Shown: positions 1 through 64,000 of the stretch, in pieces
Numbering within the stretch: the first letter of the stretch is position 1
Layout of the letters: each line of letters starts with the position of its first letter
From: Deltaproteobacteria bacterium
Lineage (GTDB): Bacteria > Myxococcota > Kuafuiibacteriia > Kuafuiibacteriales > Kuafuiibacteriaceae
Length of the DNA stretch: 64,000 bases
Reading direction: 5' to 3'
NCBI GenBank assembly: GCA_040218735.1
Contig: JAVJQW010000042.1
Coordinates: forward strand, 192,001 to 256,000
Position numbers and translations under genes: made by a program
The notes under the pieces: model-generated
Database searches by the model: none
Told to the model about the DNA's origin: nothing
What the model saw: the letters and a program-made list of their open reading frames with translations, nothing else

Positions 1-70
1 AGCGCCGAAGCCAGCGCGCGCCCGGCCTTGCCGCGACCGAGGATCGAGAACTTCACGCCCCGACCCTGGT

Positions 71-2560
71 TCAGCGGCGCGTCCGAATCAACGCCTTGAC
101 GCGTTCGGCGTCGTTAGCGTCCGGCGCGAGGTCCACGTAGCGCTGGTAGTGGCGGATCGACTCCGTGGTTCGATCCTCGCGCGCGAAGATTACGCCGAGC
201 GAACGGTGGCACTCCGGGAGGTCGGCGAGCTCCACGCACTCGAGTAGCTTGGCCTTCGCGGCGTCGACCTTCCCTTTCGCGAGTTGCTGGTTGCCTTCGC
301 GGTAGAGCAAGCCAGCTTGCGCCAACGCGACGTCCTCGGTGTCGGGGGCGTCGTCCGAGACCGTTTCGACCGGGCGGGTCTGGACCCAGACGTAGGCCAC
401 CACGGCGCTCACCATCATCAGGAGCAGCATTGCGACCAGCCACCTGCTCTTGGAGGGCGCGCTGGCCGGCACCGTGGGGCTGGCGCGCGAGGGGGCTGCG
501 CCGTCCAACACACTGTCGGGGGGCGCTTCGATCTCCGGACCGGCCACGTCTTCGACCGGCACCTCCGAGATCTCGCCGCGGGGGATCGTCGTGACGACCA
601 TCGCCGCCGACGTGCCCGCGGTACCGTCGTCCATCAACGTGTCTTGGGCGTCGGTGCCGAACGGCTGGAGCTTGATCGGATCGTCGACGTGCGGGTCGTC
701 GAACATCGTCACCGCCGGCCGTGAACGGAGCGGCTCCGTCCGCACCGTCTGGTCGTCGTAGTCGACCTCGGGAAGCTCGTCCTCCTCGGCGAGGGCGCGC
801 ACGGCCTCCTGCACGTGGGCGGCGAGCGTCGGGTCCCCGAGCGTCGGATCTTCGTTGTCCTCTTGCTCGGTCGGCGCCGAGAGCGCGGAGAGCGCCCGCT
901 GCGAATCGATCGGGATCGTGGGGCCGTCGTTGCGACCGGGCACCTCATTTTCGGAGCTTGTGTCGCCGCCCGCGTCGGCGCCGCGGATCACCTCGGAGGG
1001 CCCCCCATCTTCGGAGCTCGCTTCGCTCGAGTCGGTGCCGCGGACCGCCGCTGAGGGCCCCCTATTCTCGGAGCTCGCTTCGCTCGACTGGGTGCCGCGG
1101 ACCGCCTCGGAGGGCCCCCCATTTTCGGACCTCGCTTCGCTCGGGCCGAGGGCACGTTCCTTCGGACGGCCCGCGGCGTACCCGCCGCGGACCGCCTCGG
1201 AGGGTACCCCGAGGCCGGACGCCCAGGGCACGGGCGGGTCCGTCGGGGCGGCCGCTTCCTCCGGCCACCTCGGCCGCGGGGGATCCGTCTCGGAGTCGTT
1301 GCGGTGCACCGCGGGGAGGCGCTGGGTGCCGTTGGGCCCCTGCGGCATCGGCGTCTCGGCTTCGTGCGGGAGCGTCGCCCCGGCCGAGGGGGTCCTCGAC
1401 TCGGAGCCGATCAGGTCCGCCTCCGCCCAGGAGATCGGCTCCGACCCCGGGAGCGGCTGACCGGCGTGGGGTGTCGGCGCAGCGTCCGGGGCGTCGGCGC
1501 CCGTGCGCGGTGTCTTCGCGCCGACCACGTCGATCGCCGCGTCCGTGTCGTCCGCGAGCGCTTCGATGTCCGGGTCGGTCGGCACCTGCGCGATCTGCTT
1601 CGGCGACGGTTTGTCCGGGAACGTCGCGAGCATGATCTCCGCGACCTCGTCCGAACCCATCGGGTTCGTCGCCGCGGTGAGGTGCGCCCACAGCGCCTGC
1701 CCCATGTCGCTCGCGTTCTGGTAGCGGCGATCCTTGTGCGCGACGAGCGCCTTCGCACAGATCGCGTCGAGCGACTGCGGGACGTCGCCGTTGACCTCCG
1801 ACGCCGCCGGCACGACGGCGCGCGTGATCGCGCGGAGGGTGTCGATCTCCCGCTTTCGTTTGAATAGATGGCGACCGGTCATCATCTCCCACAGCACGAT
1901 GCCGAGCGAGAAGACGTCCGAGCGGCGGTCGAGCGGCGTCGCCTCCACCTGCTCCGGCGACATGTACGCGTACTTGCCCTTGATGTGTCCGGTGCGCGTG
2001 AAGCTCTGGAACCCGGCGGCCTTCGCGACACCGAAGTCGAGCAGCTTCACCTCCCCGGAGAACGTGACGAAGATGTTCTGCGGGGAGATGTCACGGTGGA
2101 CGAGCCCGAGCGCGCGGCCGTCTTCGCCCGTGGCGTCGTGTGCGTAGTGCAGGCCTTCGCAGGTGCACGCGACGACGTAGGCCATCAGGTCGATCGGGAT
2201 CGGGGTCTTGTTGTCGAGGATGCGGCGCAGCAGTCCGGAGAGCGGGGCGCCGTGGAGGTACCGCATGACGAGGAACGGGCTCCCGTCCGCGATGCCGTAG
2301 TCGGTGATGCCGCAGATGTTCTGGTGCCCGAGGCGCGACAGGATCTTCGCCTCGTTCATGAACATCTGCATGACGTCGGCGCGGGAGGCGAGGTGGGGGT
2401 GGACGCGTTTGACCGCGTACCAGCCTTCGTCCGCCCCGTTGAGGCGCCCGAGGTACACGGAGGCCATGCCGCCGGCCGCGATCTTGCCGAACAGGGTGTA
2501 GTGGCCGAACTGTTCGACCTTGGTCGTCACGCCGGACGCCGGTGGGACCTCGGTCACCAC
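71..2560 (-). CDS. Membrane Ser/Thr protein kinase (Hanks type) with low-complexity linker, TM helix and C-terminal TPR module
   Basis: Motifs GGMASVY, AVK, HRDISPQN, DFG, GKYAYMSPE; hydrophobic WLVAMLLLMMVSAVVAYVWV; C-terminal TPR (CHRSLGVIFA...HYQRYVDLAP). Confidence 0.93.
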   Translation of the reverse strand: MVTEVPPASGVTTKVEQFGHYTLFGKIAAGGMASVYLGRLNGADEGWYAVKRVHPHLASRADVMQMFMNEAKILSRLGHQNICGITDYGIADGSPFLVMRYLHGAPLSGLLRRILDNKTPIPIDLMAYVVACTCEGLHYAHDATGEDGRALGLVHRDISPQNIFVTFSGEVKLLDFGVAKAAGFQSFTRTGHIKGKYAYMSPEQVEATPLDRRSDVFSLGIVLWEMMTGRHLFKRKREIDTLRAITRAVVPAASEVNGDVPQSLDAICAKALVAHKDRRYQNASDMGQALWAHLTAATNPMGSDEVAEIMLATFPDKPSPKQIAQVPTDPDIEALADDTDAAIDVVGAKTPRTGADAPDAAPTPHAGQPLPGSEPISWAEADLIGSESRTPSAGATLPHEAETPMPQGPNGTQRLPAVHRNDSETDPPRPRWPEEAAAPTDPPVPWASGLGVPSEAVRGGYAAGRPKERALGPSEARSENGGPSEAVRGTQSSEASSENRGPSAAVRGTDSSEASSEDGGPSEVIRGADAGGDTSSENEVPGRNDGPTIPIDSQRALSALSAPTEQEDNEDPTLGDPTLAAHVQEAVRALAEEDELPEVDYDDQTVRTEPLRSRPAVTMFDDPHVDDPIKLQPFGTDAQDTLMDDGTAGTSAAMVVTTIPRGEISEVPVEDVAGPEIEAPPDSVLDGAAPSRASPTVPASAPSKSRWLVAMLLLMMVSAVVAYVWVQTRPVETVSDDAPDTEDVALAQAGLLYREGNQQLAKGKVDAAKAKLLECVELADLPECHRSLGVIFAREDRTTESIRHYQRYVDLAPDANDAERVKALIRTRR
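981..1204. repeat. 57-bp in-frame tandem repeat (3 copies at 981, 1038, 1095 plus a partial copy at 1185) inside the kinase linker
   Basis: Unit approximately CCGCGGACCGCCTCGGAGGGCCCCCCATTTTCGGAGCTCGCTTCGCTCGAGTCGGTG; encodes GPSEAVRGTxSSEASSExx on the minus strand. Confidence 0.85.
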
Positions 2561-2618
2561 GCAGGGAGCATAGCCCGTCGTGATACCCAGGGACCAACCG
2601 ACCTGCTAATCAAGAAGG

Positions 2619-4412
2619 ATGTCCGCGACGCTGCTCAGGAACGGGACCGTGTACGACGGCACCGGCGCGGCGCCCATCGTCGGCGACGTGTTGGTGGAGG
2701 AGGGGGTGGTGAAGGCCGTGGGGCCCTCGTTGACGCACCCCACCGCGGAGGTGATCGATGCGACCGGCCGGTGGGTCATGCCGGGGTTCGTCGACAACCA
2801 CACCCACTACGACGGCGAGGTCCTCGTCGCGCCCCAGCTCTCGGAGTCGGTGCGGCACGGGGTGACGACGGTCCTGCTCGGCGGGTGCTCGCTGTCGTTC
2901 GTCTACTCGGACGTCATGGATTGTTGCGACATGTTCACGCGGGTCGAAGCGTTCCCGCGCGACATCCTCGTCCCGATCCTGAAGGACGAGAAGAAGTGGT
3001 CGTCGCCGCGCGAGTGGATCGATCACGTCGAGTCGCTGCCGCTCGGACCGAACATCGCTTCGTTCATCGGCCACTCCGACATTCGCGCGGCGGTGATGGG
3101 GATCGATCGTTCGCTCACGAAGGGCGTGCGGCCGAGCGGTGAAGAGCTGTCGCGGATGGTGGCGATGCTCGAGGAGGCGCTCGACGCCGGAATGCTCGGC
3201 ATCTCCATGCAGCACAACCCGTGGGACAAGATGGACGGGCGTCACTGGTCGAAGCTGTTGCCCGCGGCCTACGCGACCATGAAGGAGCGCGCGGCGCTGT
3301 GCTCGGTGGCGCGGCGTCGCGGCGCGCACCTGCAAGGCATCCCGAACCTCGTCAACCGCGTGGGGGCGCTCTGGTATATGGCGCAGAGCGCGTCGTTCTT
3401 CGGGCTGCGCAAGAAGCTGAAGACGTCGATGGTCGCGATGATGGACCTCAAAGGGGACCCGTACATCCGCGCGGTGATCAGCGGGCTGTCCGGCTTCTTC
3501 AACAAGGTCTTCGGCGCGGACTTCAGGATGCAGACGTTCCCGGTGCCGTTCCGCGTGTACGCGCGCGGGATGGACCTGGTGATCTTCGAAGAGTTCCCGA
3601 CGGGCGCGCTCGCGCGACACCTCTCGAAGGATCTCTCGAAGCGCGACGCCACGCTGAAGGACGCGGACTATCGCGCGAAGTTCAAGCGCCACTACAAGAA
3701 CAAGTGGGCGCCGAAGATCTGGCAGAAGGACTTCGGCGACGCGTACGTGCTCGAGGCGCCCGACGCCGAGCTCGTCGGAAAGTCGTTCTCGCAGATCGCA
3801 GAGGAGCGCGGGCAGCACCCGGTCGACACGTTCTTGGATCTGGTCGTGGAGATGGACCAGGAGATCCTGTGGGAGACGACGGTCGGTAACGAGGATCCCG
3901 CGCGCTACGGCCCGCTCTACAACGACGAGAACGGGCTGTTCGGCTTCGCCGATTCCGGCGCACACATCAACAACATGGCGTTCTACAACAACCCGTTGCG
4001 CGTCCTTCAGTACGTGAAGGCCTCGCACGATCGCGGAGCGCCGTTGATGGACATCGAGAAGGCGGTGTGGCGCCTCACGAAGGAGAACGCCGACTTCTTC
4101 AACCTCGCCGACGTCGGCCACCTCGCGCCCGGCAAACGCGCTGACGTCACGGTGATCGATCCCGCGCACCTCACGGACGCCGTGCACGAGCTCCACACCG
4201 CGCCGTTCGTCGGTGACTCGGTGCGGCTCGTGAACCGCAACGACGACGCGGTGACGTGTGTCCTCATCGGCGGGAAGGTCGCGTGGCGCGACGGCGCGCT
4301 GTCGGATCGGCTGGGCAAGGAGCGCTACGGTTCGTTCCTCGTCGGCGATCACGAAGCGGTGCAGGTCCCGACCGAAGCGGCGCCTCCACTCGCCGCGCGC
4401 ACCGCGGTCTGA
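2619..4412 (+). CDS. Amidohydrolase, N-acyl-D-amino-acid deacylase (D-aminoacylase) family
   Basis: N-terminal LLRNGTVYDGTG...PGFVDNHTHYD; ADSGAH; GHLAPGKRADVTVID. Confidence 0.85.
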   Translation: MSATLLRNGTVYDGTGAAPIVGDVLVEEGVVKAVGPSLTHPTAEVIDATGRWVMPGFVDNHTHYDGEVLVAPQLSESVRHGVTTVLLGGCSLSFVYSDVMDCCDMFTRVEAFPRDILVPILKDEKKWSSPREWIDHVESLPLGPNIASFIGHSDIRAAVMGIDRSLTKGVRPSGEELSRMVAMLEEALDAGMLGISMQHNPWDKMDGRHWSKLLPAAYATMKERAALCSVARRRGAHLQGIPNLVNRVGALWYMAQSASFFGLRKKLKTSMVAMMDLKGDPYIRAVISGLSGFFNKVFGADFRMQTFPVPFRVYARGMDLVIFEEFPTGALARHLSKDLSKRDATLKDADYRAKFKRHYKNKWAPKIWQKDFGDAYVLEAPDAELVGKSFSQIAEERGQHPVDTFLDLVVEMDQEILWETTVGNEDPARYGPLYNDENGLFGFADSGAHINNMAFYNNPLRVLQYVKASHDRGAPLMDIEKAVWRLTKENADFFNLADVGHLAPGKRADVTVIDPAHLTDAVHELHTAPFVGDSVRLVNRNDDAVTCVLIGGKVAWRDGALSDRLGKERYGSFLVGDHEAVQVPTEAAPPLAARTAV

Positions 4413-4505
4413 CGTGTGTGCGTCTGCGCAAAAAGTGATCGTTTCGGCGCCAGGCGTCACATGTAAGGTATCGACCCCGTAACCTCAGTCTTCGACCGCC
4501 TCGCC

Positions 4506-5480
4506 GTGGTCTTGAACCGTGCACTGGAGCGCATGTTCGTCATCGCCGACGACGTCGGACCGATCGACGATCACACGCGCGCCCACGACGAGCCGGCGCG
4601 CGAGTGCGCGGCGTGCGGTTGGGTGGGGGACAGTCGGGTGTGTGATCGCTGCGGTCAGTGCAGCTCGGTCGCGCGTGTGCCGCGTGTCATTCGCGGTCAG
4701 TTCGTCGTTCGCTCGTGCATCGGGCGCGGTGCATCGGGCGTCGTCTATCTCGCGAAGGATCGCACCCTGGATCGGTGGGTCGCGGTCAAGACGCTGGCCG
4801 ACGTGCCCGCGACCGATCGCCTGATCCAGGAAGCCCAAACCATGGCGCGCGTGGTCCACCCGAACCTCGCCACGATCTACGGCGTGGAGACGTGGCGCTC
4901 CCGGTGCCTCCTGATGGTGGAGTACGTCGGTGGCGGGACCCTCGAAGACCGTTTGAAGGCGGGGCCCCTCGAGCCGACGGAGGTCGTAGAGTTTGCGCTC
5001 GCGTTGTTCTCCGCGCTCCGCGCGATACACGCCGCCGGGGTGCTTCACCGCGACGTCAAGCCGAGCAACATCGCGCGCGCCGCCGACGGTACGTGGAAGC
5101 TCATCGACTTCGGCGTCGCCCAGATGGCGAACTCGGACGACGAGACGTACGTGGGCACGCCGCTGTACACGTCGCCGGAGCAACTGTGGGGCGGACCGGC
5201 GAACGTCGCCGCGGATCTGTGGGCGGCGGCGGTGACGAGCTACGAAGCGCTGTGCGGCGTGCACCCGCTCGCGGACGACCGTCGCGCCACCGAGGTCGCG
5301 GAGGCGCTCTGCGGCGCGTGGTCGCCTGACCCGGATCGGCTCCCCGAAGGCTGCCCGGACGCGCTCGTGTCGCTGCTCGTCGACGCGCTCGACGCCGACC
5401 CGGGGCGCCGCCCGAGCTCCGCCGCCGAGGTGATCGAGCGTCTCACGAGCCATCGCTTCGCGACGGGGTACGCCGCCTAG
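4506..5480 (+). CDS. Soluble Ser/Thr protein kinase with short N-terminal CxxC..CxxC segment
   Basis: GRGASGVV, VAVK, HRDVKPSN, DFG, GTPLYTSPE; N-terminal CAACG...CDRCG; start uncertain. Confidence 0.88.
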   Translation: MVLNRALERMFVIADDVGPIDDHTRAHDEPARECAACGWVGDSRVCDRCGQCSSVARVPRVIRGQFVVRSCIGRGASGVVYLAKDRTLDRWVAVKTLADVPATDRLIQEAQTMARVVHPNLATIYGVETWRSRCLLMVEYVGGGTLEDRLKAGPLEPTEVVEFALALFSALRAIHAAGVLHRDVKPSNIARAADGTWKLIDFGVAQMANSDDETYVGTPLYTSPEQLWGGPANVAADLWAAAVTSYEALCGVHPLADDRRATEVAEALCGAWSPDPDRLPEGCPDALVSLLVDALDADPGRRPSSAAEVIERLTSHRFATGYAA

Positions 5481-5481
5481 G
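5462..5481 (+). repeat. Left 20-bp direct repeat (attL-like / target duplication)
   Basis: GACGGGGTACGCCGCCTAGG, identical to 9550-9569; contains the kinase stop codon. Confidence 0.9.
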
Positions 5482-5502
5482 TTTGCATCGTTGCCCTAAC
5501 GT

Positions 5503-7113
5503 CTAGTCCTCGGGAACAGCGCCATCAGGAACACCCAGGGACGTTAGGAACATCGAAAAGTCGGTCTCCAGCGCAATTCTCCTAGTCAAGATAAATCGGT
5601 CTACGTCGCCGTCGCCCAGACACTCCCATGCTCGATCATTAATTAGATGACTTGCGCGGTATGACTCCGATCGGAAAAGCTCGTGTTCAAACCTGACGCC
5701 GCGCCGTCTCGCTTCCAGCGCTGCAACGAAGCCGTCTTCTTTTTCCAGTGAGAGCAAGAATCTGTTTCCGGGATCTCGAGCTAGGTCACCGCCAGACGTC
5801 GCGACGCCACGAATGAGGGCTCTCGCAGCTTGTGATTCCAACCGAGATATTAGATCCTCGTCCTCTTGCTGGTACCTGAACAACTGTAACGCGAGGGCCT
5901 TGATTCGTGCGTGACGTGGGTCAGAAGTATTCGGTAGCTCAAGCGGCTCCCAGGCCGAGACTGACCAGGGCCAGGCTACATCTGCGCGCGAATCGAGCGC
6001 CTGGAGGTACCGCAGCATGCTCGACAATCGGTACCCGCTCATTCCTGAGAATGATGCTTGTGCAGTCGTCCACCAGAACCACCGGACCAGAGCCGAACGG
6101 AGGGCTTTCTTCGGTTGGCGCGGATGGCGTCGTAGCACGTCTGCGAGCAGCACGGCCTGATACGAGTATGGCAGCAAGCCGAGCCCCACGATCCCAAACT
6201 GCTTGCGCATGAACCTAGCCGTGCGCTCGAAGCCGGTAATCACGTCATCGAGAACGCTCGGGTCGCGCCTGAGTGCCTCGCCGAGCTCGCGACCCGAACT
6301 GGTATAGATATCCATATCAAGCGCGGCTCGTATTCCCGCCAGGATATACGACTCATCGATCCCGCCCCACCCCAATCGGCCCAGTCGTTCCTTTGCAGTG
6401 TCGAGCCGTTCTCTCAACGAGTAGTCTTCTTGCCAGGTGAGGGCAGCTACAAGATCCAGATCAGACATCTTCGTACCTTCTGTATTCAGAAGGCCGAACG
6501 TCCTAATCGCTTCGTCGACAGCGTCGGTAACAACAGGAACGATTGGAATCTTGTACTCGCGTACTGCCCGCGCGATTCGATCACTTACCTCAACAAGTTC
6601 GTCCGCATCATCGCCATCAAGGGAGCGCTGAAACCGAAGTAGCGCTACGCTATCCAGGATCAGTCGTCCGTCTAACACGAACTTCATTTCGCCTTGGTCT
6701 ACGTCATCCAAGAACGTCCAGTTCCGTCTACGAAGGTCATAGCCGAGGGCCCACCGTCCACCGTCCCGATGGTCCCTAATGTTGGCCTCCTTCGGTGACC
6801 GGAGCGCAGCAAACAGCGTTGACAGTCGCTGAAAACCATCCAGTAGGTATTGCCTCCCCGGACTCTTGCTGCGAGGCACTTCGTAGGGGCCGATTTGCTT
6901 TCTGAAATTGACGTGGATGTCCGTGCGCCATACCATCACACTGCCGATCGGGTATCCCTTCGACACGCTGTCAAGCAGGCTGAGGCGCTGGTCGCCGCTC
7001 CACCGATCGGGTCTTTGGAATTCAGGCACAACAAGTTCGCCTCGGCCTATCTGCTCCAGTACCTGGTATAGGTACTGGATCTGAGGTTCACTTGCGTAGG
7101 AAAGTGTCGACAT
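5503..7113 (-). CDS. DUF262 (GmrSD N-terminal, ParB/Srx-like) domain protein
   Basis: VPEFQRPDRW, LLDSVSKGYPIGSVMVW, YLLDGFQRLSTL, FGLLNTEGTKMS are the DUF262 FQR / DGQQR / FxxxNxxG motifs. Confidence 0.85.
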   Translation of the reverse strand: MSTLSYASEPQIQYLYQVLEQIGRGELVVPEFQRPDRWSGDQRLSLLDSVSKGYPIGSVMVWRTDIHVNFRKQIGPYEVPRSKSPGRQYLLDGFQRLSTLFAALRSPKEANIRDHRDGGRWALGYDLRRRNWTFLDDVDQGEMKFVLDGRLILDSVALLRFQRSLDGDDADELVEVSDRIARAVREYKIPIVPVVTDAVDEAIRTFGLLNTEGTKMSDLDLVAALTWQEDYSLRERLDTAKERLGRLGWGGIDESYILAGIRAALDMDIYTSSGRELGEALRRDPSVLDDVITGFERTARFMRKQFGIVGLGLLPYSYQAVLLADVLRRHPRQPKKALRSALVRWFWWTTAQASFSGMSGYRLSSMLRYLQALDSRADVAWPWSVSAWEPLELPNTSDPRHARIKALALQLFRYQQEDEDLISRLESQAARALIRGVATSGGDLARDPGNRFLLSLEKEDGFVAALEARRRGVRFEHELFRSESYRASHLINDRAWECLGDGDVDRFILTRRIALETDFSMFLTSLGVPDGAVPED

Positions 7114-8099
7114 TAAAGTGCCCCGAGAATAAAGTGGAAAATTTCTCCTAGCTCGTCGTTAATCTTGAACTGTTCGCACATGACTTCATTGGCGTACTTA
7201 CAGGCGCGCCACACCGAGTTTCCCAGTGGGACCTTCAAGTCTCGCAACTCCTTCCTGCTAACGTTGTAGTTCTCGTCTTCAGCTTTAGGGATACCGTCTT
7301 TCAGGTGGTGATGTCTCTGCACTCTTGCGGGAAGACGGCTATACACTTCGATATGTCGGTGCTGTTCCTCGGTCGCAGGCATCTCTTTCGCCCAAGTCGC
7401 GATCGCGGGAGGTGGAATGTAGTTCTCGGCCATGCGGCGTGAAAGGACTCTGATTCGGATATTCGCCGCTCTGGCGGCCTCTACAGCTTTCCTTACGGCG
7501 TCGGGAAGATTGTTCGTGCAGCGCTCATACTCTTCGCTAGACGTTAGCCATGGTGACGTTGTATCGCTATCGGTAATAACAACCGTCCGGAGACGTCGCA
7601 ATCCGTCGCTCCTTTCGTCCTCCAGTCGCCGTGCGACGTTCGTCACACCACCGGCGTTGCTCCATCTTACGAAGTCCCTGCTACGTGCCGTCTTCCAGTT
7701 TCTTCGATGGGTCGGTGGAACGAGCGCATCAAGAAGCCCTCCGTCGCTCGATTCGTCCTCTACGAGAACCTCAAGCGGTGTCATCCACAGGGCAACAGCA
7801 TCGTCCAAAGTCAAGACGGGGGGCGTACTCCCCCAGTCGGATCGGTCAGGATCTCCAACCTGAACGGTGAAAGTACTTGGGAACCTCGCATGCCGTCTCT
7901 TCGCGTGATTGATCGCGCGGCGGAAGGTGTCTCGTTCTTCCTCGTTTCGACTCGACAGCCAATCGTCAAACACAGCCCTTCCGTCTGGTACCACGATAAG
8001 GTTGTGCCGCCCGCGAGACGCTAGAGCGACAAGCGTCACGAGGGATATACGCCGTTCAGTGCGGCATTCGACCGCTGTTCGCAGTAGTTCAATCCGCAC
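7113..8099 (-). CDS. TOPRIM-like (OLD/DUF4435/AriB-type) putative nuclease
   Basis: Motifs VLVEDESSD, NAGG, VVITDSD (DxD), RRMAENY; GTG start at 8099 with TGGAG RBS overlaps the ATPase stop; TAA stop overlaps the DUF262 ATG (TAATG). Confidence 0.68.
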   Translation of the reverse strand: MRIELLRTAVECRTERRISLVTLVALASRGRHNLIVVPDGRAVFDDWLSSRNEEERDTFRRAINHAKRRHARFPSTFTVQVGDPDRSDWGSTPPVLTLDDAVALWMTPLEVLVEDESSDGGLLDALVPPTHRRNWKTARSRDFVRWSNAGGVTNVARRLEDERSDGLRRLRTVVITDSDTTSPWLTSSEEYERCTNNLPDAVRKAVEAARAANIRIRVLSRRMAENYIPPPAIATWAKEMPATEEQHRHIEVYSRLPARVQRHHHLKDGIPKAEDENYNVSRKELRDLKVPLGNSVWRACKYANEVMCEQFKINDELGEIFHFILGAL

Positions 8100-9300
8100 T
8101 CGTGGAGCTCCAATTCGACCTAGCCTCGCTGAGCCGCTCCGCCAAATCAGATGCCTCCGAAAAAATGTCTGGCGGAAGATGGTGGTCCGGTACACCTTTG
8201 TCAGTGAGTTCGACTCTCTGCGCGATGCTGCGACCATCATCCAACTGATGCACCCAGTGGATCGCGACCTGACTAGGGAGTAGTTTTTCTCTCGCCACGG
8301 ACAAGAGTACCGAAAGCAGGAAATGCTCCGAATGCGTCTCGACGAGGATTCTGGTCTGAGGATTTCTACGCACAGCCTTCACTATCCACGCAGTAACCTG
8401 TTCGTGAAGTCGTGGATGAAGGTGCAGTTCCGGCTGTTCCAACGCCAGAATGCGGGGGCCAGAGTCAGTCATTGACTGTGCTACAGAGACAGCCACTGGC
8501 AGCACTTGGGCGAGGCCTTCGCCCGTGTCCGCCAGATCGACGCTAAGCGCTGGCTGCGCGGGGGGCGAGATCCTAATTCGAAAATCGTCTTCCACCTCCT
8601 CAATCGAAAGCCTAAGGTTCAGGTGGTTGTGGAAAAAATCGACGACTAGCTCAAAGACCTCTGACCCATCCAACTTGGCATAGGCCAGTACGCGAGCCGC
8701 GTCCTCCCCATCCGGCCGCATTGGGCCATTTGGTCGGCCACCGAACGGAATTCGCCGTGGGACACGCGCACGTAGCGAATCGAGCCACTGAGATCGCTCG
8801 AGGTCCGCGTGGGCGGGCATGTCCCAGCGAAGATTCGGCCCGGACACTGATAGTCCCTCGATGCTCAGATCGATGGTTTCATCTCTTCCACTACCTATGA
8901 GTCTATACTGAGTAAGTCCCTGCGTAGTCCATTCAAGGCTGCTGGTTCCAGTATGGTCGGTGCGGACGATTTTCTCGACAACCTGCCTGCGCAGGTCCGG
9001 CAAGTCTCGAATCGTGTACGTCGCCTTCGACTCCTCATCCTCGACGATGACTGCGAGGGAAAGGCCGTTGTCCATGCGAGACTTGACGTCCGAGAATGTC
9101 GCTTCGCGTAGCGACGGTGCTGCAAAGGAGATTGGTGGGCCACCTTCCCGCTGCGTCTGCTGTAGGAGAGGAACAAGTCGGAGGAGCGCACTCTTGCCGG
9201 AGCTATTGTAGCCGAACAGCAGAGTGAACGGTCGAACGTCGACCTGTGTGGGGTCCACGAATCCTCGGTAGTTCTCAACGCCTAGAAGCTGCAACGACAC
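8089..9300 (-). CDS. ABC-type ATPase (AAA_21/AAA_15 family, DUF3696-like C-terminus)
   Basis: VENYRGF; Walker A GYNSSGKS; signature-like DTGEGLAQVLP; Walker B ILALEQPELHLHP; H-loop ETHSEH. Confidence 0.9.
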   Translation of the reverse strand: MSLQLLGVENYRGFVDPTQVDVRPFTLLFGYNSSGKSALLRLVPLLQQTQREGGPPISFAAPSLREATFSDVKSRMDNGLSLAVIVEDEESKATYTIRDLPDLRRQVVEKIVRTDHTGTSSLEWTTQGLTQYRLIGSGRDETIDLSIEGLSVSGPNLRWDMPAHADLERSQWLDSLRARVPRRIPFGGRPNGPMRPDGEDAARVLAYAKLDGSEVFELVVDFFHNHLNLRLSIEEVEDDFRIRISPPAQPALSVDLADTGEGLAQVLPVAVSVAQSMTDSGPRILALEQPELHLHPRLHEQVTAWIVKAVRRNPQTRILVETHSEHFLLSVLLSVAREKLLPSQVAIHWVHQLDDGRSIAQRVELTDKGVPDHHLPPDIFSEASDLAERLSEARSNWSSTSAD

Positions 9301-9549
9301 GATGGGCCACCTTCGAGCCGATGCTCACACATCTCTTGGCCGTCGGCCAGCAGGTTTGGACGCCCGGCTCGATGCCATACCGTCCGGAGAAGTCTCGGGC
9401 CCAGCCCCCATGGTCAAGGCCGTCAATGACCTCGTTCCAAAGAACGTCAACGTGCAGGCGCGTAAGGGAAGCTGGGAACTCGAACGATGAGCGCCGATCT
9501 ACTTGAGGCGGTTGCGCCTACTACGTAGAGGTTCAGGCATGTTGTGCGT

Positions 9550-9569
9550 GACGGGGTACGCCGCCTAGG
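9550..9569 (+). repeat. Right 20-bp direct repeat (attR-like)
   Basis: GACGGGGTACGCCGCCTAGG identical to 5462-5481; contains the minus-strand stop codon of the sigma54-type regulator. Confidence 0.9.
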
Positions 9570-11061
9570 AATCGTTGTGTCGCCCCAACCCGTGCAGGCG
9601 GATCAGGTTGTACATGTGCGAACGCGTGATCTGTAGGCGGTCGGCCGCGCGCGCTACGACGCCGTCCTCGGCGTCGAGCGCCTGCGCCACCAACCTCCGC
9701 TGAAAGGCGCGCGTCGCCTCGTGGTACGACAGCTCGTCGTCTCGCCGACCGTCTTCGGCGGGCGCGAAATGCTGGGTCTCGATCTGCATCGCGCCGTCCC
9801 CGTTCGCTCGCAGGCGCGCGCCGATGACCACGTTCTCGAGCTCGCGGATGTTGCCGCTCCACTCTTGGTTCTGCAGCCAGAACAGCGCGGCCGGCGCGAT
9901 CGGGATCGGCTCGAGCCCGGCTTCGCTCGCCCGCTGATAGGCGAGGTGGCTCGCCAGCGCCGGGATGTCCTCGACCCGTTCCGCGAGGCTCGGCATCCGG
10001 ATCGGGAGCACGTTGATGCGGTAGTAGAGGTCCTCGCGGAAGCGCCGCTCGCGAACGCGCTCGGCGAGGTCCGCGTTCGTCGCCGTCACGACCCGTGCGT
10101 CGGCTTCCCGTTGTTGGTCGGCGCCCACCGGGAAGTAGATCTTCTCCTGCAGGAGCGTGAGCAACTTGGCTTGCGCGTCGAGGGACAGCTCCGCGACCTC
10201 GTCGAGGAACAGCGTGCCGCCCGACGCAGCGGCGACTTTGCCCTTCCGATCTTCGGTCGCCGTGGAGTGCCCGCCGCGCACCGCGCCGAACAGCTCGTTC
10301 TCCAGGAGCTCGGTCGGGAGGTTCGCGCAGTTGACGTGGACGAAGGGGCCCAGACGCCGCAGGCTGTTGCCGTGAATCGCGCGCGCCACGAGTGACTTGC
10401 CCGTGCCGCTCGCTCCCGTCAGGAGCACCGCGATGTCCGTCTTCGCGACCAGCTCCAGCTGCTCGAAGACCCGGGCGAGGGCGGCGCTGCGCCCCACGAT
10501 CGATTCGACGGACAGACGAACGCGAAGGGCATCCGTGGCGTCGTCGTCGCTGGATGGGTGCGCGAGTCGGCGCACGACCGGCGCGATGTGGAAAACGACG
10601 CGTTCGAACAGCGCGAGGTCGTCGTCGGCGAACCCTCCGCTCGAACGACCCTCGAGGTAGATCGAGCCGAGCACCGGTGCATCTCCGATCGGCGCGCAGA
10701 CGACGGCTCCGACCCTCTTCAGCTGCACGCTCTTCCGTTCCCGGAATCGTGTGTCGGCGAGCGCCGACGACGTGTGGACCGTCCGCCCCTCCGCGATGGC
10801 CTCGGCGATGATGCCGCGCGACACACGTTTCTGCGCTCGCTCGCGCTCCTCGTCCGTCAGGCCGGTGTCGATCGTCTCGGCTTCGCTCCGCGTCGCGTCG
10901 CGGTAGATCTCCATGTAGCCGTGTTCGGCCCCGAGCGTCCGCGCGGCGAGCGCCAACGCGCCGCGCACCGCCTCTCGCGGATCGTCGACGTGATAGAGGT
11001 CGAGCAGCGCAGCGTAGAGGTCACGTTCGAGCTCGGTGCGGCGGGGATCGTTCGAGCTCAC
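9565..11061 (-). CDS. GAF-AAA+-Fis HTH enhancer-binding-type transcriptional regulator (GAFTGA loop replaced by GGHSTA)
   Basis: GAF region, Walker A GASGTGKS, FVHVNCA, GGTLFLDE, RFREDLYYRIN, WSGNIRELEN, C-terminal HTH; likely GTG start at 11061. Confidence 0.9.
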   Translation of the reverse strand: MSSNDPRRTELERDLYAALLDLYHVDDPREAVRGALALAARTLGAEHGYMEIYRDATRSEAETIDTGLTDEERERAQKRVSRGIIAEAIAEGRTVHTSSALADTRFRERKSVQLKRVGAVVCAPIGDAPVLGSIYLEGRSSGGFADDDLALFERVVFHIAPVVRRLAHPSSDDDATDALRVRLSVESIVGRSAALARVFEQLELVAKTDIAVLLTGASGTGKSLVARAIHGNSLRRLGPFVHVNCANLPTELLENELFGAVRGGHSTATEDRKGKVAAASGGTLFLDEVAELSLDAQAKLLTLLQEKIYFPVGADQQREADARVVTATNADLAERVRERRFREDLYYRINVLPIRMPSLAERVEDIPALASHLAYQRASEAGLEPIPIAPAALFWLQNQEWSGNIRELENVVIGARLRANGDGAMQIETQHFAPAEDGRRDDELSYHEATRAFQRRLVAQALDAEDGVVARAADRLQITRSHMYNLIRLHGLGRHNDS

Positions 11062-11139
11062 GCCCTCGCATGCTCCGTGACGACCAGAACCGGAATCAAT
11101 CCGCGGTAACGCCGCCGTCCGCGAGGCCAGGCGAATCAC

Positions 11140-12141
11140 TCAGTGCGCGAGCAGAGTCCACAGCGCGTCGGCCGCCAACCCCGGCGACCCCGCACCCGCG
11201 CGCTCCGCTTCGTGCACGCGTTTCACCACGCGCCGGTTGATCGGCGCGTCGATGCCGGCCGCTTCGGCGCGTCGGACGATCTCGCCGTTGAGCCAATCGA
11301 CCTCCGTCGGTCGGCCCCGCGTGAGGTCTTCCCACATCGACGAGCGCGCGTCGGCGTCGACCTTCATCTGTGCGCCGGTCACGAGGCGGACGATCGGCGT
11401 CGGCAGGCGCAACACCTTCGGCATCAGGCCGACCGGTACGCCGCGCAGCTTCGCGGGCCGCACACCCGAAGCGCGCGCGACGGCGAGGCCCTCGTCGATC
11501 AGCGCGGCGACGCAGCGACGATAGCCAGGCGACAATAGGATCTGTCGGGTCGGCGCGTCCGACAACGCGCTCACCGCGTTGTTGAGGTTCACACACAGCT
11601 TCGTCCACTGGTGCGGCACGAGATCGTCGTACACGACGAGGTCGAGCTCGCCGGCGCGAATCGCGGCGTTCGATCGCGGCTCGGGTTCGAGCACGATCGG
11701 CCCGTCCATCGTCCGGTGGAATCGACCCTCGCCGCGCGACACCACGTTGTACTCCACGATGCCGGGCACCACGCGTCGCGGACCGAGGTGCAGGCGCAAC
11801 CGGTCCGCGTTGCCCAACCCGTTCTGCAGGCTCGCGACGACCGCGTCCTCCCGGAGAATCGGCGCGAGCACCTTCGCGACCTCTTCGGTCTGCCCGCTCT
11901 TCACCGCGACGAACACGACGTCGCACGCCGCGAGCGCCGCGGGATCCGTGACGTACCGGATCGTCTGTGCGCGGCGGGGCGCGGCGTCCAGGTCCTGGAC
12001 CGAGAGCCCGTGCTCCGCGATCTCTTTTGCCAGCCGCTCGCGCCCGACGAGGACGACCTCGGCGCCGGACAGCGCGATCTTGCCGCCGACGTAACAACCG
12101 ATGGAACCGGCGCCCATCACGCCGACGGTGGGGGCCGCCAC
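11140..12141 (-). CDS. panE: 2-dehydropantoate 2-reductase (ketopantoate reductase)
   Basis: GAGSIG Rossmann motif, VAVKS, SLQNGLGN, WTKLCVN, SSMWEDL, TEVDWLNGEIV; start re-assigned to GTG 12141. Confidence 0.85.
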   Translation of the reverse strand: MAAPTVGVMGAGSIGCYVGGKIALSGAEVVLVGRERLAKEIAEHGLSVQDLDAAPRRAQTIRYVTDPAALAACDVVFVAVKSGQTEEVAKVLAPILREDAVVASLQNGLGNADRLRLHLGPRRVVPGIVEYNVVSRGEGRFHRTMDGPIVLEPEPRSNAAIRAGELDLVVYDDLVPHQWTKLCVNLNNAVSALSDAPTRQILLSPGYRRCVAALIDEGLAVARASGVRPAKLRGVPVGLMPKVLRLPTPIVRLVTGAQMKVDADARSSMWEDLTRGRPTEVDWLNGEIVRRAEAAGIDAPINRRVVKRVHEAERAGAGSPGLAADALWTLLAH

Positions 12142-12220
12142 GCGCGCGATGATGCCGCTTCGCTCGTCGCCGGCAAATCGGTCTTCCCGCATCGCGCCCC
12201 CCGGTGCTACCCCACCCCCT

Positions 12221-13117
12221 GTGTTTCCGCGGCTGTCGTTCTTCTTCCGGCAGGCGCTCCTCGCGCTCGTCCGGTCGCTCGGCGTCACGTCGGTCGCGGT
12301 GGCGACGATCGGCGTCGCGCTCGCGGTGCTCGCGACCTTCGTGGTCATCGTCGACAACCTGCGCCGCGTCGCGGAAGAGCTCGGTCGCGACGTCGAGATC
12401 TCCGCGTACGTGCCGAAGGCGATCACCCGCGTCGACGGCGTGACCCTCGCCGCCGAGATCGAGTCCTGGGACGACGTCGAGAAGGCGCGCTTCCTCGAGT
12501 CCGAAGTCGCGATGGAGGAGTTCCGCGAGGTGCTCGCGGAGGACGCCGTGCTCCTCGAAGGCCTGCCGCCGGACCTGCTCCCGCCGTCCGTCGAGATCCG
12601 CCTCGTCCCCCGAACGTGGACGCGCGTGGAGGTCGAGGCGATCGGTCGCCGCATCGCCGAGCTGAAACCGATCGAAGACGTGCGCTTCGGTCAGGACGAC
12701 ATCGAACGCGTCAACGCGATGCTCGGCTTCGCGCGCATCACCACGCTGATCCTCGGCATCGCGCTCTGCCTCGGCACCATACTGATCGTGTCGAACACCA
12801 TCCGCCTTACCGTCTACGCCCGGCGCGACGAGATCGAGATCATGAGCCTCGTCGGAGCGACCAACGCGTTCGTTCGCGCGCCCTTCGTGCTCGAAGGCAT
12901 GATCCAGGGCGTCCTCGGTGGCGCGTTCGCCGCCATCGTCCTCGTCGTGCTCGAAGAAGGGCTCCGCGTGGGCCTCGAACGCGGCCTCTCCTACGCCTAC
13001 GGGCCGGTCGATCTCTCGTTCGTCCCCTTACACTTCATCGGCTACCTCCTCATCGCGGGCGTGACGCTCGGCCTCGTGGGTTCGGTGCTCGCGGTGGGGC
13101 GCTTCCTGAAGGTATGA
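12221..13117 (+). CDS. ftsX: Cell division permease FtsX
   Basis: 1+3 TM layout; LPPSVEI; IVSNTIRLTVYARRDEIEIMSLVGATNAFVRAPFVLEG. Confidence 0.92.
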   Translation: MFPRLSFFFRQALLALVRSLGVTSVAVATIGVALAVLATFVVIVDNLRRVAEELGRDVEISAYVPKAITRVDGVTLAAEIESWDDVEKARFLESEVAMEEFREVLAEDAVLLEGLPPDLLPPSVEIRLVPRTWTRVEVEAIGRRIAELKPIEDVRFGQDDIERVNAMLGFARITTLILGIALCLGTILIVSNTIRLTVYARRDEIEIMSLVGATNAFVRAPFVLEGMIQGVLGGAFAAIVLVVLEEGLRVGLERGLSYAYGPVDLSFVPLHFIGYLLIAGVTLGLVGSVLAVGRFLKV

Positions 13118-14220
13118 CGCCCGCGCTGCTCATCCTCCTCGCCGTCGGCGCGCCGAGCGGGACCCCGGAGTGGTCCGCGTTGCAGCGCCGGCTCGCGCAA
13201 GACAGGTTGCGCGTGCGTTTCCTACGCCGCGAAGAGCTCACGATCAAACAGGGCATCCGCGAGCTCGACCGCGAGATGAAGAAGACCGACAAGCGGATCG
13301 ACACACTCGCCGACGAAGCCGACCGCACGCGCGACCGTATCGAGGAGCTCGACCGCCGCATCACGTCGATCGAGAACCGCATGGGCAACCTCCGCGAGAC
13401 CGTCGGCCGCCGCGCCGCCGCGATGCTTCGGCTGCGCCGCACCAACCTCGCGACCATCCTCGACCACGCCGTCACACCCGGCGACGCACGCCGGCTCGAG
13501 GAGCGCCTCGAACGGGTCATCGCGTTCGACGCCGATCTGATCCGGAACGTCCGCGACACGAGCGTCCAGGAGCGCGACGCCCGCGACACCCTCGAAGCCG
13601 AGCTCACGAAGCTCCAAGAGACGACCGACGCCCTCGAACAAGAGAACATCGACGCCGCGCTCCTCCGCGAGGAACGCGCGGCGCTGCTCGACGCCGTCGC
13701 GAAGGAGCGCCGTCAGTCCGGTCGCCTCCTTGCGGATCTGCTCCGCGCGTCACGTCGGCTCAAACAAGAGCTCGGCGTCGTGCGCGGCGCCCGCCCGGCG
13801 CCCGAGCGCGCCGAGGGCGGCTTCTCCGCGCAGAAGGGGCGCCTACCGTGGCCGGTGACGGGCACGGTCGAATCGATCTTCGGCAAGACCGTCGACACCG
13901 TCTCGGGGATGGTGATGGTCCAGCGCGGCATCGACATCCGCGCTCCGCAGTCCGCGTTGATCCGCAACGTGTTCGACGGGCGCGTCGCGTTCGCGGGTCG
14001 TGTCGAGGGGCTGGGGCGCGTGTTGATCGTGGAGCACGAAGGCTTCCATTCGATCTACGCGCACCTCGAGTCGTTCCAGGTCCGCAAGGGCCAGACCGTC
14101 GGGCAGTACCAAGTGCTCGGGTTCGTCGGTGACTCCGACTCCACGAAGGGCGCCCACCTGTACTTCGAGCTGCGCGAAGGGCGCGAGGCGGTCGACCCGA
14201 TGACGTGGCTCAGTTCGTGA
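13114..14220 (+). CDS. envC: Murein hydrolase activator EnvC (coiled coil + degenerate M23/LytM)
   Basis: Signal peptide, long coiled coil, KGRLPWPVTG, GIDIRA, YAHL, LYFELR; Zn ligands degenerate (QRGID, HLY); ATGA overlap with ftsX. Confidence 0.85.
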   Translation: MTPALLILLAVGAPSGTPEWSALQRRLAQDRLRVRFLRREELTIKQGIRELDREMKKTDKRIDTLADEADRTRDRIEELDRRITSIENRMGNLRETVGRRAAAMLRLRRTNLATILDHAVTPGDARRLEERLERVIAFDADLIRNVRDTSVQERDARDTLEAELTKLQETTDALEQENIDAALLREERAALLDAVAKERRQSGRLLADLLRASRRLKQELGVVRGARPAPERAEGGFSAQKGRLPWPVTGTVESIFGKTVDTVSGMVMVQRGIDIRAPQSALIRNVFDGRVAFAGRVEGLGRVLIVEHEGFHSIYAHLESFQVRKGQTVGQYQVLGFVGDSDSTKGAHLYFELREGREAVDPMTWLSS

Positions 14221-14740
14221 GCGCGCACGCGGCGAGCACGTTGTCGAGGTAGCCCTGGACCGCCTTCTTCTCGGCGGGGCCCTTCGCGAGGCGCTGGATC
14301 GACTTCTTCGCTTCCTCCACCGCGCCCTTGCGCACCTCGATCGACGCCTCCTTCTTGATCTCCGCGCAACGCTCGGTGAACCGCTTCTCGCATTCCTTCA
14401 GCGGCTGCGTCATGAGGCGCACGTACTTCGCCTTCTCGCGTGGCGAGTACCGCTGCTTCACCGCGTAGTCGCTCGCCTCGCGGCGCACCTTGCTCGAATC
14501 GGCGGCGCGCGTCGGGGCCGGCTTCGACATGTGCACGCCGCACTTCTCGACGCTCGGTCGCTCGAACGGGACGACGACGGTGCCGCCGAAGAGGACGATG
14601 TCCCCGTTCTCGGAGACGGCGACGACGGCGGCCTTCTGCATGTCGTCGTCGAGCGCCTTGCCGTAGCTCTTCTCCTCCGCCCGGGCCGAGCCGGCGAGGA
14701 GCAGCGCGAATGTGGTGAACAGGATGGTCTTGGTGTTCAT
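14210..14740 (-). CDS. Hypothetical secreted protein
   Basis: Signal peptide MNTKTILFTTFALLLAGSARA; host-like codon usage; four Cys. Confidence 0.7.
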   Translation of the reverse strand: MNTKTILFTTFALLLAGSARAEEKSYGKALDDDMQKAAVVAVSENGDIVLFGGTVVVPFERPSVEKCGVHMSKPAPTRAADSSKVRREASDYAVKQRYSPREKAKYVRLMTQPLKECEKRFTERCAEIKKEASIEVRKGAVEEAKKSIQRLAKGPAEKKAVQGYLDNVLAACALTN

Positions 14741-14820
14741 GGTCGAAACCCCGAAGGACAGGGTGCCCCCGAAGTACGTCGACGTTCAATCGGCGCGTCG
14801 AGGCGCTATCATCCCGCCCC

Positions 14821-15999
14821 ATGAGACGATGGTTCGAGCGCCTCGGCCTGGTCGCCGTGGCCTTCGCCGGCGGCGCGCTCGTCAGCGCCCCCCTCCACGC
14901 CCGTACCGAAGGGGACGACGCCTACCGCAGCCTCGCCGTGTTCGCGCGGGTGCTGAACTACGTGGAGAACAACTACGTCTCCGAGATCCCCGCCAAGAAC
15001 CTCATCTACGGCGCGATCCGCGGGATGCTCGCGACGCTCGACGCCCACAGCGCCTTCATGGACCCCGAACAGTACGCGGCGGTGAAGAGCGAGGCGCAGG
15101 GGGAGTTCGGGGGGATCGGCGTGGAGCTGGTCAAACGCGGCGACCGGATCGCGATCGTCGAGGTCTACAGCGACGGCCCGGCGTTCGCGGCGGGGGTGAA
15201 GGCCCACGACCGGCTCGTGGAGATCGACACCATGCCGGTCCTCGGGCGGTCGCTCGCGGAGGTCGTCCGGGCGATCAAGGGGCCGGCCGGGTCGGCGCTG
15301 GTCCTGACCGTGGAGCGGGACGGGGTGAACGGTCTGATCGAGCTGTCGGTGGTGCGGTCCCGGATCCGGGCGGTGTCGGTGGACCACGTGCGCCTCGGCG
15401 ACTTCGGGAAGGTTTCGATTCGGTCCTTCACGGAGCACACCGCGCAGGACGTGAAGGCGGCGCTCGACGCGCTGCGTGAGAGCGGGCCGATCCGCGGCCT
15501 GGTGCTGGACGTCCGCGACAACCCGGGCGGTCTGCTCGACGAGGCGGTGCGGATCGCCGACCTGTGGCTCGCGTCGGGGATCATCGTGAGCACCGAGGGG
15601 CGGGGGCGGGCGCCGGACGTCGAATATGCCCACCCTCGGCATACGCAGCCGGACTATCCGATTGTGGTCCTGGTGAACGGGGGGACCGCGTCGGCGTCCG
15701 AGATCGTGGCGGGTGCGCTGCAGGACCACCACCGGGGGGTGGTGCTGGGGACCCAGACGTTCGGGAAGGGGTCGGTCCAGACGGTCATCGAGCTGGAGGA
15801 CCACTCTGCGCTCAAGCTGACCATCGCGAAGTACTTCACGCCGGCGCACCGCTCCATCCAGGGGACGGGGATCACACCCGATGTCGTCGTCCCGGTGTCG
15901 CGGTCGAAAAACCCCGCACCTGTCGGGCGCCCGACCGACAATCAGCTCGACGCGGCCCTGACGCTCCTGGAGCGCTGGCGGGCCGGCGCGAAGCCTTGA
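14821..15999 (+). CDS. ctpA: Carboxyl-terminal processing protease, S41 family
   Basis: LDAHSAF, FGGIG PDZ, LDVRDNPGGLL, TASASEIVAGALQD, TFGKGSVQ, GITPD. Confidence 0.93.
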   Translation: MRRWFERLGLVAVAFAGGALVSAPLHARTEGDDAYRSLAVFARVLNYVENNYVSEIPAKNLIYGAIRGMLATLDAHSAFMDPEQYAAVKSEAQGEFGGIGVELVKRGDRIAIVEVYSDGPAFAAGVKAHDRLVEIDTMPVLGRSLAEVVRAIKGPAGSALVLTVERDGVNGLIELSVVRSRIRAVSVDHVRLGDFGKVSIRSFTEHTAQDVKAALDALRESGPIRGLVLDVRDNPGGLLDEAVRIADLWLASGIIVSTEGRGRAPDVEYAHPRHTQPDYPIVVLVNGGTASASEIVAGALQDHHRGVVLGTQTFGKGSVQTVIELEDHSALKLTIAKYFTPAHRSIQGTGITPDVVVPVSRSKNPAPVGRPTDNQLDAALTLLERWRAGAKP

Positions 16000-16090
16000 C
16001 AGACGATGTGTCTCGTCGGGTCGCGGTCGCCTTCTTTACGCTCCGAAATCACCATGGTATCCGAACAATTCGGGGTTTAGGGGCCCGCCT

Positions 16091-18193
16091 GTGGCGACCA
16101 TCTTCAAGCTCATCATCGAGGATGACGAGGGTAAGACGACCGTCTATCCCCTGGCCGAGTCGGAGGTCGCGATCGGCCGTCGCGACGGCAACACGATCCG
16201 GCTCATGGAGCGGAACGTTTCGCGACGTCACGCGAAGCTGAGTCGTACGAACGGCACCGTCTTCATCGAAGACCTCGACAGCTACAACGGCATCCGCATC
16301 AACGGCGAGCGCATCACCGGCAAGTACGAGGTGAAGGAAGGCGACCTCGTCGAGATCGGCGACTACCACCTCGCGCTCCAGCGCACCGAGGTGCAGGAAG
16401 AAGCCGCGCCGGCCGCGCCGCAGAAACAAGACGGGCAGTGGCCGCAGGCCGGCACCGTCCCGGACTTCCGCCTCCCCGAAGAGATCCTGCAGGACGTCCA
16501 GCACGGCCCGCGCGACACGCTGCACGACGAGCCGATGCCGCAGATGTTCGGCGCGCCGACGGTGGAGGGACCCGGCGGACAGGCGGACCCGATGGTGCGT
16601 CCGCCGCCGCGCGGTGAGGACGGCGCTTCGCGTGACCTCCCGCCGTTCCCGCAGCCGGGCGGTCAGCCGCTCGCGCGTGTGCCGCTGCAGAAGACCGACA
16701 GCGAGACGCCGACGGAGCGCCCCGCGGACAAGCCGCTCGCCATGGGCCCGGCGCGTGTGTCGTCGGTGCCGCGTCTGGTCTGCGTGAGCACGAGCTACGC
16801 GGGCAAGGAGTTCGCGCTCACACGACCCGAGCTGATCATCGGCCGCGTCGAAGACAACGACATCGTGATCGAGCACCGCTCGGTCTCGCGCAATCACGCG
16901 AAGATCCTCTCCAACGAGGGGACCCACAAGATCATCGATCTCCAGAGCGCGAACGGCATCCTCGTGAACGGCGAGGAGTACGCGATGACGGACCTCCGCA
17001 AGGGGGACCTCATCGAGCTCGGCCACGTGCGGTTCAGGTTCACGCCGGCGAACGAGCCGTTCATCCCGACCTCCGAAGAAGCCGACGAGATGCGCAACGC
17101 CGGTGTCGAGCCGCCGTCGCGGGAAGCCTCGAAACCCGCGTCGTCGCCCGCCGCGCCCGCGCTGGAGGCGCCGGCCGTGCAGAGCACGCCGTCGGAGCCG
17201 GCGATGGCTTCGTACGATCCGAGCCAGGCCGCGACGGTGACGGACACGCCGCTCGACGCGCTGCAGATGGGGCAGGCATTCGCGCCGCAGCTGCAGAAGG
17301 CGCCGTCGGCGGGTTCGAATGGCGTGGCGACCGAGGTGAAGAGCGATCCGCCGCCGAAGCGCGCGACCGCCGACCAGCGCCCGACCGAGCTCAACCACGC
17401 GACCCGTCAGCCGGCGAGCCCGCTCGCGGCACCGGCGGCGATGCCCAAGTCGCGTCGCGCGTCGCAGGAGCCGGCCACCCACCAGGCGCGCGTCGACGAT
17501 CCCGCGCCCGCGCCGCCGAAGAGCAAGGCGCCCCTGATGATCCTGATGGGGTTGTTGGTGATCGTCATCGTGGTGCTCGCGGTGGTGTTGCTGCAGCCGG
17601 ACTCCGGCGGACGTGACACCCGCCTCGAGGAGCTGGCGCAGCTGATCAAGCAGGACGACTTCCAGGGCGCCGTCGACTTCTACGAGGCGCACAAGGGTGA
17701 GTTCTCGAACGAGAGCGCCGCGTCGCTGTTCTACGAGCAGGCGCTCGACAACATCGAGAAGGACGAGGTCCCCGACGCTCCGCCGACGACGCCGGACGAC
17801 CCCGCGCCGATCCCGGTGCCGGACGATCCCGAGGTCGACACGACCCCGCCGCCTCCGGAGCCGCCGCCGCCGCCCGCGCGTACGAAGAAACGTCAGCGGG
17901 TGCGCCGCGTGAAGCGGACGCCTCCGACCGAGAACAAGGCCGACCAGGCGTTCGAGCGCGGCAAGACGGCGCTGCTCATGGGCAAACTCTCGGACGCCGA
18001 GGCCGAGCTGCTGTCGTGCCTCAAGCTCGACCCGAAGTACGCCGACTGTCACCGCAACCTCGGCGTGCTGTACGCGAAGCAGGACGATACGCCGCGCGCG
18101 GTGAAGCACTATCGGCGGTACATCGAGCTCGCGCCCAACGCGAAGGACGCCGATCGCGTCCGCGCGATGCTCAAAGACGTCGAGACGCCGTGA
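16091..18193 (+). CDS. Double-FHA membrane protein with C-terminal TPR module
   Basis: Two FHA domains (IGRRDGN..VSRRHA..DLDSYNG; IGRVEDND..VSRNHA..DLQSANG); TM helix; Pro-rich linker; TPR. Confidence 0.9.
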   Translation: MATIFKLIIEDDEGKTTVYPLAESEVAIGRRDGNTIRLMERNVSRRHAKLSRTNGTVFIEDLDSYNGIRINGERITGKYEVKEGDLVEIGDYHLALQRTEVQEEAAPAAPQKQDGQWPQAGTVPDFRLPEEILQDVQHGPRDTLHDEPMPQMFGAPTVEGPGGQADPMVRPPPRGEDGASRDLPPFPQPGGQPLARVPLQKTDSETPTERPADKPLAMGPARVSSVPRLVCVSTSYAGKEFALTRPELIIGRVEDNDIVIEHRSVSRNHAKILSNEGTHKIIDLQSANGILVNGEEYAMTDLRKGDLIELGHVRFRFTPANEPFIPTSEEADEMRNAGVEPPSREASKPASSPAAPALEAPAVQSTPSEPAMASYDPSQAATVTDTPLDALQMGQAFAPQLQKAPSAGSNGVATEVKSDPPPKRATADQRPTELNHATRQPASPLAAPAAMPKSRRASQEPATHQARVDDPAPAPPKSKAPLMILMGLLVIVIVVLAVVLLQPDSGGRDTRLEELAQLIKQDDFQGAVDFYEAHKGEFSNESAASLFYEQALDNIEKDEVPDAPPTTPDDPAPIPVPDDPEVDTTPPPPEPPPPPARTKKRQRVRRVKRTPPTENKADQAFERGKTALLMGKLSDAEAELLSCLKLDPKYADCHRNLGVLYAKQDDTPRAVKHYRRYIELAPNAKDADRVRAMLKDVETP

Positions 18194-19221
18194 CCGCGAG
18201 TCCGCGTCCGCTCTTGGCCATCACCATGGGAGATCCCGCCGGGATTGGCCCGGAGGTGGTCGTGAAGGCGGCGTCGGTCGGGGACGTGCGCGCGTGCGGG
18301 GACCTCGTCGTGTTCGGGGACCGCGCGTTGCTCGAGCGCGTCGCGGCGGACGTGAGCATCTCGATCGAGATCGTGCCCGTCGATTCACCCGAGGAGGCGC
18401 GCGAGCACACCACTTCGAAGACGCTCCCGGTGATCGCGGTGTCCGATCTCGCCGACGACGCGGAGCTCGCTTGGGGCAAGCCGTCGAAGCGCTCCGACGC
18501 CGTGCAGATCCAGTACATCCGCGCGGCGTACGAGGCGGTCGTCTCGGGCGCCGCCGACGCGATCGTCACGGCGCCGATCAGCAAAGCCTCGCTCAAGCGC
18601 GCGGGCGCCGACTTCCCGGGGCACACCGAGATGCTCGCGTCGTGGTGCGGGATCCAAGGGCCGCTGATGATGCTCGCGGGGCCCACGCTGAAGGTCATCC
18701 CGATGACGATCCACGTACCACTGCGGGACGTCGCGTCGTTGCTGACGCAGGAGAAGATCGAGAGCGCGCTGCGTGTGACGGACGAGACGCTCCGTCAGTT
18801 CTTCTGGCGGCGTCGCCCGCGCATCGTGGTCGCCGGCCTCAACCCGCACGCGGGTGAGGGCGGCATGTTCGGCGACGAGGAGCAGCGCATCATCCGGCCG
18901 GCGGTCGAAGCCTGCCGCGAGGAGGGGATCGACGTCGCGGGGCCGTTCCCGGCGGACACGGTCTACCAGCGCACGGTCTCCGGTGAGTTCGACGTCGTGA
19001 TCGGGATGTACCACGACCAGGCACTCATCCCGTTGAAGCTGTTCGACTTCGACCAGGCGGTGAACGTGACGCTCGGCCTTCCGATCATTCGGACGAGCGT
19101 GGACCACGGGACGGCGTACGACATCGCCGGACGTGGTGTCGCCTCCGCGGGGAGCATGATGGCCGCGCTTCGGCTGGCGTCGGAGATGGCCGAGAACCGA
19201 GTCAGGACGCCGAGCGTGTGA
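18190..19221 (+). CDS. pdxA: 4-hydroxythreonine-4-phosphate dehydrogenase
   Basis: ITMGDPAGIGPE, TAPISK, GHTE, GLNPHAGE, MYHDQ, RTSVDHGTAYDIAG; GTGA overlap with the upstream gene. Confidence 0.95.
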   Translation: MTASPRPLLAITMGDPAGIGPEVVVKAASVGDVRACGDLVVFGDRALLERVAADVSISIEIVPVDSPEEAREHTTSKTLPVIAVSDLADDAELAWGKPSKRSDAVQIQYIRAAYEAVVSGAADAIVTAPISKASLKRAGADFPGHTEMLASWCGIQGPLMMLAGPTLKVIPMTIHVPLRDVASLLTQEKIESALRVTDETLRQFFWRRRPRIVVAGLNPHAGEGGMFGDEEQRIIRPAVEACREEGIDVAGPFPADTVYQRTVSGEFDVVIGMYHDQALIPLKLFDFDQAVNVTLGLPIIRTSVDHGTAYDIAGRGVASAGSMMAALRLASEMAENRVRTPSV

Positions 19222-19225
19222 GCCG

Positions 19226-20077
19226 ATGATGCGAGTACGCGCCTTCGTCGCCGTCGTCACGTTCGTTCTCGTGGGCGGCTTCGGCGCGCGTGTCCTCGCG
19301 GCCGACAAGTATGGGCGACTGATCGAAACGCTCGAGCGCGACGAATCCTACAAGGTGCGGATGCAGGCGATCCGCGTGATGTCGAAGTACCTGAAGAAGG
19401 AGAAGGGGCCGCCGCCGGAGCGGGTCCTGGAGTCACTCGGGCTCGCCTCGAACCTGGACGAGAGCTACCTCGTGCGCGGCATGGCGGTCGTCGCGCTCGG
19501 CGTGACGGGCGACCCGCGCGCGCGGGCGTACGTGGACCAGGCGATGAAGGACGACGAGGCGTTCGTCCGCAAGCAGGCGAAGCGCGCGATCGAGCGGCTC
19601 GACGCCGCGAAGCCACCGCCCCCTCCACCGCCCGAGCCTCCGCCGCCCCCTCCGCCGCCGCCCGCGGGCGTGGCGAAGCGGAGCCTGGTGGTCGCGGCGG
19701 CGGACCATCCGAACGTGGAGGCGCCGGCGGAGCTGAAGGACGCGCTGGTGAAGAAGCTGCGCGTCGGGTTCGAGGCGCAGTTCGGCGATCGCTACGCGAT
19801 CGACGACGGCGCGGGCGCGAAGGGCTACCAGCTCACCGGCATCATCGCGGAGCGATCCGTGAAGCCGGAGGGCGCGAAGTTCAGGATCACGATGGTCGTG
19901 CGACTCACGATCGCGACGTGGCCGGAGAATCATCTGAGGGAAGTGCTGTCGGCCAAAGCGAGCGCCACGAGCAGCACCAACAAGGCCTCGGCGATCGGGC
20001 GGCTGGAGACGAAGCTGCTGGACGCTGCGGTGAAGCGCATCGTGAGTGATTCGATCGCGCGGATCGGGGGAGGTTGA
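19226..20077 (+). CDS. Secreted HEAT-repeat protein with polyproline linker
   Basis: Signal peptide; HEAT repeats (YKVRMQAI, YLVRGMAVVALG, FVRKQAKRAI); poly-Pro run. Confidence 0.75.
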   Translation: MMRVRAFVAVVTFVLVGGFGARVLAADKYGRLIETLERDESYKVRMQAIRVMSKYLKKEKGPPPERVLESLGLASNLDESYLVRGMAVVALGVTGDPRARAYVDQAMKDDEAFVRKQAKRAIERLDAAKPPPPPPPEPPPPPPPPPAGVAKRSLVVAAADHPNVEAPAELKDALVKKLRVGFEAQFGDRYAIDDGAGAKGYQLTGIIAERSVKPEGAKFRITMVVRLTIATWPENHLREVLSAKASATSSTNKASAIGRLETKLLDAAVKRIVSDSIARIGGG

Positions 20078-20082
20078 CGAAC

Positions 20083-20661
20083 ATGTCGAACGGACCGCCA
20101 AAGGGGCGCAAACAACGACGCATGACGAATCTTCTGCTGAACCGGAAGTTTCAGCTGAAGTACACGGGCATGATCGTCGGGCTCTCGACGATCATCTCGA
20201 TCGCGCTGGGGTTCTTCTTGGTGGAGAAGATCCGCGAGAACTCGCGGATGCTCCAGCTCGACGCCGAGCTCGACGCCGTCTTCCAGGAGCAGCTCGCTCA
20301 GTCCGATGCGAAGGTGATCGCGTATCTCGTCGGCGCGCTCCTGCTGTTCAACGTGCTGCTGGGCCTCGGGGCCATCTTCGTGACGCACCGGATGGCGGGG
20401 CCGATCTTCGTGTTCCGCAGGTATGTCCGGATGCTCGGCGAAGGGCGGATCCCCCACGTGCGCCGCCTGCGCCGCGGCGACGAGTTCCGGGAGCTGATCG
20501 ACACCGTCCAGACGGCCGCGGAGGCGATCGCGGTGCAGACGCGGGAGGAGATCGAGGTCCTGTCGCGGGTTCAGGAGGCCGTGGCCGGGGGCGACGCGGC
20601 GGTCGCGACCGACCTCGAACGCCTCATCGCGAAGAAGCGGGCGAGTCTCCCGGAAGACTGA
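20083..20661 (+). CDS. Two-TM HAMP-like membrane protein
   Basis: KFQLKY, two TM helices, THRMAGPIF...LRRGDEFREL. Confidence 0.75.
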   Translation: MSNGPPKGRKQRRMTNLLLNRKFQLKYTGMIVGLSTIISIALGFFLVEKIRENSRMLQLDAELDAVFQEQLAQSDAKVIAYLVGALLLFNVLLGLGAIFVTHRMAGPIFVFRRYVRMLGEGRIPHVRRLRRGDEFRELIDTVQTAAEAIAVQTREEIEVLSRVQEAVAGGDAAVATDLERLIAKKRASLPED

Positions 20662-20662
20662 C

Positions 20663-20691
20663 TTGACGCCCTCCGATCACGCGCGTAGGAG
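20663..20691 (+). promoter_or_regulatory. Putative sigma70 promoter of the tRNA
   Basis: TTGACG-N17-TAGGAG about 28 nt upstream of the tRNA; the -10 element is a weak match. Confidence 0.35.
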
Positions 20692-20718
20692 TCGCAATCC
20701 GATCCCGCGGGGGTGCGG

Positions 20719-20791
20719 GGGCCCATAGCTCAGCGGTTAGAGCTGTCGGCTCATAACCGATAGGTCCCTGGTTCGAATCCAGGTGGGCCCA
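20719..20791 (+). tRNA. tRNA with CAT anticodon, most likely tRNA-Ile2 (lysidine-modified); CCA not encoded
   Basis: GGGCCCA/TGGGCCC acceptor stem, TAGCTCAGCGGTTAGAGC D-arm, GTCGG-CTCATAA-CCGAT anticodon arm, GGTTCGAATCC T-arm; lacks initiator features. Confidence 0.92.
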
Positions 20792-20889
20792 ATTTGTGGA
20801 GTGTTCTGCTTGACGAGATGGCGACAGCGCAGGCCTCGACTGAAACCCCCGGCGGGAAACTGCCCGCTCTGACCGGAGGCTCGAATACT

Positions 20890-21618
20890 GTGCGCGAAAA
20901 GCTTCTTCTGCTCTGGGAACTCCAAAAGATCGACGCGGCCGTCTTGGAAATCGAGAAAGGCGCCGAGACCATACCGAAGAAGATTCGCGAGATCGAAGAC
21001 GGTCTCGACGTCCATCGGGCGGAGCTCGGGACGCTGAACACCGAGGCCGACGCGCTTCGCCAGGAGGCGCGCGACATCGAGGCGCACTCCAGCGAGGAGT
21101 CGCAGAAGCACCGCAAGTGGAAGACGCGCCTGAACGACATCAAGTCGCCGCGCGAGTACCAGGCCCTGTCGCGGGAGCTCGAGCTCGGTGAGCGTCAGAT
21201 CCGGGACGCCGACGAGAAGGCGCTCGGGCTGATGCAGGAGATCGAGGACAAGCAGAAGGTCATCGACGACAAGTCGGGCGACCTGAAGTCCCTCGAAGCC
21301 GACGTCCGCGGGAAGGTCCGCGAGCTCCGCGAGGCGCACAACCGGCTCCGCGAGGACGCCGAGGCCGCCAAGACCGGCCGCGACGCCGTCCTCGAGAAGA
21401 TGACGTCGGGCATGAAGAAGAAGTACGACCGCGTCGCGCAGTACACCGGCGGCATCGCGGTCGCGAAGGTCTCGGACGGGACCTGCATGGGCTGCAACAT
21501 GCGCCTGCGTGCCCAGCACGTCGTCGAGATCCAGCGCTACGACTCGATCGAGACCTGCCCGAACTGCCAGCGGATCCTCGTGCACGAGGACCTCGTGAAG
21601 TCGGCCGAGCTCGAGTAA
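20890..21618 (+). CDS. Coiled-coil protein with C4-type zinc ribbon (DUF164 / HP0958-CT398 family)
   Basis: LWELQKID, REYQAL, CMGCNM...CPNCQRIL; start may be further upstream. Confidence 0.88.
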   Translation: MREKLLLLWELQKIDAAVLEIEKGAETIPKKIREIEDGLDVHRAELGTLNTEADALRQEARDIEAHSSEESQKHRKWKTRLNDIKSPREYQALSRELELGERQIRDADEKALGLMQEIEDKQKVIDDKSGDLKSLEADVRGKVRELREAHNRLREDAEAAKTGRDAVLEKMTSGMKKKYDRVAQYTGGIAVAKVSDGTCMGCNMRLRAQHVVEIQRYDSIETCPNCQRILVHEDLVKSAELE

Positions 21619-21669
21619 GGCGGCCGTCACACTCGCCCTCGCCGAGGGCCCCCGCTACAATCCCGCTCG

Positions 21670-24225
21670 ATGCGCGCCAGCTTCGTCGCCGGCACGGCTC
21701 TGTTGCTGATCGCCTGCGGTGGCGATGGCGACTCCTTGGCCGTTCCCAGTGAGGTGGACGCGCTCGCGACCTTGGTCGTGACCGAACGGCCCGATAGCAC
21801 GGTGGTCGTCACGGCGGTCGAGGGGGGCGCGGTCAGTCAGCTGTTGATCCCCCTGGACGTCGAACAGACGGTCTGGGTGCTGCACTACCAGCGCACGCTG
21901 GCCGAGCTGCAGATCGAGCCAGGCTTCGTGCCGCGCGCCGCGCCGGGTGAACCGTCGCGGCCGCTCCCCGAATTCGACCTCGGTCGACGCGCCGTGGTGG
22001 CGGACGGGACCTCGCTCGGGTTCGAGGAGGTCACGGAGCTCGCGGACGGCGCTGCGGCGTTTCGCATCGCGGCGATCGGCGGCCTGGCGTGCGCGGACAG
22101 TGGGGGGTGCTTGGTCGGCGACACCTGCGAGACCCCGTGTACGAACACCCCCCCGTTGTATCCCGATCGCGTCGCGCTCCCGGCGTCCACGACGCCGCCG
22201 ATCTGGGCGGAGTGCCCGACCGGGTTCGTCGCCTACGACGCCGCCGGTGTTCAGGCGTGTGCGCCGCCGGCGCGGGTGTTCTGCAGCGACGAGGAGGTCC
22301 AATGGATCGACGCGGAGGCCTGTGCGCCGATCGTCGCCTGTCCTGCGGGGCCCTGGCCCGACCCGCTCCCTGCGAACGCGCGCTGGTTCGTGCAGGCGGG
22401 GGCGACGGGCGGCGACGGATCGATGGGCGCTCCGTTTGCGACGCTCGACGCGGCGGTCGCCGCCGCGGCGGACGGCGACGTGGTCGTGGTCGCGCAGGGG
22501 GACCACGCGATCGCCGACGCGCTCGCGACGCCGCTGACGATCGTCGGCGCGTGCCCGTCCGGCACGACGCTCACGGCGGGCGGCACACTCGACATCACCG
22601 CGGAGGTGACGCTGGCGAACCTCCGCCTGGAGGCGGCCGACGTGCGGACGACGGCGCCGCTGCGTCTCGACGCGGTGATCGCTCGAGCCGGTGAGATCTA
22701 CGTGGCAACGACCGCCGGCCTTCAGACGGATCGCACGCGCATCATCGGGCGGGTCGACGCCGACGGGCCGATCGGGCTCGAGCGAACGATCGTCGGAGGT
22801 GGCACGCGGTTCGGTGTCCACGTGTACGCGACGACCGGGACGCTCACCGACGTCGTGTTGGAGGGCGTCGCGTTGCACACCAATGACGAAGACGGCCGTG
22901 GCCCCGGGCTTCGGGTTCGGGCGGGAGCGGTGGTGACGGGGGAGCGGGTCTTCGTCACGCGGACGTCGGCGTACGGAGTTCAGAACGATGCGGCGTCGCT
23001 CGAGCTCACCGACCTCGTGGTGCGCGCGACACGTCCGCGCGGAGATGGTGAGGGAGGCATCGGCGTGTACGGGACGAACAGCTCCACGACCACGCTCGAC
23101 CACGCGATCGTCGAAGATAGCCTCACGATCGGTGTGTACGTCCGCAACGGAGCGCACGTGGTGCTGCGCGACGTCGTTGTGCACGGGACACGCGCACGTC
23201 CGATGAACGACCTCGACGGCGAGGGGTTAACGGTGTTCAGCGAGGCGAGCGCTTCGGGAGAGCGCGTCTGGCTGGCGGACAACCAGCACGTCGGGCTGTT
23301 GATGCGCGGGACGACGGTCGAGCTGTCCGATCTCACGGTGATCGACACCCTCGGGCGCGCGACGGACGACAAGAGCGGAGAGGGGATCATCGTGGAGGAC
23401 GGTGCGTTCCTTACGTTGATCCGCGCGGACGTCGCGCGGAACCGCGACACCGGGATCGTCGCGGTGCGTGACTCGCGGATCGTCGCCGAGGACGTGGTGG
23501 TGCGCGAGACGATGCCGAGCCCGGACGGACGCATCGGCGACGGCTTTCGTCTGACGACGGGGGCGTTCGCGAACGTGCAGCGGCTGCAGGCGACCGACAA
23601 CCACTTCGCCGGTGTCCTCCTCCGCGAGGACGCGATGGCCACGATGACCGACGTGACCATCTCGGGCACGAAGAGCCCGGGGCCGGATTCACTCGCACCG
23701 AAGAGCCTGTTCGTCGACGAGGGGTCCACGGCTCGCGTGGATCGTATCGAGGTGTTCGACGGCGAGGGGCACTGCATCGACGTCCGCGACGGCGCGAACG
23801 CGACGCTCTTCAGCGTCGACGTGCAGCGCTGCGAGCTCGTCGGCCTCAGTGTCGGCAACGGATCCACTGTAGACGTCGACCGCGCGCTCTTCGCCGACAG
23901 CGGTCCGGAGAACGTCGCGGTCCGCGTCGGGGCGGTGGTCAGCCTGCAGAACGTGAGGGTCGAAGGCGCGCGCATGGCCGCCGGCATCGTGCCGACCGGG
24001 GTGCTGGTCGAGCCCGAGGCGCGGTTGCGGATGGAGAAGTTCGAGCTGGTCGACAACGAGGGGGTCGGCCTCCTCATCCGTACGCTCGCGGACGCGGACG
24101 TCAGCGACGGGGCGATCCGCGAACACTCCACCGGGATCCTCCTCGGCGATCCCGAGTACGACGTCGCCCGGGTCCTGGAGCGCGTCGCGTTCTCGGACAA
24201 CTTTGCGAACGTGACCCTGCCATGA
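21670..24225 (+). CDS. Lipoprotein with Cys-rich segment and right-handed parallel beta-helix repeats
   Basis: Lipobox LLIAC; GDGSMGAPFATLDAAV (DUF1565-like); repeated beta-helix turns (xGxGI/L..V..xA..L.DVVV..T). Confidence 0.8.
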   Translation: MRASFVAGTALLLIACGGDGDSLAVPSEVDALATLVVTERPDSTVVVTAVEGGAVSQLLIPLDVEQTVWVLHYQRTLAELQIEPGFVPRAAPGEPSRPLPEFDLGRRAVVADGTSLGFEEVTELADGAAAFRIAAIGGLACADSGGCLVGDTCETPCTNTPPLYPDRVALPASTTPPIWAECPTGFVAYDAAGVQACAPPARVFCSDEEVQWIDAEACAPIVACPAGPWPDPLPANARWFVQAGATGGDGSMGAPFATLDAAVAAAADGDVVVVAQGDHAIADALATPLTIVGACPSGTTLTAGGTLDITAEVTLANLRLEAADVRTTAPLRLDAVIARAGEIYVATTAGLQTDRTRIIGRVDADGPIGLERTIVGGGTRFGVHVYATTGTLTDVVLEGVALHTNDEDGRGPGLRVRAGAVVTGERVFVTRTSAYGVQNDAASLELTDLVVRATRPRGDGEGGIGVYGTNSSTTTLDHAIVEDSLTIGVYVRNGAHVVLRDVVVHGTRARPMNDLDGEGLTVFSEASASGERVWLADNQHVGLLMRGTTVELSDLTVIDTLGRATDDKSGEGIIVEDGAFLTLIRADVARNRDTGIVAVRDSRIVAEDVVVRETMPSPDGRIGDGFRLTTGAFANVQRLQATDNHFAGVLLREDAMATMTDVTISGTKSPGPDSLAPKSLFVDEGSTARVDRIEVFDGEGHCIDVRDGANATLFSVDVQRCELVGLSVGNGSTVDVDRALFADSGPENVAVRVGAVVSLQNVRVEGARMAAGIVPTGVLVEPEARLRMEKFELVDNEGVGLLIRTLADADVSDGAIREHSTGILLGDPEYDVARVLERVAFSDNFANVTLP

Positions 24226-24245
24226 CATAGTCTCGCCCGAAATCA

Positions 24246-24328
24246 ATCGCCGACGGGGTGGTGCCAGGTGGCGCCTGAGAGAGTCCCGCGAACCTGATCC
24301 GGATAATGCCGGCGGAGGAATTGGCGAT
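24246..24328 (+). promoter_or_regulatory. TPP (thi-box) riboswitch
   Basis: GGGGTG...CTGAGA...CCC..GAACCTGATCCGGATAATGCCGGCGGAGGAA; P1 ATCGCCGA/TTGGCGAT; directly upstream of the thi operon. Confidence 0.92.
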
Positions 24329-24938
24329 GCGGAAACTACCGCGTCTTCACGTCATCACGGACGAAGTCCTACAAACCCAATTCGATCACGTCACCCTCGC
24401 GCGCCTCGCGTTCGAGGGCGGTGCGGGTGCCGTGCAGCTTCGTGAGAAGCGCCCGCGTTCGACGCGTGCGTTGATCGAGATCGCGGTGGCTGCACGCCGT
24501 GACGACCGGGTCGTCATCATCGACGACCGCACCGACGTCGCGGCCGCCGCCGGTGTCGGCGTACACGTCGGCGCCGAAGATCTTCCGGTGTCGGTCGCGC
24601 GCCGCTTGCTGGGCCCGGACGCCATCGTCGGCTTCTCCACCCGCACCGTGGAGGGGGCGCGCGCCGTCACGGACGTCGACTACATCGGCGTCGGACCGGT
24701 GTACGGCACACGCTCGAAGCCCGGCCTGACCACCCCCCTCGGGTTGGAGATGCTGGCTCGGATCGTTCGTGTATCGCCGGTGCCGGTGATCGCGATCGGC
24801 GGCATCACCGCGGAGCACGTGCCCGAGGTCCTCGCGACCGGCGCCTACGGCGTCGCGGCGATCTCCGCGATCGTCTGCGCGCAGGATCCGGCGGCCGCGA
24901 CCGCGAAGTTCGTCGAGGCGATCGAAGGCGCTTCGTGA
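24327..24938 (+). CDS. thiE: Thiamine-phosphate synthase
   Basis: VQLREK, IIDDRTD, GVHVG.ED, GPVYGTRSK, IAIGGIT. Confidence 0.92.
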   Translation: MRKLPRLHVITDEVLQTQFDHVTLARLAFEGGAGAVQLREKRPRSTRALIEIAVAARRDDRVVIIDDRTDVAAAAGVGVHVGAEDLPVSVARRLLGPDAIVGFSTRTVEGARAVTDVDYIGVGPVYGTRSKPGLTTPLGLEMLARIVRVSPVPVIAIGGITAEHVPEVLATGAYGVAAISAIVCAQDPAAATAKFVEAIEGAS

Positions 24939-25926
24939 GCCGCGACGTCACCGTCGTTGGCGACGGAATCATCGGCCTCGCGATCGCGAACGAGGCCCTC
25001 GACCGCGGGTGGGCCGTGACCCTCGTCGGCGAGGCACGTCCGGGCGCCGCGTCGAATGCGGCGGCCGGGATGCTCGCCCCGTTCGCCGAGGACGAGGTCG
25101 GCGCCGACGCGCTGGCGCCGCTGATGAACGCGAGCCTGGAGATGTACCCGGCGTGGCTCGCGCGTGTGGCGCCGCAAGTCAGGTTGCAGTCGCAGGGGAG
25201 TCTGTTCCTCGCGCGCGATCGCGATCGGTTGGTGCAGCTGCGTCACGAGGAGCGGCGACGTCGCGAGGGTGGCGCAGGATCGGGTGCACGTTGGCTCGAC
25301 CGCGACGCGCTCTTCGACGCCGAGCCCGCGTTGTCACCGCGGATGCTCGGCGGGTTCGTCGTCGAGCGCGAGCGCGCGGTGGACCCGCGGCGGCTGCGGG
25401 TGGCGCTCCGCGAACGCTTCGAGGCGCTGCGCGGTCGTGCGGCGGTCGGTGGTGTCACCGTGCGCGCCTGCGGAGCGTGGACCGATCCGTGGGTGCGTCC
25501 GGTACGCGGGCAGGCGCTCCTGTTGTCCGGCGCACCGCTGCTGTCGCACGTGATCCGCACGCCTGACGTGTACTTCGTGCCGCGGGGCGAGCAGCTCTAC
25601 GTCGGCGCCACGAGCGAAGAGAAGGCGTTCGATGTTCGCCCGACGGCGGGGGAGACGCTCGAGCTGTTGCGCGAGGCGTTTCGGCTGGTGCCGGGGATCG
25701 CGGAGCTGGCGTTGGACGAGGTGCTCGTCGGTTTCCGGCCCGCGACCCGCGATCACCTCCCGGTGATCGGACACGTCGCGCCGGAGGAGATCGTCGCGTC
25801 GGGTCACTACCGAAACGGCGTCCTGCTCGCGCCGATCACGGCGCGGCTCGTCGCGGATCTCATCGAGACCGGGGAGGTGCCCGCGTTGGCGCGGTTCGAT
25901 CCCCGGCGTTTTGGAGGGTTGAAGTC

Positions 25927-25930
<4 letters not shown>
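24935..25930 (+). CDS. thiO: Glycine oxidase
   Basis: GDGIIG, ASNAAAGMLAP, RPVRGQ, GFRPAT, GHYRNGVLLAP; operon context. Confidence 0.88.
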
Positions 25931-29403
<3,473 letters not shown>

Positions 29404-29488
29404 TGTGTTCCAAACGTTAGCAGAACCGCCGGAGAATGAGTCAACGATCGGCGACTGGGCGCCGAGAATGATCTTGGAAGGTGGTTGC

Positions 29489-29962
29489 ATGAAGCAGGTG
29501 ATTTGGACCCTCGGTACCCTCACGGTGATTCTGACGGGGACGATTGCCTGCAGCCCGAGCGGTGCGCGCGTCGACGGTCTCGACTTCGTCGCGCGCGACG
29601 CCCTGTACGTGCAGGTCGAGGACACGCGTAAGCCAGGTGAAAAGAACTTGGTGCTGATCGTGTCGGACGTCGACGACCTCTGCGACCACGCCAACCGCGG
29701 CGACTCGTTCGCCGGCCGCGCGAAGCTCGAGATCGTGCACCGGTACACCGGCTCCGTACGCTTCCAGTTCATGAAGTTCGACGACGACTGCTCGGTGATG
29801 CACCACGAGGACACCGGGCAGGGGTGGATCGAGACGGGTGATCTCGGCGGTCGTCACATCGACGCGAGCTTCACGTTCGTTGGCGGTGAGACAAACGTCA
29901 CGGGTGAGCTGACGGCGCGCAGCTGCACCGTTCCCGACGGCTTCTTCCACGCCTGTAAGTAG
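29489..29962 (+). CDS. Hypothetical lipoprotein
   Basis: Signal peptide ending TIAC; GGAAGGT RBS; host-like codon usage. Confidence 0.65.
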   Translation: MKQVIWTLGTLTVILTGTIACSPSGARVDGLDFVARDALYVQVEDTRKPGEKNLVLIVSDVDDLCDHANRGDSFAGRAKLEIVHRYTGSVRFQFMKFDDDCSVMHHEDTGQGWIETGDLGGRHIDASFTFVGGETNVTGELTARSCTVPDGFFHACK

Positions 29963-29976
29963 GTGATAGTCGCGCC

Positions 29977-30309
29977 ATGACGCGTCTCTTCCTCGCCGCG
30001 CTCGCGGCGACGTTTCTCTGTTTCTCGGCTACGCCGGTGTTCGCCAAGTCGAAGGTGAACAAGGGCAGCTGCTCGCTGAAGGGCAAGAAGCTCTTCGGCA
30101 AGGTGAAGATCGTGAAGCACCACGCCGACCTGAAGGTGAAGGTCGTGAAGCACCACCCAGACCTCAAGGTGAAGAAGGTGAAGAACTTCCCGAACAAGTG
30201 CGGGAAGTGGAAGATCGTCGAGCACCACGCCGACTTCAAGATCAAGCTGGTGGATCACCACGCCGATCTGAAGGTGAAGTGGGTGAACAACTTCCCGGGC
30301 GTGCCGTAG
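29977..30309 (+). CDS. Small secreted Lys/His-rich internal-repeat protein
   Basis: Signal peptide; repeats V..HH(A/P)D(L/F)KVK; two Cys in the mature part. Confidence 0.8.
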   Translation: MTRLFLAALAATFLCFSATPVFAKSKVNKGSCSLKGKKLFGKVKIVKHHADLKVKVVKHHPDLKVKKVKNFPNKCGKWKIVEHHADFKIKLVDHHADLKVKWVNNFPGVP

Positions 30310-30312
30310 CTG

Positions 30313-31299
30313 CTACTTCGCCGTTCGAGTTTGGTTACGACCGTTCTCCTTGGCCTCGTAGAGCGCAGCGTCGGCGCGGCCCAACACGGAGGCGAGGTCT
30401 TCGTCGTCTTCCGTCGCCGTCGCGATCCCGAGGCTGACCGTGATCGAGAAGCTCACGTCGTCGACGTCGATCGCATCGGCTGCCACGGCTCGGCGGATAC
30501 GTTCGGCGACGACGAACGCGCCCTCCGGGCCCGTGCGAGGGAGTAGCAGTACGAACTCCTCGCCGCCGAGTCGCGACACTTCTCCCTCGGCCGTTCGGAG
30601 GAGATCTGCGGTGCGGCCGATGTCGTCGGTTAGGCGCAAGTCACGTTGCGCCCGCTCCACCACGGTCTGAATCGCGACGTCGCCGGCGTGATGTCCCCAC
30701 GTGTCGTTCACCCGCTTGAAGTGGTCGATGTCGAGGATCACCAAGCTCAGGGGTTCTTCGAGTTCTTGTGCGGCGACGAATGCCTCAGCGCCCCGCTGTT
30801 CGAATGTGCGCCGATTGAACGCGCCAGTGAGGGAGTCCGTCGTCGCGAGTAGCTCGAGCCTTCGGGCTTGTTCCTTCAACTTGGTGACGTCGTGGACCAG
30901 GACCTGGACCACGGGGGTGCCGTCCCAGGGTAGCGAACCGATGATGACCTCGGCCGTGAAGGGTGTTCCGTCCGCGGAGCTCATGAGCACCTCATCGATT
31001 CGGCGGGGTTCCGTTTCGTTGAACGCCGCGGAGAACGCCTTGGCGACGGGATCGCGTGCGGACTCGTCGACGAAGTCGAGGAAGTGCTGGCCCACGAGGT
31101 TGGTGGACGCGTGCCCCAGCATTCGTGCGATCTGCTGATTCGCATAGAGCGCACCCTGCACCTGGTGGATGAACAGACCGACCGGTAGCAGGTCGAGGAG
31201 CGCGCCCATGCGCTCCTGCGTGTCGATGAGCGAAGCCTGCGTCTGCGCCGCGCTGCGTTCCGTTTCGGTGTCGTCGATGAAGAACACTTCGGCGGACAT
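30313..31299 (-). CDS. PAS-GGDEF diguanylate cyclase
   Basis: PAS region; TDSLTGAFNRR, DIDHFKRVNDTWGHHAGD, RLGGEEF, ADAALYEAK. Confidence 0.92.
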   Translation of the reverse strand: MSAEVFFIDDTETERSAAQTQASLIDTQERMGALLDLLPVGLFIHQVQGALYANQQIARMLGHASTNLVGQHFLDFVDESARDPVAKAFSAAFNETEPRRIDEVLMSSADGTPFTAEVIIGSLPWDGTPVVQVLVHDVTKLKEQARRLELLATTDSLTGAFNRRTFEQRGAEAFVAAQELEEPLSLVILDIDHFKRVNDTWGHHAGDVAIQTVVERAQRDLRLTDDIGRTADLLRTAEGEVSRLGGEEFVLLLPRTGPEGAFVVAERIRRAVAADAIDVDDVSFSITVSLGIATATEDDEDLASVLGRADAALYEAKENGRNQTRTAK

Positions 31300-31402
31300 C
31301 GGTCCTGTCTCCATCGGCGCTCGATGTCCGTCTGCAAGGGCCGCGGATCGCGGTGTCTCGTCGCGAACCACTTCGCCGTGTCTCAGGGGATGGGGCGGCA
31401 GC

Positions 31403-31987
31403 ATGGGCCGTGTTCTCGTGGTCGTGTCCCCGCTCGTCGTCCTCCTCGCCCTCGCCGCACCCACGACCGAAGCCGAGCGCATCGTCGCCGCCGCCGAGTC
31501 CTTCCTCGGTCAGCCGTACGTCTTCGGCGGGCGCGCGGGTCGGCGTGGGTGTCGCAGCGAAGGCAAACGCGTCCGCTGCCGCGAGGGGATCGACTGCCAG
31601 TCGCTGATCTTCTTCGCGTACGAGAAGGTGCTCGGCACCCACTGGACGCGGTACTCCGTGATGCCCAGCGTCGCCGTGAAGCGCCGCCGTCTGGGGCGCC
31701 CGGTCGCAGGTCTGGACGGCGTGCTGCGCGAACGCCTCGACCCGAGCGCGCTGCGCGTCGGCGACGTCCTCTTCTTCCTCCTCGCCGAATACAACCTCGA
31801 CGCGGACCCGCCCCTGTGGACCCACGACGACGTGCGTTACGGCGTGTGGCACACCGCGCTGGTCCACAGCGTGGGGGAGGAAGTGCGCATCATCCACGCG
31901 CGTCCGGGTGATCGCGTCGTCATCCAGCCGCTCGATGTGATCGCGTTCGACGCGCTGTTCGTGCTGCGCCGCCCGGGTGTACGGTGA
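31403..31987 (+). CDS. Secreted NlpC/P60-like cysteine amidase/peptidase
   Basis: FLGQPYVFGG, GIDCQSL (Cys), GDVLFF, WHTALV (His), IIHA. Confidence 0.75.
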   Translation: MGRVLVVVSPLVVLLALAAPTTEAERIVAAAESFLGQPYVFGGRAGRRGCRSEGKRVRCREGIDCQSLIFFAYEKVLGTHWTRYSVMPSVAVKRRRLGRPVAGLDGVLRERLDPSALRVGDVLFFLLAEYNLDADPPLWTHDDVRYGVWHTALVHSVGEEVRIIHARPGDRVVIQPLDVIAFDALFVLRRPGVR

Positions 31988-32493
31988 TGCAGATGATCGC
32001 GTGGCTCGTACTCGCAGCGTCGCTCAGCGGGGCCGGTGACGTCGTGGACGTCCCCACGGACCGTTTTGTCTCGGGGTGCGCCGGCCTCGAGATGCAATCG
32101 CGGCGCAACGCACTCACCGTCGAGTGTCGCGTACGCGGTAGTGGCGTAGAGCTCGTGATCGACGACGGCGACATCGCCGGGCTCGCGCTTCGCGCGAAGC
32201 GATGGCCGACGCACATCCGTGTCGTGCTGCGCGCCTGGAGCTTCGAAAACGTGCAGGCGTACGTCGCCCCGACGAAGGGGGAGCCGCGTAGCGTTCGCCT
32301 GACGAACGGCAAGAGTGACGATCCGATCGTGAAGGGCCTCGGCCGCACGACGAAGAAGGTCGGCGAGCGGAAGATCAGCGAAGACGTCGTGATCCCCGAG
32401 CACGTCGTCACGGTGATCTTCGAGGTCGACGGTTCTGCGCTCGCGCCCGGCGACTCGGTGGGGGTCTCCTGGATCGACGCCTACCGACGCTGA
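31984..32493 (+). CDS. Hypothetical secreted protein
   Basis: Signal peptide-like N-terminus; GTGA overlap with the upstream gene. Confidence 0.6.
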   Translation: MMQMIAWLVLAASLSGAGDVVDVPTDRFVSGCAGLEMQSRRNALTVECRVRGSGVELVIDDGDIAGLALRAKRWPTHIRVVLRAWSFENVQAYVAPTKGEPRSVRLTNGKSDDPIVKGLGRTTKKVGERKISEDVVIPEHVVTVIFEVDGSALAPGDSVGVSWIDAYRR

Positions 32494-32496
32494 GCG

Positions 32497-33717
32497 CTAC
32501 GCGAGCACGGCGTCCAACGCACCGTCCGCGTCGTCCACCGTCTCTTCCAGCACTTCGAAGAACGCCGCCTGCTTCGCGCGCGCCTCGTCCGCGGCGCTTT
32601 GCGACGTCAGCAACTCGACGATCGCCTGCAGCGCCTCCTCCGGCCGCGCGACGTCCACGTGCGTCTGCATCGCCCGGTACGGGTTGTCTTCGAGGACACG
32701 CTCGATCAGGCGGAACAAACCCAGCGGCCACACGTGCCACGGGTACGGCGCGGCTTCCTCGAAGAAGCGCGCGGCCGCGTCGTCGCCGACGGGGGATGCG
32801 CCCGAGTTGTGCACCGCGCACACCGGCACCGAGAACGCCGCGGCGCGGATGTTCGTCGTCGCGATCGAGTTCGGCGAAAGCACCAGGTCCGCCGCGCCGA
32901 GGAGCCGACGGAACTGCTCGGGGGGCATCTGCGGCACGTGGCGGTACCCCGCGCGCGCTGGGAAGGGTTGGGGCCCGAGGTGGAGGACGGTGAGCGGCGT
33001 CGTCTCACGCACGATGTCGAGCCAGTCGAGTAGGAGCCCCGGCAGGTGCAAGCTGACTTGCGCTGCCTCGCGGTGGCCCGCCATCAGGTGCTGCCACGGC
33101 GACGTCGCGAGGAAGACGACCTTCCCCGTGAGTCCGAGCTCGTCCCGCACCGCGCTACGCTCCGCCTCCGAGGGGGGCGTCTCCTTCTTCATCAACGCGT
33201 ATCGCCCGCGCCCCGGCGTCGACGCGGTGGGCGCGAGGTACGGCGAAGGCATCAGTCGGCGAACTCGATCGGAGGCCTGCACGCCGAAGCGCTGACCGGG
33301 GCGCCCGAACAGATCCACATGCGGGTGGTTCTCGTCCCAGTCGTACAGGTCGAGGCCGACGACGCAGCACGACGCGGCAGCGCGTTCGAGGAACGGCGTG
33401 AGGAGGTTCGGACCCCGGCGGAAGTACCGCGCGAACTCCGGCGAAGTCAGGTAGGCGAGGAGCATGTCCGCGACGAGGAGGACGTCGGGCTTCACTTCGT
33501 CGAAGACCCGCTCCACCTCGCGCACCGCCTCGTGCCCACCCGCCGCCGGGTAGCCGTGCACCGTCGCGCCGAACCACTTCGCGGACCCCTGCGCGAGGGC
33601 GTTGACGAGGACGTGGACGTCGACTTCGCGGCGCAGGCGTCGCAACCAATCGAACGTGAGCGTCAGCTCTCCGGTGCTCGCACCGGAGCAGCCGAGCACG
33701 AGGATGCGGAGCGCCAT
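32497..33717 (-). CDS. GT-B-fold glycosyltransferase-like protein (DUF6365-like)
   Basis: N-terminal RILVL..GELT; KPDVLLVAD; C-terminal F..LLGAADLVLS.N typical of the GT-B nucleotide-binding half. Confidence 0.55.
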   Translation of the reverse strand: MALRILVLGCSGASTGELTLTFDWLRRLRREVDVHVLVNALAQGSAKWFGATVHGYPAAGGHEAVREVERVFDEVKPDVLLVADMLLAYLTSPEFARYFRRGPNLLTPFLERAAASCCVVGLDLYDWDENHPHVDLFGRPGQRFGVQASDRVRRLMPSPYLAPTASTPGRGRYALMKKETPPSEAERSAVRDELGLTGKVVFLATSPWQHLMAGHREAAQVSLHLPGLLLDWLDIVRETTPLTVLHLGPQPFPARAGYRHVPQMPPEQFRRLLGAADLVLSPNSIATTNIRAAAFSVPVCAVHNSGASPVGDDAAARFFEEAAPYPWHVWPLGLFRLIERVLEDNPYRAMQTHVDVARPEEALQAIVELLTSQSAADEARAKQAAFFEVLEETVDDADGALDAVLA

Positions 33718-33773
33718 CGGGCGGAGCCTAGCGCGAGTTGAGCCCGCGCGAGGACCGTGACAAACACAAATGC

Positions 33774-34874
33774 GTGACGAAGCTCTACGTTCTCGAGCAG
33801 GGGCGTCGAATCGAAGTCTTCGACGATCCCGTCGCCGATGCGCTCGTCCTTGGGCGCAGGCTGTCTTCCTGGCAGGCGTACGCCGCGTCGAACGCGGGGC
33901 TCGAGCTGGAGCGTGTCACCTCGCTCGACGGGCTCGCGCCGCCGTACTTCGTGATGGACGAGGACGTTCACGTCACGACGCGCTACCTGACGGACTTCGT
34001 GGCGGCGGCGGAGCGGGCAGGCAAGAACGCGATCGCGGGCATCGCTTCGAACCCGGTGATCGACGGTGTCGCCAACGCGCACCCGCGCGCGCAGCGGGTG
34101 CCGGGCGGGGTGACGTACGCGCTGCGGTACGTGACGAACGACGACGCACCGACGCCGATCCTGCTGGCGATGGACGACCTGCAGTACTCGGCCACGCGCC
34201 TGCCCGCGGCTATTCAGACGAACAACCCGGTTTACTTCTGCGAGAGCACGCGCGCGCTCCTTCAGATCGGATCGCCGCTGCACGTCTACCAGGCCAACAT
34301 GCACCAGAACTTGGAGCGTGCCTCGGGGCTGCTCGACGGCAGCAACGACATCGGCAAGAACTGCGACATCCACCCGACCGCCTACCTGGAGGGGTGCACC
34401 GTGGGGGATGGCGCGACGATCGGTGCGCATGCTGTCTTGCGGTGGTCCGACATCGGGGAGCGCGCGCACGTCTACGACAGCGTGAACATGCTGCGGGGCG
34501 TGATCGGCGAGGGCACGACCGTTCACCTGCAGCACCGCGTCGTACACGCGGTGACCTATCCGGAGTGTTTCATCATCTCCGGCGCGCTCCAGTTCTCGAT
34601 CATGGGTCGGGCGTCCGCGATCTTCGCGGCCTGGATCACCGACGCTCGGATGGACGAGAAGTCGGTACGCACGGTCGTCGACGGGCAGGTCGTCGACAGC
34701 GGGATGCGCTTCCTCGGCGCCCTCGTAGGACACGGTGCGAAGGTCACCGCCGGCGTGGTCACGGCGCCGGGGCGCGTGGTCCCGAGTGGTGCGACCATCC
34801 ACCCGAGTGGTCAGGACGTCTACACGGGCTGGCCCGCCGGGGCCGACGTCAACACCCCGTTCTTCTTGGGTTGA
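33774..34874 (+). CDS. Left-handed beta-helix (hexapeptide) protein, GlmU-C/acyltransferase-like
   Basis: IGKNCDIHPTAYLEGCTVGDGATIGAHAVL; FLGALVGHGAKV.AGV...PGRVVP. Confidence 0.7.
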   Translation: MTKLYVLEQGRRIEVFDDPVADALVLGRRLSSWQAYAASNAGLELERVTSLDGLAPPYFVMDEDVHVTTRYLTDFVAAAERAGKNAIAGIASNPVIDGVANAHPRAQRVPGGVTYALRYVTNDDAPTPILLAMDDLQYSATRLPAAIQTNNPVYFCESTRALLQIGSPLHVYQANMHQNLERASGLLDGSNDIGKNCDIHPTAYLEGCTVGDGATIGAHAVLRWSDIGERAHVYDSVNMLRGVIGEGTTVHLQHRVVHAVTYPECFIISGALQFSIMGRASAIFAAWITDARMDEKSVRTVVDGQVVDSGMRFLGALVGHGAKVTAGVVTAPGRVVPSGATIHPSGQDVYTGWPAGADVNTPFFLG

Positions 34875-34951
34875 ATCCTAAGTTGAGACCAAACCGGTAT
34901 TCTTTCTCAGAAACTGCTCGATTCTGAGACACGGGCGCCGATGGGTTTCAC

Positions 34952-36328
34952 ATGGCGCTTGGGGATCTCACCATCGTTGGCGGAAACGCGGCGTGCCTGG
35001 TGGCCGCGCACGAGAGTGCTCTCGCGGGGGCGCGCGTGAAGCTCCTGCTCCCATCGGCGGGGCTCCACCCGGCGACGGTCACCGGTCGTCGCGTCGACAC
35101 GGGGCCGCGCTATGTCGCGGTGCGCAAGAACGAGCTCCTGGATCCGGTGGAGCGTGCGTTGGCGCGCGTGGGGGCGTCGTCGCAGCACGTCGAGCGGTTC
35201 GTGACGCAGACGCTGGAGGTGCCGCTCGTCGAGACGCCGGCGCCGCAGATGATGTTCCGGGGCCACCGTTGTCCGGACCTCTTCGCGACGAACGATCCCG
35301 CGGCGCTCGCGGCGCTCCTCACCGTCGAGGAGGTCGCGTGTATGCGCGACGAGCTCGCTTCGCGAACGTGGCGTCCGACCGGAACGATCGAGCAGGCGTC
35401 GCTGTACAACCACGGCGACACCTTCACGCGGCTCTTCGTCGAGCCGCGCGCCGAGAAGGTCTACCCCGCGTCGTGGCGCATCGTGGACGTGCGCGATCGT
35501 CGCCGCCTCGACCTCCCGCTGATCGACCCCGTCGTCCTGCGCGCGGCGCTCTACGGCTACTCACCGGTGCTGCCCACCATCCCGACGTACTACTATCCGG
35601 AGTGCGGCAACTTCTCGGTGATCGCGGAGCGTCTCTACGAGCTCGTGCTCCGCAACCCATCGATCGAGGTCCATGAGTTTTCGAGGATCGAGGGGCTCGA
35701 CGATTCTCGAACGAACCTCGTCACCGATCACGGTGACCACGCGATCGAAGGCCCGCTCGTCCTCGGCGTCTCGATCGATCAACTCTCGCCGCTCGCGCGC
35801 CTGTCGGACATCTGCGACCTACAGCGCTTCGACGTGGCGTGGTTCGAAGTCGAACGCGACGCGGTCTCTCCCGCCGCGTACGTCAACCTGATGGACGCGA
35901 ACCACGACGCGTTCCGGGCGAGCTTCGGCGGGCGAACCGACGACCCCGCGAAGACGATCCTCTGCCTGGAGCTCGCCGCTGGCGGCGACGCGGAAGCAGC
36001 CCTGACGGCGTCCGAGCTGGTCGCGCCGGGCTCGAGCGTCGAGCGCATCGGCCGTCTGTCGAGCGTCGCGCGCATCGCTCCGTCGGTGCGCAACCGCCGC
36101 CTCGTCGACTGGGCGAAGCGTCGCCTCGCGGACCTCGACCCGATCTACGTCGGGCTGCTCCACGACTTCTCGGACGGCACGATGACCGAACACCTGCGCC
36201 AAGGCCTTCGCGCCGCGCTCATGGTGAAGAGCCGCCTCGAAGCGAACCGCACCCTCGAGTCCGACCTCCTCCCGAGCGTGCCGCTGTCCGCCTTCGGCGC
36301 CGAGACGCCGATGCCTTCGTACAACTAA
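34952..36328 (+). CDS. FAD/NAD(P)-binding oxidoreductase-like protein (protoporphyrinogen oxidase / UDP-Gal mutase-like fold)
   Basis: Degenerate dinucleotide motif LTIVGGNAAC; VDTGP; YYYPECG.F..IAE.L. Confidence 0.5.
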   Translation: MALGDLTIVGGNAACLVAAHESALAGARVKLLLPSAGLHPATVTGRRVDTGPRYVAVRKNELLDPVERALARVGASSQHVERFVTQTLEVPLVETPAPQMMFRGHRCPDLFATNDPAALAALLTVEEVACMRDELASRTWRPTGTIEQASLYNHGDTFTRLFVEPRAEKVYPASWRIVDVRDRRRLDLPLIDPVVLRAALYGYSPVLPTIPTYYYPECGNFSVIAERLYELVLRNPSIEVHEFSRIEGLDDSRTNLVTDHGDHAIEGPLVLGVSIDQLSPLARLSDICDLQRFDVAWFEVERDAVSPAAYVNLMDANHDAFRASFGGRTDDPAKTILCLELAAGGDAEAALTASELVAPGSSVERIGRLSSVARIAPSVRNRRLVDWAKRRLADLDPIYVGLLHDFSDGTMTEHLRQGLRAALMVKSRLEANRTLESDLLPSVPLSAFGAETPMPSYN

Positions 36329-37095
36329 GTCCCGAACACCAAGCCGCGCTCCGCGAGGAGACGCATCGTCGATGCCAACCCCTCGGGGGTGCCCACGTCC
36401 CGGAACACGCCGTCTTCCAGCTCGAGCGCGGTGACGCCGAAGCCGGCGACGCGGGCGGCTTCCATCGCGTCGCTGAGGATGCCGGGGGCGTCGCCTCGGT
36501 TTTCGTCCCAGTCCGCGCAGAACTTCGTGAAGCGCGCCGACCACGACAGCACCCCCCACGTGTTCCGCACCGGGGCGACCTTCGGTTTGTCGTGAATGCG
36601 CACGACCGCGCCGTCGACGATCTCGACCGGGGCGAGTCGCTCCGGCTCCTCCGTCGGGAAGACGCCGAGCGCGAGATCCGCGCCGGCGGCGACGCGGTGT
36701 TCGTGAAGGCGTTTGAGCGCGTCGGTCGGGAAGATGACGGTGTCGGGGAGCGCGAACAACACGTCGGCGTCGCCGAGCCAGCGCGCCGCGGTGCGGACGA
36801 CGTGGGTGAGCCCGAGCGGTTCGCGCTGCACGACGTAGGCGATCGGCACGCCGACATCCTCGCCGTCGCCGAGCACGCGGACCAGCTCTCCTTTACCGTC
36901 CGAGATGACGACGAAGCAGCGCTCCGCGTTGGCGACGCGGAGCGCGTCCAGCGAGAAGCGACACACCGGCGCGGGGAGCGCGCGGTCCGGATCGCCGTCC
37001 TCCTTCAAGAGCAGCGGGAACAACTCCTTCGGGGACCGGTAGGGGCGCAGCCGCATCGCCTGACCGGCGGCGGGGAGCAGGCCGACGACGCTCAC
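36325..37095 (-). CDS. Sugar-phosphate nucleotidyltransferase (RmlA-like)
   Basis: LLPAAGQAMRLRP..PKELFP, YVVQREPLGL, IHDKP, FRDVGTPE; GTGA overlap with the TylF-like gene. Confidence 0.85.
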   Translation of the reverse strand: MSVVGLLPAAGQAMRLRPYRSPKELFPLLLKEDGDPDRALPAPVCRFSLDALRVANAERCFVVISDGKGELVRVLGDGEDVGVPIAYVVQREPLGLTHVVRTAARWLGDADVLFALPDTVIFPTDALKRLHEHRVAAGADLALGVFPTEEPERLAPVEIVDGAVVRIHDKPKVAPVRNTWGVLSWSARFTKFCADWDENRGDAPGILSDAMEAARVAGFGVTALELEDGVFRDVGTPEGLASTMRLLAERGLVFGT

Positions 37096-37862
37096 CGGTC
37101 CCCTCCCTTGCGCCAGTACACACACTGTCCGTCGACGACGTGGATCGGCGCGTCAATCTGCCTTGCACCGCGGAACTCGTCGATCGCTTGGCGGCAGTAG
37201 GTCCAGTCGTCCTCGCCGTAGTCGTCGACGATGATGAAGCCGCCGTCCGTGACCTTGTCGTAGAGCGCGAGGAGCGGGTCGCGCGTCGACTCGTAGTAGT
37301 CGCCGTCGAGGCGGAGCACGGCGATCTGTTCGATCGGCGCGTCGGGGAGGGTGTCCTTGAACCACCCCTTCAGGAACTTCACGCGGTCGTCGAGGAGCCC
37401 GTAGCTCGCGAAGTTCTTCTGAACGTCCTCGAGCGACACGGCGAGGTTGTCGAGCGGACCGGACAGGAGCGGTCCATCGTGCGCGGCGGCCTCCTTCGGA
37501 TAGAGCGTCGGGTCGGGGCGTGGCAGGCCTTCGAACGAATCAGCCGCCCACACGACGCGTTCTTCGTCGCCGAGCACGTCGAGCATCGCGCGCATGTAGA
37601 TCGTGACGCCGCCGCGCCACACGCCGGTCTCCACGAGGTCGCCCGCGATGCCGTCGCCGAGCGCGGCGCGTACGCAGTGGTCGACGTTGTCGAGCCGCGC
37701 GAGCGGCACACACGTGTGCGGGTACGGATTCGCGAAGTAGTGGCCGATGAACTGCTCGAGGTACTTCTCGACGGGCACGCCGGAGCGCGCGGGCTCCTCG
37801 GCGTAGATCGTCCCGGTGAGCGTTCGTTTCAGAAGATCGAGATACCGCCGCCCGAGGTCCAC
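37092..37862 (-). CDS. TylF/MycF/NovP-family O-methyltransferase
   Basis: GDLVETGVWRGG, ADSFEGLP, FLKGWFKDTLP, LRLDGDYYEST, GGFIIVDDY. Confidence 0.93.
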   Translation of the reverse strand: MDLGRRYLDLLKRTLTGTIYAEEPARSGVPVEKYLEQFIGHYFANPYPHTCVPLARLDNVDHCVRAALGDGIAGDLVETGVWRGGVTIYMRAMLDVLGDEERVVWAADSFEGLPRPDPTLYPKEAAAHDGPLLSGPLDNLAVSLEDVQKNFASYGLLDDRVKFLKGWFKDTLPDAPIEQIAVLRLDGDYYESTRDPLLALYDKVTDGGFIIVDDYGEDDWTYCRQAIDEFRGARQIDAPIHVVDGQCVYWRKGGDR

Positions 37863-37899
37863 GGGCCAAACGTTACCGCAACCCCCGGTGCGTGCGCGC

Positions 37900-38310
37900 G
37901 GTGCCAGTCAGGATGTAAGCCGAGTTCTGTGCGCCCCCGAAGGGGCACCGCGACCATTCTTCTAGGCGCGCCGTTACCGACGCGCTCCAGCGGTCATACC
38001 CGGACCCCCAGACGGGCCGCCTGGTGCGCGGTCGAGCCGCGCCTGGGTCCCTATTCGACCTTGCTCCGGGTGGGGTTTACCGTGCCGCCCGTGTCACCAC
38101 GCGCGCGGTGCGCTCTTACCGCACCGGTTCGCCCTGACCTCGTCCCCGCCCCGAGGGGCGGCTGAGAGGCGGTCTGTTTTCTGTGGCACTGTCCTGCAAG
38201 TCACCTCGACTGGCCGTTGACCAGCACCCTTGCCCTACGGAGCTCGGACTTTCCTCCCGCGCCGCGGACCGAAGCCCGTGACGCCGGCGGCCGCGCACCT
38301 GACTGGCACC
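37900..38310 (-). ncRNA. rnpB: RNase P RNA (bacterial type A)
   Basis: Minus strand GAGGAAAGTCCGAGCTC, AGTGCCACAGAAAACAGACCGCC, GGTAAGAGCGCACC, GGTAAACCCCACCCGGAGCAAGG, ACAGAACTCGGCTTAC; terminal P1 GGTGCCAGTCAGG/CCTGACTGGCACC. Confidence 0.96.
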
Positions 38311-38381
38311 GCGAGCACGCCGTTTGGATCTACGCGGCTTTTCTCGGCACGTCCACGGGGTTTTGCGTAGTCTTCGCTCCG

Positions 38382-39662
38382 ATGCGAACGGCGCTCCTGC
38401 TCGCGGCTCTCCTCGTCCCGTCGACGGCGCTCGCGGACCAGATCGTGGTGCCGCAGGTCGCGACCAGCGGCGTCGACGAAGACATCGCCACGCTCGTCAC
38501 CGAGCTGATCCTCGAGGCGCTCCTCAACCGCCACGGCGTGAAGGCGCTCGGGCCGTCCGACGTGAAGGACATGCTGAATCTCGAACAGCAGAAGATGCTG
38601 ATGGGCTGCGATCAGAACAGCTGCATGGCGGAGCTCGCCGGTGCGATGGGGGCGAAGCGCGTCGTCGCCGGCCGCGTCGGGCGGCTCGGTTCGCTCTTCG
38701 TCGTGACGCTCAAGCTCGTCGACACCACGTCGGCGCAGATCATCGCGCGCGCGTCGCGCCGCTTCGACAAGGTGGAGCGCGTCCCGGAGGCGGTGGGGCC
38801 GCTCGTCGACGATCTCCTCCAGTCGAAGCCGCGCACCCAAACGACGGCGCCGATCCTGGAGACGTCCGCGCCGCGCGAGAAGAAGGAGACGATGCACGTC
38901 CGCGAGCTGTGCAAGGCGGCGGAGAAGTACGCGGAGCGCCTGCGCAAACAGGCGTGGGATCGAGCGCGCGTGCAGGAGCGCACCGCGATGCTCGAGGATC
39001 TGCTCTACACGCCGTTCCTCAAGGAGTTCGACGAGAAGGTCGGGTGCGTGAACAGCTGGGGCGGGCGCGTGCGTTCGGACCTGTTCCGCGATCTCTATCG
39101 TTCGACCACCGAGAAGGACGCCGACGATCGCCGTCGTCGCTTGCTCGAGTGGATCGAGATGGAGCGCGTCGTGCCGCTGCTCGTCGAGGCGTACCACGTG
39201 GGTTTCGAGAAGGAGAAACACGGCGCGGGTCGCCGCCCGGCGAAGCTGCCGTTCCGCATCGAGACCCGCGAACCGGATCGCCCCGCCGACACGGAGGAGG
39301 TGCGGCGCTTCATCGACGACTACGCGTCGGCGCAGCAGGTGCTCGGCCAGGCGTTGGCGGCCGGCAAGAAGAAGAAGCAAAAGTCGTTCGAGGGGCTGTG
39401 GACGCCGGAGGATCCGAACAACTCGCGGACCTCGCTGAAGTACGTCTTCGACTCGGTCTCGAACTACTGGAAGAACGGCTACGCGGTCGACCTGTGCCCG
39501 CTGTTCATCCTCGCCGCGTCGGAGATCGAGGACTCCGCGAAGGACTACGCCAAGGACGGCAAGCTCGACGCGTGTTTCCGCCGCCAGAAGGGCACGTACG
39601 TGACGCGTGATCGCGTCGCGATGAAGAAGGTCGGCTCGAAGTGGCGCGTGGACCGCTGGTAG
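38382..39662 (+). CDS. Secreted protein with N-terminal TolB-N/CsgG-like domain
   Basis: Signal peptide; LMGCDQNSCMAELAGAMGA..VVAGRVGRLG..VTLKLVD, a common myxobacterial module. Confidence 0.7.
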   Translation: MRTALLLAALLVPSTALADQIVVPQVATSGVDEDIATLVTELILEALLNRHGVKALGPSDVKDMLNLEQQKMLMGCDQNSCMAELAGAMGAKRVVAGRVGRLGSLFVVTLKLVDTTSAQIIARASRRFDKVERVPEAVGPLVDDLLQSKPRTQTTAPILETSAPREKKETMHVRELCKAAEKYAERLRKQAWDRARVQERTAMLEDLLYTPFLKEFDEKVGCVNSWGGRVRSDLFRDLYRSTTEKDADDRRRRLLEWIEMERVVPLLVEAYHVGFEKEKHGAGRRPAKLPFRIETREPDRPADTEEVRRFIDDYASAQQVLGQALAAGKKKKQKSFEGLWTPEDPNNSRTSLKYVFDSVSNYWKNGYAVDLCPLFILAASEIEDSAKDYAKDGKLDACFRRQKGTYVTRDRVAMKKVGSKWRVDRW

Positions 39663-39696
39663 CTACCCTCGGATCTGGGCTGCGCAACGGCGCCCG

Positions 39697-40656
39697 CTAA
39701 CTCACGCGCTCCGTCGCGTAGGCCACGAGCTTCTGCCCGTCCACGTAGAACTTCCGGATGCCCTCGGCGAGCTTCTCGACGGCCATCGCGTCCTCGTTGT
39801 GCATCCAGCGGTACGTCTGCTCGTTCATGTCGATCCGCGCGACGTCGTCCGCCTTGGCCTTCTCCACCGTGAGTCGTGGCTCGAGCGTACCCTCGGTCGA
39901 CTTCAGCTCTTCGAGGAGGTTCGGGCTGATCGTGAGGAGGTCGCAGCCGGTGAGCTGGGTGATCTGCCCGGCCTTGCGGAAGCTCGCGCCCATCACCTCG
40001 GTCTTGAAGTCGTACTTCTTGAAGTACGTGTAGATGCGCTCCACCGACGCGACGCCCGGGTCGTCCTCGATCGCGATGTCGTCGACGCCCTGGTCCTTCT
40101 TGAACCAGTCGTAGATGCGCCCGACGAACGGCGAGATCAGCGTGACGCGCGCCTCCGCGCACGCAACGGCCTGCGCGAAGCTGAACAGCAGCGTGAGGTT
40201 GGTGTGGATGCCTTCCTTCTCGAGCTGCTCCGCGGCGCGGATGCCTTCCCACGTGGCGCCGACCTTGATGAGGATGCGCTCGCGATCGATCCCCTCCTTC
40301 TCGTACAGGCCGATCAGGTGGCGCGCCTTGTCGATCGTGCGCGACGTGTCGAACGACAGACGCGCGTCGACCTCCGTCGAGACGCGGCCCGGAATGATGT
40401 CGAGGATGCGCCGCCCGAAGTTGACGAAGAGTTTGTCGACGAACGCGTCGGCGCGCGCGGCGACCGCGCCGCTGTCCTTCTTGCCGAACGCGAGCGCGTC
40501 CTCCACGAGGTCCTTGTAGCTGTCGTCTTGGCTCGCCTTGAGGAGCAGCGACGGGTTCGTCGTCGCGTCGCGCGGGGTGTACTGGGCGATGGCGTCGATG
40601 TCGCCGGTGTCGGCGACGATGATCGAGTGCTGCTTCAGGGCGTCGAGGAGGCTCAT
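39697..40656 (-). CDS. tal: Transaldolase
   Basis: [54 protein letters not shown]. Confidence 0.96.
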
Positions 40657-40690
40657 GACCGCCGAGCCTACAACCCGCGCCTCGGGGAGG

Positions 40691-41641
40691 CTACCGCCGA
40701 GGTAGAACGAACCGCACGACGCCGTCCGCCTCCGATTCGGCGGTGAAGCCGCACTTTTCGAGCACACGAATGGAGGGGCCGCCGTCGGGGAGCGTTTGGG
40801 CCACGACGCGCTCCACACGTTCGTCCGCGAAGGCGTGATCGACCAGGGCCTTCGCCGCCTCCGTTGCGAACCCATTCTTTTGAAACGATTCTACGACGGC
40901 GTAGCCGATCTCGACTTCGCCATCCTTCGGCGGACCCTTGAAGCCGCCCGCGCCGACCACCACGCGCGGGCTCCGCTGCACGAAGTACCACGTCCACCAC
41001 CCGCGCTGCTCCGGGCCCTCGCCGAGCCGCGCGATCGAATAGTCGATCGCCTGGGCGTCGTAGTACTGCGGCGGCCAATCGGCCGGGACCTCGGCGTTCA
41101 ACCCCGCCGCCAGGATCTCGGGGCCGCGTTTGTCGGCGTGGAGGAGATCCAACGTCGCGGCCGCGAGCTCGAGGTGCTCCGTCTTCGTGCGCTCCGGCGT
41201 GAGCGCGTGCAGGAGCGCGGCGTGTTCGGGCGGGCAGGACAGGTCGTCGCGGCTCCCCAGGCGGAAGCGCGCGAGGTCGAACCCGGGTGTCATCGTCGTC
41301 CCCATCAGCGCGAATCGTCCGCCGGGGATCAACCGCGAGCCTTGCCACACGCCGGACGGGACGAGGTGCTGCACGCGCTGCCCGGCGGCGAGGTCCGCGC
41401 CGAGGTGCACGACCTCCGCGCCGTCGTCGGTGAGCATCAGCATCTCGACGGGATCACCGAGGTAGAAGTGGTACAGCTCCGGGTCTTCGAGGCGGTGCAT
41501 CAGCGAGCACGTGTCGGGCGTGAGCATGTAGAAGATCGCCGTGGCGTCACCTTCGCCCTGTCGATACGTCTCCTTGTAGAACCCACCCTCGAACCCCAGC
41601 GGCGTCAGGCCGAGGTGCGCGATGATCTCGTCCGCGTTCAT
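40691..41641 (-). CDS. Cupin_5 (DUF985) domain fused to RimJ/RimL-type GNAT acetyltransferase
   Basis: [32 protein letters not shown]; then [29 protein letters not shown]. Confidence 0.85.
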
Positions 41642-41727
41642 CGCGCGGACCCTACGCGAGGTGGCGGGGTGCACCCAAGTGCTTGGCCCCCGCGGCGACG
41701 TGTGCTCCTGTGCTCGCGTTCGCACCC

Positions 41728-43644
41728 ATGGTGCACGTCGAACCGCCACCGCCGCCGGACCCGATGGTGTTCCCGTTCACGCGCCCCCCGCGGCGCGCGC
41801 CGCGCCGCACGGCGCTGGTGTGGCTGATCGGGCTCGCGGTCGGGATCCTGCTGGGCCGGGAGATCGGCCAGCTGTTCATGCCGGAGTGGATCGGCGCGAT
41901 CGTCGGCGCGATCGTCGGGCTGTTGATCGTCGCGCGTCGGCAACGGCAGCGCGCCGACGAACGCCCGCTCGGGCGCATCGTCTTCGACGGCCCCAACGTG
42001 GAGCTGCCGCGCGACGCGTTCTCACCGAAGACGGATCGCATCGCGGTGCGCGAGATCCTGTCGATCGAGGAGGTCGGTCGTAAGTACGGCTCGCTGCTGC
42101 TGCGCGTGAAGTCGCGGATGTACGGTTACCCGTTCGCCGTGCTCGGCGGCCCCACGGGGGCGCGTCGTGTACGCGAGGAGCTCGTACGCCGGCTCGCCGC
42201 GGAGCCCGACGGCGAGGCGCTCCTCGCCGCGCTCGAGCAGCGCGAGGACACCGCGGATCGCCTCTTCGCGCAGCAGCCCCACGCGACGCGCGCCGTCCTG
42301 CTGGTCATCGCGCTCGTCTACGTTGTCGCGACGTACCTCGGCGCGTACGGCGACCAGCTCGACGGCGCGGTGGTGTTGCTGCGCATGGGGGCGAGTGTCC
42401 CCGCGTACGTTCACGACGGCGCGTGGTACCGGCTCCTCACCGCGAACCTGCTGCACGGCGGCGCGGTGCACATCGGCTTCAACGGGCTCGCGATCCTGGG
42501 CCTCGGTTACATCGTCGAACGGTTGATGGGGACGCCGCGTTTCCTCGTCCTCTACCTGGTGTCCGGCGTGACCGGGACGATCCTCTCCGCGTTCTTCTCG
42601 GACGCGGTGATGTCGGTCGGCGCGTCGACGAGTGTGTTCGGTCTGTTCCTCGCGTGGGGGTACTTCTCGCTGCGCTACAACGCACGGCTGCCGGCGGGGT
42701 TCGCGGTGACGAACTTCCAGTGGGGTGTGCTCGTCCTGAACTTCGCGTTGCCGTTGTTGATCCCGTTCATCGACGGCTGGGGTCACGCGGGCGGCGCGAT
42801 CGGCGGTGTGGTGATCGCGGCGATCATGTACCCGACGACGTCGTCGTTCGAGCGTCCGTGGGGCGCGCGCTCCGCGTGGTGGGCGGCGGCGGGCGTGTTG
42901 ATCGCCGTGCACGTCGCGGCGGTGTGGATGGTGTACGCGAACGATCGACGCGAGGAACTGGATCGCTCCGACTTCGTACAGCTGATCGCGCAGCGCGAGC
43001 AGACGGATCCGGCGACGCTCAACAACTTCGCGTGGGCGATCGCGATCGATCCCAAGACGACGTCGAAGCAGCTCGACGTCGCCGAGCAGCTGATCGAGCG
43101 CGCGCTCGCAGAGGTCGGCGAGGAAGCGGCGAAGAGCGCCTTCCTCGATACCGCGGCGACGGTTGCCTACCGCGGCGGGCACGCGCGCGACGCCGTCGAG
43201 CTGGAGCTCGCGGCGATCGCCGCCACGAAGGCGGACGACGCGGACACGATGGACCGCATCGCCCGGCAGGTCGCCGCGCTTCAGGGCGAGGAGGTGCAGC
43301 AGACGTATCACACGCAGCTGCTCCGCTTCCTGGAGGCGGCCGACGGTTACGGGCTCGAGTCGACGGACACCGCGACGGTCGCCGCGTTGAAGCAGGGCGT
43401 GCGCGTCGAGGTGTCGCGCGCAGGCACCTGGTACTTCGGTGTCGACGATCCGAACGGGCGCCGCGGGGTCCTCGTGGTCGAGGTGCCGACCGAGGGGCCG
43501 ACGAAGATCCCCGTCGTCACGCGACTTCCGTCGCGGTCGAAGTTCGCGCCGCTGGGGTTCGTGGACGAGGCGGACGCGGAGCGGGGTGTGTACTACGAGC
43601 GCGCCGCGCACGTGGACGCGTTGCCGCCGCCGTTAGCCTTCTGA
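41728..43644 (+). CDS. Rhomboid-family intramembrane serine protease with N-terminal extension and C-terminal TPR-like region
   Basis: WYRLLTANLLHGGAVHIGFN, VGAS (catalytic Ser), GHAGG (catalytic His); LNNFAW...FLDTAA. Confidence 0.88.
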   Translation: MVHVEPPPPPDPMVFPFTRPPRRAPRRTALVWLIGLAVGILLGREIGQLFMPEWIGAIVGAIVGLLIVARRQRQRADERPLGRIVFDGPNVELPRDAFSPKTDRIAVREILSIEEVGRKYGSLLLRVKSRMYGYPFAVLGGPTGARRVREELVRRLAAEPDGEALLAALEQREDTADRLFAQQPHATRAVLLVIALVYVVATYLGAYGDQLDGAVVLLRMGASVPAYVHDGAWYRLLTANLLHGGAVHIGFNGLAILGLGYIVERLMGTPRFLVLYLVSGVTGTILSAFFSDAVMSVGASTSVFGLFLAWGYFSLRYNARLPAGFAVTNFQWGVLVLNFALPLLIPFIDGWGHAGGAIGGVVIAAIMYPTTSSFERPWGARSAWWAAAGVLIAVHVAAVWMVYANDRREELDRSDFVQLIAQREQTDPATLNNFAWAIAIDPKTTSKQLDVAEQLIERALAEVGEEAAKSAFLDTAATVAYRGGHARDAVELELAAIAATKADDADTMDRIARQVAALQGEEVQQTYHTQLLRFLEAADGYGLESTDTATVAALKQGVRVEVSRAGTWYFGVDDPNGRRGVLVVEVPTEGPTKIPVVTRLPSRSKFAPLGFVDEADAERGVYYERAAHVDALPPPLAF

Positions 43645-43806
43645 GCGATCGCGTCGCGCGCGCAACTCTTCTTGCATCGCGACGAGCGCGTCCGACGCCT
43701 CGGTGGGGACTTCAGCGCCGTGGAAGACAGCGAGGCGGAGCGCCGCTTCCGATTCCGCGAACACCTTCGTGAGCTCTTCGGTGCTCATGTCTTGGAAGCG
43801 ATTCAT
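43633..43806 (-). CDS. Small acidic helical hypothetical protein (57 aa)
   Basis: ATGA overlap with the stop of the upstream gene; host-like codon usage. Confidence 0.55.
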   Translation of the reverse strand: MNRFQDMSTEELTKVFAESEAALRLAVFHGAEVPTEASDALVAMQEELRARRDRSEG

Positions 43807-45410
43807 GCGTACCACTCCGCGGCGGAGCGCATCGAATCGGCGACGCGGCTCCGAATGAGTTTGGCGTAGTTGCAGTCCTTCTCGGATTTGTAGTCGAGCG
43901 GGACGTGGAAGAACGGCACGGCGCGATCGTCGTCGCCGGGGAGGTGCACTCGGACGTTGCCGTCGTCGAGTTTGCTCACGGTGAGTTGCCCGAGGTCGAC
44001 GTCGTAGCTATTCGCGATGCGTTCGAGTGCTGCGGGCTCGAAGACCACGCCGCCCTTCGCGAGCTCGTGATCGACGGCCTCCGTGACGGCGCGGAGCGCG
44101 CCGTTGGTTCGCTCGGCGGCGGCTTCGTACATCGGGCGGAGCTCGTCGCTCACGAGCGACGCGCAGTCGATGTACGAGATGCCGCAGGAGAACGCGGAGT
44201 GCAGCACGGTGTCGTCCTGGAACATCGTGCCGGGGCCGCTCATCAGTTGGATCTTCCCGACGCCGTCCGCCATCCCGTACTGCGCCGAGTCGGCGTAGAT
44301 GACGGTCATCGAGGCGTCGAACCACGGGGTGTTCGGGTCGGGGACGGGCCATTCGTGGACGTCGATCAGCGCGAGGAGCGAGCGCTCGACGTCGTCGAAC
44401 ACGATGGAGCGCGCGCCGGTCTCGGGATCGACGTGGGTATGATCCGGTGACAGCGGCTGAGAGATCTTCGCTTGAATGGAGTCCAGCGCGGCGACCTCCT
44501 CCGGCGAGAACTTCTCCGAACGATCCATCCCCGGGAACGAGCCGCGCTTGAAGCCGATCATCATCGGCGCGAGCTTGCCGAAGAGCCCCGGGACACCGAC
44601 CTGGTGCTCCTTCGTCGCCTGTACGATCCCGGCGATGCGCTCCGGTGGCATGTCCGCGTCGCCGCGCCGCGACAGGACGAGGTCCGCCGCGATGGCGCCG
44701 TGGATGTTGTGCGCGAGGAGCGTGTCGCCGAACTTCACGGAGTCCGAGAACAGCGACGCGAGGAGGGCGTCCTCGAGCTGAACGCCGTTCATGCCCTTCG
44801 CGATCGCGCCGTCGATCACCTGCGCCGACTCGTGCGCGATGTGGTTCCAGTTCTCGTCGCTCGCCTTTGCGTCGAAGGGCCGGAGGTCCTGCAGCGAGGT
44901 CCAATACTCACCGAGCGTCTGTTTGATGCGGTTGCGCTGCGTGCGCGTGAGCGGGAGCTTCGGGTCGTCGATCTTGTCTAGGAGCGACATCCGGCCGGTG
45001 CCGTCGGTGCGCTGGACCATGAAGTCGGCGAGCACCGGCTCCACCCGCGCCTGCGCGCGCACGCGTCCCGTGCGCCCGCCGTCCGGCCACATCGAGGCGA
45101 CGCTCGGGATCTTCTCGCCGATCGGCCCGTTGCGTGCGGGGTGCGATCGAACGGAGTCGAGGAGCTTCGTCGGGTCGCGGCCCTTCGTCGCCTCCGACGT
45201 GAGCCCACGGAGCTGCACGTCGAGGGGCGACCGCTGTTCGAGCCCGGGCCGCTCGTAGTGCGCGAACGTCTCGGGCCGCAGCGCGAACAGTCGCCCCGGA
45301 GGCGCGTGCTGGAACGGGCTCTGGAAGAGGTACGGGTGCTGCGCCTCGGCCGGCGCCGCGTCGGTCGCCGGAAGCTGCGTCGGCGTGCCGGTCTTGCCCG
45401 TGCGAATCAC
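43803..45410 (-). CDS. Hypothetical protein with HD-like metal-dependent hydrolase signature
   Basis: Spaced motifs WNHIAHE, LFSDSVK, AHNIHGA, KEHQVG, YADSAQY; strong host-like codon bias. Confidence 0.6.
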   Translation of the reverse strand: MIRTGKTGTPTQLPATDAAPAEAQHPYLFQSPFQHAPPGRLFALRPETFAHYERPGLEQRSPLDVQLRGLTSEATKGRDPTKLLDSVRSHPARNGPIGEKIPSVASMWPDGGRTGRVRAQARVEPVLADFMVQRTDGTGRMSLLDKIDDPKLPLTRTQRNRIKQTLGEYWTSLQDLRPFDAKASDENWNHIAHESAQVIDGAIAKGMNGVQLEDALLASLFSDSVKFGDTLLAHNIHGAIAADLVLSRRGDADMPPERIAGIVQATKEHQVGVPGLFGKLAPMMIGFKRGSFPGMDRSEKFSPEEVAALDSIQAKISQPLSPDHTHVDPETGARSIVFDDVERSLLALIDVHEWPVPDPNTPWFDASMTVIYADSAQYGMADGVGKIQLMSGPGTMFQDDTVLHSAFSCGISYIDCASLVSDELRPMYEAAAERTNGALRAVTEAVDHELAKGGVVFEPAALERIANSYDVDLGQLTVSKLDDGNVRVHLPGDDDRAVPFFHVPLDYKSEKDCNYAKLIRSRVADSMRSAAEWYA

Positions 45411-45513
45411 TGCTCGATGATACGGCGCGAGGGCGCGGTGTTACATGGGGTATCGGGCCGGCCGTACGCCGAGATTCGACCTTCGGTCAGGGACGCTGCG
45501 CTTCGACGCACCG

Positions 45514-47523
45514 CTACGGGGAGCAGACGTTCACGTACACGGCCTGGCCGTCCAGGTCGCCGTACTGCAGCGCCGTGCAGGTCAGGCCCGCGGGGCAGTC
45601 GGCGTCGGTGGAGCAGGTTCCGGCGCAGGTGTTGGTCGCGTTCAGGCAGAAGCCGCCGCGGCAGTTGCTGCCGTTGGCGTCGGCGCACGTCGTGCCGTCG
45701 GGGGCGGTGCCGTGCGTGGCCTGCACGCAGGCCTTCACGAAGTTGACCGCCCACTCGAAGCACACGCCGAAGCTGACCACGCAGACGCTGAAGTTGACCG
45801 GGGCGCAGACGTTGCCGTTCGGGCAGTCGGCCGAGCTTCCGCACACGTCGCCGCAGGTGCCGTTGCCGTAGCAGACGCCGCTGCGGCAGTCGGTGAGCGC
45901 CGAGCACGTCGAGCCGTTGGCGCCCGCGCCAAGCGGGCCGTTGCAGCTGCCGATGTAGCGGTCTGGCGTCCACTCGTACCACTGGCAGGCGCCGCCGCCG
46001 CAGTCGCTGTCGTTGTCGCAGACGTCGACGCACTGGTTGTTCGGGCAGAAGTACGACTGGCACTGGTCGTGCGCCGAGCACGCGCCGCCGTTCGGGGTCG
46101 CGAACGTCCCGGCCCCGAGGTGCGAATCGAGCACGCACATCTTCGAGCCGAAGAAGTCGAAACACGTGAACCCGCCGGGGCAGTCGGCGGTGTTGCCGCA
46201 CGCCGAGATGCAGCGGAAGCCGAGCGGGTTGCCGAGGTCGAAACACACGCCGGACTGGCAGTCGGTGTTCGCGGTGCACGTGCCGTTGAGCGGCTGCGCG
46301 CCGTTCATCGTGCAGCGCCCCGTCTGCTGGTTGCAGGTCTGGCCCATCGGGCAACCGTTCGCGAGGCAGCTCGGCTCGCACTGGCCGTTGACCGTGTTGC
46401 AGATCGTCGACGGTGGCTGACAGTCCGCGTCGTTCATGCAGACCGGGCCGCCCGGATCGCAGCGCCCCGTCGTCATGTTGCAAGTCGTGTTGCCGCTGCA
46501 GACGATGCCGCCGATCTCTCCGCACCCGCCGATGCACTGCCCGGCCTCACACACCGCGGCGGGCGGGTTGCAGTCCGAGTCGATCGTGCACGGGCCCTGC
46601 ACCATCACGCAGCGCCCGCTGTTGCCGTCGCAGACGGTGCCGGTCGGGCAGTTCGGCGCGCCCGGCTGCGCGCAGCCCGGGACGCACGATCCGCTCTCGC
46701 AAATCTGCGCGGGCGCGCCGCACTCGACGTCGGTCGTGCAGCCGCCCGACGCTTCGCAACGACCCGTCGCCGGGTTGCAGACGTTCCCACCCGTGCACAC
46801 GAGGCCGCCGACCTGAGCGCAGCCCGGGATGCACTGCATCGATTCGCAGATCGTGTTGGGCGGTGCGCACTCCGTGTCGTTCGCGCAGGTGACCTGGCCC
46901 ATCTCGCACCGGCCCGTGCCGGTGTTGCAGAAGCTGCCGAGCCCGCACGTGATCGGCGAGCCGGGCGTGCCGCAGCCGGCGACGCACTGCATCCCCTGGC
47001 ACACGGTCTGGGGCGGCATGCATTGGGCGTCGCCCGTGCACGCGGTCATGGACGGATCGATGCACCGGTTCTGCACACAGGTCGTCGGCGAGAGGCAGTG
47101 GCCGGGCTCGTAGCAGTCGACGCACTGCTGTGAATTCGGGTCGCAGTGTTTGCCGGCCGCGACGCAGTCGGCTTCCGCGGTGCAGCTCCGGTTGCCCGGA
47201 ACACACACGCCGGTGGTCGTGTTGCAGCGCAGGTCCGACGGACACTCGTTGTCCATCGAGCAGTTCACGATCTGCTGCTCGGCGCACGTGTTGGTCGCCG
47301 GATCGCAGAACTCGCCGATCGGGCACTCGTCATCCGTGGTGCAGCCGCCGAGCTGTTGCGCGCCGACGCACGCGCCGCCGATGCACTGCTGAGCCGCGGC
47401 GCAATCGTTGTTCGTCACGCAGCCGGTCGACTCCGAGCTGCAGCCGGCGAGGCCGCCGACGAAAACCAGAAGGGCTGCAAACCCCGTGATGTGCCCCAGG
47501 TTTTCCGCCATCGGTCGTCTCAT
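45514..47523 (-). CDS. Cys-rich repeat surface lipoprotein
   Basis: Lipobox LAGC; many CxxDxxC...C...GxC repeats; start could be 47511. Confidence 0.85.
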   Translation of the reverse strand: MRRPMAENLGHITGFAALLVFVGGLAGCSSESTGCVTNNDCAAAQQCIGGACVGAQQLGGCTTDDECPIGEFCDPATNTCAEQQIVNCSMDNECPSDLRCNTTTGVCVPGNRSCTAEADCVAAGKHCDPNSQQCVDCYEPGHCLSPTTCVQNRCIDPSMTACTGDAQCMPPQTVCQGMQCVAGCGTPGSPITCGLGSFCNTGTGRCEMGQVTCANDTECAPPNTICESMQCIPGCAQVGGLVCTGGNVCNPATGRCEASGGCTTDVECGAPAQICESGSCVPGCAQPGAPNCPTGTVCDGNSGRCVMVQGPCTIDSDCNPPAAVCEAGQCIGGCGEIGGIVCSGNTTCNMTTGRCDPGGPVCMNDADCQPPSTICNTVNGQCEPSCLANGCPMGQTCNQQTGRCTMNGAQPLNGTCTANTDCQSGVCFDLGNPLGFRCISACGNTADCPGGFTCFDFFGSKMCVLDSHLGAGTFATPNGGACSAHDQCQSYFCPNNQCVDVCDNDSDCGGGACQWYEWTPDRYIGSCNGPLGAGANGSTCSALTDCRSGVCYGNGTCGDVCGSSADCPNGNVCAPVNFSVCVVSFGVCFEWAVNFVKACVQATHGTAPDGTTCADANGSNCRGGFCLNATNTCAGTCSTDADCPAGLTCTALQYGDLDGQAVYVNVCSP

Positions 47524-47688
47524 GGTCGGCCTTTCAGCATACTCAATGCATCGGTTGATCGGCGCGTCCTGGTGCGTCGGATCCCGCCGCGTGTCTCAGC
47601 CTCTCCAAACCCGCGAAGTCAGGCAAGTTTTCGGGCCGACCGTTCGTCTTGACCGCGTTTCGGGTCGGTCCTAGGGTGGCGCCGCGTC

Positions 47689-49665
47689 ATGGAGCCGGCC
47701 GTCTACCCTGCCCTGTTGTTCATCCCGCTGCTCCCGCTGATCGGCGCGACCGTCCTGTGTTTCTTCGGATCCCGCATGGAGCGCGGGCTGGTCTCCATGA
47801 TTGCGCTGTCCACGGTGTTCGGCTCGTTCGTGCTGAGCGCGGCCGCGATGTGGACGCTCTTCAAGACCGGCGTCCCCCTCACCTACGTGCTGTGGGATTG
47901 GATGGCGGTCGGCCGCTACACCATCGAGCTGGCGTTCGGCTACGACGAGCTCGGCGGCACGCTGATGCTGGTCGTCACCGGCGTCGGCTTCCTGATCCAC
48001 GTGTACTCCACCGAGTACATGCACGACGACCCGGCCTACTGGCGGTTCTTCGCGTACCTCAACCTGTTCATCTTCGCGATGAGCGTGCTCGTCATCGGGC
48101 GCTCGCTCCCCGTCATGTTCATCGGGTGGGAGGGCGTCGGCCTCGCGTCGTACTTGCTGATCGGCTTTTGGTACACGGACCCCGAGAAGGCGAAGGCCGG
48201 CAAGAAGGCGTTCATCACCAACCGCGTCGGTGACTTCGGCTTCCTGATCGGCATGTTCACGCTGATCTCCCTGTTCGGCACGCTCGACTACGCCGGCCTG
48301 CAGGACGGCGCGCAGCTCGTCGCCGGCAACCTCGACGCCAAGATGAGCACCGGCCTCTTCGTCGGCCTCACCCCGCGCGCCGTCATCACCTTTGCGTGCC
48401 TGTCGCTGTTCGTCGGCGCGTGCGGCAAGAGCGCCCAGCTCCCGCTCTACGTCTGGCTACCGGACGCGATGGCCGGGCCCACGCCGGTGTCCGCGCTGAT
48501 CCACGCCGCCACGATGGTCACCGCCGGCGTGTACATGGTCGCGCGCCTGCACTTCATCTTCGACATGGCGCCCATCGCGATGGACGTCGTCGCCTGGGTC
48601 GGCGGGCTCACCGCGATCTTCGCGGCCACGATCGGCCTCGCCCAGAACGACATCAAGAAGGTGCTCGCGTACTCCACCGTCTCGCAGCTCGGGTACATGT
48701 TCCTGGCGGCGGGGCTCGGCGCGTACGGCGTCGCCGTGTTCCACCTCGTCACCCACGCGTTCTTCAAGGCGTGCCTCTTCCTCGGCTCCGGCACCGTCAT
48801 CCACGCGCTGCACGGCGAGCAGGACATGCGCCGCATGGGCGGCCTGAAGACGAAGCTCCCCGTCGTCTACTGGACGTTCGGCATCTCGACCCTCGCCCTC
48901 GCCGGCGTGTTTCCACTCAGTGGATTCTTCTCGAAGGACGCCATCCTCGCGTACGCCTACCAGGAGAAGTTCCCGCTCTGGATCCTGGGCTTCATCGCCG
49001 CCGGCCTGACGGCGCTCTACATGAGCCGCCTGGTGTGCCTCACGTTCTACGGCGAGTACCGCCTCAAGGACGCCAACGAGCAGCCGGTTCACGTACACAA
49101 GCCGCACTTCGGGATGAAGGGGCCGCTCATCGTCCTCGCGGGGCTCGCCGCGGTGGCCGGTGTGTTCAACCTCCCGCACGTCATCGCGCACCTGGTCGGC
49201 GATCAGTACGGCGTGATGTTCGAGCACTTCGTCAGCGACGCCACCAAGACCAAGGCGATGCAGCTGTCGGCGGCCACCGAGTGGGGCTTGATGGGCGCGT
49301 CCGTGGTGTGGGCGCTCATCGGCCTGTTCCTCGGCTACGCCATCTACAAGAACGGCCCGTCGCCCGCGATGGAGAAGTTCGTTCGTTCGGGCGCCGGTCG
49401 CGTCGCGCACGTGCTGCTGTACGGGAAGTGGTTCGTCGACGAGATCTACCAGTTCGTGATCATCGGCCCGCTGAGGATGCTCGCGTCGCTGTGCGCGGTC
49501 GTCGTGGACCCGTGGCTGATCGACGGCGCGGCGGTGCGCGGCTCCGGCTACTCGGTGATGGGGATCGGGCGCCTGTTGTCGAAGCTGCAGACCGGTAACG
49601 TTCAGTCCTACGCGACGGTGCTCGTCGTCGCCATCGCGGCGATCCTCCTGTGGGCGGTGCAGTAA
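47689..49665 (+). CDS. nuoL: NADH-quinone oxidoreductase subunit L
   Basis: LIHVYSTEYM, GWEGVGLASYLLIGFW, KAFITNRVGD, GKSAQLPLYVWLPDAMAGPTPVSALIHAATMV, LQTGNVQSY. Confidence 0.95.
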   Translation: MEPAVYPALLFIPLLPLIGATVLCFFGSRMERGLVSMIALSTVFGSFVLSAAAMWTLFKTGVPLTYVLWDWMAVGRYTIELAFGYDELGGTLMLVVTGVGFLIHVYSTEYMHDDPAYWRFFAYLNLFIFAMSVLVIGRSLPVMFIGWEGVGLASYLLIGFWYTDPEKAKAGKKAFITNRVGDFGFLIGMFTLISLFGTLDYAGLQDGAQLVAGNLDAKMSTGLFVGLTPRAVITFACLSLFVGACGKSAQLPLYVWLPDAMAGPTPVSALIHAATMVTAGVYMVARLHFIFDMAPIAMDVVAWVGGLTAIFAATIGLAQNDIKKVLAYSTVSQLGYMFLAAGLGAYGVAVFHLVTHAFFKACLFLGSGTVIHALHGEQDMRRMGGLKTKLPVVYWTFGISTLALAGVFPLSGFFSKDAILAYAYQEKFPLWILGFIAAGLTALYMSRLVCLTFYGEYRLKDANEQPVHVHKPHFGMKGPLIVLAGLAAVAGVFNLPHVIAHLVGDQYGVMFEHFVSDATKTKAMQLSAATEWGLMGASVVWALIGLFLGYAIYKNGPSPAMEKFVRSGAGRVAHVLLYGKWFVDEIYQFVIIGPLRMLASLCAVVVDPWLIDGAAVRGSGYSVMGIGRLLSKLQTGNVQSYATVLVVAIAAILLWAVQ

Positions 49666-50270
49666 CACTGGGTCTGGCGGCGCTCCTCGCGTCCGCCTAT
49701 GACCCGGTGATCGACACGGCGCTGCAGCCCCCGAGCGGGCTCTCGCTTGGCGTCGGCGTGCAGCGCCTCCAGGACGACTTCGGTCTCTTCCTCCGCGTCG
49801 CCACGCCGCGTTTCCTCGACGACCACTTCGCGGTGGCCGTCGCGGGCGGCGTCGGCTGGTACCCGGACCTGCGCGCGCTCCCCGCGAGCACCACGGAGCA
49901 GGACTTCTCGGCGTGGTCGACCTACGGCCACGCGCGGGTGACCGCGGAGGCGTCGGCGTCGATCGTGCCCGTCGGCGGTCGGCTCTACGGCCGCCTCGGT
50001 CCGTCGTTCCTCTGGTTGTCGCCGCGGCTGTCGACGACGCGGCTCGCGTTCGGCGTCTACGGTGCGGTCGGCGCGGAGCTGTTCACGGGGGACGCGCACC
50101 GCACGCACCCGTTCAGCCTGTTCCTCGAGGTCGGTGCGACGGCCCACGCGGCGGCGGCGGACGTCGCCAATCGCGCTGGCCCCATCGAGACCGTCGACCC
50201 GACCGTCGACCGGCCGATCGCGACCGGCTTCGCGATCGCCGGCGGCGTCCGGTTCTATCTGTGGCGATGA
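49650..50270 (+). CDS. Hypothetical outer-membrane beta-barrel-like protein
   Basis: Alternating amphipathic strands; C-terminal GGVRFYL; ATGA overlap with the MFS gene; start uncertain. Confidence 0.55.
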   Translation: MGGAVTLGLAALLASAYDPVIDTALQPPSGLSLGVGVQRLQDDFGLFLRVATPRFLDDHFAVAVAGGVGWYPDLRALPASTTEQDFSAWSTYGHARVTAEASASIVPVGGRLYGRLGPSFLWLSPRLSTTRLAFGVYGAVGAELFTGDAHRTHPFSLFLEVGATAHAAAADVANRAGPIETVDPTVDRPIATGFAIAGGVRFYLWR

Positions 50271-51577
50271 GCGAGAAGAAGGGCACTGGCGTTCCGCTCG
50301 TCGCGATCCTGACGGCGTTCATCGACCTCATCGGCTTTTCGATCATCTTCCCGCTGTTCCCGCAGATGCTGGACCACTACCTCTCGCTGGAGGGGGAGAC
50401 GAGCGCGCTCGCGTCGTTCGTCGTGATGCTCCAGCGGTTCGCCGGGGACGGTGACAACGCCTCCTTCCTGGTTACGGTCTTGTTCGGTGGGTTGCTCGGA
50501 TCGCTGTACTCGATCCTGCAGTTCGTCGCGGCGCCGTTCTGGGGTGGGTTGTCGGATCGCATCGGGCGGCGTTCGACGATCCTGATCACCCTCACGGGCA
50601 CGGCGCTGTCGTACGTGGGTTGGTTCTTCGCGGGGTCGTTCGCGATCTTGGTGTTTGCGCGTCTCCTCGGCGGCGCGATGGCCGGCAACCTCTCGACGGT
50701 CACCGCGGTGGTCGCCGACGTCACCGACGAGAAGAACCGTTCGCGCGGTATGGGCATGGTTGGCGCGGCGATCGGTCTGGGTTTCATCTTCGGCCCGGCC
50801 ATCGGCGGCATGTCCTCGTTCTTCGATCTCACCGAGTACCTCCCGTCGCTCGTGCCGTACGGCCTGAACCCGTTCTCGATCGCGGCGGCGATCGCGTTTT
50901 CGTTCTCGGCGATCAACCTGACCGTCGCGGTGTTTCGGTTCCCGGAGACGCTCCCGCCGGAGGCGCGCGGGCAGTCGATCTCTCAGCGCACCGCGAACCC
51001 GTTCAAACTACTTCGCGGGATCGATCAGCCGGGCGTGCAGCGTGTGAACGGGATCTCGTTCCTGTTCCTCACCGCGTTCTCCGCGATGGAGTTCACGCTC
51101 GTGTTCCTCACCGTGGAGCGCCTGAGTTATTCGCCGCGCGACAACGGACTGATGTTCGTGTTCATCGGGTTCGTGATCGCGCTGGTGCAGGGCGGTGTCT
51201 TGCGACGCCTCGGTCCCAAGGTCGGTGAGCACAAACTCGTCCTCGTCGGCCTGGCTGCGGTGGTGCCCGGCTTCATCGCGATCTCGTTCGTCGACCGCGC
51301 CTCGGTGCTCTACCTCGGCCTCTTCCTCATGGCGTTCGGCTCGGCGCTGGTCATCCCGTGCACGTCGGCGCTCGTGTCGCGCTACGCACCGAAGGCCCAA
51401 CAGGGCCTCGCGCTCGGATTGTTCCGCTCGGTCGGCGCGCTGTCGCGTGCGTTGGGGCCGATCGTCGGGGGCCTGCTGTACTGGCGCTTCGGCGCGTCGA
51501 CGCCGTACATCGCGGCGGCCGCCTACCTCGTGCTGCCGTTGCTGTTGGCGGTGAAGCTACCGCCGCTCGATCGTTAG
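50267..51577 (+). CDS. MFS transporter, DHA1/TetA-like
   Basis: [22 protein letters not shown] motif [13 protein letters not shown] motif C. Confidence 0.92.
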
Positions 51578-52038
51578 CCGAGCCTGTCGAGCGCGGCGCG
51601 CGCTTCTTCGACGTGTTTCGACGCCGAGAACCGCGCGTCGGTGACGTGGGCGATCTTGCCTTCCTTGTCGATCACGTAGGTCTTGCGTCCGGCCATCAGG
51701 CCGAACGTCGACATCGCTTCGTACTGCTTGGCGACGACGTGGCCCGGGTCCGAGAGGATCGAGAACGGCAGCTTGTGTTTCGATGAGAAGGCGCGGTGGC
51801 GGGCTTCGCCGTCGCCGCTGACGCCGAGGATCTCCGCGTCGGCGCCCTCGAAGTCGGCGTACTCGTCGCGGAACTGGCAGGCTTCCTTGGTGCAGATCGG
51901 CGTGTCGTCGCGCGGGTAGAAGTACACGACCACGTTCTTCTTGCCGCGGAAGTCGCTCAGCGTGACCGACGCCCCTGACTGATCCTTCAACGTGAAATCG
52001 GGCGCGACCTCTCCGACGTTCGGCACGCCTCGATCCAT
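51574..52038 (-). CDS. bcp: Peroxiredoxin, BCP/PrxQ family
   Basis: [37 protein letters not shown]. Confidence 0.92.
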
Positions 52039-52132
52039 ACGCGGGTTGCCATCGGATCGCCACAGCCTCGGCCCGACCTCTTCACGCCTTCGGCCCCGGG
52101 TTCGCCACGCATCGCGCGTTCTCGTCGTCGTG

Positions 52133-52621
52133 ATGACCCAACGTGCTCACCCGATCCGACGTGTCCTTCTCCTGGTCGCGGGCCCAACGCTCGTCGGCCT
52201 GACCTCGCTGCTCGGCGGCCACGCGAGTGGCTCCGCCGCGCTCTCGCTGCCGGCCCTGTGGGTCGGCGTCCTCTTCGTGATGCTGCCGACGCTGTACATC
52301 GGCGCCGCGATCCTGCAAGTCGCGCCCTCCGCGTCCGAGCTCGGTCGCGCGGCGGTGGAAGCGCTCGAACGCTCCAGCGTCGTCTTCCTCGGCCTCGTCC
52401 CCGCGCTCGCGTTCCTCGTCGCGACGAGCGTCGAGAGCGTAACGGCCGGTTTGCTCACCAAGGGCGTCGTCGGCCTCGGCGCCGTCCTCGGCCTGTCGGC
52501 CTTCTACCGCCTCGTATTCGACGACCGTGCGCACCGCGGGCGAATCCTCGCGCTGTTCTCGGTCTGGTCGGTCGTGTGTCTCGCGATCGGCGCCCACCTG
52601 TTCAACGCCGCGCAGGGCTGA
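52133..52621 (+). CDS. Hypothetical integral membrane protein
   Basis: About five hydrophobic helices; first gene of a 3-gene unit. Confidence 0.7.
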
Positions 52622-52632
52622 AGGAGAACCTC

Positions 52633-53397
52633 ATGACCACCGCCATCCACGACCAGCTCCTCGTCTCCTCGGCCACGAAGCCGCCGCCGCCCCTCGCCGA
52701 CCACCCCCTTGGCGTCGTCGATCAGCTGCTGCGCAGCTCCGGCACGTTCCTCGACCAGATCGAGCAGACCGACGATCTCACGCGCATTGCGAAGACCCTG
52801 ATCGTCACGATCATCCTCTCGAGCGCCGCCTTCGGCGCGGCGATCGGCGCGTCGCGCATGGGGCTGCAGCCGCTCTACGCGGCGCTGAAGCTCCCGCTCG
52901 TCGTGCTCCTCACCGCGGGCCTCACGGTCCCCGCGTTCTCGGCGCTGACGAAGGCGAGCGTGGGGGTGTCCTCGCTGCGCCGCGATCTCTTGCTCGTTCT
53001 CTCGTCGCTCGCGCTCACGTCGATGGTGCTCGCCGCGCTCGCGCCCGTCGTGCTCCTCGGCGTGATGGTCGACGTGCGCTACCACGCGCTCATCCTCCTC
53101 GTTGTCGGCTGCTGCGGCGTCGGTGGTCTCGCGGGCTTGGTGTTCTTCCTGCGCGGCGTGTCGCGTCGCTCCACGAAGGTGCCGAAGCTCGCGACGCTCA
53201 TCGCGCTGTCGGTGTTCGCGCTCGTCGGTTCGCAGATGTCGTGGACGTTGCGTCCGTTCGTCTCGCGGCCGCGCGCGGAGGTCGAGCTGGTGCGCTCCAT
53301 CGAAGGGAGCTTCCTCGACGCCGTCGCCACGTCGATGCGCTCCGCCCGCGGCATCTACACGCGTGACTCGGCCCCGCTGCCGGAGGACTCGCAGTGA
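52633..53397 (+). CDS. Hypothetical integral membrane protein (Yip1-like topology)
   Basis: AAGGAG RBS; ALKLPL, five TM helices, VGSQMSWTLRPFV. Confidence 0.75.
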   Translation: MTTAIHDQLLVSSATKPPPPLADHPLGVVDQLLRSSGTFLDQIEQTDDLTRIAKTLIVTIILSSAAFGAAIGASRMGLQPLYAALKLPLVVLLTAGLTVPAFSALTKASVGVSSLRRDLLLVLSSLALTSMVLAALAPVVLLGVMVDVRYHALILLVVGCCGVGGLAGLVFFLRGVSRRSTKVPKLATLIALSVFALVGSQMSWTLRPFVSRPRAEVELVRSIEGSFLDAVATSMRSARGIYTRDSAPLPEDSQ

Positions 53398-53972
53398 GGA
53401 CGTTCGAGTTACTCGCCGTCTACGGTGCGTTCGGGCTGACGTGCGCGTTGACGCTGCTGTTCGTCGCGCGCGGTCGCGTCGCGGACGCGGCGTTGCTCGT
53501 CCCGTTCTGGCCGCTCTACGGACCGTTCCTCGTGCTCGACGCGATGAAGCCGACGGAGGGCTTCGAACGCCTCCTCCCGGATCGCCTGACGATGGCGCGG
53601 CTGCACGAGCGCATGACTCTGGCGCGGGGCCGCGTCGAGCGCATCGATGCGCTCCTACGTCAGCCGGACTTCTCGGCGGTCGGAACGGAGGCGCGGCGCG
53701 AGGAGCTCCTCGCACGGGGCGACGATCGCGCCGCTGCGAGCACCGCGGCGCGGCTCGAGAACATCCGCCGCCTGGAGCGACTGCGCGAACGTTTCACGCG
53801 AGAGCTCGTCGAGCTCGAAGAGCTCCTCGCGCAGCTCGACGTTCAGTCGGAAGTCGTCCGCCTCGCCGGTGCGACGAACGAGGAGACGCGGCTGCTCGTC
53901 GAGCAGATCGTGAGTCGTGTGGAGGGCCTCGACACGATCCTCGACATCGACGACGCCGAGGCGCGAGTTTGA
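53394..53972 (+). CDS. Hypothetical membrane-anchored coiled-coil protein
   Basis: N-terminal TM with FWPLYGP, then coiled coil; GTGA overlap. Confidence 0.7.
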   Translation: MRTFELLAVYGAFGLTCALTLLFVARGRVADAALLVPFWPLYGPFLVLDAMKPTEGFERLLPDRLTMARLHERMTLARGRVERIDALLRQPDFSAVGTEARREELLARGDDRAAASTAARLENIRRLERLRERFTRELVELEELLAQLDVQSEVVRLAGATNEETRLLVEQIVSRVEGLDTILDIDDAEARV

Positions 53973-53976
53973 AAGC

Positions 53977-54828
53977 TCAGTTGCAGGCGGCCTGGGCGCG
54001 CGTGAGTTTGGCCTGGACGTTCTTGCTGTAGGTCGGCGCCTTGGGGAGCACGCTCTGGAGCGTGGCCATCGCTTCTTCGCAGCGCTCGATCTTCCCGAGA
54101 TCGATCGCGTGGTCGAACGCGAGCTGCGGGTTGTCGGGGTGTTTCTTGCGCAGCTTGGCCGAGTAGATCAGCGGCTCGTCGAAGAGCCCGGGGACGCGCA
54201 CCGTGAACGAACGCGCCACGACCATCGCCTCGCTCTGGTAGACGCTCTTGTTTTTCAGCAGCAGCGCCATCGCCTTCTTGCCGCGCTTGCCGTCGCCCCG
54301 CATCCCGAGGAGCGCGCAGGCGGCGCGGACGTGCCAGTCGGCGTGAGTGATCGCGAGGTTGATGAGCGCTTCGGCGTAGAAGTAGCTCGGCGAGCCCTTC
54401 TTCTTTTCGCGTCGTTCCTCGAGGAGCGTCTGCGCGCGACGCGCGGCGCGCATGGCGTCCATCTTCTCCTCCTGCTCGGCGAAGACACGCACGCGACGGA
54501 ACTCGGCCTCCAGCACGAGGTCCGCGAAGCGCAGCTCGCTGCCGTGCTCACGGCCGAACTTCTCCATCGCGTCGAGGTCCGCCTGCATCTCCGCCCAGAG
54601 GTGATCGGCGTCGTCGAACAGCGCGATCTCCATCTCCTTCATCGTTGCGGAGACCCACAGCGCGCAGGCTTGGTCGTCGAGGTCCTTCGACGCCGCGAGC
54701 TCCGCGATGCGTGCTTTGGCTTCGTCGATGTGCGCGGAGTAGACGAGGTTCGCCGTCTTCATGCAGTCGGGGTCGACGTACCAGGCGGCGCTCGGAGCGA
54801 GGAGGGCGAGCGCGACGACCGAGACCAC
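53977..54828 (-). CDS. Hypothetical secreted alpha-helical (TPR-like) protein
   Basis: Signal peptide; helical repeats; paired Cys. Confidence 0.6.
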   Translation of the reverse strand: MVSVVALALLAPSAAWYVDPDCMKTANLVYSAHIDEAKARIAELAASKDLDDQACALWVSATMKEMEIALFDDADHLWAEMQADLDAMEKFGREHGSELRFADLVLEAEFRRVRVFAEQEEKMDAMRAARRAQTLLEERREKKKGSPSYFYAEALINLAITHADWHVRAACALLGMRGDGKRGKKAMALLLKNKSVYQSEAMVVARSFTVRVPGLFDEPLIYSAKLRKKHPDNPQLAFDHAIDLGKIERCEEAMATLQSVLPKAPTYSKNVQAKLTRAQAACN

Positions 54829-54903
54829 ACTTCAGCGTAACCCGGAGGCGGGCTCGACGCGAACCGCCTCGCCATCACTTTCGGAACGTGAACATCATGC
54901 GGC

Positions 54904-55749
54904 GTGGTCCGGACGCGGTACTTGGCGCTCACGCTCGTACTCTGTGGATGTGAGGACGGAGCGCTCATCGAGACCGTCGCCCAGCTCGACGCGGCGATTC
55001 ACGAGGCGCGCGTCCGGTCGAGGGTGTTGATGCAGCGGCGGAACGCATTGGCCGCCGCGCCGGGGGCGCCGAAGTCGATCGGCGCGGGCGGCTCCGGGCT
55101 CGTTCGTGCGCGGATCGTCGGGATGGGGAGCTCCGACCACGTGACCGTAGAGGAGCAGCCGGGGCAGCTCTCGATCGTGGTGCGCGGAGAGCGCGGTCGG
55201 CGACAGGCGGCGCAGGCGTTGCTCGCCTACGGCGTGGACGCGCCGCAACTCGAGTTGCAAGCGGTGAAGTTGGAGGAGCCGGCGTGGTCGATGAAGTTGT
55301 CGCTCGCGCGTCCTGCGGACGTGGCGACGGCGACGATTTCGACGACTTCGATTCAGGTCCCCGAGCCTTCGTTCTTCTCGTTCTCCGAGGGGGAGGCGCT
55401 GCATCGCCGTGCGGAGGCGAAGGCGCGCGAGCTGGAGCAGCTGAACAAGATCATCGTGGAGCTGGAGGGTCGCCTCGCTCAGCAGAAGGCTTCGGTGGCG
55501 GCGGCGGTCGATGAAGCGACGATGACGCGCTTCCGCGCGCGCCGGTACTTCGCGATCGCGTTGCTGCCCGACGTGACGAAGGGGCAGCTCACGTTCGCGG
55601 AGGATCGCGCGACGTGGAAGGGCGCGACGAGCTACACGACGCTCGACGAAGCGAAGGCGGCGCTGAGTGGTCGCGGCGAGGTGATCGGGTTTGCGCCCGG
55701 CGAGCGCGGGAGCTTGGAAGCGAAGGTGGGCGCGACCGACTCGCCGTGA
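54904..55749 (+). CDS. Hypothetical lipoprotein
   Basis: Lipobox LCGC; coiled-coil segments. Confidence 0.55.
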   Translation: MVRTRYLALTLVLCGCEDGALIETVAQLDAAIHEARVRSRVLMQRRNALAAAPGAPKSIGAGGSGLVRARIVGMGSSDHVTVEEQPGQLSIVVRGERGRRQAAQALLAYGVDAPQLELQAVKLEEPAWSMKLSLARPADVATATISTTSIQVPEPSFFSFSEGEALHRRAEAKARELEQLNKIIVELEGRLAQQKASVAAAVDEATMTRFRARRYFAIALLPDVTKGQLTFAEDRATWKGATSYTTLDEAKAALSGRGEVIGFAPGERGSLEAKVGATDSP

Positions 55750-56520
55750 TCAAGGACGCAGCGACGTCCCGCCGTCGATGATGATCGTCTGCCCCTGAAT
55801 CATGTTCGCGCGGTCCGAAGCCAAGAACGCGATCGTGTCCGCGACGTCCTCCGGCGCGATGTTCCGATCCACCATCGAACGCTGACGACGCTCCTCGAGG
55901 ACCGCCTCCACGCCGGGCAGCGCACGCAGCGAGCCCGTATCGACGACGCCGGCCCTCACGCAGTTCACGTTGATCCCGCGGTGCCCGAGCTCCAGCGCCG
56001 CGTGCCGCGTCATCGACTCGATCGCCGCCTTGCACGCCCCGATCGCGCCATACATGGGGAGCGCGCGCTCCGCGCCCCAGCTCGACACCGTGACCACCTT
56101 CGAACGCTGCCCGTCGTTCGCGCGCGCCTCCAACAGCGGCGCTGCCTTCTGCGTGAGGAGCATGAACGCCCGGACGTTCAGGTGAATGGCGTAATCGAGC
56201 TGGCTGCCGGACGTCTCGAGCAACGGCCTGAAGCCACCGCCCGCCGCGTTCGACACCAGGATGTCGAGCCCGCCGAGCTGATCCGCGACGGCCTCGACGA
56301 GGTTCGTGGTGTCATCCTCTTCGGACAGGTCCGCGCGCACGACCAAGGTCCGGCGCCCCATCGCGAGGATCTCCGCGCCGACCTCCTCCGCGTTGCGTCG
56401 CGCGTTCACGTAGGTGATCGCGACGTCCGCTCCAGCCCGCGCGAGCGCGAGCGCGGCGGCGCGACCGATGCCGCGTGAGCCTCCAGTGACGAGTGCGAGG
56501 CGCCCCGAAAGGTCGATCAC
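55750..56520 (-). CDS. SDR oxidoreductase, FabL-like enoyl-ACP reductase
   Basis: TGGSRGIG, LVSNAA, catalytic Y-x6-K (YGAIGACK), GQTIIIDGG; GTGA overlap with the PPTase gene. Confidence 0.82.
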   Translation of the reverse strand: MIDLSGRLALVTGGSRGIGRAAALALARAGADVAITYVNARRNAEEVGAEILAMGRRTLVVRADLSEEDDTTNLVEAVADQLGGLDILVSNAAGGGFRPLLETSGSQLDYAIHLNVRAFMLLTQKAAPLLEARANDGQRSKVVTVSSWGAERALPMYGAIGACKAAIESMTRHAALELGHRGINVNCVRAGVVDTGSLRALPGVEAVLEERRQRSMVDRNIAPEDVADTIAFLASDRANMIQGQTIIIDGGTSLRP

Positions 56521-57128
56521 GCTGCGCTCCCGACGCGCGCCCAGCACATCGTTCGCCCGCGGTGCACGATCGATCCAACCTCGCGTCGCAAGACGGTCGG
56601 GACCTCGAGATCCGAGAAGCTACGCCTGAACCCCACGCCGAGGTACTTCGCATAGGCTTCCTTCTCGCACCACAACGTCGTCGCGCTCAGATCACGATCC
56701 GCCGCGGCCTCGATGTGGCGCCGCTCGTCACGTGTGAACGCCAACGACAGGAAGCTCTCGTCGCGAGGCTCCACCACCTCGGCGTCTACGCCGACCTGCG
56801 CCTCGGACCACGTCGCCATCGCCAGGTCCGCGGAGTGGGAGATCGACAAACACCCCACCGGCCGCGCCCCGATCCACGCGACGGGCCGCCCCGACGTCGG
56901 ACCCTCCGCCTCCGCCCGGATCTCGAGCTGCGTGAACGACAAACCGGTGTGCCGCTGGAGGGCACGCTTCGCAGCCATGCGCCCCGCGAGCCAGTCACGT
57001 CGGCGCTTCAGGTAACGGAGCGCCGCGAAGTCCGCGGCCTCTCGCGCCGTCAACGCCGACACCAACCGCTCACGCGCGGCCCAGACCTCGTCGATCGACA
57101 ACGCGATGATGTCGTTGGGGAGCTTCAT
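56517..57128 (-). CDS. 4'-phosphopantetheinyl transferase (Sfp-type)
   Basis: WLAGRMAAK, GRP, LSISHS, VGVDAE, WCEKEAYAK; ATGA overlap with the PKS. Confidence 0.9.
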   Translation of the reverse strand: MKLPNDIIALSIDEVWAARERLVSALTAREAADFAALRYLKRRRDWLAGRMAAKRALQRHTGLSFTQLEIRAEAEGPTSGRPVAWIGARPVGCLSISHSADLAMATWSEAQVGVDAEVVEPRDESFLSLAFTRDERRHIEAAADRDLSATTLWCEKEAYAKYLGVGFRRSFSDLEVPTVLRREVGSIVHRGRTMCWARVGSAA

Positions 57129-60100
57129 GTCGTCGGCACCACCTGCGCGCGATAACGTCGTACCGCGACGAGCGGCCCGTGCGCCGACATCACCTCGAAG
57201 TCGGCGACCAGCGCATCGTCCGTGACCTCCACGAAACGCACCGCGAGACGAACCCGCTCCCCCGCCGCCTCGAGCACGCGTTTACTCACGTCCACACGAC
57301 CGAACCCCGCGGGCAACGCGACCACGCCGTGCAGGATGCGCCCGAGCATCCCGACCGCCTGGAGGCACCCGTCGAGTAGCGCCGCGGGGAGCTGCCATCG
57401 TCCGGCGTCGGAGCCCGGAACGAGCGAGGTCGGCGCGGGCACGATCAGCTGCGCGACGCCACCGCCGTCCCCGGCGGACACGCCTTCCAGGCACCGGAAC
57501 ACCGGACCGTGGAAGATCATTCGCGAGCCGGGCGTGCGGTCGATGCTCTTGGGGTACGGATAGACGATCGTCTCACCTTCGGCGGCGACGTCGAGCGACG
57601 CGACGGGGGCCTGCGAGGGGACCCGCCGTCCGCGCACGAACACCCGCGCGGGCTCCAACACGACGCCGTCCTGCTTGCGCACCGTCGAGGCGATCGACAA
57701 CGCGTCGCCCTCCCTTCGCGCGAGCACCGTAACGGCGCCGTCTTCGTCGACCTTGAGCGGCCGCTCGATCTGCACGTCGGCGAGCGACCAGTGCTCACCC
57801 GGATCGAGGTTCGACAGCTCGGACATGAGCTCCAGGCTCACCACCGCCGGGACGATCGGCGTCGCGCCCATGCGGTGCTGATCGAGGAATGGCTCCGTCG
57901 CGTCGAGCGTGCGTTCGATCGTCGCGCCGTCCGCGTCGGCGGTGACGAGGTGATCGATCATCGGGCTCGCCGCCGCGCGGCGCGCGCGCTCCAACCATTT
58001 CGGACGATCGCTCTCCGCCACGAGGAGTCGATCCATGTCCAACGCGTCGAGGCGCTCGCAGATCGTGATCTCCGACTCCGGGAGCCCCGCCCACAGCTCG
58101 CGCACGAGGTGATTCGCACCCTCCGCCGGCGTCATGAACGCCTGCCCCGCCTTCTCCAGGAACGCCTTCGCCGACGAGCGCGCCGCGAGGCCGACCTCGG
58201 AGAACGCCGCCCAGGCGATCGCGGTGACGTGGACGTCGTGCGTCGCACGGTACGCGGAGAGCAACCGCGCCTCGGCTTCGTTTGCGATGGCGTAGTCGGT
58301 CTGTCCGTGGCCACCGAAGCGGCCCGACACCGAAGAGAACCCGACGACGTGGGTCAGCGGATCGTCCTTGGTCAGCGCGAGCAGATGGACGAGGCCGTCG
58401 ACCTTGCCGCCGAGCGTGCGCTCGAACAGCGCGTCGGTCTTCTTGTCGAACGGCTTGGCGACCTCGACGCCCGCGCCGTGCAGCACGCCCTCGATCGGCC
58501 CGCGCACGCGTGTCTTCGTGAGCACCGCGGCGAGCGCTTCGCGGTCGGCGATGTCCACCGCGTAGTAGACGACGCTCGAGCCGCGCTCGGCGATCTGTCG
58601 GAGCGTCGCGTCGATCTCCAGCGACTTGTCGATCGACTCACACCGCTGCTTCCACGCGATCGGCGAGAAGCCGCCCTCCGACTTCATCGCCTGCAAGATG
58701 TCTTGCTTCAGCTTGTCGAGCCCCGCGTCGTCGAGCGCGCGCCACTGCGCGAGCGTCGCCTCCTCCGGGAGGGGGTGGCGCCCGAGCAGGACGAGCCGCG
58801 GTTGGTAGAGCTCCGCGAGGCGGATCGCCATCTTCGCGGTCACGCCACGCGCGCCGCCGGTCACGATCCACGTCGCGGGCAGGCGGTCGGGTGAAGCCGC
58901 CGGCTCCGCGCGCCGCTCGGCCATCTTCAGCACGAGGCGCTTGCCGCGCAGCAGACCCACCTCCAGCGGACCGCCGGGCGCATCGAGCTCGGCGATCAAC
59001 GCCTCCGCGACCTGCGACGGAGACTCCGAAGGGCTCGCGTCGAGGGCCTGTACGGAGAGCCCGTCGAATTCGCGGCGCACGGACTTCAGGAGGCCGAGGA
59101 GCCCCCCGCCGTCGCCGGTGCCCTGAGCGGCGTTGTCGAACCCGAGTGCGCCGCCGAGGAACGTCACCCCGAACACGGTGCCGTCCTTACGGTGCGGCGC
59201 CCACGCGCGGAGGAGCTCGAACGGAGCGAACAGCGATCGAGCGCGTCGTGTCGACCAGGTCGCGGCGTCGACCGCCCACGCGGCCTTGGCTTCGACCGTC
59301 GAGACGATCCCGATCGCGTCGACCGTGTCGATGCCCAACGTATCGAGTCGTCGCGTCGCGCGCGTCGCGTCGGCCTCGACGTGGACGTCGCTGCCTCGCG
59401 CCGTCATCGCCGCGGCGATCGCCTGGACGTGCGCGCCTTCGCCCACGAGCAGCAGTCGCTTCGGCGTGAAGGTTCGCGACGCCGAGCGCCGCGGCGCATC
59501 GACGACCCGCACGACCTGACGCCGCATCACCTCGGTGAGCTCGACGACGCCCGCGCCGCTCTCGGTGAGGTCCTCGACGCGTTCGATCCGCGACGGTGTC
59601 CGCCGCGTCCCGTACTCGACCGTGAGGAAGTCGACGTCTTCCGTAGAACCCGGCGGGAGCACGCGGTCCGTGACGTGGAGTCGACGCGAGCCCGGCTCGA
59701 CGACGAGGCTCATCACGTTGTCCACGCGTCGCACAGTGTTCATCGTCGCGTGCACGACTTCGCGCCCGCGGCCGTGATCGTGACGGTCACGCAGGAGCTG
59801 CTTCGCGCGGTCCACCGTCATCGGGCCCGGCTCCGAGACGAGCTCACACGCGCGCTTCTCGCGGAGCGCGGAGTGCGCAGGGACTTCACCGCCGTCGGCC
59901 GGTGCGAGGCGAGAGTGGTTGGTGCTGGTGAGCTCGCGCCCGACCTCCTCGCGCGCGACGATCGTGTCGTCGTCGTACTCGATGTAGTGGGCGCGGTCGG
60001 TGTCGGCGTCCGAGACGAGGACGCTCCAGCGCCCCGCCTTGTGTGCGGACTCGACCATCTGCACCGCCTGCTCGATGGAGGAAGCCCCCTCCAGGATCTG

Positions 60101-63100
60101 CTTCACGAGCATCGGGTGCGGTCGCCCGGTCGGGAGCGCCGTGGCCTCGGGGCCGTCGAGGAGGGTGGTACTCGTGACGGTGAGGCCCGAGTCGGTCACG
60201 CCGTTGAGGCCGGCGATCTGACCGACGAGCGAGAAGTACACCGTGGTGCGGTTCGGCATCGGGCCGTCGGTGCGACGCCGAATCTGCGCGACGCGCGGGT
60301 GGACGCCGTCGAGGTGCAACAGCAGCGGGGAGTCTTCGTTGATGCAGTGGAGCATCGCGCCGTCGTTCTCGCGGGCGAGGCGCACGGTCTGCGTGCAGCC
60401 GCTCGTGAGCGACGGGAACAGCGCGGCGTCGAGGTTGTACGCGAGCAACACGAGCTCGTGCACGCCGGTCGCCTCCGCGACGCCGCGCAGCTCGTCGAGG
60501 CTGTCTTCGTCGAACACGCCGTAGAGGCGCTTCGTCGTCTCGGGGAGGGCGAGGAGCGCGAGGCCTTCGCGGCCGACGAACGTCTGGTAGCGATCGAGCA
60601 CCTCGAGGATCGGGTCACGCATCGCTTCGCCGTGCTGTCGCCCGATCTCGCGCGCGGTGCCGTCGAAGCGAAGCACCGTCACCGGGCGCGCGGTGTTCGC
60701 GGGGACGGTCGTACGCGGCGCGGGGATCTCGATACCGATGGCGTCGAGCGCTCCGACCGGCGCGGGTTTGGCGAGACCGGTGAACGCCGGCTTCGCGAGG
60801 CCAACGACGGCGTCGGCGTCGATCGGGATCGCCGGCGCCAGATCACGTTGGCGGAGATCGAGCGTCGGGACCTGCGTCCCCGCCGCCGAGCGTTCGTCCT
60901 CGTGCGCGGGCTTCGCGGGCGCGGGGCGGCTGGAGGGGGTGCCGTCCGAAGCCGGGATCGACTTCGCGGGGGCCCCCTCGGGCGGCGTGTTCGTCGGCGC
61001 GCTCGCGACGGTCGGCGCCTTCGGTGCGGCCGGCTTCTGCGTGCGCTTCTTGCTCAGGTCGACCATCGGCACCGCGACGGCGGGCTTCGCGGGGGCGGGC
61101 TCGGCGCGCTGCGTGGTGAGCTGCTTGTCGACGTACTCGAGCACGTGCCCGAGCGTCGGGAAGTCACGGAGCGAGAGCTTCTCGTCGGCGCGCAGGTCGT
61201 ACCTGTCGCGCACCTTGCCGAGCACTTGCGCCTGCTTGACCGTGTCGATGCCGAGGTCGGCTTCGAGGTCCGCGTCCATCTCGATGATGTCCGGCGGGTA
61301 GCCGGACTGCTCGCAGATCGCGTCGAGGAGGAACGCCTTCACTTCGTCGCGGCTCGGGAGATCCGACGCGACCGCGGGGGTCGGGAGCGGCTCGGCCGCG
61401 GGCGGCTCGGCGGCTGGGGGCTCGACTTCGGCCGTGGGGGCCTCGGCGCGTGGCGCCGCCGCCGCGGCCGGCTCGGCGCGCGGTGAAGACACCGCGGGCG
61501 CTTCGCTCACGGCCTCGGGCGTCGGCAGCTGCGAGTACCGCTTCTCCGTCGCCCACATGCTCTCGAGGAACGTGATGAGGCTCGGTCGCGTCTTCTCCCA
61601 GAACGCGTCGAAGCCGGGCTCCGACAGAAGACGCTCCGCCTCGGCTCCACTCAGTAGATCGATTCGGCTGCCGTCCCCCGCGTTCTCGGCGGCGCGTTCC
61701 AGCGTCGTGATCATCGCCGACACGCGCGCCAACGACCACGCGCCCGCGCGGTTCTTGTCGTCCACCGAGGTCACGTACGCACGGTCGCCCGCGATGCGTT
61801 TGGTCAGGCCCGTCAGCACGGCGCGAGGGCCGCACTCGACGAACGCGTCCACGCCGTCGTCGAGGAGCAGCTCGACCTGGCGCACGAAGCGCACCGGCTT
61901 GGTCAGCTGCGCGACGAGCGAGGCGCGGATCGTCTCGGGGTCCGACTCGAACTTCTGCGACACACTCGACAGGTAGGGCACCGACGGCGCCGCGAGCGGG
62001 ATCTTCGCGAGCCCCTCTGCGAGCGCGTCCGCGGCGGCGCCCATGTACGTGGAGTGGAACGGACCGGGCACGTCGAGCGCCACGTGTTCGAACGAAGCCG
62101 CGGCGAACGCGGTCGCCGCCTTCGCCATGCCGTCCAGCGTCCCCGCGACGACGATCTGATCCGGCGCGTTGACGTTCGCGACCTCGGCGCCTTCGACCGT
62201 CGCCAGGATCCGCTCGACGTCTTCGAGCGACGCCGTCACCGACGCCATCGACCCCTCGACCACGTTCCGCTCGATCGCGCGCGCGCGCATCGAGGTCGCC
62301 TCCAGCGCGTCCTCCAGCGACCACGCGCCCGCCGCGACCAGCGCGGCGTAGTCACCGAAGCTGTGCCCCGTGACGACGTCCGGCGCGAGCCCGAGGGTGC
62401 GCACCGCTTCGAACGCCATCACGTCGGCGGTGAGCACGAGCGCCTGCACCGCGAACAGCTCGAACGGCACCGGCGCTCCGTCGCGGAACACCGGCGACAA
62501 CCGCGCGCGGCGGTGTGCGTCGAGCCACTCGTCCACGCGCGTGACGATCGCGTCGACCTCCGGGAGCGCTGCGGCGAACGCACCCATCATCCCGGCGTAC
62601 TGCGAGCCCTGTCCGGAGAAGAGCATCGCGAGCTTCGGCCCGCGCGAACGACCGCGCGTCACGAACACGCCCTGCTTCTCGAGGAAGTCACGCGTCGCCG
62701 ACGTCAACCCGGCTTTCAACGCCGCGCCGATCGCACGCCGAAGATCCGCGTCGTCCGTCGCGGCGATCCCGAGCGTCACCGCGCCCTGCCCGACGTGTTC
62801 GGACCACGTCGCCGGGTCGATCGAACCGAGCCGCGCGAGGACCGCGTCCTCCGTGGCGTCGCTCAACGTGTGCACGTGCATCGTCTTCCTCTCGGGCTCG
62901 TCGCCCGCCGTACCGGGGTGCTCGACGATCGCGTGGTAGTTCACGCCCGCCAGCCCCATGCTCGAAACCGCAGCGACGCGCGCGCCCTCCCAGGGCGTGG
63001 CGTGGGCGTTCACGACGAGCGCGTCGCCGAAGTCGTGGTCCGGGTGCGGGGCCTCGAACCCGCGCGTCGGAGGGATGGTCTCCAGGTCGAGCGCCATCGC

Positions 63101-64000
63101 CGTCTTGATCATCGCGATGACCCCCGCCGCGCCCTGCGTGTGGCCGACGTTGCTCTTCACGCTGCCGAGCGTGACGGGGCGGTCGCGTTCGATGCCTTCG
63201 AGGTAGGTCGCGCGCACCGCGGCGACCTCGGTCGCGTCACCGAGCGGCGTCGCGCCACCGTGGCACTCGACGAACTGCACACGCGACGGATCGAAGTCCC
63301 CCTGCGCGATCGCACGCCGCATCGCGCGCGCGAGGCCCTTCGGGCTCGGCTTGTAGAGGCTCTTCTTCTCGCCGTCGCTCGACGAGCCGATGCCGCGCAC
63401 GATCGCGCGGATCGGATCGCCGTCGCGCTCGGCGTCTTCGAGGCGCTTGAGCACGCAGACGCCGGCGCCTTCGCCGGGGATGAAGCCGTCGGCGCGGTGG
63501 TCGAACGGTCGCGGCACGCTGCTGCGCGACAGCGAGTAGAACTGGCAGTACGCCTCGTAGCGCTGCACGCGCATCGCGCGGTCGCCGCCGCCGTGGATCG
63601 CGATGTCGACGACGCCGGATCGCAGCAGCTCACACGCCGCCTCCATCGAAGCGAGCGACGAAGCGCAGGCCGCGTCGAGCGCGTACGTCGGGCCCATGAA
63701 GTCGAGGGTCTTCGCGGTGCGGGAGGCGAGGGTGCTGGAGGAGAAGCTCCCGCTGGAGTCTTCGTTGATCGACGGGTAACGCTTCCGCAGCGCGACGAGG
63801 ATCTCTTCGATGAGCGCGTCGTCGCCGGTGCGGCCGAGGGCGTCGGCGGTGACGTCCGCGAGCTCCTGCGATCGAATCGCGAGGGCGAGGGCGAGGGCGT
63901 AGTCGCTCCCGAACACCGTGCCGACGGTGGTCGAGACGCGCTCGCGGTCGATCTTGGTGAGGTCGATCTTCGCGTCGTCGAACGCGTCGAGCGTCGACTC
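57125..64000 (-). CDS. Iterative type I PKS / PfaA-like synthase, 5'-truncated by the window: KS-AT-ACP-C45 Ntn-hydrolase-KR-DH
   Basis: Frame is open to the window edge; KS DAACASS, ECHG, KSNVGH; AT GQGSQ, GHSFG, PFHS; ACP LEADLGIDT; C45 GTAREIGRQHG..SGCT..NED..NG; KR TGGARGVT, GQTDYA; DH FLDQH..P, LLDGCLQ. Confidence 0.93.
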   Translation of the reverse strand, partial: ESTLDAFDDAKIDLTKIDRERVSTTVGTVFGSDYALALALAIRSQELADVTADALGRTGDDALIEEILVALRKRYPSINEDSSGSFSSSTLASRTAKTLDFMGPTYALDAACASSLASMEAACELLRSGVVDIAIHGGGDRAMRVQRYEAYCQFYSLSRSSVPRPFDHRADGFIPGEGAGVCVLKRLEDAERDGDPIRAIVRGIGSSSDGEKKSLYKPSPKGLARAMRRAIAQGDFDPSRVQFVECHGGATPLGDATEVAAVRATYLEGIERDRPVTLGSVKSNVGHTQGAAGVIAMIKTAMALDLETIPPTRGFEAPHPDHDFGDALVVNAHATPWEGARVAAVSSMGLAGVNYHAIVEHPGTAGDEPERKTMHVHTLSDATEDAVLARLGSIDPATWSEHVGQGAVTLGIAATDDADLRRAIGAALKAGLTSATRDFLEKQGVFVTRGRSRGPKLAMLFSGQGSQYAGMMGAFAAALPEVDAIVTRVDEWLDAHRRARLSPVFRDGAPVPFELFAVQALVLTADVMAFEAVRTLGLAPDVVTGHSFGDYAALVAAGAWSLEDALEATSMRARAIERNVVEGSMASVTASLEDVERILATVEGAEVANVNAPDQIVVAGTLDGMAKAATAFAAASFEHVALDVPGPFHSTYMGAAADALAEGLAKIPLAAPSVPYLSSVSQKFESDPETIRASLVAQLTKPVRFVRQVELLLDDGVDAFVECGPRAVLTGLTKRIAGDRAYVTSVDDKNRAGAWSLARVSAMITTLERAAENAGDGSRIDLLSGAEAERLLSEPGFDAFWEKTRPSLITFLESMWATEKRYSQLPTPEAVSEAPAVSSPRAEPAAAAAPRAEAPTAEVEPPAAEPPAAEPLPTPAVASDLPSRDEVKAFLLDAICEQSGYPPDIIEMDADLEADLGIDTVKQAQVLGKVRDRYDLRADEKLSLRDFPTLGHVLEYVDKQLTTQRAEPAPAKPAVAVPMVDLSKKRTQKPAAPKAPTVASAPTNTPPEGAPAKSIPASDGTPSSRPAPAKPAHEDERSAAGTQVPTLDLRQRDLAPAIPIDADAVVGLAKPAFTGLAKPAPVGALDAIGIEIPAPRTTVPANTARPVTVLRFDGTAREIGRQHGEAMRDPILEVLDRYQTFVGREGLALLALPETTKRLYGVFDEDSLDELRGVAEATGVHELVLLAYNLDAALFPSLTSGCTQTVRLARENDGAMLHCINEDSPLLLHLDGVHPRVAQIRRRTDGPMPNRTTVYFSLVGQIAGLNGVTDSGLTVTSTTLLDGPEATALPTGRPHPMLVKQILEGASSIEQAVQMVESAHKAGRWSVLVSDADTDRAHYIEYDDDTIVAREEVGRELTSTNHSRLAPADGGEVPAHSALREKRACELVSEPGPMTVDRAKQLLRDRHDHGRGREVVHATMNTVRRVDNVMSLVVEPGSRRLHVTDRVLPPGSTEDVDFLTVEYGTRRTPSRIERVEDLTESGAGVVELTEVMRRQVVRVVDAPRRSASRTFTPKRLLLVGEGAHVQAIAAAMTARGSDVHVEADATRATRRLDTLGIDTVDAIGIVSTVEAKAAWAVDAATWSTRRARSLFAPFELLRAWAPHRKDGTVFGVTFLGGALGFDNAAQGTGDGGGLLGLLKSVRREFDGLSVQALDASPSESPSQVAEALIAELDAPGGPLEVGLLRGKRLVLKMAERRAEPAASPDRLPATWIVTGGARGVTAKMAIRLAELYQPRLVLLGRHPLPEEATLAQWRALDDAGLDKLKQDILQAMKSEGGFSPIAWKQRCESIDKSLEIDATLRQIAERGSSVVYYAVDIADREALAAVLTKTRVRGPIEGVLHGAGVEVAKPFDKKTDALFERTLGGKVDGLVHLLALTKDDPLTHVVGFSSVSGRFGGHGQTDYAIANEAEARLLSAYRATHDVHVTAIAWAAFSEVGLAARSSAKAFLEKAGQAFMTPAEGANHLVRELWAGLPESEITICERLDALDMDRLLVAESDRPKWLERARRAAASPMIDHLVTADADGATIERTLDATEPFLDQHRMGATPIVPAVVSLELMSELSNLDPGEHWSLADVQIERPLKVDEDGAVTVLARREGDALSIASTVRKQDGVVLEPARVFVRGRRVPSQAPVASLDVAAEGETIVYPYPKSIDRTPGSRMIFHGPVFRCLEGVSAGDGGGVAQLIVPAPTSLVPGSDAGRWQLPAALLDGCLQAVGMLGRILHGVVALPAGFGRVDVSKRVLEAAGERVRLAVRFVEVTDDALVADFEVMSAHGPLVAVRRYRAQVVPTT

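Follow-up and report, generated by a model that had tools for sequence, protein, structure and literature searches.

Does a low-GC islet of three overlapping genes in a Deltaproteobacteria bacterium encode one system, and if so, is it an anti-phage system of a known kind? The islet lies in a stretch of 64,000 nucleotides (GCA_040218735.1 JAVJQW010000042.1:192001-256000), here called the window, and all positions are counted from its first letter.

Layout of the islet and signs of mobility

The ORF list of the window places the three genes on the minus strand, with the ATPase gene first, the DUF262 gene last and a direct repeat on either side of the islet.

5459..5481, plus strand: left copy of the 23-nt direct repeat, CGCGACGGGGTACGCCGCCTAGG (sequence matches, shuffles, genome search)
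5503..7113, minus strand: DUF262 gene (PDC-M55C), 536 aa, GmrSD-like NTPase
7113..8099, minus strand: middle gene (PDC-M55B), 328 aa, putative two-domain effector, GTG start at 8099
8089..9300, minus strand: ATPase gene (PDC-M55A), 403 aa, OLD/NsnB-type ABC ATPase, GTG start
9301..9546, minus strand: 246-nt non-coding stretch upstream of the ATPase gene, within the islet (sequence, ORF list)
9547..9569, plus strand: right copy of the 23-nt direct repeat, CGTGACGGGGTACGCCGCCTAGG (sequence matches, shuffles, genome search)

Gene order and the signs of mobility were observed directly. The GTG of the middle gene at 8099 overlaps the end of the ATPase gene (stop codon 8089-8091) by 11 nt, while the TAA of the middle gene and the ATG of the DUF262 gene share 1 nt (TAATG). 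The N-termini of 13 homologues line up with GTG-8099, in support of this start. Both overlaps had been claimed in an earlier reading of the bare DNA (the sequence-only reading) and can be read directly from the sequence. The same holds for the trio as the only cargo of the islet, since the repeat copies enclose only the three genes and the 246-nt upstream stretch. This stretch presumably serves the operon as promoter and leader; a sigma-70-type scan of 9301..9546, which is a weak guide for such an organism, found no site on the minus strand. A 62-aa ORF on the plus strand (9302-9490) also lies within it.

The left repeat copy contains the stop codon of the flanking Ser/Thr kinase gene (4506-5480, plus strand; Pkinase 3.6e-45), and the last bases of the right copy contain the stop codon of a sigma-54 activator gene (9565-11139, minus strand; Sigma54_activat 1.6e-60). 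The two copies are identical at 22 of 23 positions. The window held 2 matches to the repeat versus 0.00 expected from 100 shuffles, and in the 11.6-Mb genome the 20-nt core occurs at two sites only, both flanking the islet. The GC content of the islet is 0.57 compared to 0.69 in the flanks (0.53-0.60 across 5501-9500 and 0.67-0.72 in the flanks when followed along the window), and the trio was lower in GC than both flanks in 10 of 10 loci. Matches to the middle protein were present in 16/401 genomes of the phylum and in 2/41 relatives, the own genome being counted in each case. Thus the islet bears the signs of horizontal mobility of an acquired cassette.

The three proteins and the PDC-M55 profiles

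With the PADLOC profiles the top matches were PDC-M55A for the ATPase (8.3e-52; 2-396 to 2-415 of 421), PDC-M55B for the middle protein (5.1e-22; 8-286 to 7-258 of 315) and PDC-M55C for the DUF262 protein (2.3e-79; 8-529 to 10-540 of 554), and the genes are contiguous in the A-B-C order of PDC-M55. The trio, which the sequence-only reading did not recognise as a named system, is thus already catalogued, as a candidate system only. That reading had also stated that a full match to a described system would speak against it; such a match was nearly reached with PDC-M55, yet PDC-M55 is itself a candidate. It is one among 145 'phage defence candidates' identified by 'guilt by embedding', and the clusters behind the PDC profiles include copies that sit inside BREX, DISARM or type I RM loci (bioRxiv 10.1101/2024.01.29.577857), whereas the window copy lies outside any such locus. 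The name PDC-M55 was absent from the literature searched.

Folds and motifs of the three proteins were examined directly. The ATPase matched AAA_15 (4.9e-16) and AAA_21 (6.7e-12) of Pfam, in agreement with its earlier assignment as an ABC ATPase. Walker A (G30..G35-K36-S37, GYNSSGKS), Walker B (E288-Q-P-E291, LEQPE) and H323 are invariant in 59 sequences, which upholds the Walker A/B and H-loop motifs noted before. Equally invariant in these 59 sequences are an arginine (R65) where the Q-loop glutamine would stand, GxG (G260-E-G262) replacing SGG, and an altered Walker B dyad (E288-Q); the signature reads D-T-G-E-G. The ATPase has a conserved C-terminal tail, PPDIFSE..LAERL. The Pfam family DUF3696 had no match in the ATPase itself and was found in 3 among the 120 ATPase homologues listed.

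The middle protein and the DUF262 protein were modelled with pLDDT values of 96.3 and 92.3, respectively, and have the following parts.

7782-8099, minus strand: PIN-like domain of the middle protein, residues 1-106 (structure match)
7116-7781, minus strand: predicted OLD-type Toprim nuclease region of the middle protein, residues 107-328 (structure match, conserved motifs)
6436-7113, minus strand: DUF262 domain, residues 1-226 (QR..W, DGxQR, F..N)
residues ~227-400, minus strand: helical middle domain of the DUF262 protein (model)
5506-5913, minus strand: beta-beta-alpha region of the DUF262 protein, residues ~401-536 (model)

The C-terminal region of the middle protein resembles an OLD-type Toprim nuclease and is predicted to be one. 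Residues 106-328 superposed on 6nk8_B (B. pseudomallei OLD; Z 10.3, rmsd 3.5, 173 aligned), on 6p74_A (Z 8.2) and on GajA 8u7i_A (Z 6.8); the OLD family was represented by P2 Old and the class 2 OLD of Burkholderia pseudomallei and Thermus scotoductus. Across 122 sequences E114, G150-G151, D177-x-D179 and E225-N226-Y227 vary hardly or not at all (E114 and D177 122/122, D179 and D119 121/122, E225 119/122), and RR221-222 precede E225-N-Y227. The Toprim fold, the conserved Glu and DxD are shared with the OLD nucleases. Conservation and the structure matches to OLD and AriB thus bear out two earlier proposals, the E..GG..DxD..ENY pattern and a Toprim fold that follows an additional N-terminal domain of ~100 aa. 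Residues 1-106 matched PIN domains, i.e. SMG5 PIN 2hwy_B with a middling Z of 6.3 (75 aligned), 7f3e_E (Z 5.0) and 2mdt (Z 4.8), and no acidic residue of this domain is invariant in the 122 sequences. PDC-M55B was the sole profile match of the middle protein: Pfam, DUF4435 included, gave no match for it or for 122/122 family members, and there was neither a PDB sequence match nor a Foldseek match at E <= 0.001.

The third gene had been read as a DUF262 gene, and this is substantiated by a Pfam match to GmrSD_N (2.1e-23) and by Q33-R34..W38, D92-G93-x-Q95-R96 and F206..N210, which show little or no variation among 42 sequences. The DUF262 N-domain with its three motifs is a likeness to GmrSD, BrxU and SspE; residues 8-534 superposed on BrxU 7p9k_A (Z 17.6, 480 aligned, rmsd 14.7; Foldseek 6.4e-11) and the region after the DUF262 domain on the C-terminal domain of SspE, 7dri_A (Z 9.5). 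GmrSD and BrxU enzymes end in a DUF1524 nuclease domain of the His-Me (HNH) type, whose active site includes a catalytic histidine. In contrast, 0/42 members of the DUF262-protein family matched DUF1524 at E <= 0.01, and residues 425-475 hold no conserved histidine in the 42 members, position 435 being mixed (Q 13/42, R 11/42, H 6/42). These features set the protein apart from the GmrSD/BrxU enzymes, although the region still superposes on BrxU in its fold, and we infer that the beta-beta-alpha region is a degenerate nuclease domain.

Conservation and neighbourhood of the trio

The order ATPase-middle-DUF262 is kept in 20 of 25 loci besides the window's own, a count that is conditional and non-independent because the set was gathered via the middle protein or the ATPase and contains many kin. 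Of the remaining five loci, four are cut by the sequence end and the fifth is a remnant; apart from this remnant, all loci with enough sequence to show it contain the DUF262 gene. Loci with the trio order span three phyla and include one plasmid, of an alphaproteobacterium, as well as an actinomycete record, and in a sub-variant the third gene is shorter (~370-390 aa) with its position unchanged. Because the order is conserved in 20/25 other loci, the trio is best read as a single system of defence type.

Alternatively, two independent systems could be neighbours, i.e. a GmrSD-type type IV restriction enzyme encoded by the DUF262 gene and an ATPase-Toprim pair. The superposition on BrxU along the whole length would fit such an enzyme, and GmrSD-like proteins function alone (bioRxiv 10.1101/2024.01.29.577857). 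Yet the missing DUF1524 match and nuclease histidine argue against independence, as do the overlap of the DUF262 start codon with the middle-gene stop, the fixed gene order and the shorter third gene that keeps its place. Unlike GmrSD, BrxU and SspE, the DUF262 protein is always coupled to the ATPase-Toprim pair. We regard two separate systems as highly improbable and retain the single system.

No defence genes adjoin the trio of the window, which is flanked by the Ser/Thr kinase and the sigma-54 activator. In the 5-6 kb flanks of five related loci a known defence system was adjacent in one, Septu at L068, and weak mad2-like matches were seen at two more; the neighbourhood scan comprised 107 ORFs of at least 220 aa, with L034 excluded. 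A location in defence islands, which the sequence-only reading had proposed as a check, was thus not found for the window copy and was seen as an adjacent system in 1/5 related loci. The solitary low-GC islet and the scarcity of defence neighbours would suit a non-defence function as well. This could be an addiction or stabilisation module of mobile DNA or a DNA-maintenance machine of a ParB-like NTPase, an SMC-like ABC ATPase and a Toprim protein, which would spread as a selfish cassette. The alphaproteobacterial plasmid, which is mobilizable and where the trio adjoins a recombinase and a RelE/ParE pair, is in line with it, and so is the pairing of ParB with an ABC ATPase, which resembles ParB-SMC by an analogy made in PMC12065111. 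On the other hand, the closest relatives of all recognisable parts belong to defence systems (OLD, PARIS, Gabija, retron effectors, Menshen, BrxU and SspE), the PADLOC profile clusters hold the embedded copies mentioned above, and the chromosomal copies have no replication or partition context. A non-defence function therefore appears improbable, and the cassette is very probably, by these comparisons, an anti-phage system.

Relation to PARIS and Menshen and a proposed mode of action

PARIS consists of two genes, encoding the ABC ATPase AriA and the single-domain DUF4435 Toprim protein AriB, without a DUF262 partner. In class 1 and class 2 OLD and in GajA, ATPase and Toprim are fused in a single polypeptide. 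The trio resembles PARIS in having ATPase and Toprim on separate genes and an E..DxD..ENY-type motif set. It resembles OLD and GajA in the best structural matches of the effector C-terminal region and in an ATPase of the AAA_15 / OLD-ABC type. Yet the two genes with their 11-nt overlap led to rejection of a fused OLD architecture, and the Toprim protein differs from OLD and GajA by its own PIN-like domain.

In a strict PARIS-type system the ATPase would sense a phage protein, e.g. an anti-restriction DNA mimic, and free a tRNA-cleaving Toprim, the DUF262 protein being accessory. The AriA profile does match the ATPase (1.2e-17, 62.8 bits), but only at residues 250-328, whereas NsnB, its best named family after PDC-M55A, scores higher over the full length (3.1e-29, 100.8 bits, positions 5-338 of 345). 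Similarly, AriB 8v46_D superposed on the Toprim region (Z 8.0, 158 aligned), but only at residues 106-324, and has no counterpart of the PIN-like domain. Three conserved genes instead of two, with the DUF262 gene at every locus where it could be seen except the one remnant, the partial AriA match and DUF4435 in 0/122 middle-protein family members led us to reject strict PARIS membership, and we consider this mechanism unlikely. The earlier PARIS-like reading thus gives way to Menshen, which is the nearest validated system.

Menshen (NsnA-NsnB-NsnC) was validated in Solibacillus silvestris, and 1997 Menshen systems were gathered by the gene order NsnA, NsnB, NsnC (PMC12065111). NsnC is composed of an inactive PIN-like N-domain (inPIN) and a C-terminal effector, with Toprim-fold effectors among 15 NsnC-C families. 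NsnB carries R where the Q-loop Q is expected, GxG at the SGG position, a changed Walker B dyad and, as its C-terminal tail, DUF3696. NsnA is a ParB-DUF262 protein (QRxxxW, DGxQR, FxxxN) with a helical DNA-binding domain (ParBDB) after it, and was predicted to bind neither Menshen partner (PMC12065111). The trio likewise combines a DUF262 NTPase, an NsnB-like ABC ATPase and an inactive-PIN/nuclease effector. Its ATPase has the R-for-Q, GxG and altered Walker B of NsnB, and its C-terminal tail is conserved too. By its fold the middle protein has the layout of NsnC, which AriB is without, whereas comparison of its sequence with three canonical NsnC-position proteins showed no similarity.

However, the trio runs ATPase-effector-DUF262 and departs from the NsnA-NsnB-NsnC order; in 14/16 canonical Menshen loci of the same phylum the DUF262 gene is directly upstream of the ATPase gene. 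The ATPase scored 97 bits on the NsnB profile compared to 320-390 bits for canonical NsnB. The NsnA profile (~385 positions) matched the DUF262 part alone (5.5e-4) of a protein that is ~150 aa longer, with 536 aa, and BrxU-like along its full length. In view of the permuted gene order and of an ATPase score far below that of canonical NsnB, we read the trio as a sister of Menshen, not as a member, and not as PARIS.

Prediction of an ATPase-effector complex gave a median score of 0.42 (runs 0.42, 0.00, 0.51) versus 0.01 for the best control, with a partner pLDDT of at least 71 and at least 72% contact agreement between runs. The mark for such predictions was reached by 116/157 solved complexes and 2/215 mismatches, and at scores <=0.60 by 18/157 solved complexes plus both passing mismatches. 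The prediction points weakly to a contact of the two proteins.

Defence as the function, and likewise the sensing partner, the signal route and the cleaved target, are proposed here by analogy to the known systems Menshen, PARIS, Gabija and GmrSD. The DUF262 protein, GmrSD/BrxU-like with intact nucleotide-binding motifs, is proposed as the sensor of invading, possibly modified, DNA. The OLD/NsnB-clade ABC ATPase would restrain the effector, probably via its conserved C-terminal tail and the inactive PIN-like domain of the effector. After sensing, ATP binding or hydrolysis would free or activate the OLD-type Toprim nuclease, which would then cut DNA or tRNA. Related nucleases target DNA (OLD, GajA) or tRNA (AriB). 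Cleavage would halt the phage, perhaps at the expense of the cell.

Taken together we favor, with moderate confidence, the view that the islet is a self-contained three-gene anti-phage system of the PDC-M55 type with Menshen-like parts, i.e. a DUF262 sensor, an ATPase transducer and a Toprim effector. More tentatively, PDC-M55 might be a sister of Menshen in which a GmrSD/BrxU-type type IV restriction enzyme has lost its own nuclease, now serves solely to sense modified or foreign DNA and licenses, via the NsnB-like ATPase, a caged OLD-type Toprim docked through an inactive PIN domain. If true, the cassette would be a hybrid of modification-dependent restriction and abortive infection, and a minimal mobile unit of 4 kb that is able to insert between convergent genes with a 23-bp duplication.

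Architecture and flanks of the islet

The islet holds three ORFs, arranged head to tail on the minus strand and bordered by two convergent genes:

4506-5480, plus strand, Ser/Thr kinase gene (flank)
5503-7113, minus strand, DUF262 gene, 536 aa
7113-8099, minus strand, middle gene, 328 aa counted from the GTG at 8099
8089-9300, minus strand, ATPase gene, 403 aa
9565-11139, minus strand, sigma-54 activator gene (flank)

As read from the sequence, the ATPase and middle genes overlap by 11 nt (GTG at 8099, stop at 8089-8091), and the middle and DUF262 genes by 1 nt (TAATG at 7113). The GTG start agrees with the alignment, in which 13 homologues of the middle protein begin at this position. A longer form of the middle ORF from ATG 8240 would overlap the ATPase gene by 152 nt and was rejected because the homologues start at the GTG. 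The GC content was 0.53-0.60 over 5501-9500 vs 0.67-0.72 on either side. The basic observation of the sequence-only reading, i.e. three overlapping ORFs in a low-GC islet, was confirmed. Including its own upstream region the islet is compact and self-contained with about 4.1 kb. A scan for sigma-70-type promoters, which is uninformative for the host organism, returned no minus-strand site upstream of the operon. The upstream region also contains a 62-aa ATG ORF on the opposite strand (9302-9490, plus).

A 23-nt direct repeat at 5459-5481 and 9547-9569 (22 of 23 positions identical) sits exactly on both GC transitions. The two matches in the window compare with 0.00 expected from 100 shuffles, and the 20-nt core of the repeat occurs at only those two sites in the 11.6-Mb assembly. 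Both copies end in CCTAGG; the kinase gene takes its stop codon from the left one and the activator gene from the right one. The simplest reading would be that a cassette of about 4.07 kb inserted between the two convergent genes and duplicated its target. The repeat resembles a target duplication, yet integrase and transposase genes are absent from the islet; the first 20 kb of the window contain no tRNA. An empty site was not seen when 21 genomes (20 relatives and the window's own) were searched at the DNA level with the flanking sigma-54 activator gene; the matches were at the level of paralogues, with 65-75% identity in the AAA+ core. At nine other loci with related genes, flanking repeats were limited to short exact matches of 13-16 nt, apparently due to chance. 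For the host genome the islet is just another accessory element gained by horizontal transfer.

Family assignment and folds of the three proteins

The best PADLOC matches of the ATPase, the middle protein and the DUF262 protein were the candidate profiles PDC-M55A (8.3e-52), PDC-M55B (5.1e-22) and PDC-M55C (2.3e-79), each spanning nearly the full length. The trio is therefore of a known kind and already catalogued as the candidate PDC-M55. According to bioRxiv 10.1101/2024.01.29.577857, the PDC systems are 145 'phage defence candidates' derived from genes that lie inside BREX, DISARM or type I RM loci. The name PDC-M55 was not found in the literature searched. Pfam assigned AAA_15/AAA_21 to the ATPase and GmrSD_N (DUF262) to the third protein and had no match for the middle protein. 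NCBIfam likewise had none for the middle protein and added nothing useful for the trio.

At E <= 0.001 the middle protein matches 498 representative relatives, of which 175 remain at E <= 1e-10. In an alignment of 122 sequences E114, G151, D177 and R222 are invariant, and D119, G150, D179, R221, E225 and Y227 nearly so. Pfam run over all 122 members yielded no Toprim-related family and two weak unrelated matches in single members, and a profile search of PDB sequences gave one chance match (E 1.4). The AlphaFold model was of high quality (pLDDT 96.3, pTM 0.91); Foldseek against the PDB returned nothing at E <= 0.001, and an Atlas search led to unnamed 'hypothetical' clusters only. Sequence routes, Foldseek and Atlas gave no fold; it was obtained only through full structural alignment. 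The exhaustive alignment placed residues 106-328 on Toprim regions of the OLD family: the C-terminal region of Burkholderia pseudomallei OLD (6nk8_B; Z 10.3, rmsd 3.5, 173 aligned), Thermus scotoductus OLD (6p74_A; Z 8.2), AriB (8v46_D; Z 8.0), GajA (8u7i_A; Z 6.8) and Retron Eco2 (9i2f_C; Z 6.6). Residues 1-106 fell on PIN domains with middling Z-scores (SMG5 2hwy_B, 6.3 with 75 aligned; 7f3e_E, 5.0; 2mdt, 4.8), and the order of strands and helices in this part of the model agrees with a PIN-like alpha/beta domain. A Toprim domain behind an extra N-terminal domain, as proposed from the sequence, was thus borne out. There is no invariant acidic residue in positions 1-106; position 100 comes closest, with D or E in 86 of the 122 sequences. 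The N-terminal domain is most probably a PIN-like module that has no activity.

In the 59 aligned ATPases the Walker A residues G30, N32 and G35-K36-S37 are invariant, as are R65, D258-x-G260-E261-G262, E288-Q-P290-E291-x-H293-L-H295 and H323; the tail motif W375-P376..V379-F380 is conserved. After PDC-M55A the best named PADLOC family was NsnB, the ABC ATPase of the Menshen system (3.1e-29 over 5-338 of 345), while the profile of AriA, the ATPase partner of AriB in PARIS, matched a C-terminal piece only (1.2e-17). Li et al. (PMC12065111) describe three peculiarities of NsnB: the Q-loop glutamine is replaced by R, SGG is changed to GxG, and the Walker B dyad is altered. The PDC-M55 ATPase has all three of these unusual features.

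The call of DUF262 for the third gene also held: besides the Pfam match, 42 aligned sequences keep the motifs QR..W, DGxQR and F..N without or almost without exception. Its model (pLDDT 92.3) aligned over residues 8-534 to BrxU (7p9k_A; Z 17.6, 480 aligned, rmsd 14.7) and over residues 214-529 to the C-terminal region of SspE (7dri_A; Z 9.5); Foldseek was consistent with the structural alignment (6.4e-11). None of the 42 members matched DUF1524, and the beta-beta-alpha stretch 433-471 has no conserved histidine among them (position 435: Q in 13, R in 11, H in 6 of 42). The only positions that stand out are N450 (37/42) and R511 (42/42). We read the protein as GmrSD-like with a putatively decayed nuclease domain. 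An independent GmrSD enzyme beside a separate ATPase-Toprim pair was rejected as a reading of the cassette.

Distribution of the cassette and its relation to Menshen

All fetched loci were scanned with the three family profiles. The order ATPase, middle gene, DUF262 gene was present in 20 of the 25 loci other than the window, a count that is conditional and not independent as the loci were found via the middle protein or the ATPase and several are close kin. Four (L005, L006, L015, L025) end with the available DNA and show both expected neighbours; the fifth, L026, has the ATPase gene but, of the middle gene, no more than the first ~90 residues. L026 (G293:C390) is a remnant with a full ATPase and no DUF262 gene within 1.5 kb downstream. 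The loci include a Nannocystis MAG (L003), the Paracoccus yeei plasmid pYEE5 (L033) and a Nonomuraea gerenzanensis record (L034).

The middle protein is distributed patchily: it was found in 16 of the 401 genomes sampled from the phylum (14 of the 316 with good quality) and in 2 of 41 relatives, the window's own genome included in both counts. A scan of the genome contigs with the single protein gave no relative; with a smaller alignment (A2) as query four loci were found. The middle protein had no tblastn match in the plasmid or phage collection, and the ATPase search led to two records of the plasmid collection, both with the trio. The GC content of the trio was lower than that of both flanks in all ten loci examined. 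On pYEE5 it was 0.47 vs 0.59-0.65 in the flanks. On this mobilizable plasmid (record 24671-28670) the trio directly follows a recombinase family gene, near a RelE/ParE-CopG pair, and is annotated merely as AAA family ATPase, hypothetical protein and DUF262 protein.

A sub-variant cassette was seen at L013, L014, L019/L024 and L022. Its third gene of ~350-390 aa matches the DUF262 part only (profile positions ~8-209) and is nearer NsnA in size; in its middle protein the match is confined to positions 1-262 and 287-327. At L019/L024 (G211:C136, ~83035-83831) the middle gene is split between two frames that overlap and cover profile positions 3-166 and 154-263, respectively; this suggests a frameshift and possibly a decaying copy.

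In PMC12065111, Menshen consists of three proteins: NsnA, in which DUF262 is joined to a helical domain that binds DNA; NsnB, an ABC ATPase whose tail is DUF3696; and NsnC, whose inactive PIN-like N-terminal domain is combined with an effector from any of 15 families, of which two have the Toprim fold. The system was collected there as NsnA, then NsnB, then a third gene. The same 401 genomes were searched with the NsnB profile, and the scores fell into three tiers. From the top tier (320-390 bits) 16 loci were taken (L037-L052); 14 of them have a DUF262 gene immediately upstream of the ATPase, and none contains a gene of the middle-protein family. An hhalign comparison of this family with three ORFs in the NsnC position yielded probabilities of 0.1-0.5%, which are weak either way with single sequences on one side. 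In the 14 loci of the middle tier (185-206 bits) neither a DUF262 gene nor a gene of the middle-protein family adjoins the ATPase. These loci (L053-L066) constitute a third ATPase group between canonical NsnB and PDC-M55A, with 162-194 bits on the profile of our ATPase alignment. The low tier (97-137 bits) comprises the ATPases of the PDC-M55 loci, the window's own scoring 97.

Thus the cassette shares with Menshen the parts list and the layout of NsnC, but differs in that its genes are permuted, its ATPase belongs to a distinct subfamily and its DUF262 protein is longer and BrxU-like. We do not file it as Menshen, although we do think, by analogy, that it would work like Menshen. The closest validated relative of the trio is Menshen, not PARIS. 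Of the earlier interpretation, the defence-type character, the Toprim domain and DUF262 stand, whereas the PARIS-like assignment gives way to Menshen and the claim of an unrecognised trio to the PDC-M55 match.

A putative sensor-effector mechanism

Beyond the observed folds, catalytic-type residues, operon structure, conservation and mobility, we propose that the DUF262 protein may sense phage DNA and that an ATPase oligomer would hold the effector through its PIN-like domain and C-terminal tail. The Toprim domain would then be released or activated and cut DNA or tRNA. Holding of NsnC by NsnB via PIN-like domain and tail is predicted for Menshen in PMC12065111. Complex prediction with two ATPase copies, effector residues 1-110, ATP and Mg gave a median of 0.42 (runs 0.42, 0.00 and 0.51) vs 0.01 for the best control; the pLDDT of the partner was at least 71 and contacts agreed in at least 72%. 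Of 157 solved complexes 116 attained the mark for such predictions, as did 2 of 215 mismatches; both of these mismatches, but only 18 of the 157 complexes, did so at 0.60 or below. The prediction weakly supports a possible contact of the ATPase with the PIN-like domain of the effector.

The housekeeping-type neighbours of the window copy argue against a defence role. Among five loci with wider flanks (107 ORFs of at least 220 aa scanned, L034 left out) a known system adjoins the trio only at L068. There, a Septu-like pair (10687-13052, minus; PtuB 6.9e-43, PtuA 4.1e-53) lies ~1.7 kb from the trio in a separate low-GC patch (0.54-0.55). Weak mad2-like matches were found at L070 and L071 of the extended loci, and in L004 a PDC-S27-like gene is located downstream of the cassette. 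In L006, from a Deltaproteobacteria MAG, the ORF immediately upstream of the cassette (1457-4630, plus; 1057 aa) has mad3-like (3.3e-30) and mad8-like (7.5e-13) matches.

If the cassette defends, the database candidate PDC-M55 would become a working system. Menshen, for which the mechanism has so far only been predicted, would gain a natural counterpart with the same parts in a different order and a sensor that still shows its descent from a type IV restriction enzyme. The point of interest is the wiring of a presumably nuclease-dead GmrSD-like sensor to an ATPase-gated Toprim. A defending cassette could reveal how the DUF262 NTPase and an ABC ATPase communicate and in what way a nuclease is caged by a PIN-like adaptor.

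Follow-up and report, generated by a model that had tools for sequence, protein, structure and literature searches.

The window analysed here, a 64,000-nucleotide stretch of DNA from a myxobacterium-like genome, carries a minus-strand PKS gene that continues past the window end (Table 1). The complete open reading frame encodes a protein of 2866 aa and 306 kDa, of which the window holds 2291 aa; the missing part, the first 575 aa, comprises KS1 and the beginning of KS2. The full protein is a PfaA-like iterative type I PKS with the domain order KS-KS-AT-ACP-C45-KR-DH. For the window portion, Pfam gives the order KS, AT, PP-binding, AAT, KR and DH, and translation together with NCBIfam locates the second KS at the N-terminus of the full-length protein. 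The DAACASS active-site cysteine motif is carried by both KS1 and KS2. With KS, AT, ACP, KR and DH on a single polypeptide and the active-site motifs of KS and AT present, the synthase belongs to the iterative type I PKS or FAS-like kind, with one caveat in the ACP. Its motif, DLGIDTVKQ, has a Thr (codon 61241-61243) at the position usually held by the phosphopantetheine-bearing Ser, and an acyl-S-pantetheine substrate is therefore itself only putative.

The PKS stop is overlapped by four bases by the start of a gene for an Sfp-type 4'-phosphopantetheinyl transferase (PPTase), and an SDR gene lies beyond it. The PPTase adjoins the PKS in all six genomes of the same family, one of which has it shifted by 1.8 kb, and the SDR comes after the PPTase in five of the six. 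With 271.8 bits the SDR falls under the cut-off of 328 for the FabL model NF005975; by its sequence it is nearest to the enoyl-ACP reductase FabL, and it is probably the trans-acting enoyl reductase of the synthase. The conserved module consists of these three genes only, arranged as one operon. The Pfam matches to the synthase include no thioesterase or reductase domain, either after the DH, as the original prediction had stated, or elsewhere, and no other release domain (thioesterase or terminal reductase) occurs in the conserved PKS-PPTase-SDR module.

Table 1. Features of the synthase locus, in window positions; motif rows give the codons in the PKS frame.
Feature	Position	Strand	Evidence or remark
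PKS open reading frame	57125..64000	-	Continues past window end
KS2	62822..64000	-	Pfam PF00109/PF02801/PF16197; truncated by window end
Acyltransferase, malonyl-type	61799..62623	-	PF00698 E 2e-37; TIGR00128 FabD match; GHSFG motif
Single ACP	61130..61333	-	PF00550 E 1.8e-5
Pro/Ala-rich linker, ACP to C45	60689..61105	-	Sequence; little conservation
C45 domain, 360 aa	59609-60688	-	
C45 alpha part, 97 aa, 10.7 kDa	60398..60688	-	Would-be pro-segment; last residue Gly (codon 60398-60400)
C45 beta part, 263 aa, 28.8 kDa	59609..60397	-	Starts with putative nucleophile Cys (codon 60395-60397)
Motif FDGTAREIGRQHG	60629-60667	-	
Motif ELRGVAEA	60470-60493	-	
Motif SGCT	60392-60403	-	Cys codon TGC
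Motif HCINED	60332-60349	-	
Motif GLNGV	60197-60211	-	
Motif STNH	59915-59926	-	
Structural pre-KR region and ketoreductase	58196..59608	-	PF08659 E 6.8e-32 (residues 1709-1934 of window part); YAIAN
PKS-type dehydratase	57128..57949	-	PF21089 and PF14765; C-terminal end of protein
PKS stop codon	57125-57127	-	
PPTase, Sfp-type	56517..57128	-	PF01648 E 1e-13
SDR, FabL-like	55750..56547	-	PF13561 E 3.7e-62; NF005975 FabL

Between ACP and KR, the Pfam order places the domain of interest, where the original prediction had put a self-cleaving C45 acyltransferase of about 350 aa. The domain has 360 aa, each motif named in that prediction is found in the PKS frame, and membership of the C45 family and Ntn fold is borne out by family models, alignment and predicted structure. 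NF040521 (C45_proenzyme) matches at E 9.7e-40 over model positions 2-313 of 313, with 136.8 bits (cut-off 85), and PF03417 (AAT) scores 32.3 bits (cut-off 23.2); the match to the C45 family exceeds chance by far. In the AlphaFold2 model of the domain (pLDDT 91.2, pTM 0.91), pLDDT drops below 50 for three or more consecutive residues only at 92-94, shortly ahead of Gly97-Cys98, and a beta-strand begins at residue 99. The top Foldseek matches of this model are the IAT structures 2x1c/2x1d/2x1e (probability 1.00, TM 0.71-0.75). The best is the IAT precursor 2x1c (E 3.4e-17, TM 0.74-0.75), and next come uncleaved acid ceramidase and NAAA. The predicted structure thus has the alpha-beta-beta-alpha fold of Ntn hydrolases. 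We regard it as virtually certain that this is a C45 (isopenicillin-N-acyltransferase-type) Ntn domain; it is complete and, judging from sequence and model, apparently catalytically competent.

The best sequence-profile match is likewise IAT/PenDE of Penicillium chrysogenum (MEROPS C45; PDB 2x1c/2x1d/2x1e), which a 25-sequence profile finds at E 1.6e-21 (2x1d/2x1c). SGCTQ of the C45 domain aligns to DGCTT of IAT, with Gly-Cys on Gly102-Cys103, so that the predicted cleavage site falls on the IAT processing site. N117 and D119 align to IAT Asn119 and Asp121, TNH falls on TNH, and the N-terminal GTPxExGxxHG motif can be aligned between the two. The position of IAT Ser227, reported as necessary for cleavage in the available text of PMC2692852, is Asp in the C45 domain here. 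All 41 close homologues of the same architecture have kept Gly-Cys, and C98, N117, D119 and R276 are invariant across 25 diverse domains; the beta part includes the invariant Asn and Asp, in HCINED, as well as GLNGV and STNH.

Starting from the identity and predicted fold of the domain, the alignment and conservation of its catalytic residues and a module with no other release domain, we infer cleavage, acyl transfer, its direction and its acceptor from sequence and model. In the numbering of the full-length protein, the folded domain would cut between Gly1776 and Cys1777. This would give an N-side chain of 188 kDa, made up of KS-KS-AT-ACP and the alpha piece, and a C-side chain of 117 kDa, made up of the beta piece and KR-DH, both held together via the alpha/beta fold as in IAT. 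The new N-terminal Cys would take over the completed acyl chain from its thioester on the ACP to form an acyl-S-Cys intermediate, and handing the chain from Cys to water or an amine would constitute chain release; the original prediction had proposed an amine or alcohol as acceptor. It seems likely that the C45 domain is catalytically active and therefore cleaved. Release of the chain from the ACP after self-cleavage would be the likeliest of the roles considered for it, although on the sequence and the model the odds are about even.

Within the clade, conservation of the C45 domain equals that of KS2, AT and KR and lies above that of the DH and the linkers. Mean identity within the subclade of 30 is 58% for the alpha part and 56% for the beta part, with 16-17% invariant columns, compared with 58% and 17% for KS2, 52% and 16% for AT, and 57% and 16% for KR; values are lower for the DH (47% and 8%) and for the linkers (17-31% and 1-2%). 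The linker between ACP and C45 has a mean identity of 17% in the clade, with 2 of 139 columns invariant. In the KS tree, the window synthase lies within a clade of 38 proteins, 36 of which have the Cys, and in a subclade of 30 (support 98) in which all 30 have it. These figures bear on the idea that the C45 domain is a non-catalytic, uncleaved scaffold or docking element, kept for architecture such as the spacing of ACP to KR-DH or dimerisation. A scaffold would not need the invariant Gly-Cys, Asn, Asp and Arg, and its conservation would not be expected to match that of catalytic domains, given that identity in the true structural pre-KR region is no higher than 43%, with 6% of its columns invariant. 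The recurrent loss of the Cys, or decay or deletion of the domain, in relatives and the absence of the domain from two near ones do speak for a scaffold, but those two also show that the chassis does without the domain structurally. Overall, we consider a purely architectural role improbable.

The losses were counted in a set of 103 tandem-KS proteins, each 2300 aa or longer. Twenty-six depart from the intact state (9 with a full-length domain lacking the Cys, 11 with a partial domain and 6 with none), and the KS tree demands at least eight state changes. A distant clade, planctomycete for the most part, has repeatedly lost the Cys or the entire C45 domain, which weakens the argument for C45 as a necessary releaser; release in the tandem-KS lineages that lost the Cys or the domain must proceed by other means. 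Two nearer relatives in clade A (P0199 and P0206) cleanly lack the domain, so the synthase chassis can exist without it. Their precomputed Pfam lists contain no thioesterase either, which again weakens the argument that C45 must release the chain. The wider family is a large one, with 416 matches (E <= 0.001) in a set of representatives clustered at 50% identity. The majority of its best matches are domains within proteins longer than 1000 aa, and by source names it spans Myxococcota, Acidobacteria and Planctomycetes. The nucleophile position is covered in 165 domains of the family, and Cys is present there in 130 and absent in 35.

Dispensability in some lineages would suit an accessory role, for example an editing hydrolase that frees the ACP of mis-primed or stalled acyl groups in the manner of a type II thioesterase, or a tailoring amidase that acts on a downstream N-acyl product in the way of acid ceramidase and NAAA; the resemblance in fold and profile to these two lipid amidases points the same way. 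However, strict clade-wide conservation exceeds what accessory editing usually shows, and the conserved module would still miss its main releaser, so we give this reading little credence.

The domain could also load starter units rather than release products. The processed Cys would take an acyl group from acyl-CoA and give it to the ACP or KS1, a role analogous to that of the SAT domain in fungal non-reducing PKSs, which likewise depends on a Cys, while an unlinked enzyme released the chain. The additional N-terminal KS, with its active-site motif intact, could be a priming KS, and relatives lacking both C45 and a thioesterase make an unlinked release factor possible in the family. Acyl-CoA is the natural donor of IAT, and acyl-enzyme forms are documented in the available text of PMC2692852. 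Yet the domain is placed after the ACP and not N-terminally, a KS can be primed directly by acyl-CoA or acyl-ACP with no helper domain, the conserved module holds no gene for starter supply, such as one for an acyl-CoA ligase, and loading would leave that module without any release function. A loading role therefore appears unlikely.

Returning to self-cleavage and chain release, a self-cutting enzyme that normally stands alone is present mid-chain as an intact copy and, to judge from sequence and model, probably splits the megasynthase in two and may well release its finished lipid chain. PKS, FAS and PUFA synthases are known to release their products by thioesterases, reductases, condensation-type domains, AT- or AGPAT-type acyltransferases, or KS-like domains. 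To our knowledge a self-cleaving cysteine Ntn domain is absent from this list; in the literature searched, we found neither such a release mechanism nor any paper describing the C45-in-synthase layout. If the domain works as proposed, it would represent new release chemistry and a rare example of a megasynthase that matures by self-cutting. Our fullest version is more speculative, and we hold it to be possible but doubtful: a self-splitting 306-kDa megasynthase made of two non-covalent halves, whose Cys would off-load onto an amine to give an N-acyl lipid without a thioesterase, and whose ACP would carry pantetheine on Thr through the neighbouring PPTase. If true, both in-line Ntn self-splitting release and Thr-attached pantetheine would be new to PKS/FAS enzymology. 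The copy studied here, intact, strictly conserved in its clade and part of a compact three-gene operon, is a good experimental entry point.

Among lipid megasynthases, PfaA shares the order KS-AT-ACP-KR-DH with the synthase and provides the best whole-protein model (TIGR02813). In contrast to PfaA, which has several ACPs, the synthase has only one, and it also carries an additional KS at the N-terminus and the inserted C45 domain. We did not assign it as a PfaA-type PUFA synthase subunit: its 908.9 bits fall under the cut-off of 1010.1, its single ACP forms no tandem array, and no pfaB/C/D-like partners lie beside the PKS. It works like the PfaA type but stands outside the PfaA family. Planctomyces limnophilus ‘Type J’ is an uncharacterised secondary-lipid cluster depicted with an ER gene and a KS-MAT-ACP3-KR gene, and its description in the available text of Shulse and Allen 2011 (PMC3098273) makes no mention of a C45 domain, the word ‘peptidase’ occurring 0 times.

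IAT, the closest match to the domain itself, has alpha and beta pieces of 11.5 and 28.5 kDa and forms acyl-enzyme intermediates from acyl-CoA, a pantetheine thioester, according to the available text of PMC2692852; the pieces predicted here are likewise of ~11 and ~29 kDa. IAT is a stand-alone fungal enzyme of 40 kDa with acyl-CoA as donor, whereas the C45 domain is internal to a bacterial synthase, its donor would be the ACP-bound chain, and its identity to IAT is only ~17%. Acid ceramidase (ASAH1) and NAAA (Foldseek ranks 8-11, TM 0.70-0.76; profile E 1.5e-8 and 2e-5) share its fold and alpha/beta self-processing layout and are self-cleaving Cys-Ntn lipid amidases with long-chain fatty acyl amides as substrates, but they are eukaryotic lysosomal hydrolases and not carrier-protein acyltransferases, with 12-15% identity to the C45 domain. 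For the suggestion, made in the original prediction, that the product may be a ceramide-like lipid, fold likeness to these two is the sole support. Gemperlein et al. in 2014 reportedly described a myxobacterial Pfa3 with a fused AGPAT acyltransferase domain, and it offers a precedent for a lipid megasynthase with its own off-loading acyltransferase domain instead of a thioesterase. That domain is an acyl-phosphate-lipid O-acyltransferase of different fold and chemistry that does not cleave itself, and it is C-terminal on Pfa3, whereas the C45 domain lies mid-chain.

The gene of the PfaA-like synthase runs past the window end, and with the adjoining DNA of the same contig its complete length is 2866 aa. 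Pfam resolves the window part (GC of the window about 0.65-0.72) into the series KS, AT, PP-binding, AAT (PF03417), KR and DH, which an extra KS precedes in the full-length protein. This order bears out the original prediction of a C45 domain, that is, an Ntn domain of the isopenicillin-N-acyltransferase type, between ACP and KR, and all six motifs named there are found in the PKS frame at the positions claimed, including the codon of the presumed nucleophile. Positions 2-313 of the 313-position NCBIfam model NF040521 ('C45 family autoproteolytic acyltransferase/hydrolase') match the domain (E 9.7e-40, 136.8 bits, cut-off 85), and PF03417 matches it with 32.3 bits (cut-off 23.2). At the level of sequence comparison it is confirmed as a genuine feature of the synthase, and a chance match is excluded. 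Both of the complete tandem KS domains that open the protein carry the DAACASS cysteine motif.

Features of the synthase locus and of the surrounding DNA (window positions unless prefixed L009, which is DNA adjoining the window on its contig)
Feature	Position	Strand	Remark
PKS ORF	57125..64000	minus	ORF list; runs past window end
Tandem KS domains	L009:11002-12726	minus	G000:C67, beyond window
Single ACP	61130-61333	minus	motif DLGIDTVKQ
Thr codon of ACP	61241-61243	minus	
C45 domain, 360 aa	59609-60688	minus	NF040521, PF03417
Cys codon TGC	60395-60397		
PKS stop codon	57125-57127	minus	overlaps PPTase start
Sfp-type PPTase gene	56517-57128	minus	start overlapped by PKS stop
SDR gene	55750-56547	minus	next after PPTase; best NCBIfam model FabL
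693-aa ORF	45514-47595	minus	third-position GC 0.93
545-aa ORF	43803-45440	minus	third-position GC 0.91
Low-GC island	5503-9300	minus	GC 0.56-0.61 vs about 0.69 around
1353-aa TIR-STAND protein	L009:14685-18746	plus	outside window, upstream of PKS, divergent

Certain database records already call such synthases 'C45 family autoproteolytic acyltransferase/hydrolase', so automatic annotation does detect the domain. No paper on a C45 or Ntn domain within a PKS was found in the literature searched, which left subscription journals and supplementary files out of reach. The accessible part of PMC13291983 has no occurrence of C45, Ntn or peptidase, and that of PMC3098273, in which the planctomycete 'Type J' cluster is an ER gene plus KS-MAT-ACP3-KR, has none of 'peptidase'. 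The genome of Stieleria, maker of the N-acyl-tyrosine stieleriacines, encodes a homologue (P0045); a link between the two was rejected, given that the accessible part of PMC12479983 credits their synthesis chiefly to NasY1, an N-acyl amino acid synthase, and does not contain 'PKS'.

A phmmer search of PDB sequences with the single domain gave no matches. A profile of 25 aligned C45 domains (A1) recovered isopenicillin N acyltransferase (IAT; 2x1d/2x1e, 2x1c) at E 1.6e-21, followed by acid ceramidase (1.5e-8) and N-acylethanolamine acid amidase (NAAA; 2e-5). In the profile alignment the Gly-Cys of the family falls on Gly102-Cys103 of IAT and the invariant HCINED residues Asn and Asp on Asn119 and Asp121; the GTPxExGxxHG, EElRGvA and TNH motifs agree as well, and the position of IAT Ser227 holds Asp. 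An AlphaFold2 model of the domain built with A1 (pLDDT 91.2, pTM 0.91) contains one single run of at least three residues with pLDDT <50, residues 92-94, directly before Gly97-Cys98, and a beta-strand begins at residue 99. Foldseek places the IAT precursor 2x1c on top (E 3.4e-17, TM 0.74-0.75), ahead of uncleaved acid ceramidase and NAAA, with bile-salt hydrolases and penicillin V acylase further down, so that the predicted model upholds the Ntn fold originally proposed. That the domain serves as an editing hydrolase or product amidase appears improbable.

The same architecture is present elsewhere. When the C45 part was searched against a large collection of proteins, limited to those of 1576-5016 aa (7042 candidates), 41 clusters were obtained, all of them PKSs with the domain at the equivalent place and with an invariant Gly-Cys (41/41), from sources named as Myxococcota or 'Deltaproteobacteria' MAGs, Acidobacteria and Planctomycetes. 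Scanning representatives at 50% identity with HMMER returned 416 proteins at E <= 0.001, of which 85 reached E <= 1e-30, the best matches lying mostly within proteins >1000 aa. The nucleophile column is covered by 165 of 185 collected proteins and holds Cys in 130, in 126 of these as Gly-Cys; for proteins of at least 1000 aa the count is 101/123, and all sequences that score higher than 308 bits with the clade HMM have the Cys. Within the phylum, 30 of 401 sampled genomes have a C45 match at E <= 1e-10. PKS-embedded domains (open frames of 2757-2910 aa) are restricted in this sample to the window's own family (its own genome and 6 of 19 others), and the remaining 23 matches come from distant sequences (24-33% identity, frames of 451-790 aa).

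Retention of the domain was followed in 103 proteins, drawn from the collected relatives P0005-P0267, some of which a second search with the KS-KS part had contributed, and kept if they were at least 2300 aa long and began with a pair of KS domains at the N-terminus. A full-length domain with the Cys is found in 77 and one without it in 9 (Gly in four; Ala, Leu, Ile, Ser and Thr once each), 11 have a partial match and 6 none. On a KS-KS tree, which is a quick FastTree of a collection biased by its gathering route, the window's protein belongs to a 38-member clade (support 100) with the Cys in 36 and the domain absent in 2; inside it, a subclade of 30 (support 98) has the Cys throughout. Losses are concentrated almost wholly in a single part (36 rows) of the other clade, and the tree requires at least 8 changes of state, starred branches forcing 6 of these. 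In P0199 and P0206, relatives within the clade of 38, the domain is cleanly absent, only ~90 and ~15 residues separating ACP and pre-KR region, compared with ~540 in the window's protein; their precomputed Pfam lists contain no thioesterase (TE). Two further relatives, P0257 and P0245, which stop soon past the alpha part, were considered as natural split genes ending at the Gly-Cys site and rejected, given that their tails after the alpha part look like out-of-frame high-GC sequence and are read as frameshifts. Three proteins of ~1750-1800 aa (P0203, P0233, P0235) end after KS-KS-AT-ACP with DLGIDTVKQ and a helical tail, without C45, KR or DH, and may be split forms with the second half in a separate gene.

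Conservation in the 30-member subclade (mean identity to the query and share of invariant columns)
Region	Identity	Invariant
C45 alpha	58%	16%
C45 beta	56%	17%
KS2	58%	17%
AT	52%	16%
KR	57%	16%
DH	47%	8%
Pre-KR region	43%	6%
Linkers	17-31%	1-2%

Both parts of the C45 domain are conserved on a par with KS2, AT and KR, and in the window's lineage the domain therefore evolves as a catalytic domain and not as a spacer. We accordingly see little room for an uncleaved scaffold.

Six PKS-bearing genomes from the same family were compared for gene neighbourhood. The PPTase gene adjoins the PKS in 6/6, although in one of them a displacement of 1.8 kb leaves room for an S15 peptidase gene between the two, and the SDR follows in 5/6, while the remaining neighbours are common only to the same-genus genome and differ in the others. 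Hence, the conserved unit consists of PKS, PPTase and a probable trans-acting enoyl reductase, the SDR scoring 271.8 bits against the enoyl-ACP reductase model FabL, under the cut-off of 328. This unit supplies KS, AT, ACP, KR, DH and ER functions, and no thioesterase, reductase or other acyltransferase was found in it; the genes next in line after the SDR gave no family match. A role of the C45 domain as loader of acyl-CoA starters has a low probability in our view. An ORF upstream on the same strand (P0003) was dismissed as an artefact that high-GC DNA produces in antisense, on account of its Arg-rich low-complexity translation and a failed codon-position GC filter. Also upstream, a protein with N-terminal TIR and a STAND NTPase (PF13676, PF20703) looks, by its domains, like a defence or signalling protein, and its gene is not retained beside the PKS in other genera.

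Elsewhere in the window, the genes of the low-GC island specify a restriction endonuclease of the GmrSD type (PF03235, E 2.1e-23), an unassigned 375-aa protein and an Abi-type AAA_15/AAA_21 ATPase. The stretch probably represents a defence island that the genome has acquired, and a search of 5500-9300 turned up no Rfam-listed RNA. The 693-aa and 545-aa ORFs have no Pfam match, and the former shows an odd codon-position profile (GC1 < GC2).

Carrier proteins normally bear phosphopantetheine on a Ser; in the synthase's sole ACP this position is Thr, within an otherwise invariant motif. In the clade of 38, Thr alone is found in 36 members, both kinds of ACP in one and Ser in one; in the other clade there are 46 with Ser, none with Thr and 19 without a match to the search pattern. 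We suspect that the Thr is the attachment site used by a dedicated PPTase. A Thr-linked pantetheine arm would, if true, be unusual, and nothing clear on it was found in the literature searched.

Under the accepted mechanism of Ntn enzymes the nucleophile is functional only after self-cleavage has freed its own alpha-amino group, and a catalytically used Cys would thus entail cleavage of the chain. On the simplest reading, to which we give an even chance, the synthase would cut itself between Gly1776 and Cys1777, its halves would be held together via the alpha/beta fold, and the freed Cys would take the finished chain off the ACP thioester and hand it on to water or an amine. It is weakened by the losses in relatives, by relatives that lack the C45 domain and are TE-less too, by the Asp in place of IAT Ser227 and by the unusual ACP (Thr for Ser). 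The self-cleavage and C45-mediated release originally proposed are a plausible hypothesis.

The closest known system is IAT of Penicillium chrysogenum, for which the accessible part of PMC2692852 describes a precursor of 40 kDa with self-cleavage between Gly102 and Cys103 (motif DGCTT) into alpha (11.5 kDa) and beta (28.5 kDa) chains, which remain associated, and the formation of acyl-enzyme intermediates. A cut at the equivalent site would give domain pieces of a computed 10.7 and 28.8 kDa, and chains of 188.3 and 117.2 kDa for the whole synthase. At the N-terminus of the protein, the tandem KS pair differs from the KS-CLF pairs of PUFA synthases. The arrangement unites two parts of known kinds, a C45 domain and the PfaA-like synthase that contains it, in a new variant.
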